This document shows, piece after piece, positions 1-64,000 of a DNA stretch of 64,000 nucleotides. Position 1 is the first letter of the stretch; every line of letters starts with the position of its first letter. The notes beneath the pieces were generated by a model that did not search any database, had not been told where the DNA came from, and saw nothing but the letters and a program-made list of their open reading frames with translations. The position numbers were made by a program, and so were the translations under genes. The stretch lies in the NCBI GenBank assembly GCA_964016885.1, contig OZ024755.1, forward strand, positions 10,788,001-10,852,000, read 5' to 3'. This DNA comes from Eledone cirrhosa. Taxonomy: Eukaryota.

Positions 1-16
1 TTATTATTATTACTAG

Positions 17-400
17 GGCGGTGGATTGACAGTATCGGTAGAGAGTCGGGCGTCATGCTTTGCAGCATAGAGTTACAGCCCTTTACGGTCTGAGTTCAAA
101 TCCCACCGAAGTTAACTTTGCCTTTCAACCTTTCGGGGTCGATAAAATAAAGTACCAGTCACACGCTGGGTCGATTTAATCGGCTTTCCCCTCCCTCAAA
201 ATTGCTGGCCTTGTGCCTATATAAGAAACCATTAATATTATTATCATTATTGCTTTCCAGCATAGTTACATCCCTTTACGGTCTGAGTTCAAATCCCGCT
301 GAGGTTTACTTTGCCTTTCATCCTTACGGGGTCGATAAAATAAAGTACCAGTATGCACTGGGTAATTGCTGGCCTTGTGCCAAAAGTAGAAACAATTATT
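17..400 (+). mobile_element. Two tandem copies of tRNA-derived SINE family A (near full-length 17-235; 5'-truncated ~257-400)
   Basis: B-box-like GAGTTCAAATCCC, central motif GCCTTTCA(A/T)CCTT(T/A)CGGGGTCGATAAAATAAAGTACCAG (resembles the Meta/MESC-type SINE central domain, from memory), 3' end GCTGGCCTTGTGCC...AGAAAC plus (ATT)n tail; many more copies in the window. Confidence 0.85.
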
Positions 401-627
401 ATTATTATTGTTATTTGTAGTAGTAGTAGTAGTAGTAGTAGTATAATTTGTTTATTTATTTATTTTCTTGTAACCTTCAGAGAATTTGGTTGATGTTTGT
501 CTTGATGCCTATCTCAATGTCAATCTTTTTGAGTGAATTTTAGCTTTCCAGGCAAGAGTTCAAACTAAATATATAGCAAGAAAGAATCCCAGGAGAAATC
601 ATCTATATAGCTAAGATTATTTGGTAA

Positions 628-685
<58 letters not shown>

Positions 686-2138
686 TGAAAAGCCGATAGC
701 CCTAAATACTGTCAACTTTGTATATGTGTATGTATACATATATGTATATCTTTGTTTGTGAATATATATATCTATATGTGTGTGTTTATAAGCATTTATG
801 TAAAAATCTACATAGCTATGACGTCAGATATTTAAGAGCTTCAAACTTTCATTTCCCGTGCGCATTTGATAAATAAAATTCATACTGATTCTAGTTACAC
901 ACACACGCACATATATATATATATGTGTGTGTGCGTGTGTGTGTGTTTATATATGTATTTATTAAGGTGTGTGTGTGCGTGCATGTCGCTGTCTGACTGT
1001 CTGTGTGTATGTATCTGTTAGTGGATATGGAACAGATCGTCATACAGAGAAAGAATATGAACAGAAACAAACAATATGATAGCGCCGAGAGCTAATAGTT
1101 ATTTAGTCAGTGCTTATGAAATATTCTCAGATTTTTGAGATGGGAAAATCTAGCGTTCTGGGCCCCCTAAAGTCCTCTTTATTTGATGTGATAGGGACGG
1201 TATTGGTCATCCACAAAAACGAAGAACCCAATGATTTGGACTAGCCTTTCAACCCCTCTCCCTCATCATATTTTGGGTAACAATTTCATATTTCTGTTCA
1301 CTGGGTCCATAAAACAAAATTCACCCAATCCTTTTGTAAATGAAATGTGATGTTAGTGCAGGAATAGCTTTTTCAGTGCATTTCCCTCCCTATCTTCCAG
1401 AAGAAGGGCTTAGTAATTCAGTCCACTGGGAATCTAACGCAGCGTCTACCTGATGTTTTGTAAATGACAAAGCTTGGTAGTATTTCAATGGTATTTGTAG
1501 TGCATCTCCCACGGGATAACATCTTCTCCACTTGGCCACTAAGACATTGAAGCAACATTCACCTGATCCTTTGCACAGAGTGTCACAAGTCGTAGAAAGA
1601 ACGTAACAAACATTCATTGGTTGATTCGTGATGCTGCGTTTAGCAACTACATACATACACACGCATGCACGTGTGTACAAACATATACACATACGCAAGT
1701 ATGTACGTGCTTACATACATACATACACACTAATCCTTCTTTTACGATTAAAATCATAACTGTCATTTATATTAAGGTTTCACTTCTGTAACTGGCGTTT
1801 ATATTGATTGTTAGATACGAAGCCGTTACTTATTTGACATCTGATAGCATGAATCGTATAGTTGAGTTAAAGAGGTTCTCGAAATTAAATCTAGAAAACA
1901 ACAATTCCTATCTGGTTTCTGAGGTCAAGAAATTTAACCCTAATTTCAGTTGTTCTTTAACAATGTATCGGCCTTCTAGTCCAGCCATCCTATTTTTAAT
2001 CAGAAACAATATTCTGGTCTACAATATGTAATGACTCTTTTCGAGGAGATGGAAGTGTATAATTTGAGGGAAATTTGTCTCCTATGTCTAGCATGTTGAA
2101 TGACTGTATTCAGTTATTCTATTTTTCGCATATGTGAT

Positions 2139-2350
2139 GAAGGCGTCTGGCGTCATGGTTCGGGTGTTCGGCAAACGATCATAAGTTCGTAATTTCGATT
2201 CGCGGCGTTGTTACTCATTGTCTTCCGCTGAGTGTCGCTGAAAATTACGTTTAAGAGTGTACACACGTGACAGTAAAATGCTCAGTAACTTGTACGTTAA
2301 TTTCACGAGTAGGTTATTCCTTCGATCAATCAACTGGAATACTCTCATTG
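2139..2350 (+). mobile_element. Degenerate tRNA-derived SINE, family B body
   Basis: tRNA-like head (GGCGTCTGGC...TTCGATTC) followed by body AAAATTACGTTTAAGAGTGTACAC...GTTAATTTCACGAGTAGG, also seen near 13780-13860(-), 19740-19815(-), 25540-25740(-), 60900-60960(+), 61250-61380(-) and 62200-62290(+). Confidence 0.6.
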
Positions 2351-2458
2351 AATAGATCCTTGATTATAACAATTATAAAAACATTATGTGTATTCTTCAA
2401 GCATAATCTCCCCTCCCCTATATATTGCTCCATATTTTCATACGGTAATGTGGATTTA

Positions 2459-2615
2459 GGTGGCGATTAGCACATTAGTTAAGGTGTCAAATTAAAAAAT
2501 GCTTCGGTATTTCTCCCGGCTTACTGCCCTCTGAGTAGAAATCCAGCCGAGGGCAACTTTGCCCTTCATCATTTCGAGTTCAGTAAATAAACTACAATTT
2601 CAGTAGTGGAGTTGA
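2459..2615 (+). mobile_element. Degenerate SINE family A copy
   Basis: CTGAGTAGAAATCCAGCCGAGGGCAACTTTGCCCTTCATCATTTCGAG matches the family A core with many substitutions. Confidence 0.55.
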
Positions 2616-3013
2616 TTCTTCGATCCACCAGGAGGTAAGTTCCCTATGCACCCTTTTATATGGGATTGGGTTACATTTAGCTGCAAATTCTAGCTTATCG
2701 ATTATATATATTTCAGCTTACAGCTTCTAGCATGATACAGTATAGTACGTTGAAAGTAAATAAAAGAAAAACGTGATTCTCAGCATTTTACTTGATTTTA
2801 TGAGATTTCAAATTCTTACTGATCGCAATTAGGTCAATGTACTTGTTTATAAATGTCGCCATTTTCGGCGTTTTTTTTTTTAAATATTATAGTACAGATC
2901 GATATAATTGTTGTTCCGTTTAAACTCTTGTAGATCGATATATGTATGACAAAATATACGCGGAGACTGACATCAATAATATAGCGAAAAACCAATAAAC
3001 GCAGAGTCATACC

Positions 3014-3350
3014 TGTGAAGATAAGGTGCTAGCTTCCCAACTACGTGGTACCGGGTTCAGTACCATTGCGTGGGCCCTTGGGCAAATGTTTTCTATAACA
3101 ACCGGTTGACCTATGACTTGTGAATGAAATCTGATAGATGGAAACTTGAGACGCTCGTGGTGTGTGTGTGTGTGTGTGTGTTGGCGCCTGTGTCCATGTA
3201 TGTGATTGTGTTTATACCCATTAATGTATTGTTTTGACAAAAAAGAGACAGATAAAATGAGTACTTGGGTTCATATGATAGACTAAAATATATTTACGGC
3301 GGTGCCCCAGTATGGCCACTGTCAAATGAATAAAACCAGTAAAATAGCAT
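3014..3350 (+). mobile_element. tRNA-derived SINE family C with internal (TG)n tract
   Basis: Head CCGGGTTCAGTACC, CORE-like CCCTTGGGCAAATG, internal (GT)n, 3' part GGCGGTGCCCCAGTATGGCCACTGTCAAATGA...; resembles abundant octopus SINEs (recognition from memory, not searched). Confidence 0.7.
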
Positions 3351-3976
3351 AATAGATCGTAGGAATAAGTGGGATAGACTCAGTAAAGATGACCTTAAAA
3401 CTAATTGTTATTGGGTAGATCTGATGGTGTAAGCAGATTTTTTTTTAGCTCAAATAGAAAGAGAACTCCGTATTTCTGCTATAAAAAAAAGTGAAATTTA
3501 CAAATTTACAAATGACCACTGGCATCCTACGAGATTTAATCTCACAGGAGATTGTTAGCGTGATTTAATGATGTATCAGTACTAAGAAGTGGGAGGAGGC
3601 TCTGTGAGTTCTATGTTCAAATCCCGTGAAATAGCTCCTCTTGCTCAAAAATATCACCTCTTGCTGGAATCGAAATGCTGAACTTAGGATCATCTTACCT
3701 ACATTTTTCACGCAGGTGTGTTGGATGTTGATAAATTATTTAATCTTGTAGTCTAGGTAATGTACACGATTAACTTGAGGGCAGTATATATTACACAGTA
3801 TATTTTACAGCTGTTATTCAGCGATGAATAATGTAAGAGAGAAAAACTCAATATTTATGTCTGTAACAGTTAAATTCTTACTGCGGCGTTTACATCCGAC
3901 AATCATTGTACAATCAATACCCACTAACAATGGAACATTTAAATGGTATTTAACACGCACACACAAACACACACAC

Positions 3977-3977
<1 letters not shown>

Positions 3978-4030
<53 letters not shown>

Positions 4031-4257
4031 GTATATATATATATATATATATTTATACGTTTATATATATATATATATTTATATGTTTATATATATATAT
4101 ATTTATATATATATATTTATATATATATATATATTTATATATATATGTTTATATATATATATATTTATATATATATATTTATATATATATTTATATATAT
4201 ATCTATATATATATTTATATATATATTTATATATATATATTTATATATATATATATT

Positions 4258-4292
<35 letters not shown>

Positions 4293-4347
4293 ATTTATAT
4301 ATATATATATTTATATATATATATTTATATATATATATAAATATATT

Positions 4348-4378
<31 letters not shown>

Positions 4379-4832
4379 ATATATTTATATTTATATATAT
4401 ATATTTATATATATATATTTATATATATATATTTATATATATATATATATATTTATATTTATTTATATATTTATATTTATTTATATATATATATTTATTT
4501 ATATATATATATTTATTTATATATATATATTTATTTATATATATTTATTTATATATATATATTTATTTATATATATTTATTTATATATATATATATATTT
4601 ATTTATATATTTATATTTATTTATATATATTTATTTATATATATATATATATTTATTTATATATTTATATTTATTTATATATATATATTTATTTATATAT
4701 ATATATTTATTTATATATATATATTTATTTATATATATATATTTATATATATATATATATTTATTTATATATATTTATTTATATATTTATATTTATTTAT
4801 ATATATATATTTATTTATATATATATATTTAT
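3978..4832. repeat. Long interrupted (TA)n/(TTTA) microsatellite
   Basis: Directly visible; source of spurious YI-repeat ORFs. Confidence 0.97.
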
Positions 4833-5125
4833 ATTGTTATACTTGGGGAGGGTCATATTTGCGTAATATTGCCAGAATTAATAACAGAACACACTCACTG
4901 TTTGGTTGGTTTTCGCTTCTCGCTGTCCTTTATATCTGCGATCTAACTTACTCGGTCCTCAATGTTGCCATTGACTGACCGACGGTCAAAAATAATACAG
5001 ATAGACACAAACGCATATATATAGTTTAGATAATTTACATAAATCTTTCGTTGCACATCTGCAACATCGTCAGTGGTGTTATATTCTTTGTTCCTCCTGT
5101 TGTGTTGTAAGTCTACGCCATTTTT
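4833..5125 (-). mobile_element. Dispersed ~290-bp element with hammerhead-core remnant, flanked by TA tracts (copy 1; copy 2 at 36651-36920)
   Basis: Collinear homology with 36651-36920; minus strand 5046-5076 reads CCA-CTGACGA-T-GTTGCA-GATG-TGCAAC-GAAA. Confidence 0.7.
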
Positions 5126-5339
5126 TATATTTATTTATATATATATATTTATATATATATATATTTATATATATATATTTAAATATATATATATATTTTT
5201 ATATATATATATTTATTTATATATATATATTTATATATATATATTTAAATATATATATATATTTATATATTTATATATATATATGTATATATATATATAT
5301 TTATATATTTATATATATATATGTATATATATATATACT

Positions 5340-5376
<37 letters not shown>

Positions 5377-5477
5377 ATTTATATATATATATTTATATAT
5401 ATATATATTTATATTTATATATTTATATATATTTATATATATATATATTTATATATTTATATATATATTTATATATT

Positions 5478-5510
<33 letters not shown>

Positions 5511-5519
5511 ATTTATATT
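5126..5519. repeat. Interrupted (TA)n microsatellite
   Basis: Directly visible. Confidence 0.95.
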
Positions 5520-5734
5520 AGAAAGTGAGGTTTTTTTTTTTTACAAAATGAAAAATAACCGAGGTGTACTACACGAGTGGAAGTATAAAGAAAAAGAGAT
5601 GAAATCGAAAATGCAACTGAAGTCTTATTTTTTAAAAAAATATATATATTTATTTGGTTCCTTTACCGGTTTCGCAGTTCTTCTGCTTTTCAAAAGGTGA
5701 GTTGAGATGGAGGGTCTGTGGTTTTTCTCACATC

Positions 5735-7690
<1,956 letters not shown>

Positions 7691-7912
7691 TTGCTAAACG
7701 GAAAAGTAAATGCTGACAAATTGTTCACAGTGAAAAATATTTTAATTAGGAATAAGTGAGAATTAGTAATAGTACTGGTTAGTATTCAGTTTTGGTTTTA
7801 AGTTTTCCGGGTTGCGCATTTTTAATGCTTTTCAAAAATAATTTTGAGATAGAGCGTCCGTGATGTTTGCTCTAATCTGATTAGTTTTGGAAATTCTACC
7901 TGTTTTTATGTT

Positions 7913-7998
7913 AAAAAAGTGGCTCCAGCGGTATTAAAATAAGTTTGCAACACGAATTGGCGCAAAACTTATTTTAATACCGCTGGAGCCACTTTTTT
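7913..7998. repeat. Inverted repeat, ~34-bp arms
   Basis: AAAAAAGTGGCTCCAGCGGTATTAAAATAAGTTT ... AAACTTATTTTAATACCGCTGGAGCCACTTTTTT. Confidence 0.92.
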
Positions 7999-8039
7999 AT
8001 TTCCTATTTTATTCCCTATTCTTCACTATTACCTCTCTT

Positions 8040-8226
8040 GCGGTGGGTTGGCACTATCGGTAGAGGGTCGGACGACATGCTTTGCACCATAGAGTTACGG
8101 CCCTCACCATTCTGAGTTCAAATCCGTCAAGGTTAACTTTGCCTTTCATTCTTACGGGGGCGATAAAATAAAGTACCAGTAATGCACTGGGTTATTGATG
8201 CCGTGTGCCAAAAGTAGAAACAATTA
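8040..8226 (+). mobile_element. SINE family A copy
   Basis: Collinear with 17-235; degenerate flanking duplication ATTACCTCTCTT / ATTATCTTTCTT. Confidence 0.85.
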
Positions 8227-8450
8227 TCTTTCTTTAGGCTTCTTTAGCCTCATGGTTTCCTTCTATTTCTCTTACTTATCTGTTACTCTCTTGTTTCTGT
8301 TTCTTACTTATAAGGGGTATTACGTTCGTCTTGTCAATCATATCTTACTAGCTCTATACAGACTTTATTTGATTAATTAGATCAATAGATAAATATGGTT
8401 ACGATGGAGAATCTGGCAGTACTACGACTTCTGTATATGTTATGTTTGCC

Positions 8451-8490
<40 letters not shown>

Positions 8491-8535
8491 GTGTCGTTTG
8501 CTTTGTTAATTTTATTTACTTTATATACATGTATG

Positions 8536-8637
<102 letters not shown>

Positions 8638-8663
8638 CATGTATATATATATATATGTATACA

Positions 8664-8785
<122 letters not shown>

Positions 8786-8822
8786 CATGTATATATATAT
8801 GTAAAAAGTAAATAGAATTAAC

Positions 8823-8940
8823 ATAGCTGTATTGTATTATTGCGTCATCGTGGTATTTCGATCTGTTTCTTTCAGTCAGCATGCTTCCGCTTTCACATTC
8901 AATAACATACGCAGTCACACATATCTGAACACTCTCTCTC

Positions 8941-8984
<44 letters not shown>

Positions 8985-9122
8985 TCGTATATATATATAT
9001 ATACGACAGAGACTGTTCAGGTATGTGTGACTGCGTATGTTATTGAATGTGAAAGCGGAAGCATGCTGACTGAAAGAAACAGATCGAAATACCACGATGA
9101 CGCAATAATACAATACAGCTAT
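8823..9122. repeat. Long inverted repeat (~120-bp arms) with TA-microsatellite loop
   Basis: Outer ~100 bp of the arms are exact reverse complements; ORFs 8832+ and 9113- translate to the same peptide because of the symmetry. Confidence 0.95.
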
Positions 9123-9155
9123 CAGTGAAAATGTATAGAAATGGAAATAAAGAAA

Positions 9156-9780
9156 TAAATATAATAATTGTTTCTACTATTGGCACAAGGCCAGCAATTA
9201 CTCAGTAGATTACTGGTACTTTATTTTATCGACCCCTAAATATAATAATAGATAACATTAGCAAAAATTATAAACATAGACATAAAGACATTCACGCTGT
9301 TGCATAAATATACATGTACGAGAAAACGAATGAGGTTGGTGTTCGGTGTACTGTTAATATATATATACACACACATACACACACACATACACACGCGCAC
9401 ACACACACACACTTATATATTTATATATTTATATATATAACTTTGCTAACTTTGATAGGTTTCGAACTTAATAGCACCACCTGACGATATATATATATAT
9501 AATAATAATTGTTACTACTTTTGGCACAAGGCCAGCAATTATCCCAGTGAATTACTGGTTCTTTATTTTATCAACCTCGTAAAGATGAAAGATAAAGTTA
9601 ACCTCGGCGGGATTTGAATTCAGACTGCAAAGAGCCGTAACTCTATGCTGCAAAGCATGGCGTCCGACCCTCTACCGATACTGCCAATCCCCCGCATTTA
9701 TAATAATAATTGTTTCTACTTTTGGCACAAGGCCAGCAATTACTGGTACTTTATTTTATCGACCCCTTTATAATAATAAT
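9156..9780 (-). mobile_element. Three SINE family A insertions (9169-9236 truncated; ~9510-9696; 9711-9766 truncated)
   Basis: Reverse complement of family A; TSDs TAAATATAATAAT (9156-9168/9237-9249) and TTTATAATAATAAT (9697-9710/9767-9780). Confidence 0.85.
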
Positions 9781-9814
9781 AATTATTATTATATATATAT
9801 ATGTGTGTTTGTGC

Positions 9815-9850
<36 letters not shown>

Positions 9851-11551
9851 GTAATAATAATTATATATATATATATGTGTGTGTTTATATATATAAATAA
9901 AATAAATATATATATATATATGTACCTGTACATTTTGTATGAGTATCAAACGAGAAAATATGTACAACTAAAAGGTGAATAAATAAATAAATATATAAAA
10001 TATTGATTTCGCAAAATGTGGACGAGATAACCCTGGAAGTCGATAATGTACCTATACTGCTTGATCTGGTTTTTTGGTTGATTATCATTTTTTTTTTTGT
10101 CACGTAGCATTTCCTCGACTGATTTAGATGTTCGCTAGATGAGGTATGTACGGATGTTTTGTAGATGTCACATACAACGCAAGCTATTTTAGTTTTGGCT
10201 GAGAGACAAACCAGATACACTTCCGCAAAATAGTTAACGGAACACACATGTGCTTTCTTTCTTACTCTTCACACTCTTGCCTATATTCCTGTTTCTTCTT
10301 TTATTCCACATTCTATCTTCTGATGGAAGACTGACGCCCGAAACGATAATACTTTTTTCCCTATTATAACAAACGTTAAGCTATCTACTTTACTATTTTA
10401 CTTAGTCCCTCTTGCGTATTCTCTGCCACATCCTATTCTTTCCCAGAATGATCTCAAGCCTACGCAAACTCTGCGCTCTAATTCCGCCATTTTCTTTATA
10501 TTTCTGCCCAGTAATCATACAGATCTTCATCTCTGCTATACCTATCTCTCCTCAAGATACATTCCACCATTGACCGAACACTCCATGTCAAAGCGACAGA
10601 GCTCCATTTGACTTTATATCTGTCAATTCTTTTCTTATCAGCGAAGAGTTGCAACGCGGTGGAAAATCCATACACACGGTGGTAGACATCTGTATGACTT
10701 AAACATTGATACTAGGTTGAACAGTATTTTAATCTGGACCTATCTCCTTAAATGTAACTGGGCGAATAAGGTAAACTCTGCTTGAACACTTGAAGGGTTA
10801 GAAATACCAGCCAAATTTCTTTCACATCAAACTTTATGAAATGAATGGGTTCTATGAAGTCTCGGACATACTATGCGCATGTGAAAAACACATGGATTTG
10901 TCACGTCTAGAGCAGCATTGATCGTATGCGTACAAAATCAGATCTGAGCTGAAGCTAATTAACACTATTTCCTTTCCGCTTATCTCTTTATTATCTTTCT
11001 CTTTCTATCTCCTTCTCTCTTCATCTCTTTATATATATATATATATATATGAGCGTGTATGTGTGTGTATGTATTTATGTGCTTATGTATATGTGTGTAA
11101 GAGTAATTGTGTCTATGCGTTTGAGTGTTTATATCTGCATTTTAGTGAGTGTCTTCTTTCTAACAAACACTTTAAACACTTCAAAACGTTAAATTGTTTG
11201 TCTTGGCAAACTACTCCCCATCATCACCTACATTCTCCTCTATCCCTTTTCTATATCCCAAACCACGCTCCGCATCCCACCAAACTCGCCATCCCAAACC
11301 ACACCCAACTGAAAAACACCCACAACAATAAAACAATAGTAGAGAATGAACAATAAAGCTAAGAGGGGAATAACAGCGACAAACTTGACAAAGAATATTT
11401 TGTCCATTGTATTATTCCTTGCAGAATTCTTTACAAAACTGAATACAATTCCCACCAGGTTCTTCATATTTAATGATGATTTATCGGTAAAAGAAAGTAT
11501 CTATAGATCTTAATGATGCCTTTTGTTATTGGTGCTTCTGTTGGCTGTCTG

Positions 11552-11685
11552 AAGGTGCCTGGCCTAATGGTTACAATATTGGGTTCAAGATCGTATGGTC
11601 GTGATTTCGATTCCCGTGCCGATAGGTGATGGGGCGTTTTGTCTTTAAGCAATGCATTTTATTTCGAGTTTACTCAAGCTGGAAA
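11552..11685 (+). mobile_element. Degenerate tRNA-derived SINE head
   Basis: GGTGCCTGGCCTAATGGTTA (A-box-like), TTCGATTCCCG (B-box-like), TTTGTCTTTAAGCAATGCATTT (decayed CORE-like). Confidence 0.55.
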
Positions 11686-11840
11686 GAAATGAGAGAGAGA
11701 GAGAGATTAGGATTTCACCTATTCTAAATTAGTAATATCATTATTCAACGGCAGGAGCTCAGCCGCCGAACTCGGACTCTCTAATAGATATATATATTTA
11801 GAGTGTAATATGACAAATAATGTTAGTCTAGTCTAAATAT

Positions 11841-11881
<41 letters not shown>

Positions 11882-12083
11882 CATATATATTATTTATGTG
11901 TGTGTGTGTGTATGTATATGTATATATGGTGCTCTGAAATAGCGATATATATATGAATGTATATATAGTGTATTTTGCAATACACTGTATGCTTAATTAA
12001 AAGCATTTCGAAGACCTCACGCTATTGTTTTAGAGTAGTGCCAGTCTCATTACTTTAAATTTTCAGCAAACAAGGGGAGATAA

Positions 12084-12126
12084 AGCTGACAGCTCTGTTT
12101 CGTACTGATCGGTACTTATCAAAGCC
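12084..12126 (-). ncRNA. Type I hammerhead ribozyme, U3-A8 variant (copy 1)
   Basis: Minus strand GGCU-UUGAUAA-GUAC-CGAUCA-GUAC-GAAA-CAGAGCUG-UC-AGCU; stem III 2 nt shorter than in copy 2. Confidence 0.7.
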
Positions 12127-12432
12127 AAGTACTCCACCTGTTTGCTGAAAATTGTGAATGTTTGATTCTTATAGAATTCTATTAATAATCAGGAACTGAT
12201 TATACAGAGCGGTTGCCGATATATATATGAATGTATATATAGTGTATTTTGCACAGTGTATTGCAAAATACACTATATATACATTCATATATATATCGCT
12301 ATTTCAGAGCACCAATTATAATTTTTAATTTCTGCTTGACTGGCAACCGCTCTGTATAATCAGTTCCTGATTATTACTAGAATTCTATAAGAATCAAACA
12401 TTCATGATTTTCAGCAAACAGGTGGAATACTT

Positions 12433-12477
12433 GGCTTTGATAAGTACCAATCAGTACGAAACAGAGCTCTGTCAGCT
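12433..12477 (+). ncRNA. Type I hammerhead ribozyme, U3-A8 variant (copy 2)
   Basis: GGCU-UUGAUAA-GUAC-CAAUCA-GUAC-GAAA-CAG-AGCU-CUG-UC^AGCU; all three stems pair; GUC cleavage triplet ends at 12473; stem I extended by 14 perfect bp (12407-12420 with 12489-12502). Confidence 0.82.
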
Positions 12478-13266
12478 TTATCTTCCATTGTTTGCTGAAA
12501 ATTTAAAGTAAGTGAGACTGTCACTACTCTAAAACAATAGCGTAAGGTCTTCGAAATACTTTTAATTAAGCATACGGTGTATACACTATAAATACATTCA
12601 TATATATGTATATATTAACATTTTGTTATCTCGTAGAAAATACATGATATCTCTGGATGAATTCAGAACATAGTCACAATTAATTTCCTATATCAAATTT
12701 TTTTTTTTTTTTTACTTATTAGTAAAATAACAATACATTAGGTTATATTACACTTGATTTCACTTAATTTGATTTTTACTATACTATTGTCTTCATCAAT
12801 TTCTAATATACCACTAAATTTATCACGTTATCATTTCAGCAATAATAAATACAGTTTAGAGGAACTAATATAATTTACTACGCCACACAAATGACTTTAC
12901 AGTTAGTTTTATTTATATTGATTTTTTTCTTGTATCTTAACATTTAATTTAAACAGTATGTGTGACAATCTCAGCAATCTATTTTTTTTTTTTTTTTTTA
13001 TATATATATACATACGTTGGTTTTATATTTTCTGGGGACAGGGGTTAAAATGTATATATATTTTTTTTTCGCAAAATCAATATTTACTAAACCACCCCCA
13101 ACGTACACTCGTATACAGACATTTTAAACATATTTCCTTACATAATAAACAACTCACTTATCTCATTTATAAATTGAATAATAACATAAATTTATTCTGT
13201 AACTTCTGTTGCTTTTGTTTTGTTTTTTCGATACTAAAAGCAACGAACCCAAACAACCAGGTCCTC

Positions 13267-13330
13267 TTAGATAAACTAACACTCATGTGTTAGTTTATCT
13301 AACACTAACTGTTAGATAAACTAACACTCA
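13267..13330. repeat. Direct-inverted-direct triplication of TTAGATAAACTAACAC
   Basis: Three copies in +/-/+ orientation visible. Confidence 0.85.
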
Positions 13331-13489
13331 GATGGGAGTATAGTTTATAATGACTCGAACTTTGAAGTTACATCTAGTCTTTCTTTTAAAACAATTAACT
13401 GTATCACCCTGCTTAACGCATTAGCTCATCCTATTCATTAAAAATTTCTGTTATCATATCAAATCCAGTAACTGAGACTTTTGCTTTTA

Positions 13490-13625
13490 CTTCTGCCTAG
13501 ATTTGCGACCAACAGATATTATTAGCAACTGGAAAGACCAATGGAAACATTGTTTCTTCGGTCCGATTTGACGAGCTTCACCCCACTCTTTAAGCAAATG
13601 AGGTTCGGGATCTTGCCGATCGTCT
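13490..13625 (+). mobile_element. 3' body fragment of the SINE found at 57505-57711
   Basis: TTGCGACCAACAGATATTATTAGCAACTGGAAAGACCAATGGAAACATTGTTTCTTCGGTCCGATTTGACGA is the reverse complement of ~57515-57590 with few changes. Confidence 0.7.
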
Positions 13626-13627
13626 AT

Positions 13628-13685
<58 letters not shown>

Positions 13686-13719
13686 GCTCGCAACTTGTTT
13701 ATGTACAAGCTGTAAGTGT

Positions 13720-14010
13720 TAGACTTCAGTCACATCCAATGATGAGCCATCTAATGCTATCCACGAAGAGCCTGCTCCTGATATTAAATTCAAGTAGCTG
13801 AGTATTCAATAAATATGTGTACATTAACATAGTTTTTAGGGAGATTCTGTAAGTCGGTATGTGTTACAAAGCTGATCCGTCGAATTTAGAGATATTACTC
13901 ATTTTTCCTACTACATTGACTGGAATAACGAGAAATAAATTATCTTACTCAAGGACAAGAGGCACCACTGGAAATTAAAATCACAGCTAAACAATGGTGA
14001 ACCGAACAAT
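13720..14010 (-). mobile_element. Degenerate SINE (family B-like)
   Basis: Reverse complement of the family B body plus ...GAAATAAATTATCTTACTCAAGGACA (CORE-like) and a decayed head. Confidence 0.5.
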
Positions 14011-14448
14011 CTACACATACATACGTTGTAAAGTCAAGTACAGTATTTGTCTAAACCAATATTTCAATACGACAGACGTCGATATATATATCAAATAACA
14101 TTTCATCGGGAATCACAAGTAACAAATTATTACAAAAAATAAATAGATGGATAAATAGATAAAACATAAAGATTACAAAATGATAGATGAAACAAACGAA
14201 CCTCCGGCTGCTAAACCAATACACTATATATATATATATATATATGTGGGGGGGGGGTCTACGTATGTATATGGTGAGCTCAGGCAGTTTTGCTAATAAA
14301 ATAACGACAAATGCAATTATAGCTTCTAGTAAGATTGAATAGAATTCTCTTCAAACTTGGACGATTTCAAATCACATTTATTTAGCACTGCAATATCTAT
14401 GGAAAGATAAAACTAATAAAAAAAATAATAAATCTTGTTATATATTGC

Positions 14449-14490
<42 letters not shown>

Positions 14491-14583
14491 AGAGAGAGAG
14501 ATTTTTTAGAATAGACGTATGTGTATATATATATAGATAGAGAGAGAGAGAGAGAGAGAGATTTTAGAATAGACGTATGTATG

Positions 14584-14615
<32 letters not shown>

Positions 14616-14920
14616 TATATATATATATATATGTGTGTGTGTATGTATGTATGTATGTATATAACTAATCGAAGGACTGAAATACAATGAAATAAATTGG
14701 TGTACATAATACAGTTAGATAGGTGAATTAAATTGTTTTCAAATCTTGGTGACTGTCATTCGTTGTACAGTGTTTCTTGTTCACGATTCCCGAACGAATC
14801 GTTAATCAGAACCACAATGATTAAGCTCCCACTAATGATAAATGAATATACATACATACATACATAGAGAGAGCGAGAGGGTGAGCGAGAGAGAGAAAGA
14901 AAGAGATGTATATATATACG

Positions 14921-15100
14921 CAGTAGGGGAAGACCATGAAAAGCATGGGTGGAGGTGGTGAGAGCAGACCTCAGATCGCTAAAGCTCACGGTGGAGATGC
15001 CGAAGGACCGTGACAAGTGGAGAGATGCTGTGCTGAATAGGACCCGCGCCACCCTTGCAAGCAGCGAAAAGCGGACGTAAAATAATGATGATGATGATGA
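14921..15100 (+). mobile_element. 3' end of an RTE-clade LINE with (TGA)n tail
   Basis: Translates as SRGRP*KAWVEVVRADLRSLKLTVEMPKDRDKWRDAV, the GRP..W...DL...DR..WR C-terminal motif of RTE ORFs; in-frame stop; preceded by TA tract. Confidence 0.8.
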
Positions 15101-15252
15101 TCATCATCATATATATGTCTACATATAAACAAACACCTGCATAATATGGAAAAACCTATTCTTACAGAGTGGCGACTATATCGTCATATATGTATATATA
15201 TATATATATACGAACGTATTTTATTTTATATACACACACACACATATACACG

Positions 15253-15292
<40 letters not shown>

Positions 15293-15442
15293 TTCACATA
15301 TACTTGTGTGTATGTAGTATGTTTCTACATACAAATAGTACAATTATGTTGCTATTACAAGCAAAATTTTCAATAGTAAATCATATTTGAAGTTGGGAAA
15401 TTGAATGTAACCTACTTACTGTGCATACGATTTTGTTGCTCG

Positions 15443-15458
15443 GAGCAGTCATCTAAAC

Positions 15459-15538
<80 letters not shown>

Positions 15539-15552
15539 TTAGATGACTGCTC
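15443..15552. repeat. 17-bp inverted repeat enclosing (TA)n(TG)n
   Basis: GAGCAGTCATCTAAACA ... TGTTTAGATGACTGCTC. Confidence 0.88.
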
Positions 15553-15689
15553 TGGGCATATATATACATGCGTGTTTGTTTGTGTGTGCATATATTCGTA
15601 TAGATATGTAGATGAGTGACATATTATAAAATGCTTCACGCACAGAACACATAGATACACATATGTATATATATATAAACATATCCCCC

Positions 15690-15729
<40 letters not shown>

Positions 15730-15804
15730 ATATAAAGAAATACACAGACACATGCGAATACATACATATACATGAATATACCCACATATATCAGAGCTAT
15801 ATAA

Positions 15805-15992
15805 TACATTATAAAGAAAGAAGAAACATTAGATATAATTAATAAGATATACCATACCTAAATTTCCTCATTATCCATTATCGTCATATCGCAAAATAAA
15901 CCACAAAACTACGTAGTTGAGGATAATGTGGAAATTTAGGTATGGTATATCTTTTTAATTATATCTAATGTTTCGTCTTTCTTTATAATGTA
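15805..15992. repeat. Inverted repeat, ~72-bp arms, 44-nt spacer, abutting (TA)n
   Basis: 15805-15876 is the reverse complement of 15921-15992 with ~3 mismatches. Confidence 0.92.
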
Positions 15993-16071
<79 letters not shown>

Positions 16072-16421
16072 CCAAGGTGTGAACGAATTCATTGATCCGC
16101 CTTTTTCGAGGTTGAATCAGTACAAAATTCGACACATGCCGCCAACTTTCAATATATACTCGAATTTAGTGGAACCAAATTTTTGACACCGATTGGTGGT
16201 ATTCAGCATAATATTTATGTTTTGTTATATGCTGCAGTTCTGGCCACCACTGTATAGTCGAGGAGCCAGTCCAATGTTGACCTCTTTTCGAACGCTAGGA
16301 CAAAATTACGAAAATGCAATAGACTGATACGGCTATCATGCACACACACACACACACATGTATACCTTCACATGTGAAATATATATATGTCACTCAAGGT
16401 TTAAGATTTCGTGTTTAAGTT

Positions 16422-16557
<136 letters not shown>

Positions 16558-17129
16558 TGTTTTTAACGTTAGCGGCTTGGAAATAAGTGTCAGACTAAAA
16601 TAAGGACCAAGAATGATCAACTATATCCTTTATTGACGGTGCCACAGCTTGGCCGCGCTCTGCTGACTAACGACAATAGAAAATAAAGAACAGAAAAGCA
16701 AACGAGTATCAGAAAATTGAGAAAATAAGAATAGACGAAATGAGACAGACGAATGCTTTTTAAAAAAATTAAAGAAATAAAACTGAATATAAAGGAATAT
16801 ATATACGAACACAAATAGAAGAATGTTCAGAACGGAAGTAAACAATTCTAGAATGGGAATGAATAGAGGAAAACAATGAAGTAAATGAGTATATAAATGA
16901 TGAAAGAGAAAGAAAGAAAAACAAAGCATTGAATGAAGAATGAGGGGGTGGGGGAGAAGCGAAGGGAGAAGGGGTTGGAAATGACATGAATAGGAAGGAG
17001 TTAAGGAAGAGGAGGGGTGAAGAAGAGGGCGGTGGAAAACTGAGATGAAAGAAAATTTTGAAAAAAATATTACATTTGAAAAATAATCAAATAACGATTG
17101 AAAAAAGGTGTTAAGGTAGAACATCCGAT

Positions 17130-17660
17130 AATATATATATATGTGTGTGTGTGTATGTGTGGTGTATGTATATATATATTTATGTATATATATATTTATG
17201 TACATATATATGTATGTATATATATATGTATGTATATACATATGTATGTATATACATATATGTATATATATGTATATATATATATATGTATATATATATG
17301 TATATATATGTGTATATATATATATGTGTATATATATATGTATATGTATATATATGTATATATATATATGTATATATATGTATATATACATATATATGTA
17401 TATACATGTATGTATATATATGTATATACATGTATGTATATATATGTATATATATATATATATGTATATATATATGTATGTATATGTATATATGTATATA
17501 TATATATATCTATATGTATATATATTTGCATATGTATGTATATATATATATATATATATATACATAGATATGAGTGTGTGTAGATATATATATGTATATA
17601 TATATATACTTATGTATATATATATGTATATATATAAGTGTGTGTGTGTGTGTGTGTATG
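17130..17660. repeat. (TA)/(TATG)/(TG) compound microsatellite
   Basis: Directly visible. Confidence 0.95.
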
Positions 17661-18279
17661 CATATACATATACGCATTTCTGAGTATACATATATGTGTG
17701 AAGTTATGCGTATGCACATGCATGTCATAATTTTTGAATGTACATAAATACACATACACATACATATACACTTACCTGTATATAAATATATGTATTTATA
17801 TAATTGTATGTATAAATATATATTCACATTATTCAAACGTTATATGTATATATTTATGGGTTTGGAGAGATTTGTTTGCGTGTGGGGGGGGGGGGGGGCA
17901 CGAGTGAGACCAATCTTCTCTCCGTATGTATGTGTGTGTATGTTCCTGTATGTATGTGTGTGTTGCGTGTGAATGCTCGTGTGTATGCATGTGTGTGTTC
18001 GCATGTGTGCGTATATGAGTGCGAGTATTAGCATGTATGTGTCCATGTAGGTGTACATGTTACTGCTTGAAATGTGGAGCAGACAAATTCGATCTGTTTT
18101 CGCTGTCTTTTTACACTATAGTTTAATTAAATTCAAAAAGAAACGTGGTTATATTTAGTTTTCAGGAGACAACAGTCTCATTTGTGAAGTTTATACTCTT
18201 AAGTACAATAGCACTATTGTAACATAATTATAAACATACGGACATATGCACGTACATATATCATACATGTTTGTATGAG

Positions 18280-18314
<35 letters not shown>

Positions 18315-18400
18315 ATATATATATGTATATATGTACGTATATGTATATCTGTACGTATAAATATATATATATACACGTATTTATGTACGTAACTCTCTCG

Positions 18401-18433
<33 letters not shown>

Positions 18434-19309
18434 TGTATATATATATATATATATTTGTATATATATATATATATATTTGTATATATATATATATATATAT
18501 TTGTATATATATATATATATATATATATTTGTATATATATATATAAGAGGGAGAGAGAGAGAGGGTTAGAAATATACTGATATATGCGTATATATGTATG
18601 AATAGGTATGTTTGAGAAGAACAGGCTGAATAAACACGTTACAACGTAATTTCAAGGGACTGTATTTATCTATAAGTATATGGTTATGTAGCTCCACGTA
18701 TTTGTATGTTTATGGCTATATGTATTTTTTTAATCCATTCTGTACTTCAGTTTTTGAATCTATTTTAAGCAATTTATAACGTTGTAATAGAATCGACACT
18801 ATTGTTAGTTACAATACAAACAATGGAATGGATAAATTGCCAGATTTGCCATAGAGTTAGGTTTTGTTTACAAAAGACTTCTTATAATATTGCCAATGAC
18901 ACTTGAAAGAAAGTGAAGATTTTGATGCTGGTGAAATACCCAGTTAACCGTAAATGACACAAAGAAAAATGTTTTGCTATCGAAAAGGATCCATCCGCTT
19001 TACCTATACTTATGTAAAACACACAGCTTATAATATAATGTAAGTGCTCTGCATTAGATTTCTTTACATTCCGTTTTCAATCATAGCCTCCATCTACCAA
19101 TCTTGCAGACAAAAAAATAGAACCACCTTGTATCATATGTTCACCCCATTTTCCCTTAAACTTTAATTAAAACCCCCTTTTCACTGCATCACCCCCGTCA
19201 TCACCCCATCTATCTTACTCCTAATTCTCACCCAATATTTTAAAATATGCTTCTAATTTGTCTTTGCAAATATCAATCCCAACTCGTCTTTCTCTCCCTC
19301 ACTCTCTCC

Positions 19310-19371
<62 letters not shown>

Positions 19372-20325
19372 GATGATGGGCTCGGCACACTCTCTATCGA
19401 ACACATTTCATTCATATATCATTGATCAACGAGAGATACGTTTACATATATTTGCTGAAGGCGGAGTACAGTGGGATCGCACTTGTTTTCGAAGTCAACT
19501 CCTAACTACACAGCCATTCCTGCTCCCATCGAATGCATTTAATGATTTCCTTTTGCAGTACGATGTATTACATAATTAATTTTACTTGCACGCTTTCAAA
19601 CGCCAATCAATAATCGTGAGTAACTGGTTATCTATAAATAATATACGATTGAGAAAAAGAATCCGTTACTTAGCTGTAACCAAGTCGGATGAAGCAAATC
19701 AAACATATTGTATGATTGTTTTCTGGTTGCAAAATCAGCTTAGACCAATGTTGTATGAGTGTGCAAGTGGTTGAGCATTCCACAGTCACGTATATTTTTA
19801 ACGTAGTACAGATGTTGGACTTACAAACAGTTTTCGTGTAAAGAAATTTCAGTAAGTATAGGTTGACCCAAAGCTATAGTAAATGGTACTTACCCAATAT
19901 GCTACGTAATGGGATTGAATCCGGTATCTAATTATTTCGCGAACTACTTAACAACTTGGTCATACTCCTTCCACGGTCAATGGATAGTTTTGAAGGTCTA
20001 TTTTGCCTCCCTACCAGGGAGACGAAATATTGGACCTGAGTGGAATATGAAATTAGAACGCAAATTACAAACATTTTAGCGGACGTTTTAACGATTCAGC
20101 TAATTTCCTACATACGAGTATAATATATTATATTTTATTTCATTTTAGTTAATGTATCCTTTAGTCTTATTCTGTGTTGCATTTGAGGTAACGGTTTCTT
20201 GCCTTTCATGTACATGTTTATGTTGAGTAAGTGTTCTGAATGAGGCAGTCATATTAATCAAATATATATGTTTAAATACAATATAACAAAAATAGCATGT
20301 ATATATATATGTGTGTGTATATATT

Positions 20326-20369
<44 letters not shown>

Positions 20370-21059
20370 CATAAGCAACTGGTTATAGTACTTATGTTTC
20401 TAGGTTTTTGTACTGGACATTTGTTTCTGTAATTATATACGATTCTACATATGTTCATGTATATATTGTATATATGTGTGTGAGGAAATACACCGGCAAA
20501 CATATTATGATCTGTACTAGAAACCAATCAATCAAAATGCAATACTTAGCCAGGCTGTAGGTGACAGCAAGTAACATAATCTCCTCCCTCTCACTACTTA
20601 TGCGGTCGTCTGCCAACGTCACGTTTTTTCTCCGCCATCTTCTTTTTTGTCCATTCATTGATGCACTCAAAATAAATAAACATATATATATATGCGTGTG
20701 TGCATGTAGGGTATATATGTATGTACGTATATATGTATGAATGTATATATTTATTTATGTATGTATGTATCTTTGTATGAATGTAAATTGTATATATATG
20801 TGGTGGGGTATATACTCACCTACTGATATAGATATACATTGCTGTACAGACACACAAGTTTAAACTTTCTTTTATCTTAGTTTACCCACATTTTTATTCT
20901 TTTATTTTTAACATGAATTGCACAGGTTTTCCTGAAATAATATTAAGCATATATTTCACAATAGTTCATACAACCTTTCATATCTCATTGTAAATATTTA
21001 CAAGCAGGAAGAGTGAAAATGGGAAACAATGGAAGAAGAAATAAGAAATCAATTGATAG

Positions 21060-21368
21060 ATATAATAGGAGAATGGAGAGACGGCATATCTCAGCTAAAC
21101 ACCACGGACCATACACGAAAGTATTGCCGGCGAAAACAGTCAGCAGTAACCACGGTAGCAGCCATGACCCCACCTCGGGGATCCTTCGTACTTTAATGTG
21201 TTAAATCCACCCGTCAATGATTTTCAAAATATGGTGAAAAGCCAAACATTTTGTGTACGATACACAAAGTACTTTTATAAAACATGAATTAAGTAAAACA
21301 CTATATAAAATATAAAAACATAAAAACAGTTAAAGATACCCACCCTTATACGGGTGGGAACACACTAG
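21060..21368 (+). mobile_element. Probable non-autonomous Helitron (3' terminus defined, 5' boundary uncertain)
   Basis: GC hairpin CCCACCC-TTATAC-GGGTGGG (21339-21358), then CTAG (21365-21368) 6 nt later, followed by T; matches the Helitron 3' signature. A 5' TC end was not identified. Confidence 0.55.
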
Positions 21369-21803
21369 TTATGTCGGGTCAGAGCACCTCACATTTCTGC
21401 TCACCCACCAAATATTTCAAATTTCTTGGGGATCACCGAAATCCCCTGTAAGAATTTCCTCGGATGGTTCATCCACTAAACAGTATTACTAAATCTTTCC
21501 CTCTACCCTTTTTTTTTCTCTACTCTTTTTTCTTGTTAGAAATATGAGTCTAACATCCGTTAGTTCTCGTACCAATATTTATTCATTCATATATCGCGTG
21601 GAGCTTTCTCATTCAGTTCATACACTTTGTTAGGCTACGTTATATTGGTTCTGACGAGTGTGTCTTTCAGGATAACAAATTTTTTACGTCTTTTTTAAAA
21701 GGATTTCTGAGACAGCAGTTTTTTTTTGGTTTTGTTTGTTGTTCTTTTTTGAAATTTCAACATTAAAAAACGATGATTTAGACACAAAGCAATCAATTTT
21801 TAA

Positions 21804-21895
21804 GGTGGGGGAATAGGTCGATTGCATCGAAGCCAGATACTTGACTGGTACTTTATTTTATCGACTCCGGAAGGATAAAAAGCAAAGTTGACCTT
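21804..21895 (-). mobile_element. SINE family A fragment
   Basis: GACTGGTACTTTATTTTATCGACTCCGGAAGGATAAAAAGCAAAGTTGACC. Confidence 0.75.
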
Positions 21896-22094
21896 GGTTG
21901 GTGAATAATGAAATGGTAAAAAGGCATTTCAAAATGGCACCTTCGATATGAAACGTTTTGTGAAGTCAGGATACCATATCCTATAATCGTTACTGCCATT
22001 ATCAGCTTCGAGGAATATTATTAAGACATTTATTACAACCTTCCCTAACTATCATCCACCAAAAAGGATACATCCAGCAATAATAAATTCAACA

Positions 22095-22430
22095 TTATCA
22101 TCATGAACATCAGCAACAACATCATCAGTATTGTCATCGTTATCAAAGTCATAGATATCGTCGTCAATAATACTGTCATCATCGCCATCATCATCTTCAG
22201 GAAAATTATCCAACCATCATCATCGCGTCATCATCATCATCATCATCATCATTATGGCTATCATCAGCATCGTCATCATCATAAACATCATAATAATTGC
22301 TAACAACATGATGAACATCATAAACCCCCACTCATCAATATCATCATATCCATAAACAGCATTGTACTCCTCACCATCACAATCATCGTAATCGTCATCA
22401 TTATCCTCGCAATCACCACCATCATTAATT
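22095..22430. repeat. Degenerate (CAT)n low-complexity tract
   Basis: Directly visible. Confidence 0.85.
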
Positions 22431-23351
22431 ATACTATTACATCACTAAACATCGTTTTTGCAATAAAGTTTTTTTCCCCAATTCTTATCGGAAATTTCAG
22501 AAATAAAATAATGAAATAACAACCAAAATTAAACGCACAGAATCACTAAAAAGATCTTATATCAAATAATTATTATTTTTTAACTTTTTTCTTTCAAATA
22601 AAAACTAACTCTATTTAATTTGTTTTTTCTCACACCGGTTATCTCTCGTGGTAAAATTAATAAGACAGAAGTAAACAGTTATGAAAAAAACAAAAACGAT
22701 AAACAAAAGATACCAGTTATCATAACAATATCAAACTAAACATTTAAGCGATTGCTGGAAATAGCAGTTAAATATTAGAGTTTTAGAAATAAGTTATCAG
22801 CCAAAATTGATATATATTCTTTTGTCTATTTGTTACTGTTCTCTTGTGCCTTATTTGAAAATAGACGTTAAGACTGTCGTCTTGTCATTTGTCGATTTGT
22901 TACTGTCTCTCATGCACTAGAGCTAGTTGCATCGATCTTAAAAGCAGTGAAACAACGTATGATAAGATGGGCCTGTCTACATTCATTCATTTCCCTGTCC
23001 TCGCCCATATTTTTTATCCATTCATATATATATATATATATATATATATGTTCAATCACCGTCAGATATATACAATGTCAAAAATAGCCCTCTATGTCAA
23101 CACAAAGTAAAATATGTCGGCTCGAGAAAACCTGCAGGGATGAAATTATAAGCAAAAGGTTAATTAGCTTTTGATATAAATTTCATCAGCTGTCAAGCGA
23201 TTGTCAGGCAGTCGTTGTATAATATTTGTCGATGCATGTCAAAAATAAAAGATTAAAACGGCTGTCAATTATGAAATACAAAACAAGTTTTAATATCACA
23301 TTATATATATATACATATACATATATATATATATATACATACATATATATG

Positions 23352-23433
<82 letters not shown>

Positions 23434-23444
23434 AATACACACAA

Positions 23445-23486
<42 letters not shown>

Positions 23487-24189
23487 TAAAGAGAGAATGT
23501 TTATATTATTCTAGTTTATTTATTAATCTATTTGTTTATTCTTCTTTTACTTCTTCTTCCTCGCCTTCTTTTTGTTGTTTGTTTAATCGCAAATTCATTC
23601 ATTCAGCCATTTTGTGATTATCTCTCTATTTACTATCAGCGACACAATATTTAACTTGAATTGTCATTACGTTGCGTTAGATAACAGGGAAATTATAGAA
23701 TATTGTAAAAGTGGTTTTGGTTTTCTAATCTCTATTGTCTGAAGACACATACACAAACACAAATACACACACACGCACACACACACACACATATATATGT
23801 ATATATATATATATAATTGGGAGAGAGAGTGGGAATACATACATACAGAAAAATACGTTCACACGATTACATATCATACACATGTCATACACATATACAT
23901 ATATATATATCATACACATATATACACATATATTTTATTTTTTAGACAGATAGATATCTTAACTATGTAAGTATATATGTAGTGTGAAAATATATCTGCC
24001 TGGCTGTTGTCTGTATCAATTTTTGTATGGATGCATTTACGTATCTGTTAAAGTTAGGAAGATTTTTCTTTTTATAAATTAGTCCAGAGAGATTTATGAA
24101 CGGAAGACCGAGGCTGACCAGGTGGGTTGGCAAAACTAATGGGGTGGCGGTTGATTTTGAAAATCTCTAAGTAGGCTTTTCTAACCTGT

Positions 24190-24332
24190 TAAGGGTGAAA
24201 GCAGCGATTCTTTGCTTAAAATTTAATCTGTTATTTTAATAAATATTTACTCTATGGTTCTTATATATTTGATATATATTTATCGTTATCGAGCCCTCTT
24301 TGCATTTTAGTCTTCACAATAATTATTATTAT

Positions 24333-24340
<8 letters not shown>
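24190..24340 (+). repeat. Dispersed element, copy 1 (copy 2 with inverted 5' end at 26173-26345)
   Basis: CTTTGCTTAAA(A/C)TTTAATCTGTTATTTTAATAA...TTATCGAGCCCTCTTTG(C/G)ATTTTAGTCTTCA shared; both copies end at (ATT)n(TA)n. Confidence 0.85.
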
Positions 24341-24380
<40 letters not shown>

Positions 24381-24588
24381 GTAAACCTCACATGTGTTTG
24401 GAAGACGGCGATTGGAATTTGGGAATTAATAAATTTCGGGAATTAATAAATTTCGTCGTATGTTGACTATAGACAATAGTATAGCACACCGTATAAGCCC
24501 CAAAACAAATGAAAATTGGCATCAACATCCATGAGATTCAAGCTCACACCTCTTATTTTTTAATATCACACACACATACATTTTTTTA

Positions 24589-24642
<54 letters not shown>

Positions 24643-25902
24643 AGCGGGCACACCTACACTTACGCACACACTGTGTGTATATGTATATATATATTTATAT
24701 ATATATATATATGGGGGGGAGGTACCGATATATATAGAGAGAGTCTGTGTAGTTATTTGGATGGAATTTCAGAGTGTTTCGTTTGAAGGATGTGCTGCAG
24801 ATAAAAATTAACATGGGAAGTGCGATGAGAACTACAAGTTTAACGAGAATAATTTTAAGTGCAATAAAGCCCAGCTGCTGTAATTGAGGTTATTGCTTAA
24901 GTAACAACACAAATATCAGAAACATCAGAATAGAGAAGGGGTTTCTATTCTCAGTCGCCTCACGCCATGAAACTTGGATAAAAACCGACCTAACGAGCCT
25001 TAAATGGCTTAAGATATAATTGTTATTATATTTATCAACGGAATCTCGAATGCGTAATCACGAGGAAAAGTGCGGAAGCTACAATAAATTAGCCAATCCA
25101 ACTCACAGGACTTATTCTTGCATATGATAAACTTCATCTCAATCAATCGCTGTAAGACCTTTTTATTACCGCTTTGAGTTCGAAGAGTTTGATGTGTGCG
25201 AGATAAATTTGAGTGCAAGAGTATACCACTTGTAAGTTCAGATAAGCAGTTGATGTGATATAAGGAGAGGTTGGCAATAATCCCTATCCATAAAATGTCA
25301 GTGTTAAATTAAGCGAGGTTGCTGATATTTTGAGATGCTTCAAAGCACATAATCTCTCTCTAAAAATTATATTAATTACTGTGAAATCAAAAGAATTAAA
25401 TAGAGGAGATAACATGTTATAGCTGTGGCACTTGCTTGCTATTGCTTGTATGACTGCCATTCAAAACATTTGACATGCCTAAATGCCTATATTCAAAATG
25501 TGTATATACACTACACTTGCAGTCTCTGTTAATCCTTTTTGTATATGTACAGATGAATTGGACCTCCATCGAGTTCAACGATGAACGAGTGCTCCATTTG
25601 TTTGATTTGTTAGTGAAATTAACATGTAACCAGCTCAGCATTATACAGACATGGATTAATATAATTCTCAGGAAGATTCAGCGTGACAAATGTGTGCCAA
25701 GGCTGTCCCTTATAGTAGGGCATTAGCTTCACGTACGTACTTCAGCCTGGGATATATTTGTCGAATATCCAGAACCATTAAGAGTTAAGAATATATAAGG
25801 GACGGTATATCAATACATATATATAATCACACGCGTATATGTGTTTATTTATGAATACATGAATACCCACAAGCATATATATATATATATTATACATAGA
25901 AC

Positions 25903-26075
25903 AGTATAAATATTTAATATAGAAATGGCTTCTACTGGATTAGAACTGTTTCATTCGGGAGAAATCATCCGATGATTTCTCCCGAATGAACAGTTCTAGT
26001 CCTGTAGAAGCCATTTCTATATTAAATATGTATACTCTGTTTTGTATTGTGGTTACCCCCGATTGAACCTGGGAT
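25903..26075. mobile_element. Fold-back copy of HHR element family 2 (palindrome 25903-26036)
   Basis: Near-perfect palindrome centred on ATCATC-C-GATGAT; right arm continues into GGTTACCCCCGATTGAACC shared with ~41418-41437. Confidence 0.8.
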
Positions 26076-26172
26076 ATAATTATATTATACATATATATAT
26101 ATATATTATACATATATTTATATATATATATGTGTAATATATATATATTATATATATATATTATATATATAT

Positions 26173-26446
<274 letters not shown>

Positions 26447-26549
26447 TATATTATAATATATATATTATACACGTGTGTGTGTGTCTGTCACATGTGTGTC
26501 TGTGTGCATACATTGAAGGTTACATACATTGTTTTTTGAGCGTTTAGTG

Positions 26550-26595
<46 letters not shown>

Positions 26596-27413
26596 CGTGT
26601 GAGTGTGTATGTGTGTATCTATATATCTATGTGTTTATTGATGTGCCATATATTGTCAGTGAATTTACGATATAATCATTCACCATTAAAACATTAAGAA
26701 CAATTAGTATATGAGTCCTTACTGGGTGCAGGTTTAATGTGGCTATCATACACACAATTGCATACATACACACACACACATGATTGCATGTGTTCAGGTG
26801 AAATGATGCAATCACATTCATACACACGGAAAAAATGACAGAAAGACGTAACAGAACCCTCTGGTATAATTAAGCATTGAGCCATGAATCAATCTATATA
26901 TCTTTACATACATATATATATACCAATATATACGAGTGTATATATATATATCCATGAACGATGTTCTTTTCTGTTTGTAGTTGTTTTTGCAAATATATAT
27001 ATATATATAGCGTTGTATGCATACACGTTAAAGCGTGTGCAACTAACTATAACGAGAATGCGAGTGGGAGAGATTTTGTAACGTTGAGAAATGGGTTTAT
27101 GATTATATATTGTTCGCTCGATTATGTATATATATTCTAATGTGTGTGTTTGTATTTGAGCTTCCTTCCATGAGCGGTCTTTGACCGTGGTCGTTGATGT
27201 GTTAATATATGCGCATGTAACCCAAGCCCAAATCATGTATAGCATTCTATTGTAGCAGAATTCGACAACAACAACAACAGCAGCAACAATAATAATAAAT
27301 TGCAAGTATAGAAATCTCATGATTTTCATAATGTTTTATTTGCTTTTTATACAAAAGCAAACAGCAACATACAAACACACACACATATATATATATATAT
27401 ATATGTTTGTGTG

Positions 27414-27512
<99 letters not shown>

Positions 27513-27655
27513 GTGTATATTTATATATATGTACATATATATATATGTGTATATTTATATATATATATATGTGTGTATATTTATATATATATATATGTAC
27601 ATATATATATATATGTATATATTTATATATATATATGAACACATATATGTATATA

Positions 27656-27710
<55 letters not shown>

Positions 27711-29318
27711 CGTTTATATGTTAATTTTTTTGTTTTGTTCATCTTTTTATGTTCGTTTTTTGTATACTGGTGTCGTTTACTACGGGTAAATGTTGACAGA
27801 ATCCTGCAAATGAAATATCTCTCTCCCTGACGTTAATATAATTGGGGGCCAACCAAGTTTGCATAATAAAACAATTTACTTGATTCCATGACTCACGCAG
27901 CCAATCAAAGTAAAGCGGACGTAACAAATGTAAAAACTGTGTAATCTGAGAAAACAAACTTTTGTTGTTGTTGGTGGTGGTGTTAGTGTTTTTTCTCTAT
28001 ATGTGTGTATCTGTATTTTTCGTTTTTGTTTGTGTGTGTGGAGGGGCCGATATCTCTCTTTCCCCCTTTTTTTATTTCCATCTTCCCATTGCTCTGCTAT
28101 TTTCTCTATCTCCTCTATCCCTCTCTCCCTCATTCTCTCATCTCTCTTGTTCGCTCTTCTCTGTTTGTCGGTCTCTCTTCTGGCTAATTCTTCCGCTCTC
28201 TCTCTTTCCTTCCTATTTCTATCCTCTTTAATGTCACGTCTTCCATCTCGCTCCTCTTTCTCCCCCCCTCTCTTTACTTCTCTCTCTATATATAGCTCTC
28301 TCTCTTTACCTCTCTCTACATCTCTCTCTCTCTCTCCAACCCCCCTCAGTTTTCTCACTCTCACGTAAACTACTATTTGCTTGACATTGCATGTCGTTTT
28401 CCTTTCGTATTTAGTATTCCTATAATCTTTATTTTCACTCTTACACAACAATCGCCATTTTGTTTTCTCTGTGTGTTCGTGTGTGGTAGTGTCTGTATAT
28501 ATGTGTGTGTGTGAGGGAGAGAGAGAAAGAGTGTGTGAGTGTGTGTGTGTTTAGTTTTTTTTATCATACCGATGTCTAATAAACGGATTTAATGTATGAT
28601 TGATTTGTTCTTTTTTCTCTTCTTTTTTTATATTTTAGATTCCATTTGTCTTTTCAAAAGCCCAATACATTTTGCTTCTGTTTACTTTATTTGTTCCTAA
28701 TTTATCTTTCGTTAAAATAATAAAACAATAAAATAAAGGAATAAATGAAGTATAATAAATAGCAGTACAAATGTATATAGCTATGCATCATTGTGATTCT
28801 ACACAAATGATACTTAAATGAATACCAACACTTTCGTTGATATAAGCAACTCGTGCTTGTTAACTTCTGCTGGTAAGGCAGCAAATTGGGAGAATCATTA
28901 GAACACCGGATAGAATAATCTCAAGTATTCTTCCCGGCTTCTGTACACAGCGTTCATATAATCCCACATAAGTCAACTTTGCATTTCACACTTCGAGGTC
29001 AATACTTCTTGTCTCTCTCGCTCTCTCGCTCTCTCGCTCTCACTCTCTCTCTCTCTCCTTATTCTGTTTTAAGGACTTGACTCCATTTATACTTGAAAAG
29101 GAATTGGCTAGCATGTGTTGTTACTGTAGCACTAAGTAAACCGCTGAGTGCATATCATGATTAATGTTAAATAAAATATGATGATGGCCGGAACAAGAAG
29201 AGAAAGAACGCAGATTGAAAGTTATAAAGGACTGGGAAATCTCAACGATCCAAGTGATCTAATCAAAGAATTGTTTATATTAAACTCTTCTTTACTATAC
29301 ACTCTGTAGTCTCTCTGT

Positions 29319-29423
<105 letters not shown>

Positions 29424-30924
29424 GTAATCACGATTGGTTGTGCTATAAATTATTAGAAAATATTTGAAATTTGAAAATGTAGTCGTCATCCTCCCATCAT
29501 AATTTTATATACAAACCTTTGTTAAGTAATATCCCTCACTTAATTATCATGGGGGTGACTATAATGATAATTGATAAATCGGATAGAGAACCTTTGGGGA
29601 CTGAAAAACTTGACAGAGAAACCTATAGGGCATCTAATCAAGCATTTATCTTTTGTATATATTGTTCTTATTTCTACTTCACGCATTACAAAGATGCGTC
29701 TTCGAAGGAAAATATGGATAAGAAGGAAACCTAAATGAGATAACAATCAAGCTTATCTTAAAATCAAACTCCCCAATTTCACTCACAAGACTATGTAAAA
29801 CACAAGACACTTCTCAAAATGTCACGGGTTGAAATCGAACCCGGAACCTTATGATTGCAACATGAACTTCTTAAGTTTAAGTATCTTGATCATAGATCCC
29901 TATGTAATCAGTGAACAGCATAGGAATAGTTGGCAATCTTCCATCGTATTGATGTCGTCAAAAGAATTAAATAAAAGACCAGGCCAAAACCTCCTAAGAC
30001 CTCAACTGCCAATAAACCTATCATGGATGTATTTATTACTTACCAACTGAACTACGGAGCAATCCACACATAGAAAATAGTAAAAGATGCCTTTGATTTC
30101 CACAGTTGTATGATTAAAGCTGATACTGTCTCCGTGTGTCAAAGTCTCATTTCATGTAAAATGAAATTACATGAAAGCCACTAAAGATAAAATGAGAATA
30201 TACAAGTGAATAATTAAATGACTAATAATAATAATAATAATAATAATAACAACAATAGTAATCCAATAAAATAACACAAAGCACATTACACATGTCGTAC
30301 ACAGCAGAACAAACACTAGAGTAGCGTAAGAAACAAGCTAAGCCCCATAACAAAACAAAGATGTTACCGACCACTAAAGGGAGGAGTCTATACATCTGCC
30401 ACAAACACACATGTACAAGAATAAGAAGGTGCAATGTTGTACATATCTGAGGAACATGGAATTGTAACAAGAGAAGTAGTAGAAAATTGCATGACACTGC
30501 TAATGAAAAAAAAATAGTAGTAGTAGTAGTAGTAGTAAAATGTAATGATTCTATAGAAATATGTTGATCCAACTTGCATTGATCTTCGTGACTTTGATAG
30601 GGGGCAATGAAGACACAGTCGTGAATCATAAGTGAAACAAACGATGTAATCGAACAGAAAGATACATATATATATGTGTGTGTGTGTATGTGTGTGTGTG
30701 TGTGTCTCTGTCTGTCTGTGTGTCTATGTGTGTATTTGTCCATATAATCACATTCTCAGACACCAACAGACGAGTATAATACAACAAAGGATGATTTATG
30801 ATTAAACAACTGAGTCATGCAAATTCATGAAACACGGACACACACACACACACACATGTCTATTAATTTACCTACCTAACTATCTATCTATCTATCTATC
30901 TATATGTCTGTCTATCAATTTCTC

Positions 30925-31031
<107 letters not shown>

Positions 31032-31310
31032 TGTTATTTTGATATTGCGATTGAAAAACAACCAAAACAAAAAAGTAATGAGGAGGAAAGGAAATCATGT
31101 ACGTAATTCTACTATTCCTATATTCCTCTATTCCATTATACCATTATTGCATTATTCGTTGTAAAACATAGAATTTGTTGAGGAGACAAGGACAAGTAGG
31201 AATTAATGGTCCTGCAAGATTGCTGCTGCAGAATAAGACAATGGTGCAGAACACGCTACAACAAACGTTAATTTGATAGGGAAAAAAACAAATGTCACAC
31301 ACACACGAAT

Positions 31311-31346
<36 letters not shown>

Positions 31347-31713
31347 TTAAAATGTATATATATATATATAAAATGTATATATATATATATAAAATGTATA
31401 TATATATATATATAAAATGTATATATATATATATATAAAATGTATATATATATATATATATATAAAATGTATATATATATATATAAAATGTATATATATA
31501 TGTATATATATATATATATAATGTATATAAAATGTATATATATATGTATATATAATGTATATATATATGTATATATAATGTATATATATATCTATATATA
31601 ATGTATATATATAATGTATATATATACATTATATATATATACATTATATATATATATATATATATATATAATGTGTATACATATATATATGTATGCCTAT
31701 GTGTGTATGTGTA

Positions 31714-31762
<49 letters not shown>

Positions 31763-32218
31763 AGAGAGAGAGAGAGGTGGGAGATCTAGAGAGAGAGGTG
31801 GGAGTTATACATGTCTGAACAGAATAAAACCTTTGGACGGTGTAGTAATGTGTGGTTCTTTTCGTGTTGAACGATTTATGGTCTTGATAGATGGATTTTG
31901 GCATCTGTTGATTTGGTGAATGTTGATTGGTGGTTGGTCTACTGGAGAAGGAAAGGCAAGGGGAAGGGTGTCAGTGGGCGAACGAGAAAGGAAATGTTGC
32001 AGAGAACGAGGGAGACGGTGAGACACGAATGAATGATTTGATGATCGTATAGCGGAATGGACGAATAAACAAATATTTGAATGAGTAAGTGTATGACAGA
32101 ATAAATTGGTATAGATATTGGTGAAAGACTATGTGAATAACGGAATGATTGAACGAATTAAAGAATATATGATCACGTGTTAATGAACGAATAAATACAA
32201 AGATCTTTCATTGAATGA

Positions 32219-32356
32219 ATGAATAGAATAATTGTTTCTACTATTGGCACAAGGCCAGCAATAAACCAGTACATTACTGGTACTTTATTTTATCGACCCG
32301 TAAGGATGAAAGGCAAAGTTAACCTCGGCGGGATTTGAACACATGAATAGAATAAT
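32219..32356 (-). mobile_element. 5'-truncated SINE family A with 14-bp TSD
   Basis: TSD ATGAATAGAATAAT at 32219-32232 and 32343-32356. Confidence 0.9.
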
Positions 32357-32518
32357 GATAGAAGAAAAGAACGAATAATATATATAACTGAAAAGATGCC
32401 TGCATCAATAAATCGAAGTATAGGTGAATGAACGAATACTTCAGTGAATGAAGGAATCAATGAATGAAAAAATGAGTCAACAATCTCAAGACCAAACGAA
32501 AGAGTATATGAATGAATG

Positions 32519-32634
32519 GTGAAATATACGAAGGATCCATTGAATGTGTGAAATATCCGAAGGATTCCATGAATGTGTGAAATGTACCAAGGATTCATTG
32601 AATGTGTGAAATGTACGAAGAATTCATTGAATGT
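32519..32634. repeat. 29-bp minisatellite x4
   Basis: Unit approximately GTGAAATRTACGAAGGATTCATTGAATGT repeated four times with no spacers. Confidence 0.92.
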
Positions 32635-33046
32635 GTGCAATACATAAATAACTTATTGAACAAGTTAATTAAATTAATAGATATAAGAAAGATTCACTGA
32701 ATGAATGAATCACGAAATAAAAGAATAGTGGAATTACAGAATAAATAGGCGAACGATTGCGTTGAATGAGTGAATTAATAAATGAACAAAAGGAAAAGAA
32801 TCAGACTGATCGAAGTGTCAATTTATTGATCAGCTGATTGATGAAGTGACTAATTTATGAACTAACAACTTATTTAATTCATGCATAAAGAGTGAGAGAG
32901 ATGGAAGAGATTACAGCTACACATACACATATAGATAGATAAGTAGATATAGAGATATCATATATATATATATATATATATAGTGGTAGAACACTGGAAG
33001 GTAATATCCGTAGTGGTAGAGCACTCAGTCCATGGGACGTGTTAGG

Positions 33047-33132
33047 TAGAAGTGATTACACAACAGTTAGTTCACGATACCGAGAACTATTGTTCTCGGT
33101 ATGGTGAACTAACTGTTGTGTAACCACTTCTA
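33047..33132. repeat. Hairpin, 41-bp arms, 4-nt loop, between TA tracts
   Basis: TAGAAGTGATTACACAACAGTTAGTTCACGATACCGAGAAC-TATT-reverse complement with 2 mismatches. Confidence 0.93.
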
Positions 33133-33261
33133 TATATATATATATAATAGGTGAGATAGTAATGGAGATACTTGGTGGACACAGAATTATGCATAAAAAC
33201 AAACACAATCTACAGTGAATAATGTCAATGCTGGGTTTTGTTACTCTGGTGTTTTACCTAT

Positions 33262-33339
<78 letters not shown>

Positions 33340-34280
33340 CGTAGGTTTGTAGATTTATGGCAATATAATTCCAACTTGAAGCCAACCAATACATGCATAC
33401 ATATATATATATATATATATATTAAACGTGTGTGTGTTTGCGTGTGTCATTTTTTTCTTAGGCTGATGTGAAATGAGATCGTATGTATCACCTGTTTCAT
33501 ATTTTTGCGACTGAAATATTATCATTATTGCGATGAATTCCTAGATGACCATAGATAGCAGGTTTTTATCGATTTCTTTTGGTTTTACTTTTATCCATTA
33601 TTCTCAACAGTATGAATGATGATGTGAGTTAAGAAAGATAACACCAAATAAAAGCATATCTAAAACAAACCGTTTGCCATCACCCCAGAGTACTCAGTAG
33701 TAAATAAACGAGGTCCTACTCAACCAGTATATGAGTGGCTCTTACTTTATCACTCTTAAGAATTTGAAATGGAAAATAAATGCCGTAGATACTTGAACAA
33801 GAAATGTAAGACGAATTCCACCTACCATTCATCATTTGTGTCAACTATATAACTTTTCTGTGTACTTGGCGCTAAAATAATGAGTGCTTACTGACTGAAT
33901 AAGAATATATCTGCGGAATAAGATTGTGTGACTACCATGTTATAATAAAGGTTATTTGCAGTGCCAATAATGCTGAATAGCTACAGCGGTAAAATATAGA
34001 ATACTTCATTTCTAATGAGCGACTCTTGCCAATAAAGAGATAATAATTTATGTAACTTGTATAGAATATCTTTGTCAATCTTTATTTGTTTCGTAATATA
34101 AATTACGTTGATTTCTTGTGAGTTAGATAAAGCTTAAATCTTAAATATTAAGAGAAGAAATAGATTAGATGATATCCACCAAAATATATTACTGGATTGT
34201 GCATTATAGTTTTTGCTTTTATTCTTCCTAGTTGCAAGACTAACGGAATCAACATTAATCTCTGAACGAGAACACCAATC

Positions 34281-34715
34281 AATAATTGTTCCCCAATTTA
34301 GCACAAGTCCAGCAATTTGAGAAGAGGGGGAAACCTATTAAATCGACTCCAGTATGTGGCTGGTACTTTATATTATTGGCCTCAGAAGGATGCAAGTCAA
34401 AATTGACCTCAAAGGTGTATCAACTCAGAGTTAAAGAGCCGTAACTAAATACAACGAAGCATTTATCAGGCGCTCTACCGATTCTGCCAATCTACCGCAC
34501 TTATAGCTAAATAATTATTTCTAATTTTGGCACAAGGCCAGCAATTTGAGGGAAAAGGGAAAGTTAATTACATAGATCCTAGTGGGTTACTGGTATTTTA
34601 TCATATCGGCCCTGTAATGAAGAAAGGTAAAGCTAAACTCGGTGGGATATGAACTCTGAACGTAACGAGCTGTAACTATATGTCACAAATTATATTGTCC
34701 GACGCTCTACCGTTA
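34281..34715 (-). mobile_element. Two tandem near-full-length SINE family A copies
   Basis: Reverse complement of 17-235 at ~34281-34498 and ~34511-34715. Confidence 0.8.
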
Positions 34716-36585
34716 CAGACGATAAATAATACAAATGCATGTAATTGGGTGGCTCTTTGTATCTTTTCTCTAACGTTTAAAAGGAAGTTATAATACGGCC
34801 ACTACACAGTTGATAGATTTGTTAGAAATAGCAGTCAATTATTCCTCAAATCACACTATAACTTTTAATAAAAAGTATGTATACTTTGAATAGTGTAATC
34901 TTTAATACAATGTGCCTAAAAAATAAACGGGGTGGTTTTGGCATTAGTTCATGTCTCCTTAATCAAAACTGACCTAGGGCTATAAAACAAATTTAGAGAA
35001 CTAACATCTATCCCATCTCCAATGAGAAGCGAACTTCTTAAACATTCTGCTATACTACGGCCAATATGTAGAAATACTAAAGTGAAGACATAACTCTGAT
35101 AAGGCAATAAAGAGTATTGTATTAGGACTGAACTTTGTTTACTTCCTAGACAAAGCACACCAATGCACCCACATATATCAGCAAGTTTACTGGAATAAAG
35201 CCAATCCAGTCATCACTGTCTACCCAAAAAACTCAACTACAATAATCAGATGATAAACAATCTTTCATTCCTACTTTCAGCCATCTAACCATATGATCAC
35301 TCACACACCAATGAACAAACCCACACTAACTGCCACTTCAATAGACAATGCCACACTCACACATCAATGAATAAAACCACATACAGTCAGCAACGAAAAC
35401 ACACACATACATATACAGACACTAATGAGCATAGTAACATACTCATTCATCTATGTACACAACGCACATACATACTTACATATAAAAGGACAAAACAGCA
35501 GACACGCATAAATGGACAGAAAATTGTCACACACTAATGGACGGAAGAACACACATACACCACTGAGTATGGAAACATACATGCATCTCCATACACACAC
35601 ACACAACAATGAACAAACCTCCACAAACACCGATGGACAAAAAACCGTCACACACCAATGAACACGATAATACACTTTATCATGCATACAGACACACTCA
35701 CACACACAACAATGAACATTTCATCACACACACACTAATGTGCAGAAAACCATCACACACCAATGAACACGATAATACACTCTACCACACACTCACACAC
35801 GTACACACACACGCACACACATACACAAACTAAGGAACAAAATAATACACACACACAAATGCATTCACACACGAATACATACACACATGCACACGCACAT
35901 ACACATACCAATGAACTAAAAAATACACACATACACACACATACAGAAGCAATCACATACAAATACACAAACATACACTCACTCATCCCAATAAACAAAA
36001 CAATTTCACTGACTTCAAAAAAACCCAGTAGAAACACTTCCGCTATAAATCATAATAGCAGAATTACAGAATTCGATAACAACCCATTCACCATCAGTGA
36101 TATTTCAGTGCAAGCTAGCAATACAACAATAGATATCCCACACTCACCTAACCATAAACAACTATATTCTTAAATGAAAGAAATGCAAACTCGGTTCAAC
36201 TCCATCACCTAGCCCTCTGTTATATGTACCCAGATCAGGTCTCTGATTTGATGAAACCTTGTTCTCACTCTTTCATCTCAGAGGCGTTGAAAATGACCCG
36301 TATGGACTGCTCTTCTTAGTGCCCAATGCTATTCCTCCGATGTGCATCTATTTAATCAAAATAAAATAATTTCAGCTTTCAGTTTGGAACGTTGATCAGT
36401 CCAGTTTCGTCACTTCTTGCTCTGATCAAAAAAAAAAAGTATTAAGCCTTTATTTGCTCCTATATAGTTTAAACTTACGTTAAATCATACGATTGGTCAT
36501 AATCACAACTGATATGCCCAGAATGCTGTAAATATGTTTATTGTATACTTATTGATCGCAGGAAGTTATTATTATTAACATTATC

Positions 36586-36650
<65 letters not shown>

Positions 36651-36652
<2 letters not shown>

Positions 36653-36920
36653 TCATATTGTTGTAATAATATTGCCAGAAATAATAACAGAACACACTCA
36701 CTGTTTGGTTGGTTTTCGCTTCTGTATCTTTTATATCTCCACAGTTAATTCATTTCGTCCTCAATGTTTTTCATTGACTGACCAACGGTCAAAAATACAG
36801 ATATAATATAGATATAAACACATATATATATAGTCTAACAAAGTTCTTTCGTTGCACATCTGCAACATCATCAGTGGTACTATTATGCTCCTCCTGATGT
36901 ATTGTATGTCTACGCCATTT
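36651..36920 (-). mobile_element. Dispersed element with hammerhead-core remnant (copy 2 of 4833-5125)
   Basis: Minus strand 36847-36877 reads CCA-CTGATGA-T-GTTGCA-GATG-TGCAAC-GAAA; begins right after a (TA)n tract. Confidence 0.7.
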
Positions 36921-38784
36921 TTATTTTATCTGTTTATTTATTTATTTATTTTTGTCTTCTTCAAAACATCTGGACCAAACCACAAATTAAGAATGTCCTA
37001 ATTCGTAAACAATACACATAGGAAATTGAAGCCAACTATAGCCTACAAGGCCTACACTATATTTGAAACTCCATCTATTTTAAGTTTCAGTAAAGTACCT
37101 TTCTGAGGTCTGCGCTCTATACAGCTGCCATGTTGGCCTTGGTGGTAGTGCTTTCATGGCCATTCTCACTCTGAGTAAAATGAGGGAAAAATGAATATCA
37201 AATAGGAAGAGTAAATGTACAAATACGATAGAGGAATAGATGTAGTGAGTTAATAACCTACAGAAAGAGATGTGTAGAAGAGGAAAGAAGTTAGAACCGA
37301 AGGCATGAAAGTAGAAGTGTGTTTGGTAAGAAAAATAAAGACAGATTGACTGGTAGTTGGACAGGAATATATATGTAAATAAATAGAATAAGGAATCAAT
37401 GAGACGGTCTCACTGGTAGACAGGGAGAGAGTATATTATCAAGAGACTGTTGACAAACAACGGATATAACGGACTGATAATATTGGACTGACGGCACGTA
37501 ATAAAACAGTAGTGTGTGTGGGTGTGTAGATATATAAGAGTGGATGGGAGTGCGTGTGTGGGGGATTATAATTAAGAATGTATTTGGAAAGCCGGTACAA
37601 TGCGAATAAGAAATATAATGGTTTTTACACGTTTCATAATATTTCAAAGATAGCTCTTTTTCAAATATAGAATGAAGGAAAATCGGTGCAACTTCTTTCA
37701 AGCTATTCTTCATTGATGTTTTGTAGGAAGGCGACATATACAGATCGATCACAATAGTCAGCTCCATGTAACTGAAATCTGTTATTATTACTAGATGTAT
37801 ACCTGTTGAGAAGAGGTGCCTCTTTGATCCGCAAATTATCAATGTTCCTCTCACCGGTTTCTATGGTAACCTCAATATCTCGTGTGTGTGTGTGTGTTTC
37901 AGACCTGCGTCAGTTACGATAAGGGGTGTTTTAGATATTCGAACAAAGGTACAGCTGGCTCTTGAAATTGATGTGAATTTGGTTAATTATTGCATAGAAA
38001 CGTGTACCCTAACCATAAGTCTCAGTGTAACAAAGACGTGAGAGATGCAACTAGTTTGAGGGGAATATGGCAATGAGAAGTATAGTGTCTTGTAATCGAA
38101 CTCTCAATCGGGTGTCGAAAACCATAAAATCTAAGTCATCTTGCTATAAGTTATAATAGTTTATGTTTTACAGTTAACGATCAGCTGATGACAGATACTC
38201 TACATAGAGTAAAGTGGTAAGTTATTACAATTTCATCAATAAAATGTAGTTACTCGCATTACACGTTTCGCTATATGCAACTGAACAACAGTAGTTGTAA
38301 AAAGCTCTTCCGCTAAAATTGCATTAGATATAAATGTTTGTTTTTTTATTGACATACTAATGGGTGTGTGCATGTGTGAGTGTGAGTGTGTGTGTGCATG
38401 TGTGTGAGTGTGTGCGTGTGTTGTGTGTTTCATAAGGTATCTATCAATGAGTACAAATTGATGGAGAGGGAGACCTACATTTTTGACATGCAAATAATAT
38501 AGTGCTGGTGGCGTATGTGGTTGATTAAGGGGGAGTAGATGATTCAGAACGTTGTGAATTCAACATTTCAGAGATTTATACTAATCATTGCAGCGTTGAC
38601 CATACTAATGTTAATGTTGATGATTGTACATATTATATATAGTCTTTCTAGTATGGCTTCTTAAAATGTGTACATACTATTGAAATATCACGGGGCTTCT
38701 CTGTTGGATATGATATATCTCAGCAACGCTAACTCTCCAGCCTTAGATCTACTCAATCAATGTTACATACATACGTATATACTT

Positions 38785-38906
<122 letters not shown>

Positions 38907-39066
38907 AGAGGCATTTTCTCAAATATTTATAGTACGTATTTCTTTCTCAACGCGAGGGAACGGCCATGTGTGTGTGGTGTGTGCCTGATTGCGTGAATGT
39001 ATGTGTGTGTATGTGTCTATCTGTCCGTGTGTGTATGTATGTGTGTAGGAGAGTGAGAGAATGAAA

Positions 39067-39160
39067 GAGCGCAGAGCTTAGTGCTTAGAGCGTTATGTTC
39101 ACAACCATAAGTTTGTGAGCTTCATTCCTGGACCGACCGTTGTGTTGTATCCTTGATTAA
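39067..39160 (+). mobile_element. Degenerate tRNA-derived SINE head
   Basis: GCGCAGAGCTTAGTGCTTAGAG...TTCATTCCTGGACC...TGTGTTGTATCCTTGA, similar to the head of the 57505-57711 element. Confidence 0.55.
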
Positions 39161-40615
39161 GTGCAGTTAATCAAAATTGGCTTTCTGTGTCCGTCCCTAA
39201 TAGCTTTTTTGTATTAAAATGTTTGACACTGTCCCGTCAATTAATACAAGACCAGCATTGCGTAAAAATTATAACTTACTTAATCGATAAAATATTGAAC
39301 GATATAACAAATACAAAGTCGTAGTATCTAATGGGATCTAATGGGTGCTCCAGATTGGCTGCAGTCCAACAACTAAAGACCGTAGAGGAATTCAAGAATT
39401 AAAAAAATATGTGTTTATATGCGAGTTTGACTATATGAGTGTGTATATGTGGTCGAGATATTTTGTGTGTGTGAGTGTGTGTGTAACTGAATGAAATACA
39501 GTCAAATTAATTGCAACACATCTATTAGTCATTTAATAAATTTCTTTGTTTTGGTATAATTTCCTTATAAATTCCGTTTGTTTATTTTCATTATTTTTCA
39601 CCCAATAATTTTAACTATCTCTTTTCCTTCTTTAAATTAATTCAATAACCGGTTTCCGGTTTCATTTCCTTTCACTTCCTGCTAATTAATCCATTCAGAT
39701 TCACTCGTGCAATCCACCCACCTCTTCACCAACACTGATTCTGGCATATTTGTTATTCCGCCATTGCTGATATACATCATGATTTGTTATATTAACCCTT
39801 TTGATACCAACCCTACAAATTCGATCCTAGTTCTATGAAGCCAAAACTTCTATATAATGGATTCCTATTCAAATTAAAATACTCCAATATAATTTGACAA
39901 TTAGATACATAAGTGCTTTTTTAAAGTTATGTTTGAAATAACATCATTAAATGGTTAACCATTTTCATTAATTCTTCCATATTCTGGCCGTATGGTTCTA
40001 TGGATCAAAATTACCCATTTTATTGGGTTCATGTTTAAATTATAATCGACCAACATAGTAGTACTAGTAGTAGTAGTAGTAGTAGTAGTAGCAGTAGTAG
40101 TAGCAGTAGTAGTAGTAGTAGTAGCTGAGCTGTTTAGATACTCATGAAATCAATTACAGGCTGCCATTGTTTTTATGTTTTAACATTTTTTTAATGTTTT
40201 GTTTGTTTTTCATTTTTGTTCAGACCAGTTCAACCATAATGGACAATACCGAATAGCAATAGATTAACTTTTCGCAACTTATTTCTTCTAAGGTACAACA
40301 ATAAGATGTTCCACATCTACTTACATATTTCCTTAACCACACTTGTTAACTTAATTACGTTCGTCGCCATATTTATATCTGTCACAACTTCACCAACTAA
40401 TCAGATGTCATAGTCATACAGTTATAATCTCCTCCATATTTCGTCGATTTCAAAGGCTCTGTGTTTCTGTAAACGTAAAAGCAATTTTCCTTCGTCTTTG
40501 CCACAATCGACACTACATTATGATGCCTGTTCTCCCGGTAATTATTATGCCTAATAAGCTGATGCTACCATGAACACTAATAATGTATAAACTACAGTTA
40601 ATCAAAAGAACGTAC

Positions 40616-40915
40616 TTCTTTTTCGCCCATTTATTCCTGAGAGAGCCGTTGGGGCAGAATCTTCAAACACTCCCTCTAGCGGGTCCTATCAGAAGAAACC
40701 GTCTCCAAAGGATCTGATTGGATTTCCAAGCGAAACCATCCAGGCTTGTGGATGTTATCGAACCATATTAGTCGAGGTCTAGCCCTGGGTCTTCTGCTGG
40801 TTGATTTTTATCATAATATCCGTCCAACGACTTTTTCCTGAGACGTCATAACCACATGCCCATTGCATCGTTGCTGTGATCTCTCAATTCGATAAAGACG
40901 GAAGCCAATTCCACT
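40616..40915 (-). mobile_element. Decayed 3' end of an RTE-clade (Rex3/Expander-like) LINE
   Basis: Minus-strand translation approximately YRIERSQQRCNGHVV...RRPRARPRLIWFDNIHKPGWFRLEI..., matching the RTE C-terminal pattern (IERSQLRWxGH...RPRGRPRxxWxD) with stops. Confidence 0.7.
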
Positions 40916-41228
40916 GATTGGATCCGATCTTGCGAGAAATCATTCACAGGAGTGTGCCTCAAACATTATAGTTTTATCACATTCGCTGAATGTTTATCTT
41001 TTAATTCTATATATATATATGCGTGTGTGTGTGTATAAATATATAAGTATGTGTATTTTGCATGTCTAGCGATAAATGTTTATTCGTACACATACGCTAT
41101 ATTGCTAGATATACAAAATACACACACACACACATGTATATATATGTATGTAAATCAAAATGAATTCAGTTTGAAACTGGTCAAACCATTACTCAATAGA
41201 GTAGTCAGTATTTGGGGTAGTTGACATT

Positions 41229-41267
<39 letters not shown>

Positions 41268-41269
<2 letters not shown>

Positions 41270-41445
41270 CTTCTACAAGACTAGAAATGTTTCATTCGGG
41301 AGAAATCATCATGAAGCCCTGATGATTTCTCCTGAATGAAACAGTTCTAGTTCTGTAGAAGCCTTTTCTTTATTAAATATTTATACTCTGCTTTCTATTG
41401 AGTACCTTACTTACTGAGGTTACCCCCGATTGAACCCGGCATAAA
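41268..41445. mobile_element. Fold-back copy of HHR element family 2 with two opposed hammerhead motifs (41268-41318 minus; 41319-41363 plus)
   Basis: Plus: CTGATGA-TTTC-TCCT-GAAT-GAAA-CAG-TTCTAGTT-CTG-TA-GAAGCC. Minus: GGCTTC-ATGATGA-TTTC-TCCC-GAAT-GAAA-CA...TG-TA-GAAGCC. Starts at a (TA)n tract. Confidence 0.75.
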
Positions 41446-41559
41446 CTTATATATCAATATACAATATGTTTACGAATAAACATATATCGCGAGATATACT
41501 AAATACACATACTTATATGTATACAGCTATTTGAAGCGAACACTTTACACACACACACA

Positions 41560-41632
<73 letters not shown>

Positions 41633-41633
<1 letters not shown>

Positions 41634-41967
41634 GGGCGAGTAAAATTCCCGAGATCCATGGACGAGTTCTCTCCAGCGGTCTCTGTCCCTCTTTACCGCT
41701 GCCATGTCCTGCGTCTCGAACAGACCAGTGTCTGTCCTTAGGCCATCAACATACGTTAACCTTTGGTCTTCCTCTTCTAGTGCGTCCATGCAGGGGCTCC
41801 CACAGGAGCACTGAGTGCAGTGTCGACTCTGGATGTCGGTGAGCATGTCCAGCTAACCTCAGTCTTCTCTGTGTCACTTTTGAGCTGACTTTTGGGAGGC
41901 TCCCATACAGCTGTGAGTTTTTCATCCTCAATGTATACTGATTAATGTTCAGAGCCATCCTCAGCAT
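41633..41967 (-). mobile_element. RTE-clade LINE, non-inverted 3' segment
   Basis: MLRMALNI...RRLRLAGHAHRHPE...LLWEP.HGRTRRGRP, then frameshift to RLTYVDGLRTDTG...DRDRWRELV; ends at (TA)n. Confidence 0.9.
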
Positions 41968-42338
41968 TGGTGACAAATATAGGGAAGGAGGCAGAGGATT
42001 TGATGCAGGAAGTTGAGACTGTGTCGATGAGTGTGGGGCTGAGAATGAATGAGACTAAGACAAAATGTCTGGTAGAGAATGTTGCGAAGCCAGAGGGGAT
42101 TACTAATGTAGGCGGGAAGCCGCTGGAATTAGTTGAGGACTTCCTGTATTTGGGAGCAAAGATTGGGAATACGGAAGATGATGTGGTTGAGAGGAAGAGC
42201 AAAGCCTGGGCGGCGTGCCACAGTTTCAGATCGGTGTGGAAGTCGGACCTTCGTGAAGACCTGAAGATCTGCCTCTTCATTGCTGTAGTGGAGTCTGTGC
42301 TGCTGTACGGGTCTGAGACTTGGACACTGACCAAGAAA

Positions 42339-42341
<3 letters not shown>
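41968..42341 (+). mobile_element. RTE-clade LINE reverse-transcriptase/thumb segment, inverted relative to the 3' segment
   Basis: VGLRMNETKTK...VEDFLYLG...KAWAAC...VWKS...VESVLLYGSETWTLTKKL are typical RTE RT C-terminal motifs; ends at (TA)n. Confidence 0.92.
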
Positions 42342-42399
<58 letters not shown>

Positions 42400-42826
42400 T
42401 CGTCGATCTACGTTTACATTTCATTGTATTTCAAAACATATATACATATGAGTATATGTCTGAATAGAAACTTTAAATTTTCCTAGCATTCTTTTTTTAT
42501 GACCAAATATTTTTCTTATTTATTTTCAAGCGCTTAGTGGAAGCGAAAAAAAAGTATTTTTTTCTAGGCCTTACGGAAATCAAACTAGATGTAACATAAG
42601 ATAGCAAGCAGCAAGTGGCATGTTATCGCTATCGTATCTCTACTATGTTCACTGCGATTATACGATTCATTAAACTTGATTCAAACTCGTCTATTTGAAT
42701 TGTGAGCGACATCAGTACACATTTCAACGACAGTCAGCATGTGGTATATAAATTATTTATACACCATATATATGTAATGTATATTATTCTATACATATGT
42801 ATATATACATATATATATACACATAC

Positions 42827-42940
<114 letters not shown>

Positions 42941-42964
42941 CACATACATATATATATATAATAC

Positions 42965-43004
<40 letters not shown>

Positions 43005-43024
43005 CACATACATATATATATATA

Positions 43025-43057
<33 letters not shown>

Positions 43058-43059
43058 AT

Positions 43060-43109
<50 letters not shown>

Positions 43110-43244
43110 CACATACATATATATATACATACATACATATATATATATAAATATATATATGTGTGTGTGTGTGTGTGTGTACATACCAAGATAGAGTGCG
43201 TATATTTTGTTCTTTTACTGGTTTCGTTCTGTCACAGGCCATTC

Positions 43245-43325
43245 TTTCTGAGTTCAAATCCCGCCTAAGTCAACTATCCCTTTCATCCTTTCGAAGTCGA
43301 TAACAAAAGTACAAATCTAGTACTG
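43245..43325 (+). mobile_element. SINE family A fragment
   Basis: CTGAGTTCAAATCCCGCCTAAGTCAACTATCCCTTTCATCCTTTCGAAGTCGATAA. Confidence 0.7.
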
Positions 43326-43880
43326 GAGACGATTCTTCCTCTATATCTCATTCTCATTTCCTCTCTCCCACTTTCTATCCTTCTTTGTAAGAAAGATACT
43401 GTGTCCAGATCTGGGATGGGTTCTGCCAGCTTTAATGCTCTATGTAAACCCCACCTTAATATTGTACGGGATTTTGTATCGTCTCCTTCATCTGATGACT
43501 GTCTGTGACAAATAAAAGAAATAATTCTTCTTTTTCTTCCTCTTCGTCTTCGTCTTCTTTTTCTTTTTCTTTTTCTTTTTCTTTTTCTTTTTCTTTTTCG
43601 TCTTCTTTTTCTCTAACACTACCAGCACCACCACAATCACTGCTACTATTAACACCACCAATACTACAACTACCAACAACATCCACTACTACTACTACTA
43701 CAATTATTATTTCATGAAATATTTACTGTGCGCTGCAAGCAAGAACTACTAATTGTTGTCTTTTCAACAATATTAAAAGTCTCTTACTGTTTCTACGAAT
43801 CAGTCTTTCTCGACAGAAGAGATAGGACGCCATTCAATAACAATAATAATAATAATATGATGATGATGATAATAATAGTG

Positions 43881-43943
<63 letters not shown>

Positions 43944-44142
43944 ATAGTACGAAAGGCGCCATCTAGTAATAATGCATCTGTGCATATTTCTCTCATTGAC
44001 ACTATATGTGGTTATAGGATGCATAAGTGACTATTTTCCCCAAATATAAATAAAGTCTTTCACTCTTTTAGATATTCCATTACAATTTGACGAATTTCCA
44101 ATATGTACACAGACACAAACACAGACACACATATGTATACAA

Positions 44143-44173
<31 letters not shown>

Positions 44174-44177
44174 ATAT

Positions 44178-44475
44178 ACATGGACACACTGGAAGAGGGA
44201 GGCCGAGATTAACGTATGTTGATGCCCTAAGGACAGGCACTGGTCTCTTGGAGACTCAGGACATGGCACCGATAATTGTTTCTACTTTAGGCACAAGGCC
44301 AGCAAATATTCAGTGCATTACTGGTACTTTATTTTATCGACCCCGTAAGGATGAAAGGCAAAGTCAACCTCGGCGGGATTTGAACTCAGATCGTAAAGGA
44401 CATGGCACCGATAATGATGGACAAAGACCGCTGGAGAGAACTCGTCCATGGATCTCGGGAATTTTACACGCCCTA
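44178..44475 (+). mobile_element. RTE 3' end (same family as 41633-41790) interrupted by a SINE
   Basis: HGHTGRGRPRLTYVDALRTGTGLLETQDMA and ...GACCGCTGGAGAGAACTCGTCCATGGATCTCGGGAATTTTAC match the reverse complement of 41633-41790. Confidence 0.88.
44277..44396 (-). mobile_element. 5'-truncated SINE family A nested in RTE fragment, 19-bp TSD
   Basis: TSD AGGACATGGCACCGATAAT at 44258-44276 and 44397-44415. Confidence 0.92.
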
Positions 44476-44490
44476 AAGATATATATATAT

Positions 44491-44543
<53 letters not shown>

Positions 44544-45183
44544 CAAGGCCACCAATGAAGGGGGGGGGATTCGATTAAATCAACCCCAGTGCATTATTCC
44601 GCCAGGAGTATATAACAACAGAGAAAGCCGGTATTAGAGACAGACAGAAAATAAATTATGGCCCTTTCTCTCAAGGAAACATTTAAAGTAGTAGATATTT
44701 ATCGAATGAATTCGTATCAACATTGTATGATTTTTAATTTATTTCATTGTTACCTTTTTTAGGTGAAGGCACTAAGCTCTACCATCACTACAGCTTACAC
44801 ACAAACATAAATACACTCCTTACATCATAGTCCACATCATCTCACCTGGTGATGCTCCACCTGCGATATTTTTCTAACAATATCTCTTTTCTGATGTCTC
44901 GCCTACTCACGTTTCTTTTCTGATGAATACACTTCTTTTTCCATTTCATACAACGTGAACATAAGACGTGGACATAATAACATTCTTTTAATTGTTCTCT
45001 GTGTTGGTTTTCTCTACATATCATTATAGACCTTGCAGTACATACATATATATATGAGTGCGTGTGTGTATGTGTGTGTGTGTGTGTGTATCCGTGAAGA
45101 GAAATGAAATGAAATTTACAGCTCACACCAAGGCAGGTTCAGCTAGTCTCTTGTGAGGTTTTATCTGGTAGGTATCTTGGGTG

Positions 45184-45227
<44 letters not shown>

Positions 45228-46644
45228 GACTAATAATAATAAATTTGAAGACTATATATGTATATATATATATATGTGTGTGTGTATGTGTGTGTAGATA
45301 TTTATATTTATGGGTGTATGTATATATGTGTGTATGTGTCTGTGTGTGTGTAGAGCGTAGGTGTGAATACGTGTGTATTTGTGTGGGTTGTTTTGCAGAT
45401 ATATCCCTCAATTGTTGACAATGTCCAAAGACTTTATATTTGAACTAGTTCAACGAGCTGTTTGTTCAACACGTTTATATAATCGATCAGATTCATTTAT
45501 ATAATCGATCTGTTTCCAATTAGTTAATTAGTGCCTTATGCCTCACCAACTCATCAGCCCAATATAAATAGCTACAAGGCGGGACATACCTATCAATATA
45601 AACAGCTACAAGATCGGATATACATATCAATAATTTTACTAATTTCTAACTTATATACACCAGAAGAAATGTGCCGTGGATAACTGCTAATTCTAACTCC
45701 CCTGCTACAACTGATCTTGTACGATGACCTTAATTTTAGAAATCTCAGAAGGACAAGGACAAAAATGTGATCTGCCCATTTGAAATCACAACGTATGGGC
45801 AGTAAATAATCACACACAAATACACGTATATATATATATATAAATACATACTTAAATATAAACATACATAAATAAATATACATATATATATATATACAAA
45901 CACACGCACACTCATATATATATATATATATATACAAACACACGCACACTCATATATATATATATATATATATATAATCGAATGAATTGTACACATAATG
46001 CGAAAGTTGAAAATATTTGCTCTAACAGTTTGCCTTATTCAAGTATTTCCGGTGTTAATGCATGAATAAATCAAATTGTTAATATATATATATATATGTG
46101 TGTGTGTGTTTCTGTGTGTGTGTTTGTGTGTGTGTTTCTGTGTGTGTGTGTTTGTGTGTGTGTTTCTGTGTGTGTGTGTTTGTGTGTGTGTATGTATATA
46201 TGCATATATGTATGTATGTATACTTAGAATTCTTTGCTTTCGTTGGGAAAAACTACCATAATTCATATTTGAATAAGTCTGATAAATTAGCCTAAGAGAC
46301 AGAAAACATCTACAGTTGCCCCTTAAATTGATCAATATATATATATATATAGTTCGGGCCTCTGCTCAGTTATTGGTTTTCAAAATCCCACTGACAATGC
46401 AATGGTCTCTCCAAAGCTATACTCTGCAGTGGATTTCATCCGACAAGAAACCGTGTAATTGTGACGTACATATTTTTCACTCTACAGCTATGCCTTCACC
46501 TATCATTAATAAAATTGTTTATCATGAATATATCCACTATTGATCATATCGATCGCACATATTGTGTAACTTTGTTGTCAATTTATATATAAATGATTAA
46601 TCTTTCTTTCTGAGATTTAGCATTATGCAATAAGCCTTTTAAGA

Positions 46645-46795
46645 CGACGAATCGGCAGAATCGTTAGAACGTTAGATAGATTGTTTGTGGTATTCGTTCT
46701 GGCTCTCTTTTGACCTGAGTTCCAATACCACTGAGGTCAATGTTTCTATTTCAAGGTCAATAAATAAAGTAACTCTCTAATACGAGGATCGATTA
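46645..46795 (+). mobile_element. Degenerate SINE family A copy
   Basis: GGCAGAATCGTTAGA...CTGAGTTCCAATACCACTGAGGTCAA...GGTCAATAAATAAAGTA. Confidence 0.5.
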
Positions 46796-46878
46796 TTCCA
46801 CATCTTTCTTTCACTGTCTCTATCTATCTATCATATCTATCTATCTATCTCTCTCTCTATCTATCTATCTATCTCTCC

Positions 46879-46925
<47 letters not shown>

Positions 46926-46970
46926 GAGTAAATCAGACAAAGTTAGATTACCATTTATTAATAGATATAG

Positions 46971-47069
<99 letters not shown>

Positions 47070-48129
47070 TCTCTCTCTCTCTATCTATCTCTTTCTCTGT
47101 CTTTCAGTTTATCTCTCTATCTATTTTCTATTTAATTTCTCTTTTTCGGATTATTATAGAGGAATAATAACAATGCAATGAGAGAAATTTACGTTTGCAT
47201 ATTGTTTATAAAAAAATATTTAACTTGGCTCACTAGCTCACGGAGTTAAAGTTCTACGGTTAATGAACCCGGGTTTGTAACCGCTGACCTATTCGCTTTA
47301 ATTGAAAGAAATATTGCCAGAGAAAGTGTAAAGTCTTAACGAAGAGTCGAAGATCTAATTTATATACGTTGTAGAATTGATATCCCTCTAATGTCTCTTT
47401 CTATTGCTATATTCCACCCCTCACAATCTCCACCTTTTTATCACCATTCACTGAAAATCGACTCACATTGACATGAAAATTACATGTTTTGTTATAGTTC
47501 AATAGAAGATAGACATATTGAGATAAGTAAATTGCATCATTAATCTACATTCAGAAACAAATATGCACACATATACCCACACATCACCCACTCACACAAA
47601 CTAACACATACACATACACATGCACGTACTGACAATACCTCGGTGTTATAAATATATGTATGTATATACAGCATGCTAGACAGAAGTTTAACGAAAGTGG
47701 AGCGAAAAACATAACAAATAAATACAAACATATATAATACAAAAGATGGAGAAAATCAAACAGATGGCCGGACATATCGCTATGAATGTCTTATTATACA
47801 GCAACAAGTACTGGAAAGTCTAGAAAGTAAGAAGTGGTTAGTGAGTCAACGAGTGGAGACTTAATATATAGACATGTACACAAAGGAACTCACAAACCTA
47901 CACACTCACACGCACTGTGAAAACGAGACGGAAGATGAATGATGTTGAGTTAAGGACATTTAATAAGTATATATATATATATATATATATATTGTGTGTG
48001 CGTATTTATAAATATATATATATATATATTGTGTGTATATATATTATATATACACATATTCAAAGGTACACGTTCGCATACACACACAAACATACAAGCA
48101 CACATATTTATATATACATATTAATATTT

Positions 48130-49645
<1,516 letters not shown>

Positions 49646-49819
49646 CATGACATGAAACGTCTGTTATACCAACATTAATAATGTTACTATTATCATACCA
49701 CTGTTAATGACTGTGAAATACAAGTCCTACCTGCTACCTACTAATGTGTTCTTGCTTATTGTTGCAGCTTTTATCGACTGATGTCCATCTTCTGGTCAAC
49801 AATTGTCGTTTGTTGTAGG

Positions 49820-50279
49820 AGGTGGTGGTGGTGGTGGTGATCTTCGTCGCCGTGGTGGTGGTGGTGGCGTCGGTCGTCGTCGTCGTCGTGGCGTCGGTCG
49901 TCGTCGTCGTGTTTTTTGTTGTAGGTGGTGGTGCTGTTAAGGGTGATGCTGGTGGTGGTGGTGATGATGATGAATTTATTGGTGGTGGTCGTGGTGGTGG
50001 TGGTGGTGGAGGTCTTAAGTGTGATGCTGATAGTGGTGATGATGATGAATTTATTGGTGGTGGTGGTGGTGGTGGTGTTAAGAGTGATGCTGCTAGTGGT
50101 GATGATGATGAATTTATTGGTGGTGGTGGTGGTGGTGGTAGTGTTAAGAGTGATGCTGCTAGTGGTGATCATGATGAATTTATTGGTGGTGGTGGTTCTA
50201 CAGGTGGTGGTTCTATGGATGGTGGTTGTGTTGTTGTAGGTGATGGTGCTGTCAAGGTTGATGCTAGTGGTGATGATGA

Positions 50280-50334
<55 letters not shown>

Positions 50335-50410
50335 AGTGATGGCGGTGTCGGTGATGATGTTGCTGTTGGTGGTGAGAACTATGGTGATGTTGATGTTGCT
50401 GGTGGTAGTG
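49820..50410. repeat. (GGT)/(GAT)/(GTT) low-complexity region with ~60-bp higher-order repeat x4
   Basis: Unit approximately TTAAGAGTGATGCTGCTAGTGGTGATGATGATGAATTTATT(GGT)n between ~49935 and 50195. Confidence 0.9.
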
Positions 50411-50777
50411 ACCGTGGCGCTTGGTGTTGCCGGTGTTAGTTGTAGAGTTGATAATGGTGTGGGTGCACTTAATAGTAATGGTATTGCTGGTGATAGAAAT
50501 GTGGAGCTTTTAGAGGTCGTTGTATTAGGTGTGGCGGTAATGACATTGATGCTAATGATGATGAAGGTGGTGATGATGAATTATGTGATGATAATAATAA
50601 TACAGATCTTTATAAGGATGACGAAGATGATGCTGTTGACGATTATGATGATAAAGATGTCTATATTATTGATATTATTTTTTGCCCCAATCTTCATTCT
50701 TCTTCATCAACATCATTGTTCTTCCTCATTCACATCAAATGTGTCAGATATTGATAGCTGAAAATGTATTAGATTTT

Positions 50778-51080
50778 ATCATCACCATCATCGATATCAT
50801 CAGCAACATCATGATCACCATTTACCACCGTCTTCTTCTCATCATCTTCATCGCCATCATCATCACCATAATCATCGTCACCACCATCATCATTACAATC
50901 ATCTACATCAGAATCACCATTTCCCACCGTCTTCTTCTCATCCTCTTCATCACCATCATCATCACCATCATCATCGTCACCACCATCATCATTACAATCA
51001 TCTACATCAGAATCACCATTCCACTCAGTCGTCTTCTCGCCGTCTTCATCATTATCATTATCATCATCATCATCAACATC
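50778..51080. repeat. (CAT)-rich tract with ~100-bp tandem duplication
   Basis: CACCGTCTTCTTCTCATC...ATCTACATCAGAATCACCATT occurs twice in tandem. Confidence 0.85.
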
Positions 51081-51533
51081 GACATCACAGTTCTCCTTAG
51101 TCTCCCATCTTCTGTTTCATATAACAATAATTTCTTTATTAGCCACACAGGGCTCACATTAAGGAAACATTTAAGACTGTACAAGATGTATGCATTTACT
51201 AATAAGTCTCTATATAATGCAAAAGGGTTTATTTAAAACAGTAGTCAATACAAATGTACAATCTGTAAATACATATGTTAATTCTGAGACGAGATGGTGT
51301 AACAAAGTGTTAGTGGGATGGTTAGCAATTAAATGATATGGGGTAGCATGTAGGTGGCGTATGGTACAGGAGAGAGGAATATATAGAGTCAGAAGAAGGG
51401 AGGGGAGATATAGAGAAAGAGGAAGAAAAGCAGAAAAAGATATATTAATTATAAGAACCAACTAACCTTAACTACAGAGATAGCGGTCGATCCTCTACTT
51501 ATATATACATATCTATCTATCTATGTATATATG

Positions 51534-52400
<867 letters not shown>

Positions 52401-53973
52401 ATGAATATACACACACGTGTATATATATATATGTCTGTGCGTGCATGTATTTTTGCATGTATGCTTTCTGTTGTAAGAACATATTAAGGCGCTTAATAGA
52501 CCATTCTCTTAGAATTATATCGAGTGAGCCTGACATGTTTATACATGTGTAAAGTAAACAGGGATTACATTTCCGGACCATAGTTTCGTTCAATCGGCTT
52601 TTTAACAATTCCCTTTTTTATGTTTGCTCCACTGAACACATCAGTAGATTAAAACGAAATACCTGTTAATAATGTCAATTGCAAATGCTTCCTATTCACT
52701 TGACAGTAGAATTCAATGTTAACATGATCACTTGATTCGAGAATGTATTGATCATGATTAACATCAATAACTGTCATTTTGTTTTTTTATCATAATCCGC
52801 TGATCATGTAACATCAACCAAAGTGGCGCTTATACGGAACCTTGGTTCGGATATATAAACCCGTCCTTTCTTCTTGCACAAAAATAAAACGGCGAAAACA
52901 CATCCACACACACACTCTCTCTCTCACGCATACACACACGCACACACACACGCACACGCACATACACACACATATATATATATATGAATGTATGTATGTA
53001 TACATTTGTCAGCTGTATTATATATTAATGTTTTAACTCTCATTGAACATGAAAGATAAGATACGTGACACAAGCGGAGGTCCAGTTGGACATATAATCA
53101 TCGATAAATTTACAGATAACAGAGTCTGACATAGATCTCCTTCGATTTCGACGATGATTATTTTCCAGTTATTCCTGCAACAAAACCACCTCACATGAAA
53201 TTTGCATGGAAGTGTTTGAGCATTTTATAAACACTTTGAATCTTAAAAATCCGATCCTTTGAAATGCATGCACTGTCTATATGTTTATGTCTAACCAGTT
53301 TCCATGTACACAATATACAATTTCACTGACAAGGCATGAATAAATCCAAGGATTGTTCAACATGCCACACAGTGGGATGAAACTGGAAACCTCTTGATTG
53401 CGTAGTGAACGTTTCAGCCATTAAGCCAATCCTGAGTCAACATACTCATAAACAGATAGCTCAAGTGTATTTAAACAAAGATTTTGAATGTAGATGAACT
53501 GCGGCTCAGCAGAACCAAAAGATTCAGATGAAATTTATAGTTTTCCCCATCAGTTATCTACCTTTGTGTTTAAGATATGTATATAAATTGCCCTCTTCTC
53601 TTTTTACATATCATAATACAATTGTACTGTGATATTTAAATCAATAGTGCATTTTACTCGGTAGCTATGCCTAATAGATACAATATAAAAATATGGAACA
53701 AATGGAAATGTTCCGCAGAGAAATAGCTCATTGTGTTAATTCCTCAGGAGACGTTCATCTAAAGGCTGTAAGTCAAGGAACATTCATTAGTGATACATTA
53801 AAATATGAAGTATAACATTCAATTCCATTCTGTACTTCTCTTGAGCTTACTTAAGATGTAATATAAGCCTAGAACAAGAGGTTCATATAACGCCTGTCAT
53901 GTTCTAAAGTTATCACACACATACACACACAATACATATACTTTCTATGCATACGTACACAACGCCAGTGTGC

Positions 53974-54004
<31 letters not shown>

Positions 54005-54030
54005 CTTCATATGCTTACGTACACAACCCC

Positions 54031-54071
<41 letters not shown>

Positions 54072-54083
54072 GTGATTGTGTGA

Positions 54084-54250
<167 letters not shown>

Positions 54251-57246
54251 AGAAGAAGAAAAAGAAAAAGAAAAAGAAGACTGATTTTGGCATTCATTTT
54301 GATTAATTGTTCTCCTAAATTTGCGATGACTTATTTTAGTTTTATCAAATATGGCTTTACCAATTCCCTAGCCAATTCTATGCCGTCTTGGAGACTTTAT
54401 ATTGCTGGGGCCATTGCCAGGAAGAATAATACTGCCTGCAATGATGGATAGCCTCAGCACTAGTTTTACTTTCCTTTAAAAACGTAACCTCTGGGGGGTC
54501 GTAAGGGCGCGGTCTCGGGGACTTTAAACCTGACGGAATGCATCCCCTCTCCAAGAACACAACAGAAGTTTTCAAGAGAAGGGGAGAGTAAGTGAGTATG
54601 TGAGAAAGAAATATAGAGGAGTAATTGACCCCAATACTGCACTGCTACATTTTTATTGACCTTGAAATGATGAAAGTCAAAGTTAATCTCAGTGGAATTT
54701 GTATTCGAATAGCAAAGAGACAGTAGGCAAATGATCGTTAAATCACACTTGTATATTCGTAAAATATGATATATCTCTTTGCATAATGTATTTCTGGATA
54801 AATTATCTCTAGAAATATAACTGGGTGGACACAGCTGCAATGAATTAGATCGGGAATCCCTGAAAGTCTGAGACCTTTGACCCTTTCGTGGAATCCTTGA
54901 GTCCAACCATCCGCCATCTCTCATCGACCTTCAAGGACGTAATATATAAACCATTAAACAAATACATATTAAATTGATGATAAACTCTAAATATATATAT
55001 CAGAAATTTGTATATGGAATTTATATTTTATTGTATGTATTTCATTGCTTATACAAACGCTGGGTTTGGTCTCAAAGGCTTAATAGACCCATACGATTGA
55101 TCCACTCACCCATGGGAATCCTAAGTTGTGAAATATGTAGTTTTCTAGTAATTGAGAACATACTTGCAGGCAACAGGTGGGAAAATCTTCCATATAATTT
55201 GAACCATGAATCTTTTTAATATAGCACACTAGTGCGGCAGTCATCATATATTTAGTTATGAAGAGATGTCTATATGTTTGCTGCATCACATGTCTTTCAG
55301 CTATATCTTCATTTGAACCTTCGAATCTGTATCCTAATAGGAGATTCAACTACGAAGGAAGTTATATCGCTTCCTTTCATGAAGTTAAACCCCTTCAGGA
55401 AAATATAATATTGCAAGAAATTAGAAATAATATCGTCACTATCACAACGCTATCTTCTTACTCATTGAAGGCTTATATTCATGGAATAAATCAATATTTT
55501 GATCATGATGTACTTAAAGTATTCATTAATAATTTATAGAATTTTCAATGCTTTTATCACGCAAAACGAAAAGGAAATCTTTATTTGCTTCCACTGAAAT
55601 ATTTGTCGTTGCTAAACATTTCAGAAGACTGGGAGGCCATGTAAGATGTCACATCATCGTGAAAACATTTGAAATATCATTTAATATGTATAAATACATA
55701 TCTTTGCCTGCTCTCTATCACCCCACTTTCCCTAAATAAATGGATGTCTTTTATGTGATTTTAAGTAAACATTCATAGCATGAGGTGTCATTAAGATGGC
55801 AGTGATAAGGTCGTTAGATCTTTTCTTTTCACACACGCCATGCTCAGTTCTTGTTTTAATACATTCAGCACTGCATGCTGTATTTTCAACAAATATAATC
55901 AAGTAGTAAAATTGTGCAGGAGATCTCAGTAAGGATGTTGGCTCTATCCTGGCAAGCGTATGCTTCATTCCTGTGATCATCTTGCATTTCTTTCTTTTTT
56001 TTCCAAAGAATTTCATAAAGGTTATAATTCCCATCTCTACAAGACCGGGGGGAAGGTGTTGATCAGCCAACGATTTTCTTCACAGGAACAAACCTAAGTC
56101 TGGAGGTAAAAAAGGTTTCACGGGCAAAAGATTTTCACAAGCAGAAATCTCAAGTTAGAAACATTTCAGAGTCACTAACCTATTTCTCAAGATACATAAT
56201 GATCTCAATGCATGACATTTGCACAGGCCTATGTCTGTTTATCAAAGTAGAAACAGTAGAATTCTACCTCTCAAAGTAGAATATGTACACAGGCAGAAAC
56301 ATCCCCTGGAGGGAAAAAATGTTCACCGATTTCTTAAAGTAAACAGTTTTCCCAGTTACAACCTTCTGAAGGTAAACAAATTTCACATTCAGAAATCTAC
56401 CTCTGAATGTCGTAAAAGTTCCCGTAGAGAAACCTCATTTTCAGATAACATGAGGAGGCAACACCATCTAAACTTTGAAATCACTGACAGCATTTTCTAT
56501 GGAAAATATAGCATACTCTGCTCACATATACTGAATGCACATTCAATTAATGTTTGACCGTTCTATGTAGGCGTGTATATAAATTGCCCTCTTCTCTTTC
56601 TCTCTCTCTATCTCTCTCTCTATCTCTTTCTCTCTCTCTCTTCTGTATATATATATTGATTGTCACTCTTGCCTTTGTTTGGTTGATTTAAGCATTGTTA
56701 TTGTTCAACATTTACTCCTCCTCTTGATACCGATGTACTGACAGTCATAACTACTGTTAAAAAGGTTATCCTACTTATCACATTAAGTGTGTTCGATGCT
56801 TAGTTGAGTATTGTTATATAACTAGCTTATCTAATACACATATAGAGAGGAAAAGATACAGAGAGAAGGGGAGTATACATGGTTTTGACTTCAAGCCCCA
56901 TCTATGTCGAAGACGGGATCCTTTAGTTGTCAGATTCATGTGTTTACTCTTGGGGGCTATGAAAGAAAAATTAATTTTAACCATGGTTTGAAGTATTTTC
57001 CTTTATAGCCTTAATTAATTCATATGCTTAATGTTCGTGTTACATAACAATCACTAGACTTCTACTACAGAATACTTCTGATGTTCTGTCTACGCTGGCA
57101 GTTCCCTCTATGTGTGTTCGTGTGAGATAATTTCTTGTTGGAAAATGTTCTGCGTATATATGTAGTTATATGTAAATGTGTGTGCTTGATCGACGAGTCT
57201 TTCAGCATATATGGAAATCCTTTATTATCGTTATTCTAAGAATTAA

Positions 57247-57289
<43 letters not shown>

Positions 57290-57444
57290 GTGTGTGTGTG
57301 TGTATGTGTATGTGTGTGTGTGTCTGCATATATATCGTTCTTTGTGCAATTCTTTGTGAAATGAGTGTGGTAATTGGTTCAGATAGGCGTGCATGTTTCT
57401 TTCTGAATAAGAGTATATATATATATATAATATATATATGTATG

Positions 57445-57484
<40 letters not shown>

Positions 57485-57504
57485 GGGATATATATATATA
57501 TAAG

Positions 57505-57711
57505 GAACGGTCGACTTTCGTCAAATCGGACCGAGGAAATAATGTTTCCGTTGGTCTTTCCAATTGCTAATACTATTTATCGGTCGCAACTCCAGGTAGA
57601 AGGAGCAACGTGAAATAAAGTGTCTTGCTCAAGGACATAACGCATCGCCTGGTCCAGGAATCGAACTCACAACCTCAGGATTGCGAATCCAATTCTCTAA
57701 CCACTCAGCCA
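57505..57711 (-). mobile_element. tRNA-derived CORE-like SINE
   Basis: Minus strand GTGGCTGAGTGGTTAGAG (A box) ... GAGTTCGATTCCT (B box) ... TGTCCTTGAGCAAGACACTT (CORE-like); TA tracts on both sides. Confidence 0.82.
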
Positions 57712-57918
57712 CACATATATATAATATATATGTATGTATGTGTGTATATATATATATATATATATGTATATGTATATGTATATATATATATGTATATATA
57801 TATATGTATATATATATATATGTATATATATGTATATATATATATGTATATATATGTATATATATGTATATATATATATGTATATGTATATGTATATGTA
57901 TATATGTATATGTATATA

Positions 57919-57976
<58 letters not shown>

Positions 57977-58207
57977 TACATATATATATATATATACACA
58001 TACATATATATATATACACACACACATACATATATATATATATACACACACACATATATATATATATATATACACACACATACATATATATATATATTGG
58101 GTATTTTATCTGAGAATCTACATAAAGGATTGACATTATACGATATAATGTTGTGTGTGCAAGACTAATGTGTTCTTACAAAGCGAATTTGTGCATTAGA
58201 GAATACT

Positions 58208-58334
<127 letters not shown>

Positions 58335-58733
58335 TTTATGCATGTACCGTTTTGCTCAATTGCGTATGTACGTATATATGCGTAATGAGCAAACGTCTTT
58401 ACATGTATGAATGTGCCTGTGCATCTATTCATGTGTGTGTATGTTACTCCTTGTTTGCCATTTTCTATTGCATAATATTTCTAACAATGGTCCAAACCTA
58501 GTTTGGCTATTGTCAATCTATTTTACCCTTTCCTTCTATCTTTCAGTGTCTTACTCTTGTTTGTTCTATTCTTGTGTTGTATTTTTTTGTGGGGAGAACT
58601 ATATATATTTACCTATCCATCAATCGTGCTATTTATCTACACATAGATACACATATACGCACAGATACACACAGATACACACACACACACACACACACGC
58701 ACACACACACACACACACCCGTATGTATATATA

Positions 58734-58765
<32 letters not shown>

Positions 58766-59259
58766 CATACATACACACACACATATATGTAGGTATAGAT
58801 ATAGATATATGCCTATGTGTGTGTGTATATCTCTGCATACCTATCTATATCTATCTGTATATCCATCAATCTGTCTGTCAACTATCTATATATGAGGTGT
58901 ATTTATATGTCCCTGTGTATGTGTGTATGTATGAATGTATATATATATGTATCTATGTATCGAAACTAATAAACCTTTGTTCGTACTGCCTCTCTGTTTT
59001 GTTCCCGTTCCATTTTTCAATATATATATATATATATGTGTGTGTATGTGTGTGAATGAGTATAATTTAGAAATATGCCCCAATATATTGTATTTTATTG
59101 CAATAATTCAGAAATCTATACGTCAATGACTACATTCATACATACACACATACACAGAGACATATAAATACACCTCATATATAGATAGTATATAAATATA
59201 TAAATGTATATATATATATAAATGTATATATATAAATGTATATATATATATGTGTATAT

Positions 59260-59315
<56 letters not shown>

Positions 59316-59392
59316 CGAGTCTACGTTTCTGTATTTGTATGTGCATATGTGGGCCCAAGCTTTTGCGTCACCATTTCCCTTTTTATAGTTCA

Positions 59393-59428
<36 letters not shown>

Positions 59429-60715
59429 AGGCATATTCATACACACACATGCAGGCATACATACCGAAACATTCCCCCATTGTATATATAGAGAGAGATA
59501 GCGTAAATAATGCAAAAATAAATAGACTTGTTGAATAAATAATGAAGAAATTGACGAAAACGGACAAATGGTTTTGGTAAATATAGGAATCAGTAGAATG
59601 ATATATATCATATGTATATATCTATTTATCAATCTCTCTATCTATCTATCTATCTATTTGTCCATCTATATATGTATTTATCTATCTATATCTAAATCAA
59701 TCTAACCATATATGTATTTATTTATTTATATCTAAATTTATCTAACTATATATCTATTGTTCTACTTATCTATCTATCTATATATCTATCTATTTATCTA
59801 TCTATTTATCTATCTATGGTATGTTGGTCTGTCTGTCTTTTGAATAAATAATAGAAAAAAAGGATAAATGGTTTTGGTAAATAATGTAATAGGTAGAAGA
59901 AAGAATGTAGTGGGGAATGCTAGAAAACTGAAGAGATTAAGGGGGAAGAACTGTGGAGACGAGTGTGGCAGATAATGAAAGGTAGGGGGGTGAGAATTAT
60001 ATATAGTTTCTATAGACGAATGATCGAATGCGTATAACTATAGACTAATGAAGTAATAGATAGATAGATAGATAGATAGATAGGTAGATAGATGCGGACA
60101 GATTGATAGATAGAGAGAGGGAGAAACAGGCTGACAGAGATCGATATAGAGATTGAGAGAAAGAGGGAGAGATGTTCATAGATATGGACAGATTGATAGA
60201 GAGCCACAGGAACAGAGATAGATAGATAAATATATAGACAGACAGATATATAGATAGATAGTATAATATCGAGATATTTGCCTTAGGGATCCACTCTTCT
60301 GCTGCTAAAAAAGGAAAGGACTGGTCCAATTTTTCAATATGTTTTCTGGTAATCCTACTCAAACCTAGTTGTCATTTATTAGCGTACCAATAAAAGCATC
60401 AAGTCCCTGTTATTCTTTTACGTTCAATCATTGTTATTTCTAACTCAAATATTGCCTTCGGTACTTTGAGAATTTTTTTCTTTCTCTTTGTTCAGCTAGA
60501 GAATCAGATAACACTGAACAATAAGATTTCTATTTATTTATTTACTGCCGATAAATAATAATACTGCTTTTTTGTTTGCCGTCGTTTTTTCAAGAAAATC
60601 AGAAATGTGCGAGAAAATATATCTACAATGCAAATAGTTCTTATGTACCATTGATTGGCCCTTAGGATTCCTCTTTGAGCTCAAATGTTCAACGAGAGTG
60701 TTGTAGTAATTGTTA

Positions 60716-61000
60716 GACGCAACATGGCTTTATGGTTAAGAAGTTTGCTTCGCAATCATTAGGTCCCAGGTTTGATCACATTATATGGCATCTTGCAGCC
60801 TTGGGTTTACCTATATCTTGTGAGCGAAATTGTGTAGACGTGACTGTTTGGAAGCCCGGCAGATGGATTGAACTTCTACTTCAAAGGACCAGGCTCGTCA
60901 CACACTGTATCACGCTGAATCTCCTTAACAATTACGTTACGATACACGTTTCAGTGGGATGATTTCAATAGCAGGGTGTTTCGTTAAGCGACGGAGAGCC
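60716..61000 (+). mobile_element. Degenerate composite SINE (family C-like head, family B body)
   Basis: TGGCTTTATGGTTAAGAAGTTTGCTTCGCAA...CTTGTGAGCGAAATTGTGTAGACG...CACGCTGAATCTCC...TACGTTA. Confidence 0.55.
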
Positions 61001-61887
61001 ATTCTAGTAGGAAATGTTAGAGTATCCATCGATAAATGCATTGTGGAACTTGTACCGTAACTTTCCGTCATGCGTTTCAATCTAGGTGTGGCCTACATGT
61101 GTGGCAAACTTAATCCGATTTTAATTTGTCTTGAAGCGTCTGAGAAATAAATGACAGAACGATTATAGAAAATACAAATATTATATTTGTTATTATTTGT
61201 AGAATGGGATCGTTTTGGCTGACTTTTGACGATACTTGTTTTAGTTGTTTGCCCAACGGAACATCTTGTTCAGGAAAATAACATGTACGTAGCCAGGTAT
61301 TCCACAAACACATGTGCACTTAATGTAATTCTCAGCGAGATTTGGCATAACAAGACTGAATTACAGATACAGTGTATCCGATGGATTACAAACAGTTTCT
61401 GTCGATCCAAATGCACTTATATGTGAAGGCAAGAGCTGACCCGAAGCTATGGAAAATAGCACTTTCTAATGATTCTACACAATGGAATAGAGTAGAACCC
61501 GGGATCGAATGATTGCGGACTTCTTCACCATTCCATTCATGATACAGATGTTACATAATATTTAAAACATTGTATATGACAGAAAGAAACGTTAAAACAA
61601 TCTAATATATTAATCTGCGTGTGTGCTAGGGAGATTTAATTTTTTTTTTAATTTATTTATTTCAAAATGAGAATAAGAATCAGACAACAAACATTTTTTC
61701 CAAACATTACCATCGACACTAAACTCGACGCAAACAAATATTTTATTACAATAACAGGCAGTAAATTTCATACAGATTTTAATCCCCATATTTACCATGT
61801 ACTGTTGAAGCAACAATGTCGTGGTACACGACGATGGTACTTATAGCAATTGCTTCTTGTGTTAGATCTTGTTACTGATCTTAAGTT

Positions 61888-62290
61888 GAAGGCGCATGGT
61901 TTAGTAGCTATGGATGCTCGGATCACGATCGTAATGTCGATATTTTGATTCCTGGATCAGGTTTGAGTTATATCCTTGAGCAAGGCACTCATTTCTGTTT
62001 AGCTAACTGAAGCAATGTTAAAAGAGTTGTTTTATCTTGTCATTGTTTTGGTGGTACAATATACCTGGGAAAGCTGCATGAAAACATGAATTATACCAGC
62101 ACGTTGGGTCCTTGAACACGTTGCTTCAGGTCACTCAGCTGGAAGAAATTTCTTGTGCCTGCAATTAAAAAGGTCCAACTTTGTCACACACTATTCTATG
62201 TCACGCAGAAACTCTGAAAACTACGTTAATGTTACACGTATCTGTGGAATGCTCAACTAATAGTATGCTAAATTCACGAGGAGGCAGTTT
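61888..62290 (+). mobile_element. Degenerate SINE family B pieces
   Basis: GAAGGCGCATGGTTTAGT...GATTCCTGGA...TCCTTGAGCAAGGCACT, plus a later body ...AACTACGTTAATGTTACACGTATCTGTGGAATGCTCA. Confidence 0.6.
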
Positions 62291-62854
62291 TGTAGTGTGT
62301 AACAACTAATAAATTGGTCAGTCATCAAAATAGACGGAGGTCCAATACACGTACACACACACACACAAACACGCACATACAGACACAAACATATTCATTA
62401 GACTAGAGAGAAACCAACGCACACACATACATACACACACACAGCCATCAGTTTAGTTGGGGGGTCAAATACACACACACATACACATACACACATACAC
62501 ACATACACACAAACACACATGCACTTGTACTCACACATAGTCATCATAGATGGAGGTCCAATACACACACGCGCCCAAAAAGACGCATATAGAGTCACAC
62601 ACATAATGTGAGATATGCGTTACAAGAAACTTCCGGTGATTTGCTCCCGACATAAGAAGTTCATTAGAGCCATAGATAGACGGCTTGCTCGTGTCATTCA
62701 GACGCTAGAAGCTGTCTCCACTGCGATTCACTGGATGATGGTTCACCATAATTGGTCATACATTCTATCATCAGAATCTATAGCCATATTGATGTATGTG
62801 AATATGACAAATGCCTCACAAACACACATACACACACACAAACACACATATATG

Positions 62855-62918
<64 letters not shown>

Positions 62919-62979
62919 TATATATATATATACATGTGTGTGTAAATGAATGTATACCTGCATACAGACGGTCAGAAGA

Positions 62980-63057
<78 letters not shown>

Positions 63058-63485
63058 GCTGCAAAGGTCATGGGAATTGCTATTCCTCCGTTATTATATA
63101 ATGATTTGTACATATATATACATAATATATACATACATATATACGTGTGTCTTTTGTGTGCGTATATAAGTGTGTGTAGTAGGTGGACCCTTTTATTGGA
63201 AATAGTCTGTATTCATTGAAATCGGCAAAGATGTGACATTTCTGATAAATGTTTGTGTATTTCAACAAATACAACTTAACTATCCATCAATGCAGTCGTG
63301 TGGTGGAGTGAGACCAGATTGGTGTAAATGACGGTGGGGCGGAAATAGAGGAGAAAGATGAGGCAGTGAGAGAGAAAGAGTGTATGTGTGTGTATGTGTG
63401 TGTGTGTAAGGTGGTGTGTCCGAAAGGAAGGAGTGAAAGAGAAGGTAAAGAAAATGATGGCCTGGCGGAAATGAAGGAAAGTGAT

Positions 63486-63531
63486 GAGAGAGAGCGAACA
63501 AGAGAGAGAGAGGGGGAGCAAGAGAGAGAGT

Positions 63532-63579
<48 letters not shown>

Positions 63580-63815
63580 AAGAGAGAGAGAGGGGGAGCA
63601 AGAGAGAGAGTGAAAGAGAGAGAGAGAGAGAGAGAGAGCGAGCAAGAGAGAGAGAGAGGGGGAGCAAGAGAGAGAGTGAAAGAGAGAGAGAGAGAGAGCG
63701 AGCAAGAGAGAGAGAGGGGGAGCAAGAGAGAGAGTGAAAGAGAGAGAGAGAGAGAGAGCAAGAGAGAGAGGGGGGAGCAAGAGAGAGAGTGAAAGCGAGA
63801 GAGCGAGAGTGAAAG
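63486..63815. repeat. Purine-rich (GA)n higher-order repeat
   Basis: Unit approximately GAGCAA(GA)nGGGGAGCAA(GA)nGTGAAA(GA)n repeated ~5 times. Confidence 0.92.
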
Positions 63816-64000
63816 GAGAAAGAAATAATATGAATAATGAAAAAGACAAAGAAACAAGAAAGAAGAGAAAGAGTTATAGATAGAAATGTTATGTGTCAGG
63901 CGCTTAATTATAATTGTAGCTCGTAAGATGGCGCTTCTTATCCAGTGACGTGTCAACATTGCACCGTATGATTTAAAGACATTAAATGACTGGTTTTGAT

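Follow-up and report, generated by a model that had tools for sequence, protein, structure and literature searches.

The non-LTR retrozymes described in metazoans have units of 220-245 nt in corals, 350-390 nt in mussels and 330-350 nt in the axolotl (Cervera and de la Pena 2020, PMC7229834). What moves them? The mover of animal retrozymes has so far been argued from co-occurrence with Penelope-like elements (PLEs) and from ribozymes in common (PMC7229834), and later from pseudo-LTR homology (Li, Clavereau and Pollet, bioRxiv 10.64898/2026.07.22.740005). For PLEs, a tail, an inversion and a bias to TA targets are described as typical of insertions (Craig et al., PMC8557442); the tail is attributed to two internal start sites of reverse transcription and to cutting and extension of both strands of the target, and this two-start signature is called unique to PLEs (Frangieh et al., PMC11167929).

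The locus analysed here lies in a 64,000-nt stretch of Eledone cirrhosa DNA, the window, and belongs to a large repeat family. By the sequence-testable features that were tested, this family is an animal non-LTR retrozyme, one that would work like a non-autonomous PLE. It has in common with the retrozymes of PMC7229834 a non-coding, low-GC unit within 150-450 nt, a canonical type I hammerhead, tandem arrays beside dispersed copies, and co-existing PLEs, but it differs in the U3-A8 ribozyme core of two of its three subfamilies. Its PLE insertion footprint is clear, whereas the terms 'inverted', 'microsatellite' and 'truncat' have no occurrence in the main text of that paper. Li et al. propose the same class of partner and also describe monomers, dimers and multimers; their argument, however, is one of co-occurrence and pseudo-LTR homology in vertebrates, while ours is one of insertion footprint, and no pseudo-LTR homologous to our unit was found in 48 PLE loci.

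The original prediction spoke of an undescribed retrozyme family. The family, a multi-copy non-coding hammerhead tandem, does appear new, but the class is already described (PMC7229834), and the PLE hypothesis is also in print (PMC7229834; bioRxiv 10.64898/2026.07.22.740005). In the parts of the literature consulted, we met no description of this family, and none of retrozymes with a tail footprint, though supplements may list such families; the word 'ribozyme' is absent from the main text of an octopus repeat annotation (PMC13282606). Our reading of the window locus, which the balance of the evidence moderately favours, is an insertion of a non-LTR retrozyme that was copied by PLE machinery into a (TA)n tract, likely from a circular RNA monomer.

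Structure of the window locus

The period of the repeat is 321 nt, ACAGTGTAT at 12253 being followed by ACGGTGTAT at 12574. The window sequence agrees with the original prediction of a terminally redundant 321-nt unit carrying a hammerhead, with an inverted copy upstream. The features are as follows.

11838..11926, no strand: (TA)n/(TG)n microsatellite, the putative target site (from the sequence and from the TA-abutting 3' ends of the whole family)
About 11927..12253, minus strand: inverted, 5'-truncated arm of about 1.05 units, ending in the 'tail' against the TA/TG microsatellite
12217..12290, no strand: head-to-head inversion centre, a fold-back of unit 10-46 against 1-46
12253..12573, plus strand: full 321-nt unit, from the period and family matches of 95-97% identity; unit position 1 is 12253
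12297..12322, plus strand: 'tail' segment (unit 45-70), bounded by two fixed 3' end points and here internal to the unit (from the histogram of end positions; both sites are common to subfamilies 2 and 3)
12574..12607, plus strand: terminal redundancy, the start of the next unit less 8 nt; it stops in TA-rich DNA at the 'short' one of the fixed 3' ends (unit 42-44)

The plus arm (12253-12607) amounts to 1.13 units. The inverted arm has a 44-nt internal deletion (unit 47-90), and its tail end is at about unit position 62-68. The hairpins named in the original prediction are present at 12255-12274 and 12357-12373, together with CAGAGC/GCTCTG at 12305/12349, and the unit folds better than all of 100 shuffles (z -4.96). 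Since 321 is 3 x 107, could the unit be read as an endless circular ORF? This is ruled out by 5-10 stops per round in all six frames; the longest ATG frame has 35 aa, and the earlier claim that the unit holds no ORF stands.

The original prediction had also allowed that the inverted duplication might be a fold-back made in assembly. The right junction is bridged, without other letters, by two public-run contigs (contigs of unrecorded kind, from one study with four runs), and an artefact would fit the fact that in the same pieces neither the left junction nor the inversion centre is spanned by a contig. Against it, the two arms differ at 10 of 232 shared columns and 3 gap columns, besides the arm-specific deletions of 44 and 8 nt, and 106 of 168 insertions of the family are inverted likewise. 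For these reasons a fold-back artefact is very unlikely, and we give it next to no weight.

The locus has one ribozyme per strand, so it could not itself release a monomer and is, as far as its sequence goes, a daughter insertion. ARAGORN finds no tRNA gene in the window, and the part at 11550-11700, adjoining the insertion, resembles what we take to be the head of a tRNA-derived SINE.

A full-length hammerhead ribozyme

Each arm carries one hammerhead.

12407..12503, plus strand: type I hammerhead (from sequence, constrained fold and covariation)
12058..12153, minus strand: second hammerhead, in the inverted arm, with its core from 12122 downward and a predicted cut at 12088/12087

The plus-arm hammerhead has a long stem I (12407-12503), the core TTGATAA (12437-12443), stem II (12444-12457, GTAC/GTAC), GAAA (12458-12461) and stem III (12461-12472, ACAGA/TCTGT), and the cut is predicted at 12473/12474; the copy in the inverted arm has a 2-nt deletion in loop 3. 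The core is of the U3-A8 type instead of CTGATGA. The constrained ribozyme fold has -31.5 kcal/mol against -34.1 for the free fold, and the region folds better than all of 200 shuffles (z -5.13). No Rfam family reaches its gathering score, and the only hammerhead match is HH9 with 19.5 bits (E 0.056), probably because of the U3-A8 core. Matches to Rfam miRNA families arise from the TA-rich fold-back and were discarded.

The core, three stems and NUH site are those of a canonical type I hammerhead. In the minimal hammerheads of PLEs stem III is absent or a palindrome and stem I is short, but ours is full-sized, with a stem III of 3-5 bp, a long stem I with a 14-bp extension and predicted folding as a monomer (compared with PMC4209133). 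The U3-A8 core is a natural variant reported in Schistosoma PLEs, and its covariation is common to our ribozyme and the minimal hammerhead of Schistosoma Cercyon (PMC4209133).

Is the fold maintained? An alignment was made of 26 hand-picked copies from the three subfamilies, with two truncated or deleted copies left out. In it 94% of cells are paired, and both partners have changed in 16 of the 28 pairs, a level reached by none of 500 shuffles, while slid controls have only 33-45% of cells paired. Two-sided changes occur in all three stems and in the core 3-8 pair (UA 18, CG 7); as the copies are related and fall into few subfamilies, these changes represent a handful of independent events, though in every helix. 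RNAalifold independently recovers the hammerhead fold. Within subfamily 1 alone, stem II shows a change from T-A to C-G in 21 of 259 copies and from C-G to T-A in 17 of 259. Because the ribozyme is only 56-65% identical between subfamilies and yet keeps 94% of its pairs, the pattern points to selection for cleavage. Such selection would be most sensible if cutting and closing belong to the cycle of the element. The three subfamilies also offer one full-length hammerhead in natural forms with a U3-A8 and with a C3-G8 core pair.

Copy number, arrays and subfamilies

The original prediction would have failed with a single-copy unit. In the 3.0-Gb assembly there are 1,274 exact matches to the ribozyme core and 2,788 and 4,369 to two other unit motifs, against 0 for reversed controls; these counts are of units, not loci, and are lower bounds. 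A DNA search with the unit gave 2,011 candidates, of which the 40 scored have 95-97% identity and are spread over many contigs. A 22-nt motif had 0 matches in metagenome contigs.

The tandem arrays that had been expected from a genome search with the monomer were found as well. They hold 17 units in L170 (458-5957, G000:C1 about 82.39 Mb), at least 29 in L176 (the whole locus, G000:C2 about 230.64 Mb) and at least 10 in L173 (194-3220), which is satellite-like as is L176. Within L170 the variation seems to gather in the ribozyme, at its loop 1, distal stem I and loop 2, and the rest of the unit is more uniform.

Three subfamilies can be told apart, with units of 321, 314 and 322 nt; the 314- and 322-nt ones have 2,715 and 2,930 candidates. 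Subfamilies 2 and 3 have 84-85% identity to subfamily 1 outside the ribozyme and only 56-64% within it, and the U3-A8 core occurs in two of the three. The unit is non-coding with a GC content of 0.32-0.35, and it occurs from dimers to multimers with a length inside the 150-450 bp of retrozyme tandem units. Two or more consecutive ribozymes on the same strand, by which Li et al. call a retrozyme 'active', occur in 27 of 168 insertions and in the arrays, but not at the window locus. No LTR-like structure was seen in the 168 insertions.

Insertion footprint

How did the dispersed copies arrive? We mapped 224 unit clusters in loci selected by the unit, excluding those selected by GIY-YIG. Removal of duplicates, of clusters touching a locus edge and of clusters below 60 nt left 168. 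Some redundancy persists among these, a few being segmental copies or one place counted twice, and the sample is biased to well-preserved copies on contig C1. Identical insertions copied by larger genomic duplications are seen at L028 and L029 (G000:C2 384.96 and 384.64 Mb) and at L178:2083-4064.

The 168 insertions comprise 106 inverted pairs, 60 simple insertions and 2 others. Of the outer 3' ends, 272 in number, 116 fall at unit 36-50, with 96 of them precisely at 44, and 123 at 60-80, with 65 precisely at 70; the other 33 lie outside these ranges. In all, 239 lie at two fixed sites about 27 nt apart, and these two sites recur in subfamilies 2 and 3. TA repeats abut 186 of the 272 3' ends, compared with 16 of 64 outer 5' ends. 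Most inverted pairs (71 of 106) combine a short end with a tail, as in the window, while 5 are short/short, 1 is tail/tail and 29 are other. The 5' ends are scattered across the whole unit. Ends lie within (TA)n tracts, which hide target-site duplications such as those of more than 4 bp that non-LTR retrozymes may have.

The varied circular permutations that had been anticipated for the family did not appear. Free permutation is rejected, for variation is confined to the 5' ends, the 3' ends being fixed at unit positions of about 44 and 70. This pattern is what internal initiation by a PLE followed by 5' truncation would leave; by itself it does not favour a circle over an uncut multimer. The family shows two fixed internal 3' ends with an optional one-sided tail, variable 5' truncation, an inverted adjacent copy and a microsatellite target, and here the earlier suggestion of a Penelope-type structure was borne out. 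Because the two-site 3' ends, tails, inverted pairs and TA flanks match the PLE footprint, we consider it very probable that the retrozyme was moved by PLE machinery, that is, by a reverse transcriptase with a GIY-YIG endonuclease. As read from the insertions, this would be unusually direct genomic evidence for PLE mobilisation of a retrozyme.

On another reading the likeness to PLEs is incidental, and the unit is a satellite or a SINE-like repeat that a LINE reverse transcriptase or amplification at the DNA level has spread. Twin priming by LINEs also produces inversions, LINE RT fragments lie near some copies, long arrays exist, and the array of L235 may be a local DNA amplification. Against it stands the PLE signature itself, two fixed internal ends separated by about 27 nt and a single tail in each inverted pair; moreover, the listed junctions have no poly(A) end and the copies are spread over many contigs. 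We regard it as highly improbable.

The insertion structure also brings the family close to known elements. Partial tandems, a 5'-truncated inverted arm, an optional tail at one end (30-40 nt in theirs) and (TA)n targets are common to our family, to the endonuclease-bearing PLEs (Penelope/Poseidon, Neptune, Naiad) and to the non-autonomous Chlamys elements such as MRC1 (PMC8557442, PMC11167929). Unlike the endonuclease-bearing PLEs, the retrozyme unit has no ORF, and its tail is of about 26-31 nt; unlike the non-autonomous Chlamys elements, which are generally similar at the 3' end to an autonomous family, no such similarity was found for the unit.

Relation to Penelope-like elements

The genome has 10,596 GIY-YIG candidates, of which 150 were scored. 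Among the PLE ORFs checked, three have RVT_1 and GIY-YIG, one has GIY-YIG only and one has neither; several carry a CxxC linker as in Neptune elements, a label given by motif and not by a tree. A frame of 938 aa in L093 and one of 636 aa in L096 are candidates for an intact host PLE ORF. TA repeats close those PLE 3' UTRs that are complete. Minimal hammerheads occur in several of the 3' UTRs, and are of the U3-A8 type in two families. As a side observation, the U3-A8 minimal hammerheads of these two families come with an ACCGGT palindrome (3' UTRs of L075, L079, L072 and L091), and this rare core is also that of two retrozyme subfamilies.

Does any PLE have the termini of the unit, as had been proposed? 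None was found by blastn, either in the termini or in the UTRs, in 48 PLE loci. A nhmmer profile of 60 real copies found in the same loci only inserted copies and a weak 59-nt match (E 0.023), and in the flanks of 97 variable ends no upstream sequence recurs at one and the same position of the unit. Nowhere in these 97 flanks and 48 loci, a partial sample of the PLEs, is the unit continuous with an RT and GIY-YIG ORF at a fixed position; the original prediction would have been overturned if all copies were pseudo-LTRs attached to such ORFs, and the unit is free-standing in all loci sampled.

The units might nevertheless be 5'-truncated pseudo-LTRs of an autonomous PLE outside the sample. Their insertion footprint is PLE-like, retrozymes homologous to PLE pseudo-LTRs are reported in Xenopus (bioRxiv 10.64898/2026.07.22.740005), and the scored candidates are only 150 of 10,596. 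But the head-to-tail period is 321 nt and not kilobases, the 97 flanks and 48 loci yielded neither a recurring upstream sequence nor a homologous UTR, and the PLE families seen have different, minimal hammerheads. An origin as pseudo-LTRs is in our judgement very improbable.

A few copies of the unit are in direct contact with PLEs. In three loci its 5' side is joined directly, without a TA tract, to a PLE ORF, each of a different family. The joins are head to head in L091 and L235. In L092 (2551-6282, G000:C1 about 173.73 Mb) 2.03 units and a 27-nt fold-back join the PLE ORF at the place where the opposite, inverted PLE arm starts, which suggests, from the junction, that retrozyme and helper cDNA may have been integrated jointly in one event. 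One of four unit-PLE junctions, that of L005, has a short TA run at the join. These chimeras were rejected as statistical support, since a PLE ORF is close by at 4 of the 97 variable ends, compared with about 5% of background positions.

Circle or uncut multimer as template

If the retrozyme is moved by PLE machinery, which RNA is copied? The cycle that we favour would begin with transcription of tandem loci. Hammerheads would then cut monomers at unit 221/222, to be closed by a host ligase. The PLE protein would nick both strands of a TA tract and start cDNA at unit 44 and about 70, and one start site per strand would give inverted pairs in which just one of the two ends has a tail. Synthesis through the ligation point would yield 1-3 units before truncation.

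A ribozyme-cut linear monomer as the main template predicts copies of at most about 170 nt and 5' ends piled at unit 222, and was rejected. Insertions longer than one unit number 118 of 168, and 14 of 168 are longer than two. Only 4 of 301 arms start at unit 219-225, compared with about 6.6 expected if starts were uniform, a count that may be somewhat lowered as part of the sample was chosen for an intact core. Insertions beyond one unit, together with the lack of a pile-up at the cut, leave a circle or an uncut multimer as the template.

In favour of a circle, neighbouring units have haplotypes in common: within one arm, 50 of 472 polymorphic cells are different between tandem neighbours, compared with 5,497 of 14,799 (37%) between loci. 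Rare variants are in common for 7% in tandem arms, 10% in inverted arms and 1.3% between loci, percentages which do not separate a circle from a multimer. The arrays L173 and L176 are fairly uniform, so haplotypes common to neighbours would also fit a multimer template.

A PLE acting on the same element might instead copy a linear multimer, left uncut and transcribed through a tandem locus, with the hammerhead slow or used in another step and the circle unneeded. This is possible but on the whole unlikely. For the one PLE tested in vitro, unprocessed RNA was the main substrate, the ribozyme did not have to cut, and its mutants continued to insert (PMC11167929), and non-autonomous Chlamys PLEs insert multicopy head to tail (PMC8557442). 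Possible multimer sources exist in 27 of the 168 insertions and in the arrays. In L003 and L009 the haplotype changes from one unit to the next, something that a single monomer circle cannot produce. At L235 (1183-1810, G000:C1 about 56.078 Mb) a 164-nt deletion unit, from which the ribozyme is missing altogether, stands in tandem 3.7 times, with G/C/G/C alternation at one site, a normal tail end and a 5'-truncated PLE head to head with it; by exact pattern this deletion unit was found at no other place in the genome.

Against the multimer, compensatory change keeps the ribozyme fold in three subfamilies, and adjacent units resemble each other more closely in dispersed copies, with 29 of 202 cells different, than they do in L170, a heterogeneous array with 27 of 96. 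Circles have also been demonstrated for related animal retrozymes, which accumulate in that form (PMC7229834). Given a retrozyme moved by PLE machinery, we hold a circle to be somewhat more likely than an uncut multimer.

A more tentative and rather doubtful extension may be proposed. The element would be a viroid-sized circular RNA, copied by rolling circle by PLE reverse transcriptases with whose termini it shares no sequence, and a parasite of several PLE families recognised by structure. It would sometimes be co-integrated with helper cDNA (L091, L092, L235), and its ribozyme, subject to structural selection while in RNA form, would change more quickly than other parts of the unit.

The PLE-specific two-start tail on hundreds of insertions gives exact predicted initiation points, unit 44 and about 70. 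With these, the in vitro assay of PMC11167929 can test whether a PLE uses the retrozyme and whether as circle or multimer, a question which also bears on how PLEs form their own partial tandems.

Other elements in the window

Four more minimal hammerhead-like motifs occur in the window, at 5693, 5073 and 36874 on the minus strand and at 41319 on the plus strand. The one at 5693 is similar to the U3-A8 motif in the 3' UTR of one PLE family. A weak PLE GIY-YIG fragment lies at 37769-37969 on the minus strand, and an RT fragment, presumably LINE-like by its motif, at 41946-42460.

Follow-up and report, generated by a model that had tools for sequence, protein, structure and literature searches.

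The stretch of Eledone cirrhosa DNA analysed here (64,000 nucleotides of contig OZ024755.1, hereafter the window) contains an insertion made of two arms joined head to head, with one hammerhead on each strand and the arms facing apart (Table 1). The tail end of the minus arm, at 11927, abuts a (TA)n tract, and the (TA)n flanks mask any target-site duplication. Since the two hammerhead copies lie on opposite strands and face apart, they can form neither a double hammerhead nor mutual pairing within one transcript, and having one hammerhead per strand the locus could at most cut a passing transcript once. No open frame of 120 or more amino acids was observed over the insertion, and the locus is likely a spent one. 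Elsewhere in the window there are long inverted repeats around TA-rich centres (8839-9106 and 51563-51663), possibly further head-to-head insertions, and, at 41942-42467, a putative LINE fragment that resembles the C-terminal portion of a reverse transcriptase and is interrupted by a TA repeat. A scan of the whole window against Rfam was dominated by microRNA models falling on TA repeats, and the output of the repeat finder by microsatellites.

Table 1. Features of the head-to-head insertion, in positions of the window
Feature	Position	Strand	Basis or remark
(TA)n/(TG)n microsatellite flank, likely target site	11830..11926	.	sequence; family-wide pattern
Inverted minus arm with a 44-nt internal deletion and the tail 3' end	11927..12253	-	joined 5'-to-5' to the plus arm at about 12253/12254
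Segment at the tail 3' end of the minus arm	11927..11943	-	3'-end mapping
Second hammerhead, U3-A8 core	12059..12152	-	lacks 2 nt of stem III; cleavage site predicted at the C of position 12088
Plus arm, about 1.1 units of the 320-nt repeat, short 3' end at a TA run	12254..12607	+	
Internal tail copy and spacer, linking successive units	12298..12341	+	lost from the minus arm by deletion
Extended type I hammerhead with long stem I	12407..12502	+	sequence, fold, covariation, HH9 alignment
Stem I next to the core, GGCU with its partner AGCU	12433..12436 and 12474..12477	+	
Core strand U3 U4 G5 A6 U7 A8 A9 (UUGAUAA)	12437..12443	+	U3 = 12437, A8 = 12442
Stem II, GUAC/GUAC (4 bp), with the 6-nt loop II CAAUCA	12444..12457	+	loop aligns with the HH9 loop
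G12 A13 A14, palindromic stem/loop III (12461-12472) and C17	12458..12473	+	GAAA 12458-12461, CAG-AGCU-CUG 12462-12471, U12472, C12473; C17 = 12473, predicted cleavage site

A sequence-only reading of the window had described a type I hammerhead at the plus-strand position, and its letters are exactly as that reading gave them. The motif has Y3 U4 G5 A6 N7 R8 A9, G12 A13 A14, an A15.1-U16.1 pair, H17 and a paired 3:8; three helices surround the core, stem I being open-ended, and 94.7% of the cells in the alignment of copies presented below are paired. The 14 distal pairs previously assigned to stem I (12407-12420 with 12489-12502) are all perfect, whereas UGGAA/UUCCA, which had been taken for an internal loop, is actually a 5-bp helix whose exact pairing is private to this copy, most copies having UGGAG. 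The palindrome is real, although larger than the AGCU of loop III to which it had been confined: it runs without a mismatch over the 12 nt from A15.1 to U16.1. When a 111-nt stretch was folded it gave a z-score of -5.13, and none of 200 shuffled sequences folded as well. Cleavage is predicted after C12473 from the numbering of hammerhead positions. As for the minus-strand copy, for which positions 12084-12126 had been given, it does share the UUGAUAA core, but its stems are not all kept as had been thought, 2 nt being missing in stem III/loop III. That a search for CUGANGA alone would miss such motifs, as the earlier reading remarked, follows from the sequence itself.

The hammerhead sits in one unit of a non-coding repeat of about 320 nt (period 320) that is dispersed in this 3.0 Gb, microsatellite-rich genome. 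A pattern comprising the core with U3-A8, stem II and GAAA has 1,346 exact genome matches, compared with one for the reversed control, while an anchor outside the ribozyme has 2,071 and the tail motif of the family 5,482; a DNA similarity search returned 1,790 candidates, of which 40 were scored. Sixteen natural monomers, measured from cleavage site to cleavage site, are 303-327 nt long with 33-35% GC, and eight of these, folded as circles, have predicted z-scores of -3.3 to -8.7 (30 shuffles each). Arrays of at least 17 and of about 14 units occur. Several subfamilies can be told apart, the more distant of them brought out by sampling with the tail motif, among them C (451 pattern matches), E (425) and the sister subfamily F (loci L439-L444, e.g. 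L442, L443 and L444), whose 310-nt units are identical on several contigs and occur in head-to-head multimeric insertions as well as in an array of at least 16 units; judging by its sequences, subfamily F is very young. We found no description of this 320-nt family in the literature covered, mostly open-access texts exclusive of supplements, and such supplements may list U3-A8 retrozymes.

Some loci are unusual in their arrangement. At L083:1470-1896 and at L136 two different subfamilies lie side by side, suggesting template switching or nested insertion; at L215:1208-1810 there is a tandem of a 165-nt deletion derivative that has no hammerhead; and copies of subfamily B about 44 kb apart (G000:C2:338330095-338463079) suggest a segmental tandem duplication.

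The window copy has U3-A8 at the 3:8 core pair, and some other copies of the family have C3-G8. In an alignment of 60 distinct rows the pair was U-A in 44, C-G in 11 and unpaired in five. The rows were drawn from the first 100 matches to the anchor outside the ribozyme, all on one contig; 69 of them passed a filter on the stem I arms only, seven fold-back junctions were dropped, and the window copy was added, giving 63 rows, 60 of them distinct. Genome-wide, with a GUAC/GUAC stem II, we counted 1,346 U-A, 108 C-G, 12 C.A and 15 U.G cores, where the last three numbers come from a wider pattern than the first. The paired states are also fixed per subfamily, as C-G is found in 92 of the first 100 rows of subfamily C and U-A in 95 of 100 rows of subfamily E (both by eye), and subfamily F has C3-G8, while mismatches are scattered over single copies.

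A tree of 45 of the 151 candidate copies requires two double changes at 3:8, and a tree of 24 hand-picked copies requires three, the latter tree being rooted on subfamily F, which is a long branch. A single clade of U-A copies was rejected (p-AU 1.3e-6 and 1.1e-11), for a group that was named after earlier trees had been seen. Since both states are fixed in subfamilies, mismatches are scattered and two to three double switches are seen, U3-A8 is best regarded as a compensatory change and not as decay, which is what had been proposed from the window alone. One may also consider that U3 and A8 are independent decay mutations in a dead repeat, or that the hairpin is a chance match. Dispersed copies do decay, and we observed 27 mismatched cores; however, these lie on mixed backgrounds, eight of the 27 loci also hold a sibling copy, within the same insertion, whose core is paired, both changes coincide on each of the two to three separate branches, and the subfamily counts contradict such a scenario, which we regard as extremely improbable. 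The sequences indicate instead that the 3:8 pair is kept by selection on source copies, whereas dispersed copies decay. Two other notions were abandoned: C3-A8 copies do not form an intermediate subfamily, as the same background that gave three C.A copies also gave two U.G and U-A copies, and an ancestral U-A state with a single switch, favoured by the first tree, was overturned by wider sampling.

Covariation is not confined to this pair. In the 60-row alignment, 46 cells were changed on both sides, compared with 11.2 in shuffled alignments, although two of five whole-structure measures, the number of doubly changed pairs (235/500) and that of additional pair types (495/500), did no better than shuffled alignments. 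The covarying cells represent few events in related copies. Double changes were seen in these rows at 10.1:11.1 (42 G-C, 11 A-U), at 10.2:11.2 (49 U-A, eight C-G) and in distal stem I (45 G-C, 11 A-U). In stem III covariation was seen in subfamily A5, and in 10 of the 60 rows loop III is not closed by its G-C pair. At 10.1:11.1, the base of stem II, non-canonical pairs also occur: A.A is fixed in subfamily E (loci L347-L376), together with a U3-A8 core, and U.U is found in subfamily F. U4, G5, A6, A9 and G12-A15.1 are invariant in representatives of eight subfamilies that are 56-96% alike, and loop II differs between subfamilies. Among copies of the A group changes are rarer in the core (14 of 548 letters) than in loop II (43 of 322), and in subfamily B the core is not less variable than the loop (10/203 letters, 4.9%, against 5/98, 5.1%).

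Stem III is self-complementary, with AGCU, GGCC or CG as its loop in different copies; it is a near-perfect palindrome in copies having a central A or a tandem G.A, takes several palindromic forms within subfamily E, and in subfamily F and part of E is too short for a hairpin to close. This palindromy, which has been kept through several sequences including those that do not close, points to dimeric cleavage, and bears out the link to dimeric Penelope-type hammerheads that had been suggested for the window copy; a palindromic or short stem III is the reported build of hammerheads that cut as dimers (PMC4209133; reviewed in PMC6765202). In the plus copy of the window the predicted energy of a stem III self-duplex, the only part of the dimer included in these energies, is -20.1 kcal/mol as opposed to -1.8 for the hairpin, and in the minus copy the self-duplex is predicted at -9.0 kcal/mol.

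For the plus copy as a monomer, the predicted ground state pairs stem III/loop III with the core and is more stable than the hammerhead fold by 2.6 kcal/mol, and for monomers of subfamilies C and E the predicted gap between hammerhead fold and ground state is 8 to 18 kcal/mol. A model in which such an inhibitory helix operates fits subfamilies A, A5 and B and fails for C, D and E. The combination of C3-G8 with AGCU, which was not observed, is predicted to be locked off by 3.5-6.7 kcal/mol. A ground state that buries the core could also mean that the hammerhead fold has been kept for protein binding or packaging and cuts little or not at all alone, so that a Penelope protein may be needed as a chaperone. 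In keeping with this, an anole Penelope hammerhead is reported to cleave only with its protein, and core mutants to insert nonetheless (PMC11167929), and minimal hammerheads of Penelope-like elements (PLEs) are reported to cleave weakly in vitro (PMC4209133). Yet subfamilies only 56-63% alike have retained a 3:8 pair and the catalytic nucleotides, U3-A8 hammerheads are active in vitro according to PMC3088659, which cites earlier work (its ref. 32), and coral and mussel retrozymes of similar size self-cleave (PMC7229834). On balance we find a role confined to protein binding or packaging quite improbable.

The ends of insertions were mapped at loci L001-L148 and L183-L247, a non-random sample, with unit positions counted from the cut site. 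There are two 3' ends about 27 nt apart: 104 of 246 mapped 3' ends fall at positions 130-147 and 107 at positions 160-182 (together 211 of 246), and a TA or CA repeat is touched by 100 of the former and 96 of the latter. Among 66 insertions with one arm per strand, 41 have one short and one tailed end, five have two tails, two have two short ends and 18 have another end. The 5' ends are scattered along the unit. More than one unit is contained in 118 of 300 stretches. We observed no enrichment of 5' ends at the cut site, where a single insertion among 300 ends falls. This is locus L185:1442-1742, where each of the two inverted arms begins at the predicted cleavage site, with the 4-nt palindrome of that site common to both, as expected from run-off on a cut linear RNA. 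In each of the four subfamily F insertions with two mapped ends one end is short and the other tailed, and in three of the four both arms are multimeric. All six full units of one young F insertion, counted over its two arms, share a private variant, which fits repeated reading of one circular template, and fits a uniform tandem source too.

The family shows 5' truncation, partial tandems, an inverted 5' arm, a tail at one end and a microsatellite target. These are the marks reported for Penelope insertions, in which an inverted 5' copy and (TA)n targets are also found (PMC8557442) and the one-end tail is attributed to two internal sites at which reverse transcription starts (PMC11167929); truncation, tandems, inversion, tail and AT-rich or (TA)n targets are shared as well with non-autonomous elements mobilised by Penelope (PMC8557442, PMC11167929 and a 2026 preprint, 10.64898/2026.07.22.740005). 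In our data a retrozyme-type repeat bears the Penelope signature of paired 3' ends, inversion and a (TA)n target, and this supports the proposed, as yet unproven, mobilisation of such repeats by Penelope proteins.

Such marks would also be left if the unit were what remains of the 3' end or pseudo-LTR of an autonomous Penelope-like element, spreading through linear tandem transcripts without a circle and with a hammerhead that only releases the RNA. Two 3' ends, inversions and partial tandems are after all the Penelope pattern, multimers are possible from the transcript of a tandem source, and the same preprint argues that animal retrozymes are non-autonomous Penelope derivatives, their origin being reported as pseudo-LTRs. 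In contrast, the hammerhead is of an extended, HH9-like build, and Penelope fragments beside the unit at L009 and L088, found when 150 loci were screened for open frames, were traced to families with other terminal repeats. The six F units with one private variant also look like the product of repeated reading, although a uniform tandem source would give the same. Two Penelope-type families that we compared with the unit have no sequence in common with it, so that they give no support to descent from a pseudo-LTR. All in all we consider the remnant scenario unlikely.

Neither the window insertion nor the 150 screened loci gave the unit a reverse transcriptase and GIY-YIG frame of its own. The genome does contain a young Penelope-like family with intact 775-aa frames for reverse transcriptase and GIY-YIG (15,242 candidates, of which 150 were scored). 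Its terminal repeat carries a minimal hammerhead with U3-A8, which has 14,486 pattern matches genome-wide and is U-A in all of the first 100 rows, and the element ends at (TA)n with a short or a tailed end. We regard it as a candidate partner of the 320-nt repeat. Nested insertions aside, it shares no sequence with the unit, and the few letters common to the tail ends of the two were set aside as a link, because both resemble the (TA)n target. Two further leads to a partner were rejected: the fragments at L009 and L088, since the hammerhead family at L088 has no homology to the unit, and an odd C-G match with a long stem II, which has no reverse transcriptase frame within 10 kb. A copy of the terminal repeat of the 775-aa family lies within the window itself (5660-5693, minus strand), and has a minimal U3-A8 hammerhead with a 6-nt palindromic stem III.

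Among described hammerheads, that of the window aligns with Hammerhead_HH9 (RF02275) over stem II with its loop, the core and the UAC bulge in stem I, and subfamilies A2 and A3 have CAAAAA, the HH9 consensus, as their loop. Its score of 19.5 bits is below the gathering score of 52, so it is not a member of HH9, and in eight loci of different subfamilies no Rfam match reached the gathering score. The sequence-only reading had implied that a U3-A8 core would be new; natural ones were already published in 2011 (PMC3088659) and 2014 (PMC4209133). Perreault et al. (2011, PMC3088659) report natural covariation from C3-G8 to U3-A8 and a tolerated U.U at 10.1:11.1, both of which recur here, the latter in subfamily F. 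Their examples are separate ones, whereas here the switch can be traced on a tree of sister subfamilies, and subfamily E adds A.A at the same place. In Schistosoma PLEs about 1,300 U3-A8 hits are reported, including the Cercyon variant of Schistosoma mansoni (PMC4209133). U3-A8, a palindromic stem III, close pairs on opposite strands and a dimeric mode are common to those Penelope-like hammerheads and ours; in contrast to the Cercyon type, the ribozyme here has an extended build, with a 4-bp stem II, a 6-nt loop II and a long stem I that includes an internal loop, the repeat has no ORF, and both core states exist within one family.

The closest parallel is with metazoan non-LTR retrozymes, which are described as tandemly repeated non-coding units 150-450 bp long, each with a single type I hammerhead, a GC content below 50% and a strongly self-paired predicted circle, and which occur as dimers to multimers, the axolotl forms requiring dimers (Cervera and de la Pena 2020, PMC7229834). 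Unit size, a single hammerhead per unit, absence of coding capacity, low GC and a self-paired predicted monomer are all shared by the 320-nt repeat. The window locus itself has one hammerhead per strand. The family, known here from DNA sequence, differs in that most copies are dispersed, inserted head to head and bearing a Penelope tail next to (TA)n, and in having U3-A8 in its main subfamily; a search of the main text of PMC7229834 found no U3-A8, C3U or G8A.

Taken together, the repeat is probably a non-LTR retrozyme whose RNA is likely cleaved, closed into a circle and then copied with the machinery of a Penelope-like element. The cleavage, dimer use, circular RNA and Penelope partner that we infer would be connected as follows. 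Transcription would start from tandem source copies, and in the transcript two hammerheads, probably joined by way of the palindromic stem III, would release a single unit. This monomer is predicted to close into a circle, mostly in the off state, and its RNA would be copied into (TA)n sites by the reverse transcriptase/GIY-YIG protein of a Penelope-like element. Against the retrozyme reading we count that the hammerhead is not the predicted ground state, that only one of nine predicted Xenopus retrozyme dimers is reported to be cleaved in vitro (10.64898/2026.07.22.740005), and that hammerhead cleavage is reported to be dispensable for Penelope insertion in vitro (PMC11167929). On the same side stand the two measures no better than shuffles, the few events behind the covarying cells, the unclosed loop III in some rows, the A.A of subfamily E, the core variation in subfamily B, the single insertion starting at the cut site, the lack of common sequence with the two Penelope-type families compared, and the Rfam scores below gathering level in eight loci. 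Both the ribozyme variant and the class of element are already known, and the window locus itself is an ordinary one.

A more elaborate version of the retrozyme reading can be offered tentatively, and we would hold it possible but doubtful. Here the 3:8 pair would have flipped two to three times, tuned together with loop III in subfamilies A and B, and an inhibitory helix would hold the monomer circle mostly off while dimers cut. Subfamily F, which in this version might still be active, and the intact Penelope-like element with its U3-A8 hammerhead of about 14,500 copies would form a host-parasite pair, in which the protein would read the circular RNA round several times from two internal start sites. 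If true, rolling-circle retrotransposition of animal retrozymes becomes directly testable, and a young subfamily F together with an intact candidate partner offers a ready substrate for tests of rolling-circle insertion.

The family also provides phylogenetic evidence for the 3:8 core pair, in the form of repeated double switches within one lineage. In three families of this genome there are 1,346, about 400 and about 14,500 matches to U3-A8 motifs, so that scans with a consensus miss much. Loci L153-L182 represent yet another element, short and of high copy number (2,311 candidates), with a minimal C3-G8 hammerhead and a (CA)n/(TA)n end, in a sequence unrelated to the 320-nt unit.
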